Assembly: GCA_046563655.1 (NCBI GenBank) | Contig: CM102290.1 | Coordinates: 1,116,001 to 1,180,000 of the forward strand | Direction: 5' to 3' | Source of the DNA: Yuukianura sp. NJ FZ-2021 | Taxonomy: Eukaryota | Length of the DNA stretch: 64,000 bases | Shown here: piece by piece, positions 1 to 64,000 of the stretch | How the letters are laid out: every line of letters starts with the position of its first letter | How positions within the stretch are numbered: position 1 is the stretch's first letter | The notes under the pieces: generated by a model | Seen by the model: the letters and a program-made list of their open reading frames with translations, nothing else | What the model was told of the DNA's origin: nothing | Databases searched by the model: none | Program-made: the position numbers and the translations under genes

Positions 1-889
1 ACCTTTTACATACAAAAATGTATTTCCTTTCCATATTTTATGTTTTGACGTTTTGAGATTCATCTGCTTGTGACAGATACTATTTTTATACAAGATTTCT
101 CGAAACTCAAAAGCATTATGGCCACCACACACTTCTACTTTCTTATAAATGGAAATTAATAATTCTTCATCTTCGCCTTATTTCTGATTTGATCTCACTC
201 TCGACTTATTTAAAGCAAAATTACATCTTTAAGTTGGCACAACACATACTTTATAGACACGGTTCCACAAAACTTATGAACCCAAAGGTGTTAATTGAGT
301 GAATTGGCCTGGGGCGTTATTTACAAAAACCCAAATCCGGTTGAAATCAGCCACTTTTGCGCAAACGATGACCTTAACTTAAATCTTTGTTTTGGACGGT
401 GGTCGGTCATGTGTGATGAGCCTTGGTAAAACTTTAGTTTCGTAAATACAATTTTCCATTTGTCACCCCTTGACAATACGCATTGAGTTTTTGTGTCAAT
501 CCCATTTTCTGGTTCTGTGCAAAAGGTAAATTTATAACATATTTCGCAAAAGGCTTTCAACATCTCCCCTCGTTCCTAATTATGATTTACATGATTTTCA
601 TATCTTATTCCTTGATTGCAGCAAAAACAACTTTTTGACCACTTCCCCATCTTTGTTTTAAAGAATACAACAAAAGAGAATTGACAAGACAATCTCCTTA
701 CTCATCCCTCCGTCTTATGTCGAAATCCTGACCTGAATCCACTTTAAACTTCTACAACCTTAAAATACGTTTTCCACTATAAAAAGTTACAGTCTACATC
801 TAACCTAACCTTAACATTTGAGTGTGTACAGAGTAAAAAAGGGTTTGAAAGGTGCTGAATTCGCGTGGTGACGCTGGCTTAGTACTTAT

Positions 890-970
890 TTAGTGTCGTG
901 ATGGTAGAGGTGGTGGTGGCTCTTGTAGGCTGGGTGGCTTGGTAGCGGAAGCGTTTAAGGCTAACTGTCA
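890..970 (-). other. Candidate stop-codon readthrough extension of NLK (X-QLALNASATKPPSLQEPPPPLPSRH*)
   Basis: TGA (970-968) is followed directly by CAG TTA (CARYYA), then 25 open codons to TAA at 892-890. Confidence 0.55.
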
Positions 971-3900
971 TTCCCATTGATGCGGAGACGGTGGTAGCTC
1001 CGAAGGATGAGCCACGGTCGAACTGAAAACAAACAAAAATTTAAAAGTTATAGTTTATTTCTAAAATTTAAATTTTGAAAAGTGGAATTCCATATTAGCT
1101 ACGACATTATTTCGAATTACTGCGATTCGATATTTGTTGGCTATGTTTTCAAGTGTTGATTCAAAATTACAGTTTATTTAACTTGGAGGCTTTCGTTTTC
1201 GTTATGAGTTTTTTTCAAAGTTGCAACAATTAAAATTTCTCAACTTCCACCTCTTTCAACCCCGAGCCAAAGTAAGCAAAGTGATGACAGATTTCGCACA
1301 CTGTGTGAGCATAGTAGTCCCCCCATAGGCTAAAAGTGGTGTTGCTAACGTCAAGAAAGTGAAATCTTGTACGATTATGAAAGGTGTCGTCATTTCATCC
1401 AAGGAAAGTGAACCAAAGGGGAACAATGACTCCAAGGAAAAGAAAAGTTAACACTCCCGCTGCCACTTCCTACATTTTGACACTTAAATGCCTCACGAGT
1501 TCTCTTTTCCGAAGCATTTCGCTGACTAACACGTAAAGGAACAACAAATATGGCCACCAATTCCGTATAGCAGTCTGGCACGGCAGGCTCTGCGCAAGCG
1601 CAGCTATTCTAACCAGTTTCAGGACCAATCCAGCCTATGTACACACCAACCAACCTCATAATGGACTCCTTTGATTTACTTGGGTGAGCAGCAGAGGCCT
1701 TGATCAAATTCCACGATGGAAAAGCATGGAGCAGGAGAAAAGGCCTTCACAACTTTCCCCAAATTCTGGTTGACGTCACCCAAAGACCTACGCTAGCTTT
1801 CATTTCCACGAAACCTGTCTCTCTCCTGATGACTTCCAGCGAAGATCAGACCAAAAAAATATTAGATCTTCCATGCCTGAGCCACAACCACACCATCCAC
1901 CTCTAGTTTACAAAAACAAAAAAAAAGTTTACAAAGCGACACTTTGACCTTAGGACTAAGCGTAGGTGAACCTACGGTTGGAATGAAAGTTCATTTGAAA
2001 GTTCTTGCTAGCCCCACATTTTCGCCACCAGTCCCAGATTGGGTAATTTATAAACTGCAAACGTTGGCTCAATCGTGTCAACTTTTTTTTGTCATTTTGC
2101 ATACGCTAAAACTTTCCGGGCAAGAGGAATTGAGTGAAGTTTGCTTGTGTCTGAAAATCGGTGCTCAAAGACCCTCATCAAGTTGATTATGTTATTTTTT
2201 AAGGTTTGAATCTAAGCCACTCACCTTGTAAAACTCTTGAAAGCAGCCGAATGAGGATTGATACATAGCGGAGTTCTGTTGTTCTGAGCGTGGTCAGCCA
2301 CGAGGCGGTAGAGCTCTTCCTTGACTTGGCTCAGTGACATGATCTTCCGTTCCCAGCGATCATCAAAGGCTCGATCGGCACACGGTTCCAGGTCAGGGGC
2401 ATAGATGCGGATGCCAGTGGACGACGTTCGACAACAACGACACATGCAAGAGTGGAATCTGAGACGACCTTCGTCTAGGTACGGATGGTTCAGAGCGTCC
2501 TCTACATTCACTCGTTTCGACTAAAACCAGAAAAAAAAAATTAGTTTAGAAATCTAGTAATTAGAATTAATAATCTAGAAATTTAGTAATTACTAATATT
2601 TTTCACTTTGTAAGATGTTGTACTTTAAATAAAGTTAGCTTATTCTTCCACAAATGTTTAAAAAACTTTTCAAAATATTTTGTTAGAATTGTATTTAGAA
2701 AATTGTGTCAAGAGGCGACGGAAGGAAATGGTTTTGGAGTATTGAAACTATGGCCGGATAAGAAAAAAAAATGGGAGTGCTACATGAAACATGAAATCGG
2801 AAGTCATGAACCAGGTTCACTTCCGCACTTTTTCTCCTTATTGCAAAAATGGGTTTGTTGCATAAGTCTTTTACTACACAAAGTTACATCTGATATGTCC
2901 CATAATCGCTGCAAATCAAATTTCGTCACTCACGACTTTTGTCTCGAAAGTATACACTAATTACATCATCACCCATTGAATGTTAGTGTTTACCGGGTCA
3001 AAGACGAGCATTTGACATAGGAGATGTACTGCTTCCGGTGATGCTTGGGGTGATAAGGTGTAGAGTGCTGCTAGTGTAGAGGCCTTATGTGGCTTTTTGA
3101 GCATATGGGCTCGAGCTCCTGAACAAGCGGACCGAATGTCCTCTGGTTTCGGCGTCCCCAACAGATCAGATATCATGTCCAACTGTAACGAAAAAAGTAC
3201 AAAGAAACTTGGAATTATTTAGGGTACTACTGCTTCCATAGTTACCCGGATTCAAATTCATCATCCCCTACTCAAACACTGCGACGATTGAACCCTCTGT
3301 GTCCGGACATACTCTCTTTTAATATCATTCCCAACACACCATCATCAATTCATTCATTCAAAGGGCCCTCCAAGTCCCCCTCTCCATTCAAACGCTGCCT
3401 CCATGATGCATCCACCATTATTGGAAATAAGGGTTTTGGAGGACAGGAAGCACAGCGTCGTCATGACCCAAAAAATGGAATAATTTCCAAATGGAGATTC
3501 AGTCTTGGTGGTGAGTTCCCCCAAGTCCAGAACGTACTAACACAGAGGCGCTGGATTTTGAAATTCGAAAAAGTAAAAAAAAAACGTCAGAAGCTGGTAA
3601 CCCGAGACGAGTGTAAAGCTGAAGGCTACCCGGGAGGAAGTTAGGGGGGAGAAGAGGCACTTGACAGATGCAAAGGGAGGGTAGTGACTACTGTAACCAC
3701 TGATCATGAGGCCACCACCAGTCCTCTCTCAATCTACTAACATGGAACATACTTTCCCACACTTACTCAAAGTGTATTGTCTCATCTCCCTCAGATTCAA
3801 AACAGATTTAAATGAGGACAGGAAATGTTAAAGGCTCAAAAGGGGCTTTCACAACAGATCAAATAAACAGGCTCAAGGGGTGTGGGAACCTCAAGAGTCT

Positions 3901-6900
3901 TTACCCCTACTCCTGCCACCGCCATACATGAAACTAATAATTCCTAATTCACTCCATGTTAGAGTCGAACAACGTAAGGTCAAAGGTAATTACTATTATA
4001 CAGCACAACCGACAACACAAATGGTCCGAAACAGCTTGATGTGACAAACCTCGGCTTTGTGTTTGTTGGTAGCGGCGCAGAAGGTACTGGGACCGAATCC
4101 ACTACCAACTAATTAATTAAAAGAAAGCGTGAGAAATATTGGGAGTGGTGGGTGGGGACTTTTAGTCTATTGCGTTATGTTTTGAGACGATAGGCACTAA
4201 AAACATGGAACTTTAAGACCAGTCTGTATCCTACCTCTTCCTGGAATTAGTTTGGTTAAATTAATTATGCATGAGAAATGATTTTCCAATTCCTTGAGCC
4301 TATCTCGCTCTCCTATTTTCTACTGCCTAATCATCAAGGCAGGAGGGATTGTTTAGGAGTAGAAAGTGGTTTGGCACGCACTAGGGAGAGAAAGTTCCGA
4401 CGGAAGGGAGACGGAGAGGCCGAAAGCAGCGGGAAAGTATGGCAAAGCCTCATTTCAAAAATGGAATACTTCTAGGCAGGAGTGGAGAAACGACTTGATA
4501 GCAAGGCGTCGTCGTCGTAAGGAACACTTCCAGGCTCAAGCCTAACCTAAACCTAATGTAGGGAGAAGGAAAAGAGGCGATAGCTGTTTCGAAGAATCTT
4601 TTTTAGCGTCAGGGAGTCTCTCCTGCTAGTGCCAAAGGAGAAAGTTTTATTAGTTCATACGTATTTTCAGGAAAAGAAGAAACCTGGGTCCACGGAGGCG
4701 GCAGAAACCTAAAGTGTTCTTACGCACTTCCAACTTTAGACTATCCCGAACAAACTTACTTTTAATCAACAAAAAGTAAACATGGAGAAAGTGAATCTTA
4801 AAAAAATCAAGCGTAAAAATATACTTAAAAATCCAATTCCCAATTTACTTCTGAATAACCACCCTTCCTGCAATGCATCTGTTCATAAGGAAAGCGTGCA
4901 TCTCTTTTAATCCCAATTCAACAAGACTTTCCATCCGCCATCAATCAATACATGAATGACACACGCTTTCTCCCAGGAACAGATGCAAAGAAGCCACTTT
5001 CTACTGAACACTTTGCCAAGTACCCATACGGCCCTTTTGTTCAGCATAGTCCCCTTCAGTCACCCCTACCCTGCCAACAGTCCAGAAATTGAAATTAACA
5101 TCTAACATGCGGCTTAAGTAACGACTGTTTCTGCCAACTGCGACTTTTTAAAGTTTCTGAACCACAAAAAATTAAAAATTTTAGTATAGGCAGTATTAAC
5201 ACAAAATTAAAAAGTTGGTGGCTGTAATTTTCGCTGCTAAGAAGCGCTGAATAAGTTATTGCATTCATTCGATTTACGATTCAGACACACTCACTCCAAC
5301 AAAAGAAATCAAATCTCTTTATGAAATTTTAAAAGAAAGTAGATTTATAAAATTGGCGTACTTGCTGTATGGGCGTTTGAGCTTGAAATAAAATGCGTCT
5401 TCCTAGAAGTTCAGCAAAGATGCATCCGACGCTCCAAATGTCAACGGCAGACGTGTAGTGCTTAGCTCCCATGAGAATTTCAGGTGAACGATAGTACTGT
5501 GTGACCACTTCCTGTGTCATGGCTCGAGACGGGTTCGGCTCCTCTACTCGCGCCAGTCCAAAGTCACAAATCTTGAGGACACAGTTACTATTTACCAGCA
5601 AGTTACCAGGCTTGATGTCTCTGTGCAGAATACGGGCTGAGTGTAAGTATTTCAGTCCTAAAGTTAAAAAAAAATGTATGATTAACACGACTGTTTCATT
5701 TGGTTAATTCAGTTATATATTAGTTCAGTTTCCCGCGCCCACGGCGCGTTGCTAGGTTATTTACTGGACAATAGCTATTACAGATTTTTGGGTAAGGTTA
5801 AGTTATGTCTGTATTGTATCTCTTTCGTTGTAAATGTAATTCCACTTTCGCGGTAGTTTGCCTTCGCAGTAAATGAGCTTTCGAAGTAATTCGTTTCGCA
5901 GTAATTCATTCGATGAAATGGCATGCAACCGACAAAGGTTGACAAATGATGCCAAGGCTTTAGGTTCTGGAATTAACAAGGGCAACTTTCTCTGCATGTA
6001 CAAATCAATAAATCCTACGCTTCTTACGGTAACATTGCACCAACTCCTAATTGAACGAAAACACCAAAACATGATGACCTTGACATTATCCATTACCGGA
6101 GTACTCGTGCGTCACTCTGTTCCTACGTATACATGTTCCATCCGACGACTCAATTGTTTTTTTTTACCTTCACTCTAATTCTCATGGAGGAAAAAAAAAG
6201 TTTGCAACTGAATCAACAGTTTAGCAAAGCTATTTTTGTTAATAGAAAATTATTCCCAGTGACCCCTGATCTTCTAGGGACACATAAAAGGCATAGTCGA
6301 GACAAGGAAAGGTACGTTTGAGAGATTGTTAAGACGCTAGGTCAAGGGCGTCGTCTCGGTTGAGTGCTAAAAGTCCAAAGTGGTACCCATATACATTAAA
6401 TTGTTAGTTAAATTAAGTTAAGTCAACATAGAGAGCAGAACAGTAAATCCAGAAGACACTTTCGTGTGTCATTCTGGAAAAGTTCAAACGTAACAACGTG
6501 ACTTGTGGACCGTGCGTCTTTGGCTGACATCACACAAGTGCTTGGTAACTCCATTTACTCTAGACCTGACGTCACCTCCTATTGATTCTCACCAAGACTT
6601 ACTCAAACAGACAGTTTATCATAGACACTTACACCTCACCCACTCCAGTATAAATTGGATCTTCAAAAGTCAATTATCTCTGCCAACTTATGACAAAGCA
6701 TGATTATTCACTTCCAGTAACTTCCAACACTAAAAGTAAAGTACGTAAGTTCACAAGACGTCATTTCCACAATATCCGATGGAGCTGACCAAATGCACGA
6801 CCTCACAAGTGAAGTCATGTTGGTTGAGCGCTTCCTTTGACTCGTCGGATAATACGCAGCTTCATATTGGTTAATGCTACTTTAACAATGTACTTTTCAA

Positions 6901-9900
6901 GGTTCTGTTTTGAGTACCAACAAATTTAAGATCAAGGACCCTGGATCTGACGCCATGAGAGTTCCCAGTATTACAAACCAATCGTTAAACAAATAGACTT
7001 AAAATTCACAGAAATTTTTGAGCACTGGAAACAAAAGTTAAAAATTGTGTTTTCTTACATGAAAAAGACGTAAATGGAATCACGTCACTAGTTTGTGTGC
7101 TGCTTCTGTGTATTTTATCTGCTCGTGTATATCTGTATGTTAGTATTGAGAATGATTGGCGAAAACAAGTTGTTTTCGCGAAACTCATGCTTCGTTATTT
7201 TTATTTATTTTTTGTAAATCGACGTATTTCAATTTGCAAAAAAACAGGTAAAACAAAGTTTCCAAAAATTCTATTTCCGAGAAAAAATTTCGCCGAATTC
7301 TGGAGACGCGTCATTTTTTTTTTGTATGCAAATTGTTTCTCGCATTGAATTTCATCTACTTTAGTTTCAGCAGAAACTCAATCAATGGGAATCAATCTAT
7401 CCAATTTGCCCTAAACCTTTCAGATTTGGAAATTTTTAACTGTTTTGCACAACTCCACATGTCAGATAAATAATATAATAGATTATATAAAAGTTGACCT
7501 AAAAATTTATTGAGTAATGATCAATATAAATATCGTACCTCTGAGAATTTGGTATAGAAAGACTTTGATGTGATCGGCAGACAGATGTTGTGGTGAGACA
7601 ATGATTTTGTGCAGATCACTCTGCATCAGTTCTGTAATAACATAGCTAAAAAAATCAAAAAACAATATCAGACAAATGAATGCTACTCCCGGAATTCCGG
7701 GTATCAAAATTTCGACAATTCTTTAGAAAGTGGTTAATTTGGCCACAAAGACTGTTTCGGCTAATGTTAAAATTTGAGGTGACTTTCGTACATTTCTTGG
7801 AAGAAATCAATATGCGGTGGTTGGAGAATGTCGAGGGCCGAGAGGACATTGTCATGTTTGAAGAAGCACAACATTCGTAGTTCTCGACAGACTCGACGGG
7901 CGGATACCAGTGATTGGAACACATTCGGTAACTTCTTCAGAGCAACACGCTTCCCGTCTCGTGGATCTGTGACGGCCCTGCAAAAATAAAAAATTAAAAG
8001 CGTTATTTTCACTGTCTAATTTTAAAAAAATCTCTAAAATCCAGCATCAGTCTCTGTTGCTTTTTGTTTTTGAATTTCATAGAGCTCGCAAAAGAAACGT
8101 TGAAAGTGAAAAGTTTCAATCTTAAATTTTGAGACGCAACTTTCAAGTTCTACTTATAACGTCATGTGCTACTTTTAAATTGCCTTCCTAACCAAATAAA
8201 TGTTATGAACAACGAGATGCAGTTTTCGTTTGCACATTTAGTGACAAAAAAGACTGTAGTACGACGGAAGCCCAATCTTGAATTTTGCAAGAATTGTCAT
8301 TTTTGATTAAAAGAGAAGTCTTGTGTTTTGTGTATTTGGGAGTTCTACTGACACACTTTTTGTGTCTTTTCTCTTCCTAAAGGTCATTCCTCAAAGCATG
8401 CATCGTGCTTCATATGTCGTAACAAGACCCAATTCCTAACCATTACCATTATTCACCACCTAAGGACCAAATACTACTCACCCTGTGATTCCTTAAATAA
8501 CAATCAGCCTACTGCCCACACATCTTTAGAATACAGTGTACTATGTTCAAAACCAGTTCACAAAAAACGTTTTTTTTTTCCACTACAGCATACTAACTAC
8601 GCGGGAGGAGTTCAAAAACGCTTGGAGAGTTTAGTCAAAAAGTTTCTTCGGGACTGACGATTAACCTGTTTAAGAAAACAAGCCATCCACTCCTTCAATC
8701 CACATCAGCCTTGACCCCATTCCAACCTCACCTCAACTCCCCAATTTCAAACTAAACAGAAATTTTGAGGTTCAAAACAAAATTTGTAGGTTGAGAAGAA
8801 ATTCGTAGGTTCAAAATTTGTAGGTTGTGTTATTGATTTGAGTATATGTTAGGGATGGAGCCTTGGATTCAGTAATGACTACGGTATTCAATTTGTGTTT
8901 CCATACGTGTTGATGACCCATTTCCACAAATAAAAGGTGAATAATAGTAGAGTGAAGCAAGGGCTCTGATCTTCCGAAGCTAATAATAGAATCAAATTCC
9001 CTCTAGGAATAGAAATTGGGTTAGTCATTCTTGGAGAGAAGTTTGGAATTGGAATAGGCCCAACCAGAAATCAGTGTCTTTTGGAACTAACTATTGAGAG
9101 CCTACAAAACCTACGCCAATTGACCTACAAAACATTCAATTACTCATTCCCAATTCCCATAGTGTTGGAGAGTCCTTCGAATGTTCGGAGCATCTTCCCA
9201 ATTCCAATCCAATTCCTGGGTCACAGCAGTTCTGGCCAAGTCGGAACAGGAGAGCATAGTTCGTTTGACCCAATTGGCAACTGACTTCATATGTTATTAT
9301 TAGTAATTACCTGCAAGAGCCTAAAATTATTTTAGTTGGCAGCACAAGTCGTCTGTGGCCCTGAACACTTCAGTTCAAGGCCCAACCAGTCACAGTCTCC
9401 CTACATTCCTCATTCCCAAACGCACTTTTCCTAATACAGGCCGTTGTCGTGCTGAGAGACTCCATTTTCTTAGCTCCTAGCTCCCTGTACAATTTTATGT
9501 ACACAAAAACTAAACGTTCACATCATACGCACCTTTCAAATTCAAATCCCCCCGCGGAATTTCATAAGGTGGAAAAGCCTTATTTCAGGCTGGCAACAGG
9601 CATTGGAAAATTAATTCGGATTACAAAATTTCAAAAATTTTCTCATCAACATGTTCAATACAAATGCCAGATTTCGTTCCATTTCTAAAAAAAAGTGAGA
9701 ATTTCTCTTTAGTTTTTAGTTGTTAAACAATCTTAATGACATTTCCGAGGTTTTTGAATCGACAATGAGTGACTTGGTGCAGACTTTAAATGTTTTTTGA
9801 CTGAATTTGCCGCTCATAATCTTGAATAATCTGCCTTAACGGGTCTTTAAAAAAAGTAAAATGGAGTAAACAGAGGATGCTCCACAGCGATTTCTGTTTT

Positions 9901-12900
9901 GAAGTCAAAGAATTGGGTGTTCCAGTTTCCAAACTAAATAGAGTGTGGAAATATAGAACAACAACAGACCTAATCAACATCACTAACTAAACTTCCGCCC
10001 TACCTTACCTGATTACCCTATTTAACAAAGAACATTGAGGTCAAAGGTCATATATCTTCATTACCCAACTTAACGAATATTCTGTAGTAACTAATGCATT
10101 CCCCACAGAAAAAGTCACTCACGACACCAATTCATTCCCACATCCAATTTAATCTACTGTCAAAAACTCATTTCCTCTAGAAAAAAAAAGTTTCTGCTTG
10201 AAGAAACTAGATTTCAAATTTTTTGAAAACGTTGCAACAAAGTGTTTCTCTCCAGGAGAAAAAATTCGAATTGACGCTCAATCAATTTCAAAAAATGTTT
10301 CAATTTCCAATTTGGACTAAAGGAAACATACTTGGAAACCTTAACTGAAATTTTCGCAGGACTAAAGTGGCCTAATTTGTCATGTGAGTCTTGACGTCGT
10401 GTTTTGCCAACAACTCTTCCGCCTCATACCAGTCCTACCTACATTTTCCTCCTCCACATTTGTAATAAGTATACGTTAGGCAAGACCACGTGAAGCAGGA
10501 TATGTGAGGAGGCTTCATTTGTCAATTTGCTGTTATTCCATTACGTAACACTTCAAAGTAGGTTTCTATCTTTTTATTCCTTCCTCTCTGCCTCAACGTG
10601 TGCCAAAAGACAAGTGGAACGACTCATAAGGGAGAAACGAGACTAACCTTAACTCAAGGTAAAATCGATGGAAACGGCTAAAAGTTGATGATAGTTGGGC
10701 ACTTGAGAATCATCGAACATCCAACCTCTCGCTACAGGCATCCCCTCATGCTCACACGACCATAAACCCATGATGCTTCCTGCTTTTCCAAAATAGTCTC
10801 ACATTTTCTTGTATTTTTTGGAGAAAAAAGTACAATTTTCTAATTCCAAACTTTAAATCTCAACATGAAACTAAAAATTACATCAACTTTTGAAACCTGC
10901 GGAATGTGCGACTGATGAATACAAACTTTGACCTGCACGCTAAAGTTCTAAGTTCATAGTTTTTGCAATTTCTGACACCATGACACAAGTTTGCTCTTTG
11001 GCGTCAAAGTGTTTCCCCGTTACAGACGAAAACGCTATCACACCGCTAAACAAGTGTATGTATAACGTCATCTGATTGATTTAAGGCGCAGTTCTAACCA
11101 CTAACTGCAAAAACTGAAAGCGTGAACAAATTATCTTTATCAGAAGCGTTATGAAGAGGTTTGAAAATTGAAGGATTGATGACGCCAGGAGATAGTGGCG
11201 GGAAAAGCTCAATAAACTCCATTTCCAGCAACTCAACGAAGAACTAACTATCTGTCTGCACTGTCACTTTTGGTTTGTTACAACTTTTCTGTAGCCACAT
11301 TTCCATTTGGCAAAACCAAATTTCTAAACCACTAAAAGGAAAAACATAACTTTATGTGTGGTTTTAAATAACTTGTCAATAATCTTGAGATTGAAAACCT
11401 TCAAACACTGGTCTCTTATTTCAAAAACAACATACAGCGTTACCAAAATCTTTTCCAACACTTAATTAGCTTCCCATGTCAATTTTTGTATTGTTTTGCT
11501 AGACTACTAACTTTTAACAAGAAAAAAATTCAAGAACAAAAACAGTGAAATATTCCTTTTTGTCAGTTTTTAGACCAAAATTCAATTTTAGTTTAGTTTA
11601 GGTGAGATTTTCCAATGGATCACAAAAGATGTGAGATCGAGTTCAATCAATTAGAAATTTCTCAGAAATTACCCATTGTCATGAACAGGAAAATTTGAAC
11701 AAATTTTTTTAGCATTAGGTTTTGCAAATTTTCACTCAACAGTTTCAAATTGAATGGCGCGTCGTGTAACAAATTCTGCATATTTAAAAATAGGTACATG
11801 CTGTTGGATGCTTTCACTGCCTCAGGCCCTTTTTCCATTCAACATCGTTCTGGTTTAAATGGCACAAATTAAGCTTGATTAAAATCTTGGTTCTTAACCA
11901 ACGTCAATAGATTTCAAATATAATATAGCCTCAATCCGAAACAAATACATATTAACGAAGATATTTTACTCCTAGCTTGTTGTTAGTAGGTTACATTTTT
12001 CCACATTAAACGCGTGACAGCATAGGAACTGAAGTTGACACTTGGCCATTTTCCATTGTTTTTACAATTAAAATTCAACAAAAAACGTTCTTCAAGACAA
12101 GTTTTTTTTTAAAGCAATCACTGATCAATTGAATTTAGCAAAATGTTGCAGATTGACACAGACGTTAAAAAAAGTCACAACAAAATTTCGCAGAGCATCT
12201 CTCCACCCCTTTGTCTCACTCTACATCAATCTCTCGTCTGTTAAGAAATTGACCTCATTTGGCCTTCTTGTAAACTATAAGTTCCACTACTAAAGGAATG
12301 ATCAGTACGCGCATGCGCCTGTTATCGTTGTTAGTGTACACTTGAAAGCCAGATGCCATCGAGCATAGAGTCCTAATACACGCCACGACCAGACACCTCC
12401 CACTAAACTTAGAAAAGTTCACCTAAATTTTCACATTTGGAAAGTTGCGATTTTTTTTTCTTTTTTGAAGTTTCCTGCCAGCCCTTTCAAAAATTTTTTT
12501 AAAGCTGCACAATGCCTTTAACATCTCTAACCTAAAAGTCGTGTTGCGAATCTCCACTTTTGCGAAAAGTGGAGATTATATTTGTAAAAGTTTCTAAATA
12601 TGTAAAGGCTCCATCGTCCGAATCTGCGCGACTATTCACCTCAATTCCGTCTCTGTTTTTTTGTAAACACGCATTTTTTTTGTTTAAGTTGAAACTTCCT
12701 CTCCCGCCGTGTGATGGCTAGTAGGAAGGCTAATTAGGCTATGTTAGGATGTGCCAATTCTTTTTTGCGTTTACATTTGTGGAAAATTTCACCAAGTTCC
12801 TGTCACACTTTCTGGATACTTACTACTATATGTAGCTCTTCAATGGCCACTCAACTCTTATTTATTCTTATCATCATCAAACTTAAAACTTTTGAATTCG

Positions 12901-15900
12901 AAGCTAATCATAAAAGTTTACTCAGGTTTGTGTAAGTCTGAATTCATATGTGAATCATACCACTTCCTGGACGAATTTCTACTGAATCTGTACAACTTCT
13001 TCATCAAAGAATTAGAAGCTCAGATTTGTTAACTCTTCAAAGTTACAATCATAGTCTAGCGGATGAGGTTAAAGTTCGGCCTAATTTTTCAAATGTGGTC
13101 AAATTACGCCGCTGCTTTTTTAACCCACTTTTCATCGTGATCGTTACTACGTCAGTCAGTCAGTCAGTCAGATACAGATCTGGAATCAGACCTTAAGCCT
13201 AATATCAATTGTACACTTTTCTTACACGCATACTAAAAAAAAACTTTAGCTAAATTTATCTTTTCCAACTGTCGCTCTTGCTCTTGAAAGTTTCAAGTTG
13301 AAACTGTCAACCACAAGCGTGAAGCATTGTACAAAAAATTTTTGATGATCGAAGATCAAATGCTCCAAATATATCTTTGCCAGGCGGAGTAACTGGGTTC
13401 AATTTTAGATTTTGTTTGAACCTGTGACTTCACCATCCATTTTACAGCTTTGTGTACAACGTTAACAATAAACTAAAAAGTTGTTCTCTTTAGAATTGGA
13501 TGGTGCAACATCACTCGGAAAGTTATCCCTGTTGAGCAAATGAAAAGTACAAGGTCCAAAATTACTATTTTATAGGAAATGACCCTAAAATTAATTCTTC
13601 CCTTGCACGACAATTGCTAATTCAACCTACACTATGCTTCAACACTACATTTGAAATAAGTAAAAAGAGTCACGCAGATTCCAAAGCCAAATCCAATCCT
13701 GTTTACCACTTTGTGTTATTTTAGACTTCAACTTTTGATACTTCAACGCTGCTTCAATGGAGTTCCTATCAATTTTGGTCATAGGCAGATTTCGAAATGG
13801 TGTCATTCCAAACCTTCAACGAAAAAGTTAAAGCTTTATACGCAGCATAGATCGAAAAAGTTTCACGAACAATTTCCAATTTCCCAAAGAAAAAAAATGA
13901 GCATTTTAAGAGATTAACTTTCACCTTTAGAATTGAAGAGAATGTGGTTGCTGATTAACCATTAACGTAAAAATTTTGAAATTTGAGAGAGTAGAAAACA
14001 CAGATTTTTTTTTTATAAAGAAAAAAGTAGACGTATACAAACAGTTCCATTTCATTCTGCTTTTTTTCTTCTTTGCGCACCACAAATCGCCGCCATCGCG
14101 CATCCATTTTTCATATCCCCCACTTTTTTAATGTTGTTTTTTTTTTGTTCAAGAAAAATCGGTTCCCTTGTATCTGTCAAGCCTTTTTTCCCCCTTCCAT
14201 GCTTCCCATGCGTCGACTTATTTCAATGCTCTAAAGTAGATTTTTTTTTTGTAGAAATTACCTACGAGCAAAGGAAGTAAAATGAAAAAGAATGTGAATA
14301 ACCTGCCAAATTTAGGAATTGTAGGAAATGAACTTAAACACTGCTGAGGATGAGAACTCCGCCTTCAAAATATACACTTACTTGTTAGAATTTCCTAAAC
14401 GAAGCATTAAGGAAGGGTGGCAGGATGTTACAAATTAAACTTTTAAGTCATTGACGAGCAAAAGTTTAAAGTAGTTTCAAAATCACTTACTAATTCAACA
14501 CAAATTTCTAAAATTCAAAATGAAATTCTAAAAGTTAAATCCAAAAGTCGGGTTCAGGATTTCTGAAATTCTAGTTTTTGTTTAATTTCTGCCTTTTTGC
14601 TGCAACTTCTTAAAAAAAGTGAATCCGCTTGAAGCAGTATTTGCGTGGATCAGTTGAAGCAAATATTTAGACAAGGATGGAACTGTTTTGTGGTGATGGC
14701 GTTGCACAGTCTGCATCTACCAGAAGAGCATTACTATAGCGTTGTGTCATGTTCTAATCAGGGAATCGTTTCTCATCTGCTAAAGAGGTCATTGTAAAGT
14801 TCAACCACAACGAATAACACTGCTCTTATGTTTTTCTCTGGTTTTTATTTGGGTTTTCGCACTGCTTCACTTCCGTCTCAAAGTATCACAGTTCAAACGA
14901 CGTGCCAAGAATGGGTTTCTGAAGATCTAAAATGATCCGGATCCCAGGATAATAATAAAATGAAGTCACTTTTAAAATATTCACTAACCTTGGAGTAACA
15001 TCTAACAATCTAACTTTAACTAACTTAGCTGAGGTAGTTTCTGCTCGAACTCAATTTCCTAACAACGTATAGGTAAACCCATGCCATTTTAGTAATTATG
15101 AAGAGCTGGTCACTTTTGAAGGTGATCCACTTACAAGCCAAATTATCTTTTTTAACGCAAATCTTTTTGAACTAATAAATGCCTTCCTCGTGCCTTTTCC
15201 TCATTCCATTTCATGTGTGTCTCAAACGATCTAATTTACTCTTAACACTTAAAACATAGGCGACACGTGGAGTTTCAATTTTTTCTAAACTGGAAAGTGT
15301 TGAACTCCAAACGCCAATTGCCAAGTTCAACAACGTTTCCACTTTAGAATGTGCGTTCCGCACAGGACGCAAACGGATCCAAATGTGCATAAGGAAGTTG
15401 CATTCGGCGTTTCAACAACTCCAAAAATAGCTTCCCTACCCTTGTACAGATTTTTTGAAATGTTTTCTTTAAAAATCCCGGCATGAAATTTTTACAAATT
15501 CACATGTTTCAAGAACCAAATTTTGACTTTAGTCTTAACCGTGAGTCATCTAGGAATGCGAAAGGTGTCGGTTGGAATATGAACCAATAATTTAAAAATA
15601 TGTGCAAAAATTGAAACGTGATCCATCTCCATTCCTCATAATGTACTTCTGAAGCATCAAATGGTTGGTTGAAAATTTTTAAAGTACCTAAAGTTTGAAA
15701 TTATTTCTGAACAAAGAAGGACCTAGTCATTCCCAGTTGGACAAGCGTCAGCACCTTGAACCCGAACCAAAGAATGCTGTTGGCTCGTTCAGACCCAGAA
15801 AAAAAAGCGTTGTGAAACTGAGGCAAGGAACAAAACTGACGTCCAGGTCTAAAAAAGTAATAATAAAGAAATAGGTCTGTGCTGCAGGGCAGAGTAAGGG

Positions 15901-18900
15901 ACTCCAAGTACCCTCTGAATCCCTTACGAGTCCATTTTTAAAAGGACAAGGCCTTAAGGAGAACAAAGAATACGAAGAAAAGAGACTTGGCAAGATGAAA
16001 ACGCATCTTCCTCCGACTGAAAAACAAGGAAAGATGAAAACGCATCTTGGTTCGTTTTTGAAAACATAGGGTAAGCGTGTTAAGCAATTGAAGAATCTAG
16101 AAGGAACGAAGTAAAGCCTTGCTCCTTCTCTCCAATCGTCTAACTTTCCAACGATTCCAAGAATCCTTGGCGAAGGGAGTACAATGGACTTAAGGGGCCT
16201 TTGTCCAGAAACAGCTCGTTTGGACTTTGGTCTGAGACGAAGGGCATATCCTTAGAGCAGCCTTCCAAGACTTAACCTTCACTTAACCAAAGTACCTTGT
16301 CGTTTGTGATGACAATGCATTGAAATGGGCAATTGGCCTCTTATGTAGTTGCCAAGTCTGCAACGTATCCTGAGGGATACTGCCTAACTTCAGTTACAAC
16401 TGGAACTCATGAATGGTAGATGTTTCGGCAGTGAACTTGCAACAAAGGAAATTCCAAACCAAATCGTTTCTTTGTCTTCTGCATTCAACAATTGTCCAAA
16501 AACTTGGCTCTTGGCTTTTTGGCACTTTAAGTCCACAAAATTTGAAATTTGGGTGTTGATGAGACCAGGTCGCCATGGTCATACAGTTCACCTAGATTTG
16601 GCAGTGTAGCAAATGATGCTAATCCTTACGACTTGTTCAGCATGCCCACTTTTATAGCTGTGAATGCTACAAAACCTAAAATTCTTTCTGTCTGTTACCG
16701 AATTTAAAAAAACGAGGAAAACATTTTAGGCGATTCTGAAAAATATTTCGGTTTGGGCAATACGTAGTAAGATTGTTTTTCATTTTTTTTAAAGTGCGGG
16801 ATTTGTTTGAATTCCTTTGACAATGTACTTGTGCACAATTACTTCAAAATACCCAATGAATGGTAACCTGCCGGAAATCCATTCACTTATAACTACTACA
16901 TATACTTTGAGGATGTGGATGACGTGAACCTTATTGTGTTTTTCCCAATTCCTCAAAATTATTCTTCGCCATAGCTCTCTGGATTTTCCAGGAAAATTGA
17001 ATTTCCAAAAAAAAAAAATCAAAAAACAATGCAAATTGTCAAGTAAAAGTGACAAGGCTTTCGAAACGCACTTTGCGTGTAATGCACAATTGTTACTACT
17101 TTTAAAGTGGTTGTACTGGATTAGCCCCTTGTTCTGCCTTCTCACCTTAAAAGATTTCCAAGGAAACTAGAAATAGATTACTACTCTGTGGTAATGGTAA
17201 TGCATTCAGTATTCAGTAGAAGGTGAAACATGATTTTTATTAAGGTTGTCCCTCCTTAACACCTTCACATTATTAAACCCCACACAACCTTAGTCCAAAT
17301 CAACGCAAATCAAAATCCAACTACACAAGTTAGGGCAGTCACCATATAAAAATATACGCATGAGGTGCTAACCAGTTGGAAATTTACTGATCTTATGACT
17401 ACACCCCTCTAGGAAACAATTTACTTCAGTTGCCAGCCAAATTTAAAAAATATGAGTTGTACATTTTAAATCAGAAATTTCGAAATTTTAAATTGACATA
17501 GGAAGCTCCACATACGAACGATCCTGATGCGATGTTACGCACAGTGCCAAATCATGTTTAAACTTTCCCTTTCAAAGTATTTCAAAATTTCAACAATTCG
17601 AAGCCGTTGCCACCATTTATTGCAAAACTAAACTGACGAAACCAGTTCTCTCAGACAGAACAAGGTTTAGCCACACACTCTCAGATATAAAAAGTCTGGA
17701 ATTTTTATACCACTGGTTGCTGCTCGTGAATCAAGAAAATTTGAAACCAACAAAATTAAGTCCATTTCTCTTTGCTAAACGATCCATGCAGAAATGGCAG
17801 GTGAAACTGGGCGGGTAAGGATCCCAGGAAAAATGTACAGTATGACTCAAAAGTTCTTATTCATTTGAATCAAATCATCATAAGTATATTGACTCATGGA
17901 CTTTGTTATGTGGCTCCTTGAGAGTAATCCAAGAACAAAGAATTACAATCAAGAACAAAGTGTGTGTCAGTGTTAGCAAGCAGCTAACCTAACAAAAAGT
18001 GGGAGATCACAAATCACATCTGCGAGGTCTCATTAACTTAAAATAAATCCTAAAATGTAGACGTTGAATATCAACTGTTACTGTGACCTTGACTAACCTT
18101 GTACCAGCGCCTGCGCCAAACCATTTCGCAACTCTCCTGCTTCATTTAGCCCAAATTGAAATTAAATAACTGCAATCTAGCGCAAATTGTTGAGCTCTGT
18201 CTGTGGGAAACAAAGTTAATTAACACTCATTGGGAATTTACAAAAATAAATCCGCTCCGTAGTGATGTTAACTTCATAACTTTTTTTTTAAAAAAGTCGC
18301 ACATTCCCATATCACTCTTGAATTGTATAATTATGTTGTTTTAATTATAAATTATCTGTTTTTAAACTTAAGAGATGATGCGAAAAACAAAAGGATGCTA
18401 CTAGGTTTACAGTAATTAAAATTAGAGAGTCGTTTCCAACTGCTTTAGACAAAGAGAGCGGAGAAAGTAAAAAAAATGAAAGGGATTGACAAGTCAGGAG
18501 ACAAAAGGAAGTAACTATAGACAAAATCATAAGACGTAGACGACAAACTTTTGCAAAGAATATGTTGTGAGACAGAGTGTATATGTACAAGATGTGCCAT
18601 AGTATAAGTTGGGAGTAACACAGTACAATACCCTTTGGAAAGTTAGTTCCTTCCCCCCATTATTCCTCCCTTAAACTTTAAATGTTAAAACGACATTGCG
18701 AAAAAGGGAAAGAAAAACTTTCGACTTTCAAATAATCTACTTTTTACTTTTTGCAATCATGCACGCTCACCAGCAGCCCCAAACTGAAAGTGATGAGAGT
18801 TTAATAAGTCACTCAACTTTTGGAAAACGGTACTATGCCAAACCTACTTCATTTTGATTTACGCTACAAGCATAACCCAGCATTCCCTATTAATAAAGTC

Positions 18901-21900
18901 TCTAGCACAACATGCCTTTTCAACATCTTTTATGAGACATCCACAATCTGAACTCTGTACAGACTCTTTTTCAGAACTTCTGCATAATGTCACCGGATCC
19001 TGCCAATAACTTGCTCAATTTCCCTGCGTTTTTTAGTTTTTAGTTTGTTTTTGGCAGAGTTTCTACCAAATTTTCGCCAAACTGCAATTATAATTTGTGA
19101 ATCTTTGGCTTTGAGTTTTCTGAAACCAAGTTTTTTGAATTTAGAAAAATTTGTAGAGTGCCACCCAAGTACAAACGGAGTCAAGGTATTATTTGTGTGT
19201 TGAAAGACAAGACAAGGCCAAAACGTATATAAAAGAGAGACGAAGGAATTGAATGGTTAAGCGACAGGATAAGGTCATTCGGAAGTACAAAGCAATGTTA
19301 CAAGCGGGAGAGAACGACCTACTTGTAGCCTTGGCTTTGTTCTCAAAATCCATAACCCAAAAAATTTTCTCTAACTATTTTTTGCTTTTTCAAAAAAGCG
19401 GAGAGTGATCTCTCCAAAAGTTGTTCCTGCCCAGGGAAGAAGACATGGAGAAGAACAAAGACGTTTTCCAGCCTCCATTCCTTGCGGGAGATCCACTCAA
19501 CCTAAATACCTATCGATAACCACCTGCCATACACACCTAAAGTATGAACCAACAGACTACGTTTACTTTAGGTAATTAGCAGTTAGACTTAAGAACACAG
19601 GCTAGGTTAACCTAACAGAGACATAGCTTAACCTACGTCTAAGGGAACACGTAAGCTCAAGGCGTCATGGCATGTAAGGGCTCATGTTCCTTCAAATGGA
19701 CCCCTTGCCAGCCTTCATCTGTCCTCCACAAAGTCCTATGAAGCATCTGCTTCATTACAATTTTAGTTGAAGCACCAATTGACTCTTCAATGCAACTACT
19801 GGAAACGATCAGCATCTTGTGGAAGGATTGTGATGCCGTTGCTTCGAATAGAAATGATTCGAATGGAATTGTTTCGAAAAATAATTGCTTCGAAACGCTC
19901 ATTTTTATGCCTAAACCTAACTTAAACCTACTTTAAGCCTTAAACTCTAAACAATAATTTTCCAAAGCAATTCACATTCGAAACAATAATTTTTCGAAGC
20001 AATTCGCATTCGAAACAAACTTTTCGAAACAATGGCGTGCTACCTACCTCTTTGGATCCTGACAGGGTAGGTGGTTGGGTTACGTTTGCTTCCAATACAC
20101 AAAACGGATCAATAGACATTTCTAGACGGAACGTTTCCTTTTTGTTACGGAGCCAAAGCTCCGAAAGATTTTAAGGGAAAGTCAAGGAAGACGGTGGGCT
20201 AGCCAGGCTCTACGTCTCACATCTGCCGCGGCTCAAAATATCTTTTCCCTCCTCGCATCATCCATAACTAGCTAGGAGGACTCACTTTTGCTGCTCTTCG
20301 TAGACGTGTGAAGCTCAAATCTTGTTCAGAACAACAATTTGAGCAGTTGAAGATACAGACATCTGCCTAATACTATAGGAAAAGTTTCCAATCTTTTCAA
20401 CTATTTGTACAGCTTCAACGGATGATGAACAAACCATTTACCTGACTGACGCTATTCATACCGGAAACAAAAGCCACTTTCATTGTCACTTCCATGTCCA
20501 AGGTAACGGCGTCATCACACTAACAATGACCACTACTAGCTTGACTGTACTCTCACTCTGACCTCAACCTCTGCTGCTGTGGATCCAATAAAAGCAACAC
20601 ATTTTTTAGGAAATTGGCAACAGGGAATGGAGGGAGTGCGATGGGAATGAATTCAAGGTCAATGAACTTCGTCCATTCTCTTCCCCGTGTGATCTACTCC
20701 ATTCAAAAGTGCAAAAAGAGTCTCAACGACCTCGTCCAAGTCGGATTTTGCCAAGAAAAGATTTTAAGGAGTTCGTTCAACGATTTGTTGTTCAAAAGCA
20801 TCCTTATGTTTTGCATGCGATCTCTCCAATTCCAGTGCAGAGAGGGGAAAAGCTCTTAAATTGAAAACAAACAATTTTAATCACTCACACGTTTTCTAAA
20901 GTGACGACGAACGAGTAGTATAAACGGGAGATCATTGGCTTCTCAACCCAACAGAATCTCTTGGCTCAACAAATTAAGTTACAATTTGTAACTTTGATTT
21001 TGAAAACTCAAAAAAACGAGGACTATAATTTCATAAATCTGCAACTATTTGGCCAAAATCTCCTGTTTTGAGTGATTCCTGATGTGATCTGTAGAGATTT
21101 GAGCTGATGTGCGTGGGATGAGGAAGCGGGTTTGAGTGAACGGAATCTAAAGAATGCATGGTAGGATGAGTAAATGGACGACGATCCGTGAAGTGGAGTT
21201 GCCCATTGCCAAATGCCCAATATCATCATTGGCATACGCATGTCTAATTCTTACTTTTTAGACTCAATCTGTTGTACTATAACACCATGGAGGAACCACT
21301 TGTAACTCCAAAGTATATATCTCCAAGCCTTCAATCTTCCTTCTAATGGAGGAGGAAGTGAGAAGTGGGGAGGTGTGTAATTTAGTCAGATGCACAAGTA
21401 CTAGTTAGAACAACTCCAGGACATCGTACTTTATACATGAAAAAAAAGTGTTCAAGGAATCTCGTCCTGGTGCAGCAGAAGATGACGACAAGTCACTACT
21501 ACTGCTGACTGGGATAATCAGCCCATCCAAACAAAGGAATGGAAACAAAAGAAAAATATGTCTGAATGGAAGTTGTAGGAAGCTCAAAAGTTGAATATTT
21601 GACGCAAGTCTGGTTGATCCAAGAGAAAAGTTTCCTAGTCCCTGTGTCGGGGTCATAAATAAATGTTTTACGTAAACAATAGGCAGATAGCACTTCGTCT
21701 TCTGCCCATTTTACTTCAAAGGTTATCGACTCAAGGCTCAAATTCAATATTTCCCGCTTCCTCACCACCACAACTCTCTAACCTTCGACCTACTCTTATT
21801 CCCTCCATTTTCAACACTAACTCCCGAAAGGTCACTCGAGGTCAGGAGTGATTCCAGTGTTTAACTTATGCTGGGGGAGGACAGTGTTGACCTTTGTGGC

Positions 21901-23899
21901 AGAACAAAATGGCATTGACCTTGGTGGAAAGTACTAAAAATCTAGGGGACTATCCATGTTGAAAATGACTAAAATTGGGAACAGAGTTGAGTCTGAGTGG
22001 GATAGCGGCCAGAGTTAAAGTGGAGGTTAAGTCCAATGGGAAAAGCCTTCGGAAAGTATAACGGGTAATTTAGATTAGATGACAACGGTTCTCCAGAAGT
22101 GTCAAATTTAATTATCAGAGCACCAGGCACAAAACCATTAACCACACAAGGCCAGTTCAACATTATTATATATTTACCACCTCAACTATAACTTCCACCA
22201 CCAACGAAGAAGCCTTGCGTCGCCTTCTGCGTTGTTCCAGGATAAGATTCTACTATGCCTAACAGAGGCTTCACTTTTTAGTTAACAGTTCATTCCAAAT
22301 TAATCCTCTAAACAGAATTCAATTTTAAATTTGACGACTTCAAAGTATGTACTAAACTGTGACGTCAGTTGCAAAACTAATTTAAAATTAAGTGCATAAC
22401 TCAACTGAGCTTTGCTTACGTGTAGCACTTGTCAGACCCAATTTTTACATTTCTTGTAGTAGTTTCAGGAATAACCCAAAAATAAAATTGTGCAAAAAAA
22501 ATTAAACTTCCGGTTACAAGAAAAAACTATTTTGGAGTGCATACTGGAAAATTAATTGAAAATTTTGCTGAACTTTTGGAAAAATTGCGTCAGGAGGGAA
22601 ATAAACAAGCTAATACGTAGGAGTCAAATCAAACGCTGTCAAGTGACTGACGTCAAACGCCTATAAAAAGGTTAACCAAAAAGTACAAACTGTAATTTGA
22701 CGCCATACATTTGTTTTTCACGAAAAAAAAAACTAATAATTTTAACACTTCCTAAAATTTCAAGAGGGAGAAAGTACTATTATAAATTCAAAAATGAGTA
22801 GGCTGAAAGTGTAGCGTTCCACTAACGGACGTTTGGTTATTCATGAATCTATGATTGATCTCAAGGTTAAGTTCAAAAAATTTGAATTGTGAAGAAACAG
22901 AAAGAAGGTGACAAGACAGTAGTGTAGCATGGCAAGTGCAGTGGGAGGTTTAGAAAAACTGTTTGGAATTGGACTTTGTCTAGTTTAAGAATTGAGAGCG
23001 TGTTGGAAAATAAAAAAAAAACTGAAAAAGTTGGAAATTACGTTGAACGAAATTAGGAAAAGCCTTGACATTTTCCATGAAAAACTTTAGGTTGGAATCC
23101 CACAAGTAAATTTGCCACTTCTGAGCAACGCTGAACAATTTCTGAAGCGGTCTGGAATAAGTAAATAGGGCTTAACAAGGATATGTCGTCACTAAACAGT
23201 TCACCCTCTTACGCGCCTCCCACAACCTTAAAACTTGTGAACAATTCTGAATTTTAGACTCAATTAACGTTCCCACCAAACTTCACTTTTCTTAAACCAA
23301 CTCGCCAACTTAGCAATTCTTTGCAATCGATAAGTGAATCCGATCCCAAGTTAGGAATGAAGGATGAGCATAAAGTCATAGATGCTTTGAAAAAACTTTT
23401 GAAAGTGTTAAATAATACTCATTTATAGTCTCCTTCAAGGAACTTAAGTTGCGAACTTTGGAACGATGTTGTAAAAAATATAATTTGAAACTTACCAAAC
23501 GACTCCAAATGCTCCGTACCCAATGGGTCTATCCGGCTGAATGTCAACTGGAGATGAGCGTTCAGATCCACTATTAGAATTAGTATTGTTGCTGCCATTA
23601 ACATTTGCACTAGAGGCACTGGGCGTTCCATTTGACCCATGAAATGATCCCAACATTGATCCAGTTCCTGTTGCACTTTTGATCACACTGCCCCCTGGGC
23701 CCTGATTACTTCCAGAAGAGGACACATGAGCTTGTGGTGGGCCTTGGGACCCTTGACCTTGACCTGACGCTGACGAATTGGAGCCAGTTCCATTGTGAAA
23801 GTATGCTGCGGCAAGAACGGCTTGTTGATGATGCGAGTGATGGTGGGCGTGCGGATGATGACCCATCATTGGGGCTGCTGGACCCGCCAAAGTTGACAT
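968..23899 (-). CDS. NLK: Nemo-like serine/threonine kinase (MAPK family), 7 coding exons, ~510 aa
   Basis: Exons (minus strand): 23899-23496, 7977-7792, 7645-7539, 5657-5362, 3182-2994, 2520-2225, 1022-968. All introns are GT-AG and phases match; total 1533 nt. The N-terminus is His/Ala/Gln/Ser-rich. Motifs include [25 protein letters not shown], the NLK-diagnostic activation loop [11 protein letters not shown], the C-terminal [10 protein letters not shown] and [12 protein letters not shown]. Intron 1 is ~15.5 kb. Confidence 0.96.
19832..20040. mobile_element. Small MITE-like foldback element with TTCGAA-rich arms and a central CCTAA/CCTAAA tract, in NLK intron 1
   Basis: Imperfect terminal inverted repeat ATGCCGTTGCTTCGAA / TTCGAAACAATGGCGT, with repeated TTCGAA units in both arms. 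Its right end ATGGCGTGCT is shared with the element at 35183-35458. Confidence 0.5.
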
Positions 23900-26800
23900 T
23901 TCCAACTAAACAACGCTTTACAGTTTCAAATTGAGGGAATCCTCAAACTCCGTTAAATCCTCCCGCCAGGAAGGTTTGCAGTTCAAAAGTAAAATTCAGC
24001 GTATTGGACACTTTGTGGTAAGATTCAGTTCAGGAGTGAAAGGACGAAGAGATGCGAATGACGCAAGGTGATTGACTTGCACTTTGTTGGTGGCTGGGGT
24101 GTTGACCTGTGTTTTCTGTGAGACCCACTTCCGTTCCTATGACAGTGGTCGACTACTGGTGCACTTTGACCCGAGTGACCTTGACCTGTGTCAGAGTAGA
24201 TGTCGTGGGAAACGGTGTTGGTCTACTGTTGGTTAAGTTTAACTGCTAAGATGTGGTTCCCCCAAGCCCCAACTGCTATCTGAGGCCGTGGCAGAGAAGC
24301 GTAGTGGGAATGATTGTGATTTCCCTTCTGATGGCGAGGAGCTACAAATCCAAAATCCCTCCCAGCCCAAAGCATAACGCACTGCACTGCCAACTTTACA
24401 CAGCAAAGTTCCCCTTATTGTCTCAGCATTAGCCAACCCACCACCAGTACCGTAAAATTCTAAAATATACCATGCTTAATAAACTACAGTCACTTTTCCA
24501 GTCATACGTCAGCAACTGTACACTAATTTCGTGACAAGCCTCTTTCTAACGATTAATGTGTTCATATCCAATGGATAGATTAAAAAAGAAGAGTAGTTCA
24601 ATTTCTGTTAATTTGTGAATTATTTCATTTTTTTTTCATTTCCGTCTTTTCGAAATTAAAACCAACGATACTTTCCCAGAATTTCGAATTCGAAGAAATT
24701 CGAATGATAACTGAAAAATAGTCAATTTTGAAATTAAAATAGAACCTCGTTCATCACTAGATATACCGTACAGTTTACACTTTTACACAGTTTACAGTTA
24801 GGCAAATTAAACACTGATTGAAACGTTATCAATTCAAGCTAACTAAATTAGGTTAGGTTATTTAATCAAATAGACATACGGAAACAAAGACAAAGCACTT
24901 TTTGTTTTAAAATCAGTTTCTCATAATTTTTGAAACCAAAAAATCATTTTTTTTTTAAAAAAAATCTTTCAAAACAAATCCACCAAAGTTCATGTTTGGC
25001 CTCTTGTAGAAATTTTCCGGTACTCCGTTCTCTGGTGCTGTAGTGAGGCTCTGGGAAAGTTTTATCAAAAAAATTCTTCTAGTCCACCACCACCGCCATG
25101 GAAGGCAGGCACTGACAACGGTGAAAGGATCGATCCCCTCCATAGCCTTTTGGAAACACAACCAAAATCCACTTTTTGGTTCAAAAACCTCGTTTTGTCC
25201 CTAATTTTAGTATTTTAAATTTAGAGAAACAAATGGACACAAAAGGACCACGGTGAACTGGGGTTCTCTAGCCAACAAAGCTCTACAAAGTTCTTGGAAG
25301 CCAGTTTAACCTTAATTTCCTCCGCTTCTACCGCAATTACTCGCCGTATACTTAACGAGCACTCTGACAAGTGCAATAACCAAAGAACGTAGATTTTTTT
25401 TTTTTTTGCAAACACTGCCATTTAGACTTATGGCTTCCATGGACACCCTAAGCTCTGGTGGCAAAGAATTTGCAAAATACAGTCCATCTTACTTCTTCCA
25501 GTTCAAAAGGAAGCCTTCGACCTTTCTCCGCAGCAAAACTTGGAAAGTTCAATATGGTTTTGTCCTCCTCCAACAAAAAATTCAACACCAAGTTTTACAA
25601 CCGGGCATTTCCGCCACGAGTCCAACAAACTCTGTTTCCTTATTTCTGTTTTCCTGGAAGAACCGCTAGTTTAGATGCTCTACACCTTCACCGCCCTGCA
25701 TAAAGTTTCTAATGAAATTGTGCATAGAAGTACCTGCCAAATTCGGTTCTATCCAACAGACACTTTTTTTAACTTTTCTTGGAATGAAATAAAGGAAACC
25801 CTTTGATCTTTTCAGTCTATCCGAGAAACGTCTTCTGATAAAGTAAAATCCCGCCGCAATTCTGCATCTTTTGCACTTGTCTGATTCCAAAAAATTGATT
25901 CGTGGAATCAAGCGCTGTACTGAACTGTTCAAAATGTCATAAGTGAGATAATGGTCACAAAGCTGACTTTTCTGCAACTGCAACCAATGTGGAAGCCAAT
26001 CAATTATACCTTATTCAATTGACGTCACAAGGGTCACGTAAGGTCAGAACCTTAGTCCAAACATAATGAAGGTAGTAAATCCGAAGTTGCAACTTCTTTT
26101 TCCAGAAATTTGATTTATCTGATACAATTTTTGATGAACCGAGTTGGAATGGAAGTGTTTAGAACTACAAGTGCTCACAGTTCAAAGAATCAAAAATGAC
26201 AAAATATTTTTAAACTTAATTTATGTCATGCTTTGACTTGGTACAATTTATGTCCCCGGTTGGCTGTATATCTCTTTGTTCTATCGCATCGACTAAACAC
26301 TTCTTGCAATTCATCTATTCGTACATGTCACATTAAAACACATGTTTTTGACGACTAATGCCTTTGCACTTTCTTCAAAGAACTTTTCAGAATGAATTTT
26401 GTTGTGTCAAAAAAATAAAGAAAATGAGTCATACTTTGAATAAAATGAAGTCAGTGAATTGAGATCAACAATTGAAATGCAAGGATGCAACATGAAATTT
26501 ACAATTACATACAACTTACAAAACTTAAGTTCAATTGTTGCTTTTGAAAATGTGGCGCCATCTTTGAGCATAGTAAGCAGATTGGCTCAAAAAACCACTA
26601 TCCATCACATCATTTCTGCAGTATTTCTTTTCAAGGAGGCGTCGCACATCCTTATGAAATAAAATTTTTACTTTTTGAAATCACTAATCACTTAAAACTG
26701 CTAGCATAACCACCCATTTCATTCATTTCATAAACATTATCGAGATTTTATCAAAAATTTATTGATTCGTTTAAGCCTCAATCAAAGTAATAATTAAAAA

Positions 26801-27081
26801 TTCTTTGGACAAAATCACGTGAGAATCCAAAAATACGTAAGTTTGGATACAAATTAATGTTAATTTTAGATTTTTAAATTTTTTTTACAAATTATAAAAT
26901 GCGCGAAGTTTACATTCTAAAATTTTCATAGTAAAAACTACAATTCAAGGTACAGTATGTTGTAAGGCTATGTTTGGTAACTTTGGAAGGTGAAAATGGT
27001 TGCTACAGGGTATAAATATCACAAAATCCCTTTCAGTTCATCTCGTCTGCGTTGTTAAGGGCAGCAGGGCCTACGCCCTGC

Positions 27082-30000
27082 CTACGGCCTCTGGAATTTG
27101 CCGAGTGCATGGAGTCCACACTGAGCCGTTTGGAATTGTTCATTATGTCGAATCCATTTATTTGACACCCATTTATCACCATAGAGAACAGGACAGGCTC
27201 CATGCCTTGTGTTCTCATCTCCAGTGCCGGATCGATCCAAATTCCACCAAAAGGCTGCGGCTCCTTTCGTTGGCCACAGAGTGATTCCGGAACGCGGAAA
27301 CACCGTCGCCCCACCCTCAACATTAGACAACTGGAAACAGATCAGGTTCCACTTAGTGGTGAAAGTTAGGTTGTCTATGGACACTGACGGATGCAAAATG
27401 TGGACCACTTACGTAGATCATTAGTGTTGCAATTCGGTCTCCCACGAAATGTTCCCAGGGTGAGTACACGTCTGGATTTGGATTATTCATCAAGTGGTCT
27501 GTGTGTGGGACGTAGAGGCCTCCAAGACCGTAGTTTGCAATCTAGTGTTTATTTTTCAAAACATTTCAAAATTTGATTTTTTTCAAACATTTAGAAGCTT
27601 CCTCCCAAGGTTCCTTGACAACCAAATTGTATACTCTACAACAGGTTGCTCAATAACTCGGGGTTTTCAAAAATCTTGGTGGAAACACTTTTTTGAACCA
27701 ATTCCCTACCATACAAAGGCACGGCGAAGACAGTTTTGTAAATTATTTAACAAAATTATGGTTAAATAATTGAGTTATTGAATAACCTGTTGTAGAAATC
27801 AACAATCTGGTTGTTTACCAACCTTGCTTTCTCCGGATTAGTCCATTTAGAGAGTTAAAGTTATTGCTGACCTGGTAGTCTTCTGCTTCCTTGGGTTGAG
27901 ATGCCTTAAGTCCTGTGACCAACTGTACTCTCTGCGTGAGCACTTCCATTAAGGGGTCTTCGTTTTCCTTAATCCAGGCACTGAAAATTCATCAATTATT
28001 TTAATCATGCATTTCAAGTTGAACCAATTAAAACACAAAAATGCATTGGAAGTGCAAAGCGTGAGGTGTGAACGGCAAGAGTGCTCACTTTTTGCTTGTT
28101 CGAATATTGCTTTTGATAAAGGTCCCATTTCGTGTTCCGTGCATCGAGGAATAGAGCTACAATATTTGAATTTTTTAAAATTAGTTTTCCAGAAAACTTT
28201 GCATTGAACATGCGTGGTAGTGATTTATAGCTGCTGATTCCCTCATTTACTAAAGAAAGCTAAGCGACCCTTCGCATTTACAGCATTGGTGCGAATTGTA
28301 AAAAAGAAAGGCGACCCAATAGATGTTGAAATCCTTTTTCAAGAATATTAACTCAAGAATATTTTTGTTCAAGAATATTAACATTAGGCTCAACCTGAAG
28401 TCTATGTGCAATGTGAAAGTGTTTTGAAGGGATTGTTGCAATACTAACTTTTGGCTAATTCTTTTCTGACTAACGATGTCTTGCTTTCCATTTTTATGAT
28501 GCCTATGTCTGGAACGAGACAACTGAAAAGTTTGGATTTTTAGAAAAAAAATTAATACGACAATCTGCTTAGATTTTGAGATCCTCATTTCAAAACAAAG
28601 AATGAAATAATGCTGGGAATAGAAATAATCGTTTGTGTTTAAACTCACTTTTGGTTTACCCAAAGCGATCATGCGATCCGCCTGCGCAGGCGTCACAAAC
28701 TCATGGATCATAACGACGTAAGGATCTCGTGACTGTTCTTCAATCTGCAAAATGAAATATTACAGACTTAAGAATAAAATTGTTGGTTTAATTTTTGACT
28801 ATTTTTTTGTTATTCCTCGCTTTAGCGTGATCTGTAAATAAGTTTTTATTTGGTTAGGCAAAAGAATTTGTTTTTTTCTCTGTTATTTTTAACTAAAAAA
28901 AGCTTTCTCCAAGTCTAGTTCCAAAAAATTGCAGGGGAGCCCCTTTGCCTTCAGGTTTAAGTTTTTGGAGGCAAATATACGAAGATCGGTTGCTCCACTC
29001 CAACGTAGAAATGTAAATAGAAGAAGAAAAGTATTCCGTCAAATTTTTAATTTTTTCAATTAAACATAATTCACTGTTATATAAAGAACTTCAATTTATA
29101 CAGTTGTGTAACTGAGCTTTACCTTTAGAGGTGATATCCTTAAGTACCCCGAACCGTCAGATTTAAGTCGACACTTTAGGTTAGATTCGATTTCCATTCC
29201 CTGAAAGCGAAACATTTTGGTTTACTAATCAATAATATGGAAAACAATCTAAGCTAAATTTTAATGTTTTACCCGCAGCTTTTCTCCTCGGCAAAGACGA
29301 ATGTAGTGCTCAATCTCTTCGTCCTCCGTTTGTCTCTGGTACAGTTTAGGAACAAAGTCATTTCGGCGTGAAGCCTTGTACTTGTCATTTTTGGCAAGTT
29401 CTGGATTAATTGGAACCGGATTGGTTTTCCAAGCTACGCCGCGTGGGCCTTGACGCTCCAAAATATCATCATGCTGAAACAAAAAGAAGCGGTATAAAAT
29501 TAAAACACAGTTTCGCATACCGTTTCACGTTAAATTATGCATATGAAGAACTAAATTAGAAAATTCAAAAGTTTACCACTTCAATGGCTGATCGTAGTGA
29601 AGGAACAATTTCTTCTAGAATTCCACTGGAGTTGCTCTCGCTTGCAGCCAAAGATTTGGCTGTTCTCAGCCATTCAATAGCTCTATGGTAAAGGCCTTGA
29701 GAGAAAGCATGTTTTCCCAGAAACAACATGTCGCGAGCCGTCAGTCCAAAATTACCAGCAAACTCTACAGAAGGAAAAAGAAGCAATGCAGTTTTTTTAA
29801 AAAAATTCTTCGGTAAAACGTTTCTCAAATTTAAAAAGTTAACTATACTCAACAGCACAAAGTGGATGAAACCCTAAAAAGTACAGCGTTTTTGTTCTAC
29901 AATTTTTAGAGTATAACTTAACATAAAAAGACAAATTTAAATTATTTGAATTTGATATTTCAAAGAAAGATTACTTTTGAGACGCTTGAAACGTGTAAAC

Positions 30001-33000
30001 TTGAAAATAAGCGTTGCTTCGTCTAGTTTTATAAAAAAAAAAGTTACAAAAGAGTCAGAGTGACCTGGAAGCTCAGCGGATCGTGACATATGGATCAAAG
30101 CGTTCTGGTCCTTAGGACTATGCATATGTTTAATTCTTCATTAAAAGGCTAAGTCGTTCCTGGTGGATGGATGAGCAACGATGGATTACCTAATCCACGG
30201 TTTTCAATCTTTCCCAAAATCACGGTCGCCACCTCTCCAAATAGAGTTCACATTGGGAAAAACACATAAGAGGTTAGCACCTATCCAAACCCCCACTTTA
30301 CTTTTTCCTAACACCTTCATTATCCGTCTACGTTCGTTGAGCACCTAACTGTAGCTCCAACCATCAAAAGGCTCATCGCCTTTTAAGTTCCGTAAACAGT
30401 TCAAAACTTTTTTGACGAAATAAAAGATTTTAATCGGGTTTGGCATTTTAAATTTCGCAAAATTCGGTTTTTACAAACAAAAAAAGCGGAAATTCTGATA
30501 GAGTTTGTCACATTTCTGGCGACTAGATATTGTTCAAAAAGCATTCGTATAAGTTTTACTTATAAGAAATAAGCATTGTTCTATCACTCAGTGCCGCAAA
30601 AATGCAAGTAAAACGAATGCAATGTTCCTGATGTGCAAAGCGGAAACCGTGCGTAATGCTTAATGTGTCAGGAACTTATTAGATTCCTTTGGATTGGATG
30701 ATTCTTAATCAGGCATAAGATTTGCAAGAAGCGTTTACTAAATGTGCAGAAGTAAACGCTGGTTTTCACTACAGGGAGTGTCAATTGCGAAAAAGTGAAA
30801 TCACAAATTCGGCATGGTTCATTCACAGTTAATGAAGAAGTTACAATGCGTTTTCAATTTTTCAATTTTTTTCAAAGAACGTTTTCGTTTGTTACACATG
30901 ATGAAATAGCGTCACGAAATAAACAAAATATGCGTCGTAATGTTGCAACAACATTGACGTTCGAATCTGCCCAGAATAGTTAAAGACATCTGAATTGTCA
31001 CAATTGACTAAAATTTGAAGCAGTTAGGTTTCAAATTTCATAGAAAATTTATGTCTTTACAAAATTACAACAAAAGATTTCGTGGCATTTCGAAAATTAG
31101 ACACGATTTTTTTTTAGCGTGGCAACCTCCAAAATCCATTTCGCAACAGTGAAATTTTTCAACATTTTCTGTATTTTGCAAAACACTGACTTAAAAAAAT
31201 TGAATCTCCAGTAGGTCCTATCCTGACGGATTTGATCCAATTTGCGCCAAATAAAAAAAAACAAAGAGAAAAGATGGAAGATCTGCGTGTTTCTAACCCT
31301 TCTCTTGAGATGTCATTTGTTTGGGCACTTTGATATTCCCAGTTGCAAAGGAATTAATCCTGAGCTGGTATGTGTCTTGCAACCGAACAATTGCTTGAGC
31401 TGCTCCATTGAGATCTTCAAGACGCGGAAAGTTATTTCCATCTCTGTAGGACTCGACCCATGTAAAAACACCTAGACAAAAGAAAAAGAGATATTTTATG
31501 CAAAGAATAACAGGGACTATCTGACACTTGACAATAAATGGGTGTTGTTCGTTAAAACAGTTTTAGAAACTGTTTCTTTTGGCATTATTGCAAGAGCGGA
31601 TCACCTCAAATCTAGAAATCAGCAATCATTCCTCCCATTTCGCAAATCCTCAACAATTTCAAACTTTATAGTCATTAGTCAAACTATGCAAAGGATTTTT
31701 CCCGCTCTACAGCCCTTTCTTAAAAAGAATGCTTCCATTTGTATTTGTAAATTTGCAATGGAAATAAACTTGGAACAATCGAAAATCATCTAAGTGCTCA
31801 CGCCAGGGATGCTAGGCTTTCAATAAAGATTCTTAATGGGTTTGGTCGGGCAAAACACTAAACTTTGAAAAGGAGAATTTTGCTAACAAGACGAACAGTC
31901 CCCAGTATAAATTGGCCCATGTCTAATATTGGCACGTTGGGCAATGACAGGAGGTTGGGTTTTTACAATTTGCAAATTGCAAAGATTGGAATGAGGGATG
32001 GATGAGCTGCTCTGATGCAACACAGTGTGCATCTCCTTGTCCTAAATTATTCTAAGTTCTCACGACTGTCTTCGCGAGATGTTTAAAATACTTTTTTTTT
32101 AAACTATTTTAAAATAAGTATTAAAAAAGTGCAGTTGAATTGGACTTGTCACAAATCAACAATGAAATTGTAATTCGAGAAAGTCCATTTTTGAAACTCA
32201 CAGATCTTTTTCTCTTCACTTGTTCAATAAGCACACACTGTTCCCCTTACGAATCAATTGGAATTGATGATGCTGAGTTTAGAAGTGGTTGGGATGCGGA
32301 TTTTGACTATGATTAGCATCTTCCTAGTTGGGAATTGGGAATTGATGAGTACCAAAGGAGAGAGTTGGTCTAACGTAAGTGGTGTACAAGTGAAAGGGAC
32401 TTCTCAAGTACTAGAAAATAATTAAACCGTGGATATGTAAACCTACGCGTCAAGGAACATCTTCATTAGACGCAAAACAACAAACAATCAACACTTGTTT
32501 TTCCAATTAACCAGTTTAACTAGAAACGGTTGTAAATTCTCCACAATGAAGTTTTTAGCCCGAAAGCTTCGGATTTCATCGAATGCGGTAACTCGGTATG
32601 TTTTATATTTCAAATTAACCTATCTTTTAAAATTTAAATAAATAAATACTTTTCAACTTTTGAAAGTCAAGTGTTGCATAAGTAAATTCTTGAGGATACT
32701 ACGTGTGAAGAAATGTAGTGCCACTTTTGTTGTCAGTAAATGAAGATGCGCATGAGCAGACACTTTGGGCAATCAAATAAATTTGGCTGGTCAGGTGGCA
32801 TGAATCCTGAAATTGTGATTAGTCAGCTAAAGGAGACTACGACCAATATGCTTTTGAGAATTGTGAAATGACCGACATTTCGGATTTTTAACCTGCATTG
32901 AATTGCTGCGTTGTCATTCCACATACACAGACTCTCTAAGGTTTTAAACTGTTGATGAGTCGTCGCCTTTGGACAATTGGAACTGTGAGATGTCTGTGTC

Positions 33001-34813
33001 TGGGTCAGTGTATAGACTCTTTCATCGTCCAAATGACTAATCGTCCATCAAATGTAATTAGCTTGAAACATTGCTTCGTCGTAGTTTGATGCTAGTCGAT
33101 TAAAGCAGCGCAGTGTTTCGTCAAAGTGGGACTTTCGCCCCACTGCTTCCGACATTGCTAAATTTCAGTGTCATTTCCATGTATGGCGTTGTATTCATCA
33201 CGCTCTTCCAATTGGAACTCCTTTCGAGACGGAAGCAAAAGAAGTTGGTCACTTCAACAATTGCGGCGTTTTCATTTGATTGCAAACGTTAAGTTAGGAT
33301 TTCAATCTAGCACGTTTTCAAACCCAGCAACTGCTGTTGGGCGTCATGTTCAAGAATTGCTAACAGAAGCAGAAGGTATGCTCGGACTTGTTCAAAATCA
33401 ACACTAAACAAAAAATCAAGTCCCTTCACAAGTTTTGTCACAATTGAAAAGCTGTGTAAATATTTAGGCTGTTTTAAAGAGTGTTTTTTTTTTCCAATTT
33501 TTGTCAAGAGCACATACAAAATGTAAACGGAACAGTACAGCTTGAATTATGTACTTGCGGTAAAAATTCGTTTTACGTGTCGTTTTCTGACACAAGGTTG
33601 CCGTTCACGGGTGAAGGGCTAAGGAAATGGCAGCAACTCCGCGAAATCTTCCATGTTCAACAGTGACGTGTGTGTCTGTCTTTACTGCTGTGTGATCCTA
33701 AATACTCGTATTATACCAGTTCCACTCTAAAGTGACATAACGGTACTTAAGTTGACTGATTTGGAACTGAAGTTCAGTTTAGAATTGTCAAGTAATGTAA
33801 AAATGTAAATATTAAACTAGAACCAGGATCCATACTTTAGCAAGTAGCGAAATTCTCTCAACTATTTGCGCCACTTGTTGACTGACATCGCACGCAAACG
33901 ACAAATGTGGCTCCCTTCTCAATGTTTTTTTTAAACGAACTTGAAAACAAACTTTTGACAAAAAAAAACTGTATACATTTTTAGCTAGTAGGTTTTCGGA
34001 AAGGGGAAAATTGAATTTTGAGTGTTGTAGAAAAGTTCAAGTTGCTCTACTTTCTTTGCTCATTTGGCGTCAGTTCCCTAATTAATCTGTATCATCATTT
34101 CTGTAAAACCGTGTACATTTCATTAAGATCAGGAGATCGTTATAAGGAAACATGATGGTGCTAAAATGAAATGTATTGTTGGTTACAGTTTAATGAAAGG
34201 AAAGCGGCAAAAGTTGAATTTAGGGAAAAATAAACCAAAAAGCTATCCAAACGTTTGGAAAGATGCGCTTTCATTGTTGCAATTTAAATTCGTGTAAAGC
34301 AAAAAAAAAAAAATCTGAACTTTTTTTCTGAAAATTTACCTTGACTATAATTGGCAATCCCATGAAGAGCGATATGGACATCTTCCCAATCTGCCGTTAG
34401 ACGACGGAGCAACAAGTAGGCATCAACTGGATGTGCTACGATGTTGTCACTAGTTTTTCCATTCATTAATAGTCGTTTCTGATCCTCAACATATCTGTGC
34501 TCAATTCCAAAATTTTGATATATAAAAAATATTATGTTTTAAAAGAAAAATTGAAAGAAAATTCTACTTACGATTTGATTGTTTGAGCTTTCTCGGCGAC
34601 ATAGTCTGCAAAAGTGTCCAGAAGATCCACAATCTGTAATTCATTCTCCACTACTTCTGCCAATTTCGAAGTAGAAGAAAATAAATCCTCGCGTTGATTT
34701 GGCATCACCGATTTTTCATCGAAACTGGAAGCAAGAGGTCCATTGTCTAAAATCACCGCCAGGCAAAGTATTTTCCAGATCAGGAACATCTTGCGAAGAA
34801 TACCGGATGTCAT
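27082..34813 (-). CDS. P4HA: Collagen prolyl 4-hydroxylase alpha subunit, 11 coding exons, ~564 aa (isoform with exon 28522-28449)
   Basis: Exons: 34813-34572, 34494-34340, 31471-31298, 29764-29577, 29473-29273, 29200-29123, 28744-28649, 28522-28449 (or alternative 28156-28089), 27980-27872, 27541-27413, 27330-27082; total 1695 nt. Has a signal-peptide-like N-terminus, HPVDAYLLLRRLTADW, EDLNGAAQAIVRLQDTY, ANYGLGGLYVPHTD (HxD), GDRIATLMIYLSNVEGGATVFP, TRHGACPVL and KWVSNKWI. Confidence 0.95.
27606..27826. mobile_element. P-element-type MITE in a P4HA intron
   Basis: Termini CAAGG...CCTTG with ~54-bp imperfect TIRs (core CTACAACAGGTT-(G/A)(C/T)-TCAATAACTC). Flanked by an 8-bp near-duplication, CTTCCTCC (27598-27605) / CTTTCTCC (27827-27834). 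Confidence 0.7.
28089..28156 (-). CDS. P4HA: Alternative (mutually exclusive) exon of the prolyl 4-hydroxylase alpha gene, LYSSMHGTRNGTFIKSNIRTSK(N)
   Basis: Acceptor tattgtag| and donor |gtgagc; 68 nt. Same phase 0 to 2 as the 74-nt exon 28522-28449, and the peptide is homologous to LSRSRHRHHKNGKQDIVSQKRISQ(N). Confidence 0.8.
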
Positions 34814-35182
34814 TCGGGAGAAATACTACGTTAAATTTGTAAGTTCTAAAAGTTATTGGGAGTACTGGACTGGGTACATTGTTACTTCTGTTGCCAATAA
34901 CAATGGGAGCTGATGAAGATGAGCCTACCTCCACTGACAGAGATGCAGAGATGAACTGACAGAAGGGAAGATGAAGAAAATAGCTCAAGAGCCAAAGGAG
35001 CTCTACACTTGAAACGTCTTCAGTTTAATTTGAACTCAGATTTAAAGTCTCACCTCGTCTGAAGGACTCTGCTCCCCAAATCCTGTCTTCATTTCAAATA
35101 GAAATTGACAAAGGGAGAGGTGGAGATAAATTAACTTATTTTATTTCGATAATTAAAGTCACGACAACACTTACGTTAGGTC

Positions 35183-35458
35183 CATGCCATCAGATCAGAA
35201 AAATTCGGTCAGCAGAAAAGAGGTAACGAGTATATTTAGGTAAGCAATAGGTAAGCGGAAGCACAAATTTATACCTAGGCTAGCTAACGTAAACAAACCT
35301 AACGTAAACTAACTTAAAATTAACTTAAATATCGCTTACCTAATTGTATTGCTTAACTAAATATGCTGCCTACCTGTTTCTGACTTGCCTCTTTTCTGCT
35401 TACCTCTTTTCTGCTTACCTCTTTTCTGCTGACCTAATTTTTCTTATCTAATGGCGTG
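35183..35458. mobile_element. MITE upstream of P4HA, between the divergent P4HA and TMEM170 genes
   Basis: ~44-bp imperfect TIR CA(T/C)GCCAT(C/T)AGAT(C/A)AGAAAAATT(C/A)GGTCAGCAGAAAAGAGGTAA, subterminal (CCTCTTTTCTGCTTA)n repeats and a central CTAAC tract. Confidence 0.65.
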
Positions 35459-36199
35459 CTTCGCTAACGTTTTTATTATGATAAGTCGAGTTGTAAAAGT
35501 TGTACAGCGGGTACATTATAATGGGGTTCAATGGGGTTGGCCCGAAATGTTCCGGGCAATGTCAGTTTTTACTATTTCGCAATGTTTTGTTGAATAATCT
35601 AATAGTTTAATATTGTATTTATAATAAGACATTTAAATTACATTAATATATTATTTTAAAGGGAAATAATTTGTAAACATAGGTTCGCAGTGAAAATTTT
35701 GGTGGCTGTAAGCATGTCAGTCGGCGTCGGATTGGTTGTTCACATGTGCCAAATTTAGAACTCCTACATCAGCTGTTTCAGGTTGTCAAAATCAAACATT
35801 CACAATTTCATAGATTGTTTCAAACATTGTTCAAACTAACAAGTAGCCTCGAGTAAAGTAACTTCGTTTGTATACAACATCATCTCCTGTGACACGTTCC
35901 GTTTGCAATTGCAGTACAAACTTTGACTATCGTCTTCGTCACCACGGACTGATGGATTGACCGTTTGTACTAATCGATTGACAACTTAAACATTCTAGCA
36001 TAAAAGGTAATATTACGATCGAAAAATCAAGGTTTTAGTAAATCTTAGGAAATATTAGCTAGCACGGCAATCCTTCATGCAACATGTTGTGTTTGTCTTG
36101 TACGTGGGAAAATTGTTAATAGTAATAGATTAATTGTGTAATTGACTACCTTTACCACGGTTCTTGTGTTTTGCCTTGTAGATTTCGGACTGAGGAACA

Positions 36200-37751
36200 A
36201 TGACAGAGTTGGATTCTGTGGCCAATGTCATTTGGTTCAACCAATCTGACCCCATCAATACATTTATTGGTAAGTTTTCATCGGTTTCATTAAGTATTTG
36301 AGTAGGTATTTCTGAAAGCGGCCAAAATCGAAAAAAAAATTTGCACCCCATGTCACCGATTTTTTTTAAATTTTGTATGTTGATAGTAACGGCCTAGAAA
36401 AATTTTTTCGTATGGTCAGATCCACCCAAAGGTCACCCCCGGATGGGGGGCAGAGGCTCAAAAGTACCAAAATGAGGTACCGTAGGTATCGCGCCATTCC
36501 TACAAATATCAACGGATTGACTTGGTTTCTTTTTTAAATGAAAGCTAAAGGATGCCCCCAGAGGTTGTTTTTTTCTCGTCGAGGTGGATGACCCAAGGGC
36601 CCCCCTGTGACCCCTTGAACTTGACCTATTCTGTAATGGGGCATGTAATAGCTCTATCGAAAGCTATTTTCATGCTGATTCAGAATATGTATATATATCC
36701 AGACGTATTTTGAACGGTTTGACCTATAGAGGTCATAGGATCCCCCTTTCGGCCATATAAGGCCTATGGAAAAACATGTGTTTTTCTTCTTAAAAATTCT
36801 ACTCCGTGACCTCCAGAGGTCAAACCGTTCAAAATACGTCTGGATATATATACATATTCTGAATCAGCATGAAAATAGCTTTCGATAGAGCTATTACATG
36901 CCCCATTACAGAATAGGTCAAGTTCAAGGGGTCACAGGGGGGCCCTGGGGTCATCCACCTCGACGAGAAAAAAACAACCTCTGGGGGCATCCTTTAGCTT
37001 TCATTTAAAAAAGAAACCAAGTCAATCCGTTGATATTTGTAGGAATGGCGCGATACCTACGGTACCTCATTTTGGTACTTTTGAGCCTCTGCCCCCCATC
37101 AGGGGGTGACCTTTGGGTGGATCTGACCATACGAAAAATTTTTTCTAGGCCGTTACTATCAACATACAAAATTTAAAAAAAATCGGTGTCATAGCGTGTT
37201 TTCGAGTTTGGCCGCTTTCAGAAAGAGTTACTCATTTTGATATTGTAGTTTTACTAACAACGGATTCGTTTGAACGATATGAAAAGTATTGAACGTGTTC
37301 TTTCTTATTTTCGCAGAAATTTGGTATCATATCTTCCTCTGGGCTTTTTTCTCCAGCCTGTTAGTACACTGTATTGCAGCTCTTATAGCCTTTGGTACCT
37401 TACGTAAACACCGAGTAGGCAGGTAAGTTGCTTAACAACAATGAATTAAGTTTTCAGTGTTTCACTTTCAACATTGCAAAATCGTTTTCTGAAATGTAAA
37501 AGTAGCAGTCTAGCAGTCTTTTTATTTAACTTTTGATTTCGTTTTATTTTAACAGGTTCTTTCCGCTGCTGATAATTCTAATGGGTATTCTTACGCCATG
37601 TACTTCTGGTCTTGTGACCAGTGCCATAATCGCTTTCGTTTATCGAGCATCAACTTTAGAAATTATTCCGTTTTATGCCTTCCTGTATGGTACGGGACAA
37701 ACTGCTATGGTAGCTGCCTTCTCGTTTACCAGGATACTTGCAACATTATAA
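36200..37751 (+). CDS. TMEM170: Transmembrane protein 170, 3 coding exons, 123 aa
   Basis: Exons 36200-36269, 37317-37422, 37556-37751 (372 nt). Translation MTELDSVANVIWFNQSDPINTFIEIWYHIFLWAFFSSLLVH...TLRKHRVGRFF...TSAIIAFVYRA...GTGQT...SFTRILATL* matches the TMEM170 family pattern. Confidence 0.92.
36300..37233. mobile_element. Non-autonomous foldback DNA transposon with Sola-like termini in TMEM170 intron
   Basis: Arms ~36300-36735 and ~36807-37233 are inverted copies, near-perfect over the inner ~385 bp, with a ~70-bp spacer. Termini GAG...CTC; 4-bp flanking duplication ATTT (36296-36299 / 37234-37237). Confidence 0.85.
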
Positions 37752-40449
37752 TCCGCAAACGTTCCTGCTGAGTACGGGGAGGTTACTGGAATGAGTGGAA
37801 TAATGGCTGCTGGAGGAAGCGAAACTGATGATTCCCGGAGACTTCCATTTCGTAGCTCACGAACTATGAAGTAGAACCTGTTGTGAGACAATGATGGTGA
37901 CTCAGAGACAAGGCAGAAAGCGTTCCTGAATTTGGCGTAGGCTTTCCACTAGAAGGTTCCTTTCAAAATAAAACAATTACTTAGTTATGTAATAGTTACT
38001 TTTGCATAATTAATATATAATATTTGATTAACATAATTTATCGTTTGTAATATCAAAGCACACCTTCCTAAAATCAAGGCCATGTCTTCTGGAATATATC
38101 GGATTTTGTTGTCTCCAAAACGCTTCCCGTACTTGTATGTACTCCAGAGCTTCCATGGCACTTTCTCGGAGCTCAGTAGTGGCGTGACCAGACTTGTTGT
38201 CTCGAAGATCCGGCATGCTCAGAAACTTCGTTAAGTACTTTTTATCCCGGTAGATTTGGCCTAACACTTCCCGAGAGATCCAGCGATCGCTTTTCTTCAA
38301 TGATATCGTGGTCCCCATGAAGTCGGACATCGCTTCAGGAGAAGAGTGCTGCCCACTGGATTTTTCTGCAATATTTCCCGCATGGAGCTCGATAATGGCA
38401 AGGCATAATCCTAGTTTTGATTAATTTTCATTATAACCTAATTTGGGCTTACGATTTTTGAATTTGTCCATTTCATAAATTATGGGAAGAATCTCGTCTA
38501 TTTCGTCAAGTTTCGTTGCTGAACGATCTGAAATTTAAAAAGCAGTTAGTCGCAAGCCCCGCTTCTGTAATTTACGGAAAGAAAATTTTTGTTAATCTAT
38601 TATATACTAATGAGAAGTTACAAGTGTGAGGTAATTCCGGAATTGAATAGTTACTACTAATTGATTTGTTTACTCTCAAAGATTGAAGTGACAGTATTGG
38701 CTAAAACTCTCTAAAATGTAAATTCTTCCTAAGGATAACGACCCCCCAATCTTTCTAGAGTATTTTACTTTTGTAGAAAGTTAGGCTAAACATTACGACG
38801 ATTGAACGGGCCTTGGCGAAGCCACAGCAAGCACGCTTGTAATAGTCACCTCAGTTTTGACAAAAATTAATTTCAGTTTTTACCTCCAATACACTTTTCA
38901 ATGGCCTCCTGACACTTTTGAATTCCAATTCTAAATACTTCCATTTCTTTCCTCAAACGATGTCCTCTGTGAAAGGCAATGAGGGCTGATTCAAAATCTC
39001 CTAAATTGTACAGTGCTTCAGCATATTGGTATAATCCAGCCATGAAGTTGTTGTTTGTATCGCTGTCACAGGACGCTTTGGCATCTTTGAGGGCCGACAC
39101 GGCGTCTCCAAGTTTCAAATAACATTGACTGCGGGCAACAAGTGCTGCTCGATGATTTGGCTGCAGTTCCAATGCCTATAACATTCACCAAATTATTAAA
39201 ACTCAAGTAAAGCTTTTAAAAACACAAATGAACGTTGGTCTTGGGAACAATTTTTATCGTTGCAGGAAGGACACGATTCCAACTTTCTCTTTTTTCCAAT
39301 TTCAAAATTTGAAAATCTCGCTCAAGTTGAATGAAGTGGAGTTTAAAATTCGTTCCGATTTAGCATGGTCAATCTAATTGTGCTACCCTGGCCATAAAGA
39401 ATCGTTAGGAAAAGAGAAATCAAGTGAAATGAAACCTTATCCAAAGTGCTCAAGGCCATTGATATGTCCTTAATCCTCATTTGATGTGACGCTTCGTTGA
39501 GAAGCATGTCGGACAAGAAGTCTTCACGACTCAGAAGGTCCGTTGAGACGCAGAGCTTGCGCTCTCGTTTCTTCTTGGCACGCAGTGACTGTTTGATGTC
39601 TCTCGATCCCAGAGTCACTGCTGCTGCCCGGTCTTTGTCCGTGTACTCTTCTTCGCGTCGCTTCCGACGGCGACCGTGAAACCGTCGAAATCGTCTTAAC
39701 TGCCGATCTTCCTTTGCATCTTGTGATGCCAAGGACATCTTCCTAATCTCATTCATCAAACTCCCTGCAGGCGACGAACGACGACGGGCAGGCGTAGAAG
39801 CTCCACTGCTGGTGCCTCCTGAAGTTGCGGACACAACCGGAAAGCTTAGATCTTATTAGTAACCAAGTATTTCCTAACGTTCGTTGACAACGAAAACTTA
39901 ATTTTCTTTAACAGGTTGGGTACCACCTCGAAAACGAAAAAAAAAATTAGTACCAAGTTAGTACCAACCCAGAAAAAATTGGTACCAATTCGATGCAAAA
40001 AAAAATAGCTGTTTTGTTATGACTAAGATGCCTGGAAATGAAAAGATACTTTTTTTTTTTGCAAAATCGAAAAAACATAAGGTACTACCCAAACTGCTAA
40101 AAGAAAATCACGTCAACAAACCTTGGTATTTCCCTTAAAAGTACAAATTAGTATAACTAAAGTTACCTTTACTGGCACTCCTTTCCATCGGAATGCCAGA
40201 AAAACTGGGACCAGCAATTGTTTGCAGTGCAATTACTTTTGTCATCGATGGACTTACGACAGCCTGCTGCCGTTTGACCTGCGCCAACGTCGTGAAGTCT
40301 ACTTTCTTATTAGCAGAGGTTAGGTTGGCATCACCTTCCTTCCCTGTCAAATCACCTAAGCTTACAACTAGTTTCCGTTCAGTCTGAACGTTTTCACCAG
40401 AAATTTTTTCGGGATACTTGATAACGACCTCAGTATCTTCGAAGGACAT
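37673..40449 (-). CDS. TTC25: TTC25/ODAD4-like tetratricopeptide-repeat protein with long N-terminal extension, apparently lacking the C-terminal TPR array; last exon uncertain
   Basis: Exons 40449-40167, 39851-39436, 39175-38884, 38527-38453, 38365 (or 38410)-38064, then either 37948-37673 or 37959-37864. Motifs ALVARSQCYLKLGD, GLYQYAEALYNLGDFESALIAFHRGHRLR, FRIGIQKCQEAI, LGQIYRDKKYL and FWRQQNPIYSR are characteristic of the TTC25 N-terminal half. Confidence 0.78.
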
Positions 40450-43400
40450 GGTAGAAAACTTGACCTCACAAACAACGCCTGGGTCTACTCTTGATGGAAA
40501 AATCGATTTGTGTCAAAAGCCTAACCGCCAAAAATTAACGCAGACAATATAATCAGATTATGAAAGAACAAGTGAACATGGCTCAACAACCAAACGCTTT
40601 CGTCAAAGATATCTACCAAACAAAATTGAATCAATACGGGCCATTCCAAATCCTTACCACGGCGCACCTTTTGATGCCGTACTGCGGAAACCCAGTTGCC
40701 GCAATAACATTAATGTCTAAAACTACCGCACTAGCTTTGTGGCCTGTTTGGAACAACATGGAAGCATCTTAACCCACCGCTACATACAGTATTAGTAAAA
40801 GTTGCACCTTCACAACAAGTAACTCAAAAAAAAATTTTCGCGTCTGTAACGCGAGAATTTTTTTTTTACAAATACAATAAGTGCAAATGTTCAGGATTTT
40901 TAAACCAGAAAATGTAAAGCCGGCAAACATCGAAATTTTGTTAGCCGGATCAGGGTGAAAACTTGCCTGATTGAAATTGAGTACAGCTTTCTCCAGGTCT
41001 CTGGGACGCCTTGAGTACATTCCCCCTTCGTCCATGAACCGGAAAAACGTTGATTTTGAAAGCGTTTGCTTCTTTTTACTGTCTTTGGAACAATGTCTCC
41101 TGGACATGTTGAGTCTACAACGCCTGAACGCAAATGCGACTAAACTGTTGAAAACGTTTCATGTTAAACCCCGGGAGACAAAGATCCAAGTGACATCCGA
41201 ACTGTACCCCACAGAGTTGATTAATGGAGCAAAAATGTTTAAGAAATTGTGTGGGATGACGGGAAATGATGGTTTCCTCGGTGTAATCATGATAACGCAC
41301 GATTTAGCTTTCTCCTCCAATTACAATGTGATTTTGTTAATCACATTATTAAGAAAGCTTTAAGCTGATGAAGAAGCATGCAACGCAGAACGATCGTAGC
41401 ACTGCTACTACTGCAGTAGTACACAACTACTATATTTTGGTGACCTTACATCTCACCGTCCAAGGAACAGAGACCATTTTTCCATTTCTGATGCCCATTT
41501 TCTCACAATCTAATTTCATCTCCTACATGTTCCATGTCTTTCGGCTATTAACTGAGACAGGGATCAAATTGCATTGAAACCCAGCAGGCTTCTTTCGGTT
41601 AGGTTTGAATGCTTTCCTCAAGGTTTGTTCCGGAAAAGCATAAAACCAAAAGGAAATTACGAAATCGGAACCTACAGTTTCATCAAACGCATTTTAACAC
41701 CGGACTTTGCAGAATAAATTGAAAATTATATTGTGGGTTGACGAATTCGTACGACGCAAAAACTCAGAAACCAAGGATTTAAATTACAAATATTTAATGA
41801 ATGTCCTTTTAACACATGAAAACTGATGGAAAACGCAAACATTCAAAATAAGTGGTCTGGTTTAGATTATGTTTGAATTATTTAATTTGCCACATGGATC
41901 GTCGAATAAATAATATGACATAGTCACCTCAAGTATTTCTAGGAGGAGATGGATTAAGATTATTTTGAGTTAAATTATATATAAAGCCATGATGACAGGG
42001 ATCTTCCAAGAATATTTCTAACTTGACTCTGTGCAGTAACAAGTTAACTTTAAATATGATACTTTTACAAAATACGTTCAAATTTTATAATTTCTCCTAG
42101 CCTGGTAACAACTCGGAACATTTCGCTAGGAACCCCAATAGATTTTTTTTGCATTGGTAATCTATTCCATATAGTTCCGATTCGGTTGGGTGGGGCAACG
42201 GCAATCCAATGTTTTAAACGCTTGAAGTTATTGAGAACTGAAAAAACCAATTGTGAAATTTCTTAAGTAAAAAAAATGATCCTAAATCAGTATAAATTAT
42301 TACTACTAAAACTGGAGTTTTTACAAGTAAAAACATGAGTTTTCATTGAAATTTTTTTCAACATTAAAGAACAGATTTTAGTAGAAAACCTTGACGGCGC
42401 AACTTTAACAATTTTGATTTGTACAGATGATGTACAACAATTTTGATGTATTATTATGAGATCTCCTTCAGAGTTCCTCAATCTTGTAACTGTAAACAAT
42501 TTTTCAAATTCCTAAACAAAAATTACAAATTAAACGGGAGAGATTTTAAGCCAGCTCTGAGAAAAAGTAATAATTATTCCCTACTTTATTCACTTTTCCC
42601 ATGTTAATTTTACCAAACCAAGTGACACGGATCCGATCTGTGTTTGGTAAAAACTTCCTGCAACTTGCAAGTACAACAGGTGGAATTTGGCAAATAAAAT
42701 ATCAGAGCAAAAAAGCACTTCTAAACCATGCAATTCTTTGATAATGATAACTAAATCGGTTAGTGCCATAGTACATGACCAATATTTGAATGCCTGAAAT
42801 GATGTGTTGCTGGATGGATGAAATACTTTTTTCCACTCTGTTTGAAGGTGGAGAATATTTCCGGATTTTGTTGGTTTCTTCCGGACGAAACTCAATTTCG
42901 TCCGCCAGCAACTGGATTTTATCCAGTTTTATCCATTTATCTAGTGGATATGACCAGGACAAAAGGTTAAACAAGTGGATATCCAGAAACTGCTGAAATT
43001 ATATATCTGATCTTAATAGAAACTGGGCAACAATTTTGTTGATGAGAACAACGACAACATGTGGATGATTACCACACCTACCTACATTTCCACCACATTT
43101 GTTCAAATGAATCGGTCCTAAAGCAAATGGTTATGAAAGTTAATTCAAAGCCAATTGCATTAGAACAAATTTTCAAAACTATTGGCGTAGAACCAAGAAC
43201 CAATGGAGTGTCTTCTCCTAATACCGTTGTGTCGACAAGCTAAACGGCTTTGTAACACGATTCCTCAACTCAGGTTATTAACTATTCATAAAATTATGTC
43301 CAGCTTAGCCAAAGTGTCGCAACATAATAAACTGATAAAAACAAAGTATACCAATTCTAAAAGAGTTGAAACTCGAGTTAAAAACATAACCTTAAATGTT

Positions 43401-44359
43401 AAAGCTTGTGAAGCCTCGGTATAAACATTACTTTAAGAAACTGACTAGCATTACATATCGAGTAGAGTATCTGTACCTTACATTATTTATATAGTACATA
43501 CCGTTTCTAGCTACAAATTTTAAAAACATGGAATCCTTGAGCACGGAGCACCCAACAACTGTATGCATATAACTAGGTTTTCGATCAATCCTGTATCCAA
43601 GCAACAATGAAGTGTTCACTTACAAAATTACACTCACGATCTGAATTATAATTTAACGTACGCCGTTGTATCGAAAGCAAAAACCAAACGCCCGATACTG
43701 CGTCGCTTCTATACGCAACAAATTCCTCCCGTTTTCGGACATCTCTCTTAGGATTGCTTATAATAGCAAATGGCGGGATTTAGGAGACACAATTACAGTA
43801 AGTTTGGCTCATTATTTGTCTGAATTGAGTTGAACTTCTCAGGAGATCTGCCACAAAAACATGACTTCGGTAATAGGCTGCCCGAATTTTGGCCAGCGAC
43901 CTGGCCATCATGCAACAGTATAAGTAACAAGAGGCATGCACACTGCCTCATACCGTAAAGTTAGTATTCATAGCATAACCTAACATATTTCAAGCAACAA
44001 TTTAGCATGTTACTTGTACCAGAAAAAATTTGTTACAAGAACATCTCCGCCCCAGTCTAACAACTCCCGTAAAATCGTTTTCAATTTTCATGCAATCCTA
44101 AATATATCTAAAGTGTTACGCTCTTTTGACAAGAATAGAATTGATTGATTGTATTGAATACTTATAATTAACTAAACATACTTATTACAATTCACTACCA
44201 ATACAATGTAGACCAACTATGGTAGTATATATAATATTTGTGAGATACCTTTACTCTGAAAGCAATAACTTTACTAAATAGACTTACGTAGACGGTGTAG
44301 GAAGTTGATTGTTGCTGAAAGTTTCATTTTAGAACGATGAGACTGTAGTACTGTAGTGA

Positions 44360-47300
44360 TTACAGTAAGAACCCCAGCCCAGCTGATGATGGCGGATTCT
44401 TCTTGCTTCCTAATGGGGTGTCCATTTTGGACATAATCTTGGACAGGAGATCAACTGGAGCACTAGCTTCAAACAACTTCCGACTCACATTGCTCCCATT
44501 CTTCTTCAGAATTATTTCTCCTAGAGCTGAGCTTTCGTTTGCGGATCCCTTCGTACCTTCGCAGCCTCCAGTATTAGACTTCTTAGCTGCACTTGGATCT
44601 TGAGCAGCACCTTCCGTTGATACGTTTCCCACGGCTTCTAAGGGCTGTTTCACCTTCCCATCCCCGATTCCTTTGGAATGAGAGCTTGAAGAGCTCTGTC
44701 GTACTTTATCACGGTCACGGTGGTGGCTGTTCTTGCTTTTGCCGTGACTTTCAGAGGGGCGATCCTTCTTGGAAGAGTCCTTTTTCGAAGTATTCGAATC
44801 TGTATTAGCATCCTTCGGATTAGCATCCGTTGGCTTCTTCACAGCTAATTGGTCTGCATTGTTGTCTACCGAACCATCTTTACTACTTTTGGAAGAAACA
44901 TCCACCGATTCTTTGTTTTTAGATCGTTCTGCCGAGCTTTGGCGGCGGTGGCTCGATGCATGTCGATCTGATGACGATGTTTTTTCGGAATGCTTGGATG
45001 AAGAATGAGAACTTGATCCGTGATGACTCTTGCTTCTGGAACTAGAAGAATGTCCATCCTTTCGGTCCTTTGAATGATGATGGGAGGACGAAGAAGATTT
45101 ATGCCCTGACTTACTAGACCCATTTCCATGGCTGCTGGAACTTTCATCCTTTGACCGTACTTTATTCTTGTCGTGGGAATTGGACGTAGTCTTTTCCCCC
45201 TCCAAAGTAGAGCTGGATTTGTGACGACTCTGATCACCATTTGGAGTTTTCGATGAATGAGAAGATCGCTTCTCCGACGTATTGCTGCTGGACTTATCCT
45301 TATGGGATCCATGTGTTGTTCCTGACTTGCTAGAGCTATGGCGACGAGATTCTGATGTGGAATGACTCGACTTGTGTACTTTTTCTGAGTGCCGAGACAC
45401 AGAAGATTCACTGTGTTTGGTTGGCTTAGTGGTGTCCGATGTATCTCCAGCGCCTTCTACCGACGATTCAATCTTGACAGAACTCTTGTCTCGTCTTTCG
45501 TCTGACCTATGTCGCTCTTTATCAGTCTTCTGCGATTTGTGTTTACTGTCACCACTTGATCGTTTTCTATCTTTGTCCTTCCTGTCTGACTTATTTTCGC
45601 TGGATTTGTGAACATGTCCGTTGGTCCCGCTTCCTCTATTTTCCTTGCTCTTTGTATGTTCTGTCTTTGATTTCTTCTTCAGTACGTCATTCTTAGACGT
45701 TGGTTTGCCTTCTTTGCTTTTGTGACGAACGGTTGGAAATTTAGATGTCTTTACAAGTTCAGGTACCCAATCCTCGTCGTCGTAGTCTTTACGTGGTTTC
45801 TTTTCTGGTCGCTTCGTAATCGGAAAATGTCTAGCCGCTTCAGCCCGAGGAGGATTTGTGGGAGGTTTCCTAATCAGTTCTCCAGTAGAACTCACTCGAA
45901 CTTCCGGCTGAAGTACAGGCATTGAGTTTGGTTGATAGTACTGCTTAAGTCGAACATGCCACGCTGAAAGGTTACAAAAAAACTATTCAGTAAACAAGGT
46001 TATGGGTGCCGCTAAATGTAGGTTTTTATGTCGCCTACCTATACTTGTTACTGCTGTCACTGTCCGAAATTGATGAATAATGTTGCGCGGAAGAAAATAA
46101 ATACAATTGTCTTCAAGCTGGATTCTGGCATAACGTATGCCTTCCCTTCGCAGTTGGTTCAATTTCGCATCTTCTACCCATTGAATGCACTGAAAGAACA
46201 AATGGTATTATTTGAGATTGGAATGGCAAAAATCAAGTCTAGGAAAAAACAAGACAAGGAAGAACTGTATTAATTACCTGAGAAATGGGAGGTTCATGTA
46301 GATCTAACTGCAACTTTTCGACAAGCGTGTAGAAATCCGCTGCATGAAACGCCACCACATCTTTGGTAATTCGATTTAGTTGGTACGGTTCACCGCAATG
46401 GACGGCTTTCAGCACTCCTAAAAGAGAGTTTAATGTAACCAATGAATGACAAATACCGATTGGTTCATGATAATCTTCATACCAACGGCAGCACAAGTAC
46501 GTCTTTCAATTCCATTGTCGACATGATCAGCGTGACATTTAGTCCGGTCCTCACACATCATTTCCCTGGCCTCGGACACTCTTGGAACATACAGAAGATT
46601 CCGTAGTTCATTGATCCCAGTGCTATAAAGTACAAATGATACATATCTGTAAATCAAACTGTCATCATATGTAATGTGTGAAGACAAAAAACCCGAAACC
46701 CAGTCCCAAACTGCTTCCGTTTGCCAACTTTTGCTTATGTCTTAAGAAACAGAACAGTGATCAAGGTCCGACACCAATGTCACCGTAGGGGAACATGAGT
46801 CTGGACAGCGATGGCATACCGTTTTCGTTTAGACGGAGATCCTTTATCTCGTTCTGTAGGAATTAGTTGCTCGCCAGGACGTATCCAGAAGATGGGGCCA
46901 TCGTTGGAATCTTGCGGCCTAATACCGTGTATAATTGAGTCGTCTCCCCACGGCATCGTCTACCGGAAGAACAAAAACAATCAGCTGACGTTACGTACTA
47001 ACTTTTACTAGAGACATTTTTGATTTGGTTACCTTTTTCAAAAACGAATTTTGTTCCAACAACGAGAGTAAGTCTGGGAAATAGCCACCGCTTTCTTCTC
47101 CTACTGCTCCTACCAAGCTAATTTGTTGCAATGGACCATACCGGAATGTACCACTGGAGTAATGGGCGTGAACCTAAACCAATAAAGACTTTAATAATAT
47201 TTTTCATTAATAGCGATTATGATACCTGCTGGTTCACATATCACATATCATATTTGTTCACAAAATTGTTTTATCACTGCCACATACTCCTGGCAACCTA

Positions 47301-50300
47301 ACTGTAAAAAAATAGTGGAGTTTTTCTACCAAGCTATCAGCGAAAAAAAACGAACGTTTTTGCAGAAATCTCAAGTTGCCCCAACCAAGGCAACTAAACA
47401 AAAAGACACACCGCATTACTATTATAAACAATCCGCCCCACCAAAAAATTTCACCCAAAAAGCTGAAAAAACCGCTCGTGAGACTACCTTATGCTCGTAA
47501 CATAATGCCGGATCACGGTGATCCGATCATGAAAAGTTGAACCGATCACCCTGATCCCTATACATAATGAGTCTCGAGGTCATCGGTGACCCGCTCACGT
47601 AAACCTCGGATCAAAAATTTGTTTGATCCCTCGCTCAGGGTTATATTCGTATACATAAAAAAAGTAAACCGGATCACTATGATCGGGATCAAAATTCGTG
47701 ACCCTGGTATAGGGGTAGGTTCACCACTTGATTCAACTGGAATTATTTTAATTTTTGTTTAGTATATTCTTTTCCCACGAGTTAAGCGTTCAGTTTTATT
47801 AAGGAGTTTGCGTTATAAATGTCAGAAAAAACTTATAGAATTTATAGAACTAAAGTTTTTATATAAATTTCAACTTTTGTACAGTTTGCGTCAACTGACT
47901 CTATAAAAATTATGGAACTTAAAACGCAGTGTGTCTGCGCAGTATATGCGCAGTGCTTGCGCAGTGCGCAGTGCTTGCGCAGTGCGCAGTGCTTGCGCAG
48001 TACTTGGGCAGTGCGCAGTGCTTGCGCAGTACTTGCGCAGTGCGCAGTGCTTGTGCAGTACTTGGGCAGTGCGCAGTGCTTGCGCAGTGCGCAGTACTTG
48101 CGCAGTGCGCAGTGCTTGCGCAGTGCGCAGTGCTTGCGCAGTGCGCAGTGCTTGCGCAGTACTTGCGCAGTGCGCAGTGCTTGCGCAGTGCGCAGTGCTT
48201 GCGCAGTGCGCAGTGCTCGCGCAGTGCTTGCGCAGTGCGCAGTGCTTGCGCAGTACTTGCGCAGTGCGCAGTGGTTGCGCAGTGCTCGCGCAGTGCTTGC
48301 GCAGTACTAGCGCAGTGCTTGCGCAGTATATGCACAGCATGGCCGCATTTTGTCCCATTAGTTTCCTATTTTGTTCAGAAATTAATTGAATCATTAACTA
48401 TTTCGTTAATTACTTTAATAAAACACAACAAAAATGGTGTTGTGTTATAGAAAGTTTTAAAACTTTGCCACCTGAAAATAAAAGGAGCATTAAACTTGTC
48501 ACATTTTTAATCAACATAATACATTGTTGTTGAAGTATTTAAATGTGGCATGTAAAAATGAGTAATCCGATGATCACGTTCAGGTGAACCGGATTTACAA
48601 ATCCACCGCTCAAGATTATATTATGTATACCGTTCACGGATTAGTGTGATCCTGACCCCCGGATCGGTCTCACCAAATCCTGATCCGTAGGTTACGGGTG
48701 AACCGTCATTATGTATACGGGCATTAGTAATGCGGTGTGTCTTTTTGTTTAGTTGCCTTGGTCCCAACTACATTCGAGATTGAATGAACATTGTTTATTA
48801 AGTAGCGAAAGTATGAGCTACTTTATGTTTTTCCCCGAGTCTGTCTGTCTGTCCGTCTGTCCGTCTGTCCGTCCGTCTGCTGGTCAAGCTACCTCTGGAA
48901 CCGCTGGACCGATTTTCAATCTGTCTTTACAGATGAACTTGACATGGTCTGGGGGTGAACAATCGGTGACCCGTTTGACCGGAAGTAGACCCCTTAAGGG
49001 TCAAAGGTCAAGGTCAAATACATTTTTGACAGAAATCGAGAAAATGACCTCTACAAAAGTTGTTCATCTCATTGAACTGAACAACTTTTGTATAGGTGAC
49101 CTTGACCTTTGACCTGGGGTTCTGGAGATATAGACCTTAGAAGTTGCATAATGGGGTCGCTCGTGCTATTCGCGTCTATAACTCCAGAACCACTGGAGCG
49201 ATTTTCAATCTGTCTTCACATTTCTACTTCACATATTCCAGGGGTGTCTAATCAGTATCCAGCTTGACCGGATGTTGTCCAGGTCCGGGTCAAAGGTCAA
49301 GGTCAAATACAATTTTGACAGAAATCGGGAAAATGACCTATACAAAAGTTGTTCATCTCATCGAGACGAACAACTTTTGTACAGGTGACCTTGACCTTTG
49401 ACCTAGGGTTCTGGAGATATAGACCTTGGAAGTTGCATAATGGCGTCGCCCATGCTATTCGCGTCTATAACTCCAGAACCACTGGACCGATTTTCAATCT
49501 GTTTCCACATTTGCGTTTCACATATTCCAGGGGTGTCTAATCAGTGTCCAGCTTGACCGGAAGTTGTCCATGTCAAGGTCAAAGGTCAAGGTCAAATACT
49601 TTATTTACGGAATTCGAAAAAATGACTTCTACAAAAGTTGTTTATCTCATTAGGCTGAACAACTTTTGTAAAGGTGACATTGACCTTTGATCTACGGTCA
49701 CAGAGATACAGACGATAGAAGTTGCAAAATTGCGTCCCTCGTCCTACTCGGGGAAGCATGACCTACTTTATGTTTTTCCCCGAGTCTGGCTGTCTGTCTG
49801 TCTGTCCGTCTGCTTGTCTGCCTGTCTGTCCGTCTGCCTGTCTGCACTATAACTATACCTCCGAAACCCCTGGACCGATTTGCAATCTGTCTTCGTAAAT
49901 CGGTTTGTCATAGCCTGGGGGTGATTAATACGGCTCCGGTTTGACCGGAAGTGCACAAAATCCGGATTGTGTGCTCTAGCTTCCTTTCGCTACTTACGTA
50001 CGGCGTTTACTACGGTTTATTGAACAACAGAAGGTAAATAACTAAAGTCAAAAATATTTTAAAATGAATTTAAAAATGAATTTTAAAAAATCAGAAAAGG
50101 CTCGTAATTGACTTTTCAGTTTTTTTTAAATGTCATTTCTTAAATTAATTTCAAACATTTTGAACTTTGTTAATTGTATTCTTCAAACAATCTTGAATGT
50201 AGTTGGGGCGATGCGAGACTTGCAAAAACTTTCGTTTTTTTCTCTGATCGCTTAGAAGAAAAACTTCACTAGTTTTATTTAACGTTAGGTCGCCAGCAGT

Positions 50301-53300
50301 AGTATTTAATGTAGTAGTTCGTTTACTTACATGTTCACTGTACTCAGCCATAGTCAACGGTTCAGAATCTGATTGACGATCAAGGCGACTTGCTCTTACT
50401 TTCAGATCAGGGTGATGTTCAGTCATGTGCTGCAGGAGATCAGGTAAGTACCGCGCTGCTTCATGAATTATAGCCATCACAAAGTACGCAGAACCAGAAT
50501 CACATTCACTGAACGCCAGCTACAAATTTTTAGAAATTAGACTGAAGGTAGTTCAAAAATGATCTTATAAAACTCGTTACAACAACATACTTGAAAAAAT
50601 TCATCTGTCAAGCTATTGATTTCTTCGGGACCAAGATGCTCAAAATCCTTCTGGCACGCATGAAGAGTCATGGCTCCTCCATTGGGATGAGTTTTCATGT
50701 GGAAGTACTCCTTGTACTTCAACTGGGCGTAGAGTTCGTCTAGGGGAGTCAACTGACTTGAACTCGACTTTAGCGGGGACTGACTTGGAGATCCGACAGA
50801 GTATGGAACATCAGCAGTGAGATCAGCTAAAGTAGACTTGAACATGGCCGAATTGCTTCGCTCGTTTCTAGGTAAGTAAATCCGTTATAAATGTAAGACT
50901 GATCGATTACTTTGCACAACAAAAAAAAAACTTACTTCAGCTCTTCAATGCCATCAATCAGCTTCATTCTCTTGGCGTCTCCGTGGAGCTCATGTTCACC
51001 CTTACGTATTCTAGACCTGTCGCCGTCGATGTCGACAGGATTGTCTACTTGAAAGGAGTTGGGCACATCACTATCAAGATCGAAATCTTCTCTCTCAAGA
51101 TTAGGACCATTTGTAGTTCCAAAGCCAGAGTTGTGATCTAGTATTCACAAAAGATTCACTCACAAAAGGTGCAACACGGAATTCCAATTTCGAACGAGGG
51201 TAACATTTCATCGAATATAAAAATTTAAAAAAACAAAACAAAAAAATCTTACGCACCGCTAAGACAAGCCGGTTCCAACTTTGGTGGGGCATCCGAAATG
51301 AACGAAGTTTTCAAATCGTCTTCGTTGCTAACAGTTGATTTTTCTTCCAGCAAATCAAGTTTATCTTCATGCGAAGGGCGTTCGGGAAACGAGATTGGAC
51401 TAGATTCTGTGGTAGAAGAGAGTTCGATAATATTAGATATTGAACCCGGGTTAAGCGATTGTCGTTACTTTTTTGAAACTCAAGACACTTCATATATTCT
51501 AGTTTTGAATTTGATATATACTCCTTACCATCTCCATCGGCTAAGTCCCAAGTAATTCGTGGCACGTCTTCTTGAGCATCGGAATACATATCGTTATTTC
51601 CATAGTATGTATCGTGCAAATCTTCTTGCTGCCCGTCCTCCTCTTCGCTGTTCTCGTTGACATCATTCACCAAGTCGACATCCTCCTTTCTTGTTGACAA
51701 ATCACCGGATTCTCCATAATCTGCTGGGTAAACACATTCATCATCGTCCAGTACAGGTGGATACTGGTTTTTATCTGGAAATGGTTCGCCGGCATTCGGG
51801 TCTGCATCGATCACAGGATCGCCGTAGTAATCCATGAACTGTCCACCATTTTCATGTACTTGGGTACGGGGCTCTGGGAACCTATTTTCAATTCGGACTT
51901 CTCTGTCAGAACTGGATGACGAAGACGAAGATGAACAAGATGACGAGGATGAGGAGCTGGATGTAGATGATGATGAAGAAGAAGAAGAGCAGGAAGAGCC
52001 TGAGGAATGTCGAGATCGGGCAGGCTTGGTCATTACGAAATCAGGATTGTACTATAGAGTGAATTTTCAATTCATTTTAGCATTAACATATATTTTATAA
52101 GTTATGAAAATTATAGAACTTCAACCCATAACTCACTGGGAAAGACGGCGACTGACATGGGGGTTGAATGTTACCAGTCGAATGTAGCACGTTTTGTCCG
52201 TCCCATCCGGCAACACTATCAGGTTGTGGAGGAGTATTTTGATTTGTACCAAGTTCAGTTTCGATTCTGGCGTACTCAGGATGGCCATCTATGTCCTGAT
52301 AAGCTCCCTGGTCAGAAGAGTCCAATAGCCCGACTCCAACAGGTACCATGTCATGTTGAACGTATTCCACTGTAATTCAAAGTCATATAAACTTTTACTC
52401 GTGATTCTGATTCTAGAAAACTGCAATTGAAGGCCGAAACTCCAAATTCGGAAACAACCCGATTGGAAGACAAACGTGTTTGATGATAGTAATGAGTCTG
52501 TGAATACCTTGGTGGTGTAATTGAGCGGAAGGCCAAGGCAGATTTTCGACTTTTGCATCCATCTCCTCTCCAGCCACAAAAAATCCTGGTGGCAACATTG
52601 ATGAATTATTATATGGTGACGGACATTGTTCTAGTTCATCTTCCGAGGACTCTGACAATGACATATTGAAGTTATTACGACTGTCATATTCAGCATCATC
52701 AGGCTGTTGGTTAAAAGAACAACAATTAATGATTTTATAACTATTAAATATAATATTCACAAAACGACGGTGACACTGGTCACTGCCACACAACCAATAC
52801 CAATCTGTCTGATTTCTAGCTCATACTTATAATACAATAAGCTGTTCTCGCTTGACTTCAGGGTTGGCAAAATGACGTCATTTTCACGAAAATGACGTCA
52901 AAAACGTTTAAAACGTTAAAAACGCGTCAAAAACGTCAGAAACGTCAGAAACCTTTCTTCAAAAATTTAAATCTTTAATTCTAAATTGCCGGTTAACCTA
53001 CATTGTAAACTTGCTAACTATTACATTATAACGTATACCCGCTGTCAGTTCTCACTACTGTTCGCTAAATTGACGTCAGTCACCTCCCTGCAGCCTGGTA
53101 GGCTGCAGGGAGGTGTGTACTTGAAGTATTTGATTATTTTTGTTACATGAGACGCAATGTTGGGTATTTGAACATCATGAGAAAATAGGTTCAAAACTTG
53201 AGCAACGCAGCCATATTGGATAATTGAGATGTATTCATTTTTTTTCAAGCTCACGACGCATTTTTGCAACGTTCCCTGTGTTACCAGTAACGAATGCTCT

Positions 53301-53971
53301 GACGCAGACGCGTCATTCCGTTGCACATCTGTCGATTTCTTCTTTCGCCAAAGTTCTCAAACATTGGGATGTGCGCGCATGCCCTGATGTGTCAATAAAG
53401 CTTGTTAAAGCTTGATTTCCTTCAGAATCAGCGATTGATATACCGACAATTGGTTCGTTCTGGACCTTGGACCAACCATCAAGACACATTGTTGCTGATT
53501 TTTCTTTAAATTTGAACGCGAATGCACGGTTTTATAAGAAATGAATCTGACAAAAATGACGTTTTCTGACAAGGGGTCTTGTCATAAACGTTTATGACTG
53601 ACGTTTTTGACTGACGTCATGGTCATTTTGCCAACCCTGCTTGACTTGTTCAGTTTCTTTAGATGCTAATATTACAAAACGGGAAAAGTTAAGTAATGAA
53701 GGAGAGGATACGCAACCGTCTTGTTTTGTTTGCAGTAAACAGGCAGGAAGTTATCGGTAGCCGTTTTAAAACCAAGCCTCTCAAATACTACCTTGGAATA
53801 CAGACTATCGGAAAAGTAATCATAATATGCTAGACGTACGTTATTCCTTTTGCCGCTTGATGGGAATGTTGGAAGAGGCGCGACTAGATTTGCGTTATCC
53901 TGAACACCGGAACGGTGACGCTCCGCCTTGGGTTTTTTCTTCGAAATGCCTTTGTTAGCAGTTGTATCCAT
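44360..53971 (-). CDS. RSBN1: RSBN1/RSBN1L-like (KDM9 lysine demethylase family) protein, ~14 exons, ~1420 aa; 5' exons less certain
   Basis: Exons 53971-53792, 52703-52508, 52369-52137, 52051-51529, 51406-51257, 51137-50936, 50867-50591, 50519-50331, 47173-47033, 46959-46820, 46622-46483, 46417-46278, 46189-46039, 45963-44360 (4266 nt, in phase). Conserved core: [95 protein letters not shown] and [22 protein letters not shown]. Confidence 0.9.
47386..48760. mobile_element. Non-autonomous P-element-type transposon carrying a minisatellite, in an RSBN1 intron
   Basis: Perfect 36-bp TIR CAAGGCAACTAAACAAAAAGACACACCGCATTACTA (47386-47421 / 48725-48760). 8-bp near-duplication GCCCCAAC / GTCCCAAC. 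Subterminal CCG(G)ATCA-type repeats at both ends; no transposase. Confidence 0.82.
47925..48333. repeat. GC-rich minisatellite of GCGCAGT (7-mer) and GCGCAGT(G/A)CTT (11-mer) units
   Basis: A directly visible ~400-bp tandem array; it produces the spurious repetitive ORFs in five frames. Confidence 0.95.
48799..50018 (+). mobile_element. Helentron-associated (HINE/DINE-1-like) non-autonomous element with ~290-bp internal tandem repeats
   Basis: 13-bp subterminal inverted repeat TAAGTAGCGAAAG (48799-48811) / CTTTCGCTACTTA (49984-49996). (CTGT/CCGT)n microsatellites at ~48838-48878 and ~49789-49843. About three tandem copies of a ~290-bp unit (GGTCAAAGGTCAAGGTCAAATAC at ~48999, 49288, 49577). 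Degenerate 3' hairpin and T-rich flanks. Confidence 0.72.
52859..53639. mobile_element. hAT-superfamily DNA transposon, internally deleted, in the 5'-most predicted RSBN1 intron
   Basis: 18-bp perfect TIR CAGGGTTGGCAAAATGAC. Perfect 8-bp TSD CTTGACTT (52851-52858 / 53640-53647). Subterminal TGACGT/AAACGT repeats. Confidence 0.92.
53110..53505 (-). pseudogene. Dead hAT transposase fragment (DUF659/RNase H-like core)
   Basis: Translation [20 protein letters not shown]...IDTSGH...[46 protein letters not shown]. It has an in-frame TGA at 53315-53313 and a frameshift in the A-run near 53240. VTDN is changed to VTGN and CxxH to CVAQ. Confidence 0.8.
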
Positions 53972-56900
53972 TATGGATTGCCCATGTAGGTGGACGTGAA
54001 CTACTCCTGAAACAAAATTCAAAGAAACCATTACAGAAACCATCCGTAATTCAAAAATAGGCTTCTGAGACGAGGTCAAATGTCAGCTTCTCAGAACTAC
54101 AGTTAAAGTAACATTTTACCCGGAATACAAACTGTGAAAAGGTAATAAAATTTGAACAATGGAAATGGACTCTTAAATTCAGCGTTCGATGACATGTACG
54201 GAATCTTCATAAAATCTTTTACCTTCCCTCTTCTGAAAACGTTAAGAGAGTACATTCCAGCGCAATTTCAACCTTAGTTGAATTGTTTTTAAGGCTTAGA
54301 ATATGAAAAAGATGTGGATATTGAATGACTGAAACCAAAGACAGCGTCGAAAAAAATGATAAGATAGAAGGTTAAGGAAGTAATTTAACTTGTCAACACT
54401 GTCACAGCTATACCAAAGAAAGAACGATGGCCCTGGCCCTGTGGTGGTCTCGATTAATTGCGCGAATCCTAAATTTTTAATTAAATTTGAACGTTAGACC
54501 ACAATTTCTACATAATAAGTCTCTACTATAATTTAAACTAACTTTAACTAACCTGTGACTTAGTTTGTCAATTTACGGATGAAGTGTCTTCTTAACTTTG
54601 ACTTTCCTCCGATTTGATTTGTGTCCAGTGCGTTGGATGATTTGGAGACTTGAGTCGTCAACTGATTGTTGACGATAACATGACAACTGACGAATGAGGG
54701 AAGTGACAAGTGACTGTTCTTGTACTGTTTCCGAGGAACCCTTCGCACAACCAACAGTGTCCTTAATCGAGCAGGATTAATTGAACTGGCTCCGTTTGTT
54801 GTATCCGACTCCGATTACAATCGACTAAAGGTAGAGTATAGCAGGAGGATTTGATACCTATGAGTTTGTGTAACTACGACGAGTCAGGAGAAATGATGAC
54901 GAGCAGCCTCTACCACCACCAACCACACAGTTGACTTTACTACACATGGTGCGCAGCTACGAACCATATTCGCTCCTTTACAATTTATATGGAAAAGCGT
55001 AATAAGCTTTACACAAGGGAAACAATTGAAATAGAAATTCTAGCAAGATCTTGACTATATCCACATCCACCTTCCGCCATCGTGATCTACGTCGTCCATT
55101 ACTTTACTACAAGTCCGTGTCCAACCGACAATGTTATCTGTATAGCCTTCAGACAGGAAAAACTCCCGCTCACAACCCGAACCCATAAACATTCTCACCT
55201 CAGACGTATCCATCCAAATGCTTAAAATAATTTGGTTACTCGTGGCAACCACACTGGACCCAACGTAATCAAATCATACATATATTGCTTTGTTGTATTC
55301 ACGGGCATGGACGCTGGGAACATGTAATCTTTTAGTACTTGGTAACCATCATTTTCTAAAGCCTTCTAGAGTGTAGCTTTGGAATTGAATCTGGGAAGCG
55401 CAATTTCTAATTAGCTTAGAGTTTATGAGATACGTCTAGTTGTTCTTCCAGGTAAAATCCGGTTTTGGAATTAAGTTATTTAGGCATACTGCTTAAACCT
55501 ACAAGAACTAATTAATAAGGAACCGAGCTCGGAGGTTGACGTAAATTCGTCGTTGTGTCACGTAGTATGGACTGTTTCGTGGCACAAAGAATACATGTGT
55601 CCAGGACTGCCATCGTTGCCAAGACAACAAGCGCCTAGTCTCAAATTGACAGGGAAGAGTATATCCATACGAACCATTCACCACACTCGTGCAAAAACCT
55701 CCGTTCCCGCACCCCATACACAGTTTGTGACCTCGCCGGTTTCTTGACTTCGGATAGTTAAGAGTAGAGGTTCAAACAATGAAAGAGCGGAAAGATTTTA
55801 ACAAAATATCAAAAAAAAACGTATGAAAATTATGATGCAGTTCTTGGTTTATTCACCCAATTTTTAGACCCTTTTGCATTAAAAGCTTAGGAGTGTTTAC
55901 TAGTAACTTAAGATGAATTATGGTCGAGCCCAAGATTTGTGACAAGATTTGTTCTGATGCACATTATTAATTAAGGAGCGAAAGGATGAGCTACTATATT
56001 ACATGTGTATTTAAATAACTACGGGTAGGGTGTTCGTGGTGCGTGTCGGTAATGCTGGAGGCGGAATTTTGGAATTACATTTGTGGTTGAGAGATGGGGG
56101 TAATGTGGTTTGGAGAGAACTGTTTACCGGGTGCAAAGCGAAGTAAAGCGGAGGAGATGCCATGTAATATGGCCATATGCAACAGCCCCCTGGATGTCAC
56201 TTCAATGGAATTCGGTTCATACGAAACTCAAAGAATTTACTAGAAGAACGCCACGCACGTCAATTTTACACGACGTTTGCGAATCTTCTACTTACTACAC
56301 GGATCATTTGAGAAGCGACGCGACGTCAAAATTTGAAGGAGCAGGTTGTAAATCGTATACTTTCCGGTGACCATCACAAATCGTTTGCGAAGGGAATGAG
56401 AACGTAGGAAACGAAAAGTCAGATACCCAATACAAGCTAAGCCTCAGTTGCTAAAACGTTATTTCTGTACAACACCTAGTTTACCAAGGTTTAGTAAGTT
56501 CAGCGCAAGCTTGTAAGGGTTCATAAACAAATTACATTAGGTCTTGCATAATACATATTATAGTTACACAGTTTGCAATTTGATGAAACTCCAAAGTAAT
56601 TCCATTACTAATATTGTTGAGGGGAAATGATTTTTTTTCATAACGCAAGTTTTACAAGGAAGTTTTTAAAATTTTAGAAAATGTTTAGTTTTGGCGTGTG
56701 TAAAAGCACCAGCAATCAACACAAAACATTGAACAAGAACAACACAATGCTACTCTGCATCTGCTAAAGTAGTAAGTTCCTTATAGATTAGTACTTTCTC
56801 GGTTCCTTTACATGAGACGAACCACCCAACCACCCACACAACATTAACACTACGTTGACGTATTGCCACCCGTTCTATTTGAAAAAGAACGCCAATTTGT

Positions 56901-58773
56901 TTCATAGCATAGAGTCAAAGGCTCAACTGCGCAACCGTGGTTCGCCCGCTCAAACTGCTACGTATCTATGGATAGCCATTCTCTACGTCCTGCTCAACAT
57001 TCTTGGCACACATTTTCCGTCAAACTTATTACTTATGTTTTTTGCTGTTTCAAAAAAAAATACATTTGAAATAATACAAGAAATGGTAATAAAAACGTTC
57101 ACCCTTCGAAGACTGGTTGGGTGATTTAATTACTTCTATATGTTTTATTCTTATTTTACTTCATTATTTTTGCAGTAACGTCTTAACTGTTGTTTATTGT
57201 TAACATTCATTGTTAATCATATTAGCTCACTACTGTTTTAGCAAGTGCTTCGTAAAAAGCGCTTTTTCACAGTCGGTGCTTTGCCGTTTGCTGTTTTTGG
57301 TTTAAAACCACAAACCGTTATGTAAAATGCCTTGCCTACGTTGCTAACCGGATGTAAATTTCACAAGTTATACATCCAAGCGATGTATGTTTGTCGGATA
57401 TAAGTTAGATAATACAATTATTAGTTAGTTTTAACATCTAAAAAGTCAAAATTGTAAAAAGTTAATTAATTTGTAAGTTTTAAGATAGCAGAAGGTCATC
57501 AACAGCAATCACAAAAAAAGGTGCGTAAAAAGCAAAAGAAGCAAGCACGAACCTTTAAAGTAAGTCGGAACACTGGTTTTAACAAAAAAAAATTATTACC
57601 TGCTGGAGCAACGAATGGATCTATTGAGAAAGAAACGTTTAAAACTCATTTATATTATAAGCTACTTCGGACACACATGCAGTAACACAAAAAAGCATCG
57701 ATAAAATTATAAATATCATAGTTTTCAAGAATTTGCTCATATTTAAAACGAATTCTGGATGTTGAAATGGTTTCAACTTTCAATCATGCTCTTCGAGTAC
57801 ATGGACAACACAAATTTTTAAAACGTAACCTAACCTTTGACTCTACTCGAAAATACAGGTATGTTTTTTGGTTGATTAGTTTCACTTGTATCCGTTCAAT
57901 TAAAACTTTCCAAACTTAATACTTTTGTACTAATACCTTTGAATCAGTATTTGTTATACTTGTAAAATGTGTGGAAATGATTACTAAATGGACGTCCCAG
58001 TGTGGAACGTAGTTGGTGTGTAAGCGTATATTTGTTCTTAGTTTGAACTTGGAGTTTGGGTGTGCAAGGCGGCAGAAGACAGTGAAGAGAGAGACGGGAC
58101 TCGGCGTGTGTAAAAGCGGAGGAGAAGGAGAAGGATTCTTCCCTCTTCGTCTTTCTTTCATTTCACTCGCAGTAGTGGCAGACGACGTTGCTTTTCTCCT
58201 CCATTAACTCCTTCGTCGTCACTTACAACACCTCTTACCCGTGTCATTCTTACTTAACTAATTACGGTAAGCATTTAGCATAGTTCCAGAGGTAGAGGTC
58301 AACTCTCATGTGCAAGGTTTGCCCTTAATTCCGCGTTTTCTACGAGATCAAACAGTATATTTAAAACCGGTGTGGGTGCCGCCGGCTAGGCAAGAGCATC
58401 CTCTCTTCCAGGCAACACAAAGCAACATTGTCTCGTTAAGTTTAATGTAAGTAAACTATAACGTTATTGAGCATAGGCGTTTTGCAATAATTGTGTCGTT
58501 TGTAAAATGAGTGGGTTAAGTACGTTGGGCACCACGATTTTAATAGAGTTTCGATTTCCAACGTAGAACGCGCGGGTGAACGTCAGTCAATAGGTTTGGT
58601 AATAGTCGACGTTGAAACGACGTTCATATGCGGTAAATGACTGAAGCAGACGCGTTTATTCATGACACTCTGACTTATGTCTCTTTCTGACGTGTGTTAC
58701 TGATACTGACTATGATTGAGATTGAATGAGCTTGTCGTAATTTTGTTTATATGTTTTCTCTGTAGATCTAAAC

Positions 58774-60015
58774 ATGGCATCTCAAAATTCGTCGGGCCCA
58801 ACACCACGGAAGCTGAAAAAGTTAGATGAATCACAAAATTCACCTCAAAGTGATGATGACGACTCACAGGATACTGGGTTCGATCCAGCGACTCAAAAGG
58901 CCCTTGAGGAGATTGACACTCTTCAGAATGAAATCGACGGTTTGAATGAAAAGGCATCGGAAGAGATTCTCACCGTTGAACAGAAATACAACAAACTGCG
59001 GAAACCCCATTTCGACAAAAGGAATGAGATCATTTCCAGAGTCAAGAACTTCTGGATTACTGCTGTGAGTTTTCGATTGGCAAATTAAAATTTAATGCTT
59101 GAACGGATAATTGAGCTGAGTTTGTATGGTGACCCTTAGATGGTAAATCATCCCCAAGTATCTCTGTTGATTGACGAGGAAGAGGAAGACTGTCTGCATT
59201 TCTTGAAGAAAATGGAAGTCGAAGAATTTGATGACATCAAATCGGGATATCGGTAATGTAAATTGCAATTGCGGAAAGCAGGACAGAACCTTACAAACTT
59301 CAAACTTAAGCGTGATTTAATTTTACAGCATAAAGTTCTACTTTGACACTGAAAACCCATTCTTCACAAATGAACTTTTGGTTAAGGAGTTTCACCTTGG
59401 AGGTATTTTGTCATCATTTAACTTTCACACTAAGTTTTAGTTCTTTAATTTCACCTTCAACTTGTCAATAAATAAAACAGGGGAACCCAGATCAACGAGT
59501 ACGGAGATCAACTGGAAACCTGGAATGGATTTGACCAAGAGGATCAAAGATTCCAACGCTCAGCGTAGGAAGCGAGGTTTCGAACCAAAGAACTTCTTCT
59601 CATGGATGAGTGATCATGGCGACCCATCGTCCGACGACATTGCTGAAGTAAGTAACTTACGTTTAAATATAATGCCACAGCCAGCCGTTTACACCTCTAC
59701 CAATCTTTTCATTTGTCATTGACTTGACAGGTTATTAAAGACGACTTGTGGCCGAATCCGCTTCAGTACTATTTGGTCCCTGATATTGATGGCAATGGAA
59801 TGGAGGAAGACGATAGGTATGAGCTCTGCATCATGTTGTAGGTTAGTTAGTGATACTGATTTCTTATTTCAATTTAAATTTGTAGTGACGAGGACGCGGA
59901 AGAGGATGACGATGATGAGGCAGTCGTCGTGGTGGAGGAGGAGGAAGATGGCGACGATGATGATGACGACGGAGGTGTTGACAAGGACGAGACACAGGAC
60001 GATGAAGATGATTAG
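58774..60015 (+). CDS. SET: Protein SET / TAF-I (NAP-family histone chaperone, PP2A inhibitor), 6 coding exons, 286 aa
   Basis: Exons 58774-59064, 59140-59252, 59329-59402, 59481-59647, 59731-59816, 59886-60015 (861 nt). Motifs [74 protein letters not shown] and an acidic tail. A probable non-coding first exon ends near 58266 (donor GTAAGC). Confidence 0.96.
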
Positions 60016-60362
60016 TTAATTCGCACCGAAGACTAGAACCAAGAAATAACCTATCTCCGGCTTAAGGTTTAATTGGCTCATTGTTTTATACTCTAGATAT
60101 GTTTTCTGACAAAGAATTAAAGAAGTTCTTATCACTGTTAATTTTTCTTTGTAAGCCAGTTAGCCCAAAGACATCTATTAATTACCTATGTTTATGAGAT
60201 ACTAGAGTAAGGCAGTGGTGATGGTAGTCATCATTGTTTTTACTGGGCTTACCTTTAACAATAACCGTATACAGTTAAATTTATTTTGTTCTTGATAAAA
60301 ACACGTTACTATATATTAAAGGGGAATTTTCTTCCGAGTTTTCTGTTCAAGTATAAGCGTAA

Positions 60363-60368
60363 AATAAA
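60363..60368 (+). terminator. Probable polyadenylation signal of SET
   Basis: AATAAA ~350 nt after the SET stop codon, followed by a GT/T-rich tract. Confidence 0.45.
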
Positions 60369-60439
60369 GTTTTTGATCGTTTATTGGTTGTAGTAAACTC
60401 GTTTTTTAACTGCGCCGAATCGAAATCAAGCAGTTAAAC

Positions 60440-60710
60440 TTTTACTAACTTTATGTATCCATGTTGTTGTCTGTCTGGCTGGCCAGCCGTCCGTCCGATC
60501 GCGTCAATTGTCTCGGAAGCGGCGCAATATTTCCTGGATTTTTCGCTGGTAGACTAGACACCTAGTGAAACAGAGATGTTAATTATTGAATATCATCCCT
60601 GTTGTTCAACTCCAGCTTCAAAGGTCAAGGTCAACTAATAACATACAGAATGACCTTGGCAACACTATCTTTCGCTACTTTTGTACACTCCGGGTTATAA
60701 CCGGATTTAG
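60440..60710 (+). mobile_element. Short degenerate relative of the HINE/DINE-1-like element
   Basis: GTCT/GTCC microsatellite remnant, CAAAGGTCAAGGTCAA, the same 3' subTIR CTTTCGCTACTT (60669-60680), and a 3' hairpin TCCGGGTTATAACCGGA (60689-60705). Confidence 0.6.
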
Positions 60711-61139
60711 TAATACATATTTAGAACCAGTTGCGAGAAGTTTGATACTAGTTAGGTAGAGAACGAGATACACATCAACCTTCCTCTTTGTAATAATTAC
60801 AGGTTGAAAAGCCTTTAATTAAAAGTCATAAGAGTTTATTTGGAAATAATTAAATTGTAACTTAAATTTATTTAACTGGAGTATAATTAAAATTAACTAT
60901 AAAAAATATTTAATTGCTGTAACTTTTGTGAGGAATTCTAGAACAGGGTGACGATTTGGGATAAATTCAAATTCTTGACGAGGGAAAGTGAAGTGTGATT
61001 TTGTTTTGATTTTTGGTTCTCAAATGGAAGCGTTTTTCATTAAGGTCATTCTAACGTTAATTAATTAACATTAAAACGGCATTAGGTATTTCTGAACAAG
61101 CCTATTTCACGATAAATTCTTCGTTTATATCAACTCGGA

Positions 61140-63129
61140 ATGAATTTCTCAAAGTCTTTTATAAGACGGAAAGGTCATCCTGTTCCGGATTACGTTACGT
61201 TCGTATTGCAGCGGAAGAAGCATACAATGCGACACTTGTTTCGACCAACAGTGGTAACTCATGATGCTCAAAGTCCAACTAAAATGGATGGTGACACTGG
61301 CTCGAAGAGTTACCGGGTAAGCCCTGGAAAATTGGCTAACAGTGATTTATTTTGTAGATACCATAAATTTCTAGGAAAAGCGAGGAATTAATTCGACGTT
61401 CTATTTTCGTTTTCAGTTGATGACACAACTCGGTTTGATGAAGGCGTCGAGTAGTGGAATGTATAATATGTTGCCGGTTGCTCAAAGGTCGTTGGAGAAA
61501 CTGAATAATATTATTGACAACTTCATGCGATCAGTAAATGCTCAAAAATTGCAGCTTCCTACGCTCACCCCGATGACGTTATGGGAGCGATCAGGTACTA
61601 GCGCTGAATGGAATTAATCACAATTACTAAGCCAATGCGCAACTATTGTTATGTTTAAATCCTTAAGTGACTTTGTTTTTGATTTTTAGGCCGTTTGAGT
61701 GAATGTGATTTGGAACTCATGAAAGTCACTGATCGTCAGTCCCGGAAATACATCCTAAGTCCGGTGATCCATCAACTCTTCCCACTTTAATGGAATTTGC
61801 AAAATTCACGAGTTCAATGAGATGATAAACTTTAGTGATTTTGTTCTCGCAGACACACGAAGAAGCTGTATGCGATTTACTTCAAGGGACTCAGATCAGT
61901 CATAAGCAACTACCGTTGAGGCTATACCAGACTACGAACAAATTCCGTGATGAAATTAGACCAAGATTTGGATTGCTGCGTGGTCGGGAGTTCCTGATGA
62001 AAGATCTATATACATTCGACAAAGACTCCGACAGTGCGAAAAGAACTTACGAAGAAGTAAATGCCGCTTACGCTGCACTTTTCAATTTCCTTGGAGTGAA
62101 ATGGGTCAAAGGTATACAAACAAGACATTTTTTTTACTGTTTGATTACAGATTGGCTAGTAAATATTAATGGAGGGTACTTGTGGTATTTTACAGCTCAG
62201 GGTTCAGCGGGAACAATTGGCGGTGACACTACTCATGAGTATCACTTCGTATCGGCTGTCGGGGAAGATCAAATTCTGATTTGTCGAAACTGTGCTGAGC
62301 ATTTTAATAAGGAATACATTGACAATGCGGGTGCTCCAAGTCTGGACGATACTAACCGCGAAGGTGATTCTGCGCAATGCTTCAACTGTGGTTCTCAAGA
62401 CTTCGATAGAATTGCTGGAATTGAGGTAAAAAAAATGTTATGTTCCTATCATGCTTTTGTTTTCGGAGGTTCATGATTATCGTTTTCATTTTTTACGTAG
62501 GTTGGACACTCCTTCCTTCTCGGAATGAAGTATTCAAAACCAATGAAAACAACATTCATTCACGCCAATGGGAAACCTGCTCTCTTGGAAATGGGCTGTT
62601 ATGGTCTCGGCGTTTCTCGAATCTTAGCTGCTGTAATTGAAGTTTTGTCCACAAATACAGAGATTCGGTGGGCGTTGCCACTGGCTCCTTATTCAGTTGC
62701 CATAATTCCACCAAAGGTGACTAGAAACGTTATTCATTGCCATTAAAAGTATTAGTCAATTTACCCATGTACTAGGATTTGTAAAGAAATACATTTTTCT
62801 TTGGCTTCTTTTATATTTAGGGTGGAAGTAAAGAAGAAAAAATTGGACTTGAGTTGTCGGGAGCACTTCTTGACTACTTCGATAAACTTCTGCCTAACGA
62901 CGTCCTTCTTGACGACCGATCGGAGTTTACAATTGGGAGGCGCTTTACAGATCTCAAGCAAATGGGAATCCCATACGTCATCGTTTTGGGCAAGCGTCTT
63001 ACTGAGAAGCCAAGTGTAATTGAATTTCATGATGTGTACAATGGGATTATAACTGACTTGACAAAGGATGAAGTGTTCAAGTATTGTTATGAGTTGAAAG
63101 ATCGGATGAGTAGTAGTAGTCGTAACTAA
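61140..63129 (+). CDS. PARS2: Mitochondrial prolyl-tRNA synthetase (bacterial-type ProRS), 7 coding exons, 480 aa
   Basis: Exons 61140-61316, 61417-61594, 61690-61763, 61853-62111, 62196-62425, 62501-62716, 62821-63129 (1443 nt). Motifs LWERSGR, LSPTHEEAV, QLPLRLYQTTNKFRDEIRPRFGLLRGREFLMKDLYTFD, GIEVGHSFLLGMKYS, MGCYGLGVSRILAA and the anticodon-binding domain DVLLDDR...IGRRF. Confidence 0.95.
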
Positions 63130-64000
63130 GGTTTTTCTTAAATTGTGTGCCATTTCTCGTGAATTTCTAACTCTTAACGTTGTGACCCTTGACCGCAACC
63201 ATTTGTTCCTCTAGTTTATCCACTGTACGATTTCACAGCTTTTCTTATAACTTTCCGTTTGAATTGGCTTAGAGTTTGAAAGTATCAAGTTAGAAAACTT
63301 TGCAATATTTTTTATAATAGTGCGACAAATATTGACAATAGTGAGAAGTTAGCAACGATTTGATGTAATTCCGTATGAAGCATTCTAATGTATTCTTTCA
63401 TTCAAATAGAAAAGTAATATGTTCGAGAATTTTCAATATAAACATAAAGCACTTTAACTAATTAATAAAAATATCGATTCTAAAATGTTGTATTGTAAAT
63501 ATCACGTAAGTTTGAGTTAATACCAAACGGGTTACCAAATCTACGTGATCTTTATGAAAGCTTTTCTACCTACCATTTCTGTTCATTTCTACCTAGTGTA
63601 GTATCTACTTATCCGTGCGGACTTTTTTCATTCATTCGAATGAAAACACTTAAGAGCTTTCTCCTCATAGTCCCTTCAAGTCCATTCACGTCAGAGGCCC
63701 TTACGCTACTTTTTATATGTGGCTTATTTTATTAGATTATTAAACTTGACTTTATCCCTTCATAATTTTCTTTTACAAAGTTTACTTTGTCGAAAGGAGG
63801 GTGACAAAGTAGGACGAAGTTTTTTTTTTGGTAATTCAAATGTTTGAAAGTACTAATGCTGGGTGACCAGAGTATGGGCTTAATATCCTGAATACAGTTA
63901 GTTTCTCTGGCAAATTTCAAAATTGCAACTGTAAAAGTACTTCTTGTAAGTAAAAGCAAAAGCAAATTACTTTTGCCACCAGAAAGTTGTCGCTTTGCTT

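Follow-up and report, generated by a model that had tools for sequence, protein, structure and literature searches.

The NLK gene of the window

The minus strand of the window, by which we mean the whole stretch of 64,000 nucleotides that was analysed, carries the 3' part of an NLK/nemo kinase gene (Table 1). Searches by tblastn with named arthropod NLKs returned seven segments running from 23554 down to 971, with ~75% identity to branchiopod, horseshoe-crab, insect and mite proteins, and the same seven segments are 87% identical to a metatranscriptome protein, P0001. The 18-residue C-terminus matches residues 418-435 of the Limulus NLK P0045 with 100% identity (tblastn, 1024-971), and after splicing the C-terminus is identical to that of P0001. 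The penultimate exon ends with TTT ACA AG, directly before the GTGAGT donor; because the split codon AG+T restores a Ser and the spliced C-terminus matches that of P0001, the last exon is the true terminal exon of the gene. The NLK homologues that we found carry precomputed Pkinase Pfam domains, and a Pfam scan with the two C-terminal exons alone gave no match. Judged by homology, the gene product is a serine-threonine kinase of the NLK/nemo family, with a MAPK-like kinase domain and the conserved C-terminus.

The stretch is where the NLK/nemo gene ends in an arthropod that is probably a pancrustacean. A quick, unfinished single-gene tree placed the window, together with one of its relatives (L001), inside a clade of branchiopod, copepod-like and hexapod sequences (SH-aLRT 96), a position within Pancrustacea that is weak evidence for the taxon. 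A U12-type donor like that of Drosophila nmo was also considered and rejected, RTATCCTTT being absent from the window; in the FlyBase 'rule-benders' supplements, nmo is named only for its U12 intron (PMC4528330).

Table 1. Coordinates of the NLK exons and of the candidate readthrough region in the window
Feature	Position	Strand	Basis
Second in-frame stop, TAA	890..892	-	Sequence; the L034 tail also closes with TAA, after 26 codons
In-frame 25-codon tail, QLALNASATKPPSLQEPPPPLPSRH	893..967	-	Translation; alignable to the L034 tail, HLAASDASTKPTLQPSLAPPPEDNRR
Hexamer CAGTTA, fits CARYYA	962..967	-	Sequence; L034 has CATTTA, 5/6 bases the same
First stop, TGA, next base C	968..970	-	Sequence; TGA-C also in L034
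Terminal NLK exon, coding part, 52 bases (third base of the split Ser codon first; ends PPSPHQWE)	971..1022	-	Sequence, tblastn
Last intron, GTGAGT donor, TTTTCAG acceptor	1023..2224	-	Sequence; unalignable with the L034 intron
Penultimate NLK coding exon (5' boundary approximate)	2225..2517	-	tblastn 2517-2227; 79.7% nucleotide identity to L034
NLK coding exon (boundaries approximate)	2994..3185	-	tblastn and comparison with L034
NLK kinase-domain exon (boundaries approximate)	5359..5658	-	tblastn, 91% identity to Limulus NLK over 100 residues
Two NLK kinase-domain exons, 7991-7788 and 7656-7525 (approximate)	7525..7991	-	tblastn
First coding exon region: His-rich N-terminus and start of the kinase domain	23483..23905	-	Open frame 23492-23905; tblastn 23554-23483

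Between positions 890 and 970, contigs of run X1 are identical to the window, and contigs of run X4 (organism B) reach 898 and restart at 983, a gap that takes in the stop and all but six bases of the tail (899-970). At position 989, in the last NLK exon and the site of the only difference nearby, the contigs of both runs carry T in place of C on the plus strand, a synonymous change (CCG to CCA, Pro); since it occurs in both runs, the window assembly carries a minority or alternative allele.

The stop codon, its context and the open frame behind it

The preliminary description of this DNA had the conserved C-terminus PPSPHQWE running into TGA, CAGTTA, 25 open codons and TAA, and this reading is correct to the base; the matches of CAGTTA to CARYYA and of PPLPSR to PxxPxR were likewise confirmed in the window sequence. 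These features of the tail are real, and the hexamer is the only one that is individually uncommon, with 258 occurrences of CARYYA on both strands of the window, or ~1 per 496 positions. Of 5114 random 75-base stretches drawn from the window, 1374 (27%) have an open frame of 25 codons, and shuffling the C-rich letters of the tail itself leaves the frame open 55% of the time. Frame +2 is open over the tail stretch too, and PxxPxR arises in 6% of shuffles of the tail residues. The tail contains no ATG.

The CARYYA consensus and its origin in tobacco mosaic virus (TMV) are set out in Loughran 2014, according to which UGA-CARYYA in an OPRL1 reporter gave ~15% readthrough in human cells and all six bases matter (PMC4132726); the TMV context itself is tabulated as UAG CAA UUA (PMC13517186). 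As had been proposed, the stop of the window belongs to the leaky UGA-C type and is followed by a hexamer of the TMV type. It resembles the type I signal of TMV in that CAGTTA fits CARYYA immediately after the stop, without a downstream structure, whereas it differs in that the stop is UGA rather than UAG, the hexamer is unconserved and the product would be a 26-residue tail rather than a second enzyme domain.

A second comparison is offered by the mammalian genes with UGA-CUAG readthrough, which Loughran et al. in 2014 reportedly identified as OPRL1, OPRK1, AQP4 and MAPK10, the last a member of the MAP-kinase family. As in these, a cellular gene in the window ends in UGA-C, and beyond that stop lies a short conserved extension, reached by predicted readthrough; unlike in these, the motif is CAGUUA and not CUAG.

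We found no sign of an RNA structure downstream of the stop: the window fold has z = 0.14, the corresponding fold of the nearest relative (L034, described below) has z = -2.0, and the two share no fold. A permissive Rfam scan of window positions 1-1100 gave no SECIS and no other family, with 0 matches at E<=1. Because there is neither a stable or shared structure nor a SECIS, readthrough at this stop, if present, would be driven by context alone. The same scan bears on the idea that the UGA encodes selenocysteine, for which the identity of the codon speaks and nothing else; since TAA or TAG also stands at this position in other lineages, the chance that selenocysteine is inserted here is negligible.

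The stop position in other NLK lineages

The position of the NLK stop was compared among 116 homologues, 91 of which end exactly at W[ED], so that the stop position must be very old. Five run beyond it, and the 20 that lack the motif represent alternative last exons, intron read-in or truncation. In two NLKs, P0078 and P0099, which are presumably chelicerate-like, the usual terminal exon is replaced by an alternative one that ends VAVYGCCM.

At the nucleotide level, metagenome contigs were scanned with an alignment built from C-terminal stretches of 70 residues; this yielded 80 loci, and the 73 with the C-terminal motif fell into 51 clusters. A sense codon occupies the stop position in three of these clusters, and the other 48 have TGA (30), TAA (14) or TAG (4). 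The commonest four-base context is TGA-C, found in 11 of the 48, a prevalence that is a hint and not a test, given clusters that are phylogenetically non-independent and a count that comes without a background frequency. CARYYA follows the stop in 0 of the 51 other lineage clusters. The next relatives of the window after L034 differ from it: L001 has TAA-C and four further codons, while the stop context is TGA-T in both L002 and L003, whose downstream frames are unrelated. The tails of other lineages are unrelated in sequence to that of the window.

Protein searches gave the same picture of a tail confined to the window and L034. A word-based search of 5.8 billion proteins with the read-through peptide (TGA as X) returned 30 matches at E<=10, all of them through the 17 conserved residues, and a profile search of 1.84 billion representatives returned 10 matches, the best of which, P0140, has an unrelated tail; no further homologue of the tail was found in these 5.8 and 1.8 billion proteins.

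Several observations on other lineages were made in the course of these searches. In mite-like loci, a Ser codon lies exactly at the NLK stop position (L020:1135-1290, L021, L022, L070, TCC; L077:2709-2840, TCA), and the transcripts continue into a shared tail, SPPRPVDRRRTTTTNIFAESTDYC or SPARSDRRRIMTDTEFC, which forms a constitutive C-terminal extension. This extension begins at the same position after HQWE as the tail of the window; unlike the latter, it is constitutive, has no stop before it and is of unrelated sequence (SPPRPVDRRR...C; SPARSDRRR...C).

In another group of loci (L019:1831-1880, L032:1800-1850, L029:716-760, L033:884-930, L079:73-115 and L030:558-585) the C-terminus is HHWE, the stop context is TGA-C, and the tails are short and close with RHT[LV]A. 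These loci, which are presumably copepod-like, have a conserved block, ACAYGGCATTTYAA, after the second stop, and L030 shows a 15-base in-frame shortening. Their use as a coding test (L019 and L032 against L029, L033 and L079) was abandoned as non-discriminating, as UTR conservation continues past the second stop.

Finally, seven protein fragments of the NLK last exon in public collections (P0117, P0118, P0123, P0126, P0140, P0141 and P0143) were called with TGA as Trp and run through the stop. Four of these fragments (P0117, P0118, P0126 and P0141) have Gln, His, Pro or Leu immediately past the stop; codons for Gln, His and Pro must begin with C, and those for Leu may. The insect-like P0118 has a tail of seven residues before another W, and this short tail is unrelated to that of the window.

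Comparison with the nearest relative

The nearest relative found, L034, is a genomic metagenome contig with the same exon layout as the window. Of the 115 residues in the last two coding exons, 107 agree between the two, as do 278 of the 345 bases, with mismatches at the three codon positions numbering 8, 3 and 56. Only 16 of 48 four-fold sites in these exons are identical, so silent sites are saturated between the two sequences. Despite this saturation, L034 keeps TGA CAT TTA, then a 26-codon open frame, HLAASDASTKPTLQPSLAPPPEDNRR, and then TAA.

Of 3000 random noncoding pairs, 0.03% reached the nucleotide alignment score of the two tails, as did 0.27% of shuffles; the peptide score was reached by none of the 3000 pairs, and by 0.1% of tails shuffled by letter and 0.8% of those shuffled by codon. 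In global alignment the frame 0 peptides scored 45 versus 20 and 19 in the other frames, and in local alignment 42 versus at most 28, a comparison of two sequences only. The similarity is significantly above that of the nulls, but the nulls do not separate coding from noncoding constraint. Among the 23 aligned tail codons, in an alignment whose gaps are whole codons by construction, five are identical, seven differ synonymously and 11 nonsynonymously, and mismatches by codon position number 10, 8 and 14, a mild third-position excess. The two tails have LA, TKP and PSL in common, as well as a run of PPP and, close to the end, an Arg. The pattern suggests a weakly constrained coding tail and, coming from two sequences, falls short of proof.

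Of the features whose conservation in relatives the preliminary description proposed to check, the TGA-C and an alignable in-frame tail are kept in L034, and the exact CARYYA is not, either in L034 (CATTTA) or in the other clusters. Since the third base of the hexamer deviates in L034, TGA-CA.TTA describes the conserved signal better than CARYYA does.

Two further stretches conserved between the window and L034 lie outside the coding exons. A 26-base island deep in the presumed NLK 3' UTR (391-416, minus strand) is 85% identical to L034:3048-3073 (E 0.001), which means that noncoding islands are conserved in the same UTR and that the conservation beside the stop could be noncoding as well. A 39-base block at 2787-2825 (minus strand), which corresponds to L034:559-597 with 87% identity, lies within an otherwise unalignable NLK intron.

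Readthrough candidates already listed in Diptera

The preliminary description knew of no account of readthrough for NLK, and here it was mistaken. Supplemental_Data_S1 of Jungreis et al. 2016 lists two ancient TGA-C candidates in this gene, nmo-RH of D. melanogaster (FBtr0333223), with a readthrough region of 9 codons, and AGAP005898-RA of A. gambiae, with one of 8 codons; in that table each is marked as the readthrough ortholog of the other, with 'Stop Orthologous: Yes' and 'Ancient', and for nmo-RH the table has 'Yes' under 'Found By Homology' and a blank under 'Jungreis 2011 Transcript' (PMC5100048). As given in the table, both entries are computational predictions only (PMC5100048).

Worked out from the intervals of the table, the last exon of nmo-RH and of AGAP005898-RA comprises 52 coding bases plus the stop. 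Because the terminal exon of the window has the same 52 coding bases, its TGA is orthologous to the dipteran stop. The dipteran candidates thus share with the window the gene family, the layout of the terminal exon, the TGA-C and, to go by an empty column of the table, the absence of a predicted RNA structure; they differ in the length of their tails, which at 9 and 8 codons contrast with the 25 proline-rich codons of the window.

In print, as far as the texts searched are concerned, readthrough of NLK exists only as these rows of a supplementary table, that is, as a comparative prediction. The main texts of Jungreis 2016, of Dunn et al. 2013 and of a 2026 preprint on Drosophila readthrough do not mention nmo; a full-text literature search for 'nemo-like kinase' with 'stop codon readthrough' returned no paper, and a further search on readthrough and Drosophila nemo returned none that, to judge by title or abstract, was about nmo.

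Proposed selected readthrough and its alternatives

We favour, with a probability of about 0.5, a model whereby selection maintains low-level readthrough of the NLK stop in the lineage of the window, giving the kinase a 26-residue tail. On UGA-CAG-UUA, eRF1 would compete poorly, and a near-cognate tRNA, which at UGA supplies Trp, Arg or Cys, would decode the stop in a small share of ribosomes. Translation would then run on for 25 codons and end at the TAA at 892-890, so that a minor isoform of NLK would be longer by 26 residues at its C-terminus. The signal would depend on context only, a downstream RNA structure being neither needed nor seen. Selection would keep the tail in the window lineage and its nearest relative under weak constraint, the conserved parts being LA, TKP, PSL and the PPP run and not the SH3-type motif. 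The place of the window within Pancrustacea in the single-gene tree fits this model, abundant readthrough having arisen in that group according to Jungreis 2016 (PMC5100048).

Much of what can be held against this model speaks for ordinary termination, in which the conserved stretch would be a noncoding element of the 3' UTR (a site for an RNA-binding protein or a microRNA, for example, or a tuning of the termination context) and the open frame would simply follow from a sequence rich in C and poor in T. Open frames come easily at this composition, as the shuffles show, and frame +2 is open in both the window and L034; the third-position excess of the tail is mild beside that of the coding exons; L001, L002 and L003 share none of the feature. 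Conservation is also found elsewhere, in the UTR island at 416-391, in the intronic block at 2825-2787 and, in the copepod-like loci, past the second stop. Against ordinary termination, however, stand the frame 0 peptide score, ~2 times that of the other frames, the TAA that closes the frame at nearly the same place in the window and L034, and the leaky UGA-C with CA.TTA, which is kept despite the saturation of silent sites. The stop is, in addition, orthologous to a published ancient readthrough candidate listed in the table of Jungreis 2016 (PMC5100048). We therefore consider ordinary termination possible, if doubtful.

Other points weigh on selected readthrough alone. The tail is known from two sequences, between which nonsynonymous differences outnumber synonymous ones by 11 to 7, and it has no further homologue in the proteins searched; the hexamer of L034 departs from CARYYA at position 3, whereas all six bases matter in the reporter work (PMC4132726); and the dipteran entries are computational, the Drosophila one having been 'found by homology' in the table (PMC5100048).

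The rapid evolution of the tail, its restriction to the window and L034 and its complete unlikeness to the tails of other lineages would also fit a low-level leak from a leaky context, with a functionless tail on which constraint acts only to keep an accidental product harmless, a possibility discussed in Jungreis 2016 (PMC5100048). By an argument found in the same paper, however, a useless product would favour a tighter stop context (PMC5100048), and between the window and L034 the TGA-C and five of the six hexamer bases have persisted. A leak of this kind is in our judgement unlikely.

The proposed SH3-docking tail

The preliminary description went further and proposed that the tail links NLK to SH3 adaptors, PPLPSR being a class II SH3 ligand that would dock a share of the kinase. 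The motif is indeed present in the window, and the tail is proline-rich in both the window and L034. The L034 tail, however, has neither PxxPx[RK] nor [RK]xxPxxP, so PxxPxR is limited to the window, and the proportion of shuffles of the tail residues that contain the motif rises to 12% if K is allowed. What speaks for docking is thus a motif that composition alone yields fairly often; the hypothesis is unsupported by the comparison with L034, and we regard it as highly improbable.

A broader version would make readthrough of the NLK stop old across Pancrustacea and not a feature of Diptera alone, with each lineage evolving its own tail and, in the lineage of the window, a proline-rich docking module (PPPPLPSR, with a PxxPxR core) recruiting a sub-population of NLK to SH3-type adaptors in an amount set by termination efficiency. 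Taken as a whole, this scheme appears decidedly improbable.

NLK/nemo modulates Wnt, Notch and planar-polarity signalling, and a readthrough isoform, if it exists, would add a form of the kinase that is regulated and of low abundance. The finding is of modest value: it carries a prediction tabulated for nmo of fly and mosquito over to a lineage that is distant and probably pancrustacean, and it shows TGA-C to be the commonest context at the NLK stop among the 48 lineages with a stop. The tail itself turns over quickly, and no new mechanism is opened.

Other features of the window

Outside the NLK gene, the region 47842-48450 consists of tandem repeats with several open frames on both strands, whose translations are repetitive (CALRKH and AQCAVL). 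A 540-residue open frame rich in Ser, Lys and His lies at 44360-45982 on the minus strand, and an open frame on the plus strand at 61829-62476 contains a motif that, named by eye, resembles a class II tRNA synthetase of the Pro type.

Follow-up and report, generated by a model that had tools for sequence, protein, structure and literature searches.

The stretch of DNA analysed here, 64 kb in length and referred to below as the window, very probably carries a springtail (Collembola) collagen prolyl 4-hydroxylase (P4H) alpha gene in which the exon for the hairpin loop is duplicated in tandem, each mRNA taking one copy, with an origin most likely in the springtail lineage. The arrangement is real and conserved; its kind has long been known in vertebrates and is already annotated in the springtail Folsomia candida.

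Gene Identity and Domain Structure

The gene is springtail-like. In the protein homologue search 63 of the 79 candidates scored E ≤ 0.001, and the best named matches are from Allacma fusca (84%), Orchesella cincta (75%) and Folsomia candida (73%). Mapping by tblastn with the springtail orthologues P0002, P0064, P0007 and P0003 resolved about 11 exons from 34771 down to 27085 (Table 1). This mapping showed one gene only, and a cluster of P4H paralogues in the 64 kb window was rejected.

The P4Ha_N domain (PF08336, cut-off 25.3 bits) was detected in the exon translations 34329-34493 and 31338-31481 with 27.5 and 37 bits, and the full-length orthologues P0064 and P0007 reach 84.7 bits. On the last exon alone, the 2OG-FeII_Oxy_3 domain (PF13640) reaches 23.3 bits, which is below the cut-off of 27 because this exon is a fragment of the domain; the orthologues score 42.5-43.2 bits. 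The C-terminal signature of the 2OG-Fe(II) oxygenases is present, with the His-x-Asp motif, the distal His and a Lys ten residues further on. Orthologue P0007 matches the catalytic domain of human alpha-2 (PDB 7zsc) with an E-value of 1.4e-55. A subunit of this family would be expected to assemble with PDI into an alpha2-beta2 tetramer that hydroxylates X-Pro-Gly.

Table 1. Positions in the window of the P4H alpha gene, the alternative exon pair and neighbouring features.
Feature	Position	Strand	Remarks
Collagen prolyl 4-hydroxylase alpha-subunit gene, coding part	27085..34771	-	5' limit approximate; stop codon 27082-27084
Constitutive exon upstream of the pair (IEEQSRDPYVV...ALGKPK)	28649..28744	-	Ends in phase 0; cag acceptor before 28744; GT donor 28648-28647
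Intron 1, 126 nt	28523..28648	-	Open in the exon frame
Alternative exon A, 74 nt, His/Arg-rich version of the hairpin loop, probable derived copy	28449..28522	-	...ttttcag acceptor, gttagt donor
Intron 2, between the two alternative exons, 292 nt	28157..28448	-	Poorly conserved against L001
Alternative exon B, 68 nt, hairpin-loop version of apparently ancestral type, NGT sequon	28089..28156	-	...attgtag acceptor, gtgagc donor
Intron 3, 108 nt	27981..28088	-	Direct reading of the strand
Constitutive exon downstream of the pair	27872..27980	-	First base completes an Asn codon, then AWIKENEDP...EAEDYQ
Exon with the Fe(II)-binding His-x-Asp (…VPHTDH…; PHTDH)	27413..27541	-	Single copy in the window; 3' end approximate
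Last coding exon: distal iron-binding His (TRHGAC...GDKW), Lys ten residues later	27085..27330	-	tblastn; Pfam fragment match

The Alternative Exon Pair and Its Reading Frame

An earlier note, made from the letters of this DNA, had given coordinates, lengths, phases, peptides and canonical splice sites for exons A and B, and direct reading of the minus strand shows all of them to be correct. Exon A encodes LSRSRHRHHKNGKQDIVSQKRISQ plus 2 nt and exon B encodes LYSSMHGTRNGTFIKSNIRTSK plus 2 nt. The two exons are adjacent and homologous, are bounded by AG/GT sites, start in phase 0 and end after two bases of a codon, and both have lengths of 2 mod 3. Transcripts with A alone or with B alone read through, inclusion of A and B together leads to a stop inside the downstream exon, and skipping of both leads to a stop after 3 codons. 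Since both-or-neither shifts the frame and ends in a premature stop, as the earlier note had held for the frame shift, the reading frame makes A and B exclude each other.

The two peptides share 33% identity; a separate hand alignment has 9 of 24 positions identical. Exon A was described in the earlier note as His/Arg-rich and exon B as neutral. The first half of this description stands, exon A having 7 Lys or Arg, 1 Asp or Glu and 3 His residues, but exon B, with 4 Lys or Arg, no Asp or Glu and 1 His, is basic. The same note had remarked that exon B is missing from the ORF track. Its frame opens at the acceptor TAG and closes one codon into the intron, and this open frame falls short of the 25-aa minimum of the ORF list.

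When 47 distinct hairpin peptides from relatives were compared by tblastn with the window plus 50 loci, exon B was matched with an E-value of 3e-8 (best query P0004) and exon A with 7.5e-9 (best query P0064). These are the only two matches of the hairpin peptides in the window, which argues that the exon pair is not due to chance; a third copy of the hairpin exon was rejected on the same grounds. The gene-mapping tblastn separated the copies by type, exon A being matched by the A-type proteins P0002 and P0064 and exon B by the B-type proteins P0007 and P0003. Conserved intronic pairing that would enforce exclusivity, of the docking-site/selector type of insect exon clusters, was not found in inverted-repeat scans of the window, L001 and L004 (both described below), which gave 8, 13 and 26 short AT-rich pairs, respectively, with no arrangement in common.

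Conservation in Springtails

Folsomia candida has both forms as automatic RefSeq models: isoform X1 (P0064, XP_021954738.2) is A-type and isoform X2 (P0007, XP_021954740.2) is B-type. They are 98% identical and their sole difference lies between the conserved GKPKL and AWIKD. Further springtail proteins are A-type (P0001, P0002, P0005) or B-type (P0003, P0004). Our search of the literature on springtail or invertebrate P4H splicing, the Folsomia pair included, returned nothing relevant.

The earlier note had proposed searching orthologous loci for both exons. Exon A followed by exon B, with AG/GT sites and lengths of 74 and 68 nt, occurs in 3 of 4 springtail genomic sequences: the window, its close relative L001 and L004, a Folsomia-like genomic contig. 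L001 keeps 22 of the 24 residues of exon A, which is conserved in L004 and L025 as well, and 19 of the 22 residues of exon B, which is conserved also in L004. Contig L002 is intron-less and contains A only. Exon B was not detectable in L025, where tblastn with the 47 peptides found one place only, that of exon A, and local alignment of three B peptides with all six frames of its 1282-nt intron gave scores of 17-24, against 23 on average and at most 38 for shuffled sequence. The pair thus seems dispensable in at least one springtail lineage. A census of the A-type loop, made with residues 392-446 of P0064, gave a score for just one of 6 candidate proteins and was uninformative.

Both exon copies are kept by purifying selection, as judged from the comparison with the close relative L001. 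Exon A has 7 synonymous and 2 non-synonymous codon changes in 24 codons, and exon B has 10 and 3 in 22; in the two flanking exons, 16 synonymous and 8 non-synonymous changes fall in 33 codons, and 21 and 4 in 35. At the nucleotide level exon A is 86% and exon B 78% identical to L001, compared with 72% and 71% for the flanking exons, and the introns align poorly. Conservation, the Folsomia RefSeq isoforms and the intron-less contigs of relatives with either A or B together suggest that both exons are spliced in Yuukianura sp.

Structural Position of the Switched Segment

The segment had been placed in the earlier note in a flexible loop near the substrate site, with mapping onto P4H structures as a check. 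Alignment of P0007 with the Chlamydomonas P4H structures 2jig and 3gze bears this out and places the exon on Ser77-Thr94, a stretch that PMC9676403 describes as a hairpin, substrate-binding loop. This correspondence supports the view that the exon pair encodes a flexible hairpin loop that forms part of the peptide-binding site. A model of P0007 predicted, with low confidence, strands at 408-414 and 420-426 with NGT at the turn; it was built on an 11-row alignment and has a mean pLDDT of 53, with 10-residue blocks of about 64-66 over residues 408-426, and local secondary structure alone was used from it. An AlphaFold2 model of P0002, built on a 7-row alignment, was unusable (mean pLDDT 40).

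Comparison With Known Systems

Vertebrate P4HA1 reportedly has mutually exclusive exons 9/10 (also named 9a/9b or 10a/10b), said to have been described by Helaakoski et al. in 1989 and 1994. The springtail pair occupies the same small catalytic-domain exon, with the same boundaries and phase, and has in common with the vertebrate pair the switching of the hairpin substrate-binding loop and the frame-based exclusivity. The human exon is 71 nt long, between the 74 and 68 nt of the springtail exons, and begins at the same Leu and ends at the same Ser-Lys (PMC8373072 supplement). That vertebrate P4HA1 switches this very segment, as the earlier note had it, agrees with PMC9676403, which names the hairpin loop, with the PMC8373072 supplement and with isoforms X1/X2 of the fish Hypomesus, which show the same hairpin switch. 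For human P4HA1, regulation of the exon choice in hypoxia has been described (PMC11868403). The vertebrate gene differs from the springtail gene in being of the canonical P4HA1/2 type, whereas the springtail gene is a crustacean-type paralogue. Identity between the two copies is 68% in vertebrates, where both are of R-A-T-V type, and 33% in springtails, where they belong to the S-x-H type.

The Folsomia candida isoforms represent the same exon pair in the orthologous gene of another springtail species. In the scallop Ylistrum balloti, P4H alpha isoforms X1/X2 differ from X3/X4 in exactly the hairpin segment, but the gene is a mollusc gene of the canonical type and has a second switched segment in the peptide-substrate-binding domain. 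Vertebrate P4HA2 has a tandem-duplicated alternative catalytic-domain exon, 12a/12b, that alters a substrate-binding loop (PMC9676403). Unlike in the springtail pair, this is the betaII-betaIII loop and not the hairpin. A small catalytic-domain exon of P4H alpha is likewise duplicated in tandem in models of Caenorhabditis remanei PHY-2, Littorina and Batillaria, but there it is the exon of the His-x-Asp strand, which is single-copy in the springtail window.

Origin of the Pair and Alternative Explanations

Exon B shares 50% identity with the single exons of crustaceans and 24-32% with exons of the canonical type. Exon A is weakly closer to crustacean exons (37%) than to canonical ones (27-31%), and is 33% identical to B, in a comparison that rests on 22-24 residues. 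Daphnia-like genomic contigs (L049, L020) have one hairpin exon of 68 nt, the length of exon B. By these comparisons exon B appears to be the ancestral form common to crustaceans and exon A a derived, His/Arg-rich copy. Since B resembles the crustacean single exon and A seems derived, the duplication most likely took place in the springtail lineage, as an event separate from the one behind vertebrate P4HA1 exons 9/10. The earlier note had left open whether the switching is ancestral or convergent; the data favour a separate springtail duplication and speak against inheritance of the vertebrate pair. Such inheritance, by which the springtail pair would be the same ancient bilaterian event as the vertebrate exons 9/10, lost in most other lineages, is in our view rather unlikely. 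It would fit the identity in exon, boundaries and phase and the widespread nature of the arrangement, given that scallop isoforms switch the hairpin exon too, and PMC8373072 lists Bilateria as the last common ancestor of the human P4HA1 event. Against this, neither A nor B pairs off with one of the vertebrate copies, identity to either of these being 24-29%, compared with 33-50% within the crustacean-type group. Both A and B also show the S-x-H signature that marks the crustacean-type paralogue, whereas both vertebrate and both scallop copies are of the canonical type and share R-A-T-V. In addition, the hairpin exon of the Daphnia-like contig L049 stands single between introns of about 75 nt, and the C. 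remanei models examined have duplicated the His-x-Asp strand exon rather than the hairpin.

As a further alternative, one exon might be a decaying, unused duplicate, so that the gene here makes a single protein. The acceptor of exon B in the window is weak, with an A-rich tract and TAG, and B could thus be a minor form; L025 moreover is a springtail that does without B. We nevertheless consider decay very improbable, because open frames, AG/GT sites and length class are kept for both exons in the window, L001 and L004, because changes against L001 are mostly synonymous at nucleotide identities above those of the flanking exons, and because both forms are annotated in Folsomia and spliced or annotated products of either type exist in other springtails. 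More improbable still is that the main role of the second exon is that of a poison cassette, with regulated inclusion of A+B or double skipping lowering enzyme output through nonsense-mediated decay. The early stops that follow from A+B and from double skipping are in line with such a role. Against it, a poison exon would have no need to go on encoding a P4H-like peptide; the amino-acid sequences of A and B are both conserved, and relatives have full-length products that contain A or B on its own.

Proposed Mechanism and Significance

We propose that each mRNA takes one of two tandem copies of a hairpin exon of about 70 nt, and that transcripts with A+B or with both exons skipped would be removed by nonsense-mediated decay. 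The outcome would be two enzymes differing solely in a stretch of 22-24 residues that lies on one wall of the peptide-binding site. In the B form the loop would be the ancestral pancrustacean one (…NGTF.KS..RTSK), in springtails with an Asn-Gly-Thr sequon at the predicted turn, and the A form would have a longer, polybasic, His-rich loop (…RSRHRHH…KRISQ). The choice of exon is presumably regulated and may change substrate preference or the glycosylation of the loop.

More tentatively, the hairpin exon could be a hot spot that was duplicated independently in three or more animal lineages, namely vertebrates, scallops and springtails. The springtail switch might then exchange an N-glycosylated NGT loop for a polybasic, His-rich one and give two substrate specificities from one gene, e.g., in collagen or cuticle-protein contexts, with one springtail lineage later fixing the derived form. 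We hold this wider scenario to be possible and less probable than not. The way in which collagen prolyl 4-hydroxylases select among X-Pro-Gly sites is still under study, and PMC11868403 states that what the two exon forms of human P4HA1 mean for function had been unexplained until that work. A second, probably independent switch of the hairpin loop that is far more divergent (33% identity between the copies, unequal charge and possibly a glycan) would provide a comparative handle on the role of this loop, and the springtail pair would be a clean case of one structural element whose exon has been duplicated repeatedly. As regards annotation, short alternative exons such as exon B escape ORF-based views. 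Three of the four named springtail records have one form only annotated.

Exon Anatomy and Reading Frame

The window contains one P4H gene, on the minus strand. It encodes a collagen prolyl 4-hydroxylase alpha subunit, and its exons, ~11 by tblastn with four relatives, lie from 34771 to 27085. The exon translations matched Pfam P4Ha_N. The last exon matched 2OG-FeII_Oxy_3 at 23.3 bits and, as a fragment, fell short of the 27-bit cut-off (orthologues at full length 42.5-43.2 bits). The His-x-Asp motif was found, as were the distal His and, ten residues beyond, the Lys. Searching with the last exon in a protein collection without entries from the window's own species gave 63 proteins with E<=0.001 among 79 candidates, and springtails were the top named matches, with Allacma fusca at 84%, Orchesella cincta at 75% and Folsomia candida at 73%.

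Two hairpin exons, A and B, were found in the window and no others. Direct reading of the minus strand bore out all coordinates, lengths, phases and peptides that the earlier note had assigned to them (see table). In scripted exon joining, A by itself and B by itself read through openly, A joined to B produced a frameshift with a stop within the downstream exon, and omission of both led to a stop 3 codons on; the claim that including both or neither breaks the frame therefore holds. ORF lists indeed omit exon B: the acceptor's TAG closes its frame on one side, and on the other a stop follows 1 codon into the next intron.

Exon coordinates in the window and in springtail-like genomic contigs
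Sequence	Feature	Coordinates	Length	Strand	Sites and encoded residues
Window	Upstream exon	3' end 28649		minus	...GGTAAACCAAAA, then gtgagt
Window	Intron 1	28523-28648	126 nt	minus	
Window	Exon A	28522-28449	74 nt	minus	acceptor ...cttttcag; LSRSRHRHHKNGKQDIVSQKRISQ + 2 bases; then gttagt
Window	Exon B	28156-28089	68 nt	minus	acceptor ...attgtag; LYSSMHGTRNGTFIKSNIRTSK + 2 bases; then gtgagc
Window	Downstream exon	27980-27872		minus	first base closes Asn codon, then AWIKENEDP...
L001 (close relative, 96% in last exon)	Exon A	755-828	74 nt		AG/GT
L001	Exon B	1308-1375	68 nt		AG/GT
L004 (Folsomia-like)	Exon A	8854-8927	74 nt		AG/GT
L004	Exon B	9291-9358	68 nt		AG/GT
L025 (springtail-like)	Exon A	1963-2036			

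Mutually exclusive use would be imposed at least by the reading frame, as the scripted joins show, and out-of-frame forms would be removed by nonsense-mediated decay. The 292 nt between A and B are beyond the length for steric exclusion. An inverted-repeat comparison of the window and of contigs L001 and L004 found no conserved docking/selector pairing. In L004, 9077-9090 in the A-B intron is complementary (12 nt, 92%) to 8918-8929 and 9351-9362, which are the 3' end plus donor of exon A and of exon B; these sequences are AT-rich, and neither the window nor L001 showed such an arrangement. Read in the frame of its neighbouring exons, intron 1 stays open, and its retention before exon A would add 42 residues without a stop. 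Its counterpart in L001 measures 102 nt and is poorly conserved, and the open frame is probably due to chance in an AT-rich intron.

Structural Role of the Alternative Segment

The earlier note had suggested mapping the segment onto P4H structures, where it lands on the substrate-binding hairpin loop (2jig, 3gze, 7zsc). The exon in the Folsomia B-form (residues 408-429) was aligned unambiguously by phmmer against PDB sequences to ...KSSVVDNESGKSVDSEIRTS... of Chlamydomonas P4H (2jig, 3gze) and to its counterpart in 7zsc, the human alpha-2 catalytic domain (E 1.4e-55). According to PMC9676403, the Chlamydomonas construct begins at residue 29, and with this offset the exon maps to Ser77-Thr94. 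This is the hairpin loop, which together with a second loop sequesters the peptide substrate; splice variants of C-P4H-I alter it and those of C-P4H-II alter the betaII-betaIII loop (PMC9676403). Modelled at low confidence (mean pLDDT 53, local ~64-66), the B-form has predicted strands at 408-414 and 420-426 with NGT at the turn; a second model of a family member was likewise of low confidence.

The hairpin is the sole difference between the predicted A and B products. Exon A encodes 7 Lys and Arg, 1 acidic residue and 3 His; exon B encodes 4 Lys and Arg, no acidic residue and 1 His. By analogy with what the loop does in the Chlamydomonas complex, the switch could plausibly shift substrate preference. 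Asn-Gly-Thr is present in all six springtail B exons (window, L001, L004, P0003, P0004, P0007), and N-x-S/T occurs at that site in none of 8 A exons and none of 14 crustacean-type exons compared. Collagen P4H resides in the endoplasmic reticulum lumen, so glycosylation of the B loop is possible, and from this motif B may be glycosylated there.

Conservation in Springtail Relatives

Both versions occur among the products of relatives. In Folsomia candida, one 90% cluster contains two RefSeq isoforms, X1 (P0064) with an A-type loop and X2 (P0007) with a B-type loop. They share 98% identity, and all differences lie between the conserved GKPKL and AWIKD. Other springtail-like products were A-type (P0001, P0002, and Orchesella cincta P0005) or B-type (P0003 from Allacma fusca, and P0004), and in tblastn to the window A-type proteins matched exon A and B-type proteins exon B. 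Contig L002, which encodes P0001, has no introns across the region and exon A only.

A metagenome contig scan with the last exon produced 239 pattern matches. The 50 loci confirmed include three springtail-like genomic contigs that cover the region (L001, L004 and L025), their taxa being inferred from similarity alone. The search for both exons at orthologous loci, proposed in the earlier note, succeeded in part: A precedes B in L001 and L004, and exon B was not detectable in the 1282-nt intron after exon A of L025, which has no Ns. The pair is thus kept in three of four springtail genomic sequences, the window included, and A only in the fourth. In L025:1963-3421 only the derived His-rich loop is left, which looks like a secondary loss of the ancestral copy B.

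Between the window and L001, exon A has 7 synonymous and 2 non-synonymous changes (24 codons, 86% nucleotide identity) and exon B 10 and 3 (22 codons, 78%). The upstream flanking exon has 16 and 8 (33 codons, 72%) and the downstream one 21 and 4 (35 codons, 71%). The introns align poorly, with 62-68% identity under gap-tolerant global alignment, which is probably about the level for unrelated AT-rich sequence. Together with these introns, the synonymous excess in A and B shows that purifying selection acts on both exons at the protein level.

Origin of the Pair and Comparison With Known Switches

Alternative hairpin exons of P4HA1 were reportedly described in 1989-1994, and the window pair is a further case of an already known phenomenon. 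That vertebrate P4HA1 switches the same segment, as the earlier note stated, is correct. The human alternative exon (71 nt, 24 residues) begins at the same Leu and ends at the same Ser-Lys according to the supplement of PMC8373072, so exon and phase are common to human and springtail. Isoforms X1 and X2 of fish P4HA1a differ in precisely the hairpin block, as do X1/X2 versus X3/X4 of the scallop Ylistrum balloti. The human 9a/9b choice is described with regulation under hypoxia (PMC11868403).

PMC8373072 places the human event in Bilateria, citing Caenorhabditis remanei. In the C. remanei models P0127 and P0168 versus P0138, the tandem duplicate is the His-x-Asp-strand exon and not the hairpin, although the records used there may differ, and such duplicates may bear on that date. 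A duplicate of this exon (…ANYGLGGHY.PH.D…) is also carried or alternated in P0051/P0085 (Littorina saxatilis) and P0056 (Batillaria).

Alignment of the hairpin segment in 85 proteins showed two types. The canonical type (L/F-x-R-A-T-V...T-G-x-L-E...Y-R-I-S-K) occurs in insects, nematodes, molluscs and vertebrates, with 52-77% mean identity among these groups, and includes both vertebrate and both scallop copies. The second (L-x-x-S-x-H...G-x-F..S..R-T-S-K) occurs in crustaceans, ticks and the springtail gene. Exon B averaged 50% identity with the single exons of crustaceans and 24-32% with canonical groups; exon A averaged 37% with crustaceans, 36% with ticks, 33% with exon B and 27-31% with canonical groups. 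At 68 nt, exon B is as long as the one hairpin exon in L049 and L020, two Daphnia-like genomic contigs, and L049 has no space for a second copy because its flanking introns are ~75 nt. In barnacle exons, SRHRH and R-I-S-K, now features of A, stand together with G-x-F, now a feature of B. A 47-peptide scan found the hairpin exon in 37 of 51 sources and two copies only in the window, L001 and L004, many loci being short mRNA-like contigs incapable of showing two. We read this as duplication of a crustacean-type exon in the springtail lineage, with B conservative and A diverged, as far as so short a sequence can indicate.

A literature search found no paper on the springtail pair, which is already present in Folsomia candida as two automatic RefSeq isoforms. 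New here are the different paralogue, where the origin is probably independent, the strong divergence of the alternatives, and one springtail contig that has apparently lost the ancestral copy.

Two further observations concern the compared proteins. In Ylistrum balloti (P0182/P0180 versus P0110/P0181), ~55 residues of the peptide-substrate-binding domain form a second alternative segment, and its free combination with the hairpin switch yields four isoforms. P0195 and P0197 (Daphnia pulex and D. pulicaria, 559 residues) are named 'nucleoporin NDC1-like', fall in the 90% cluster of Daphnia P4H alpha and are without the hairpin segment in the alignment, which suggests an oddity of naming or of the gene model.
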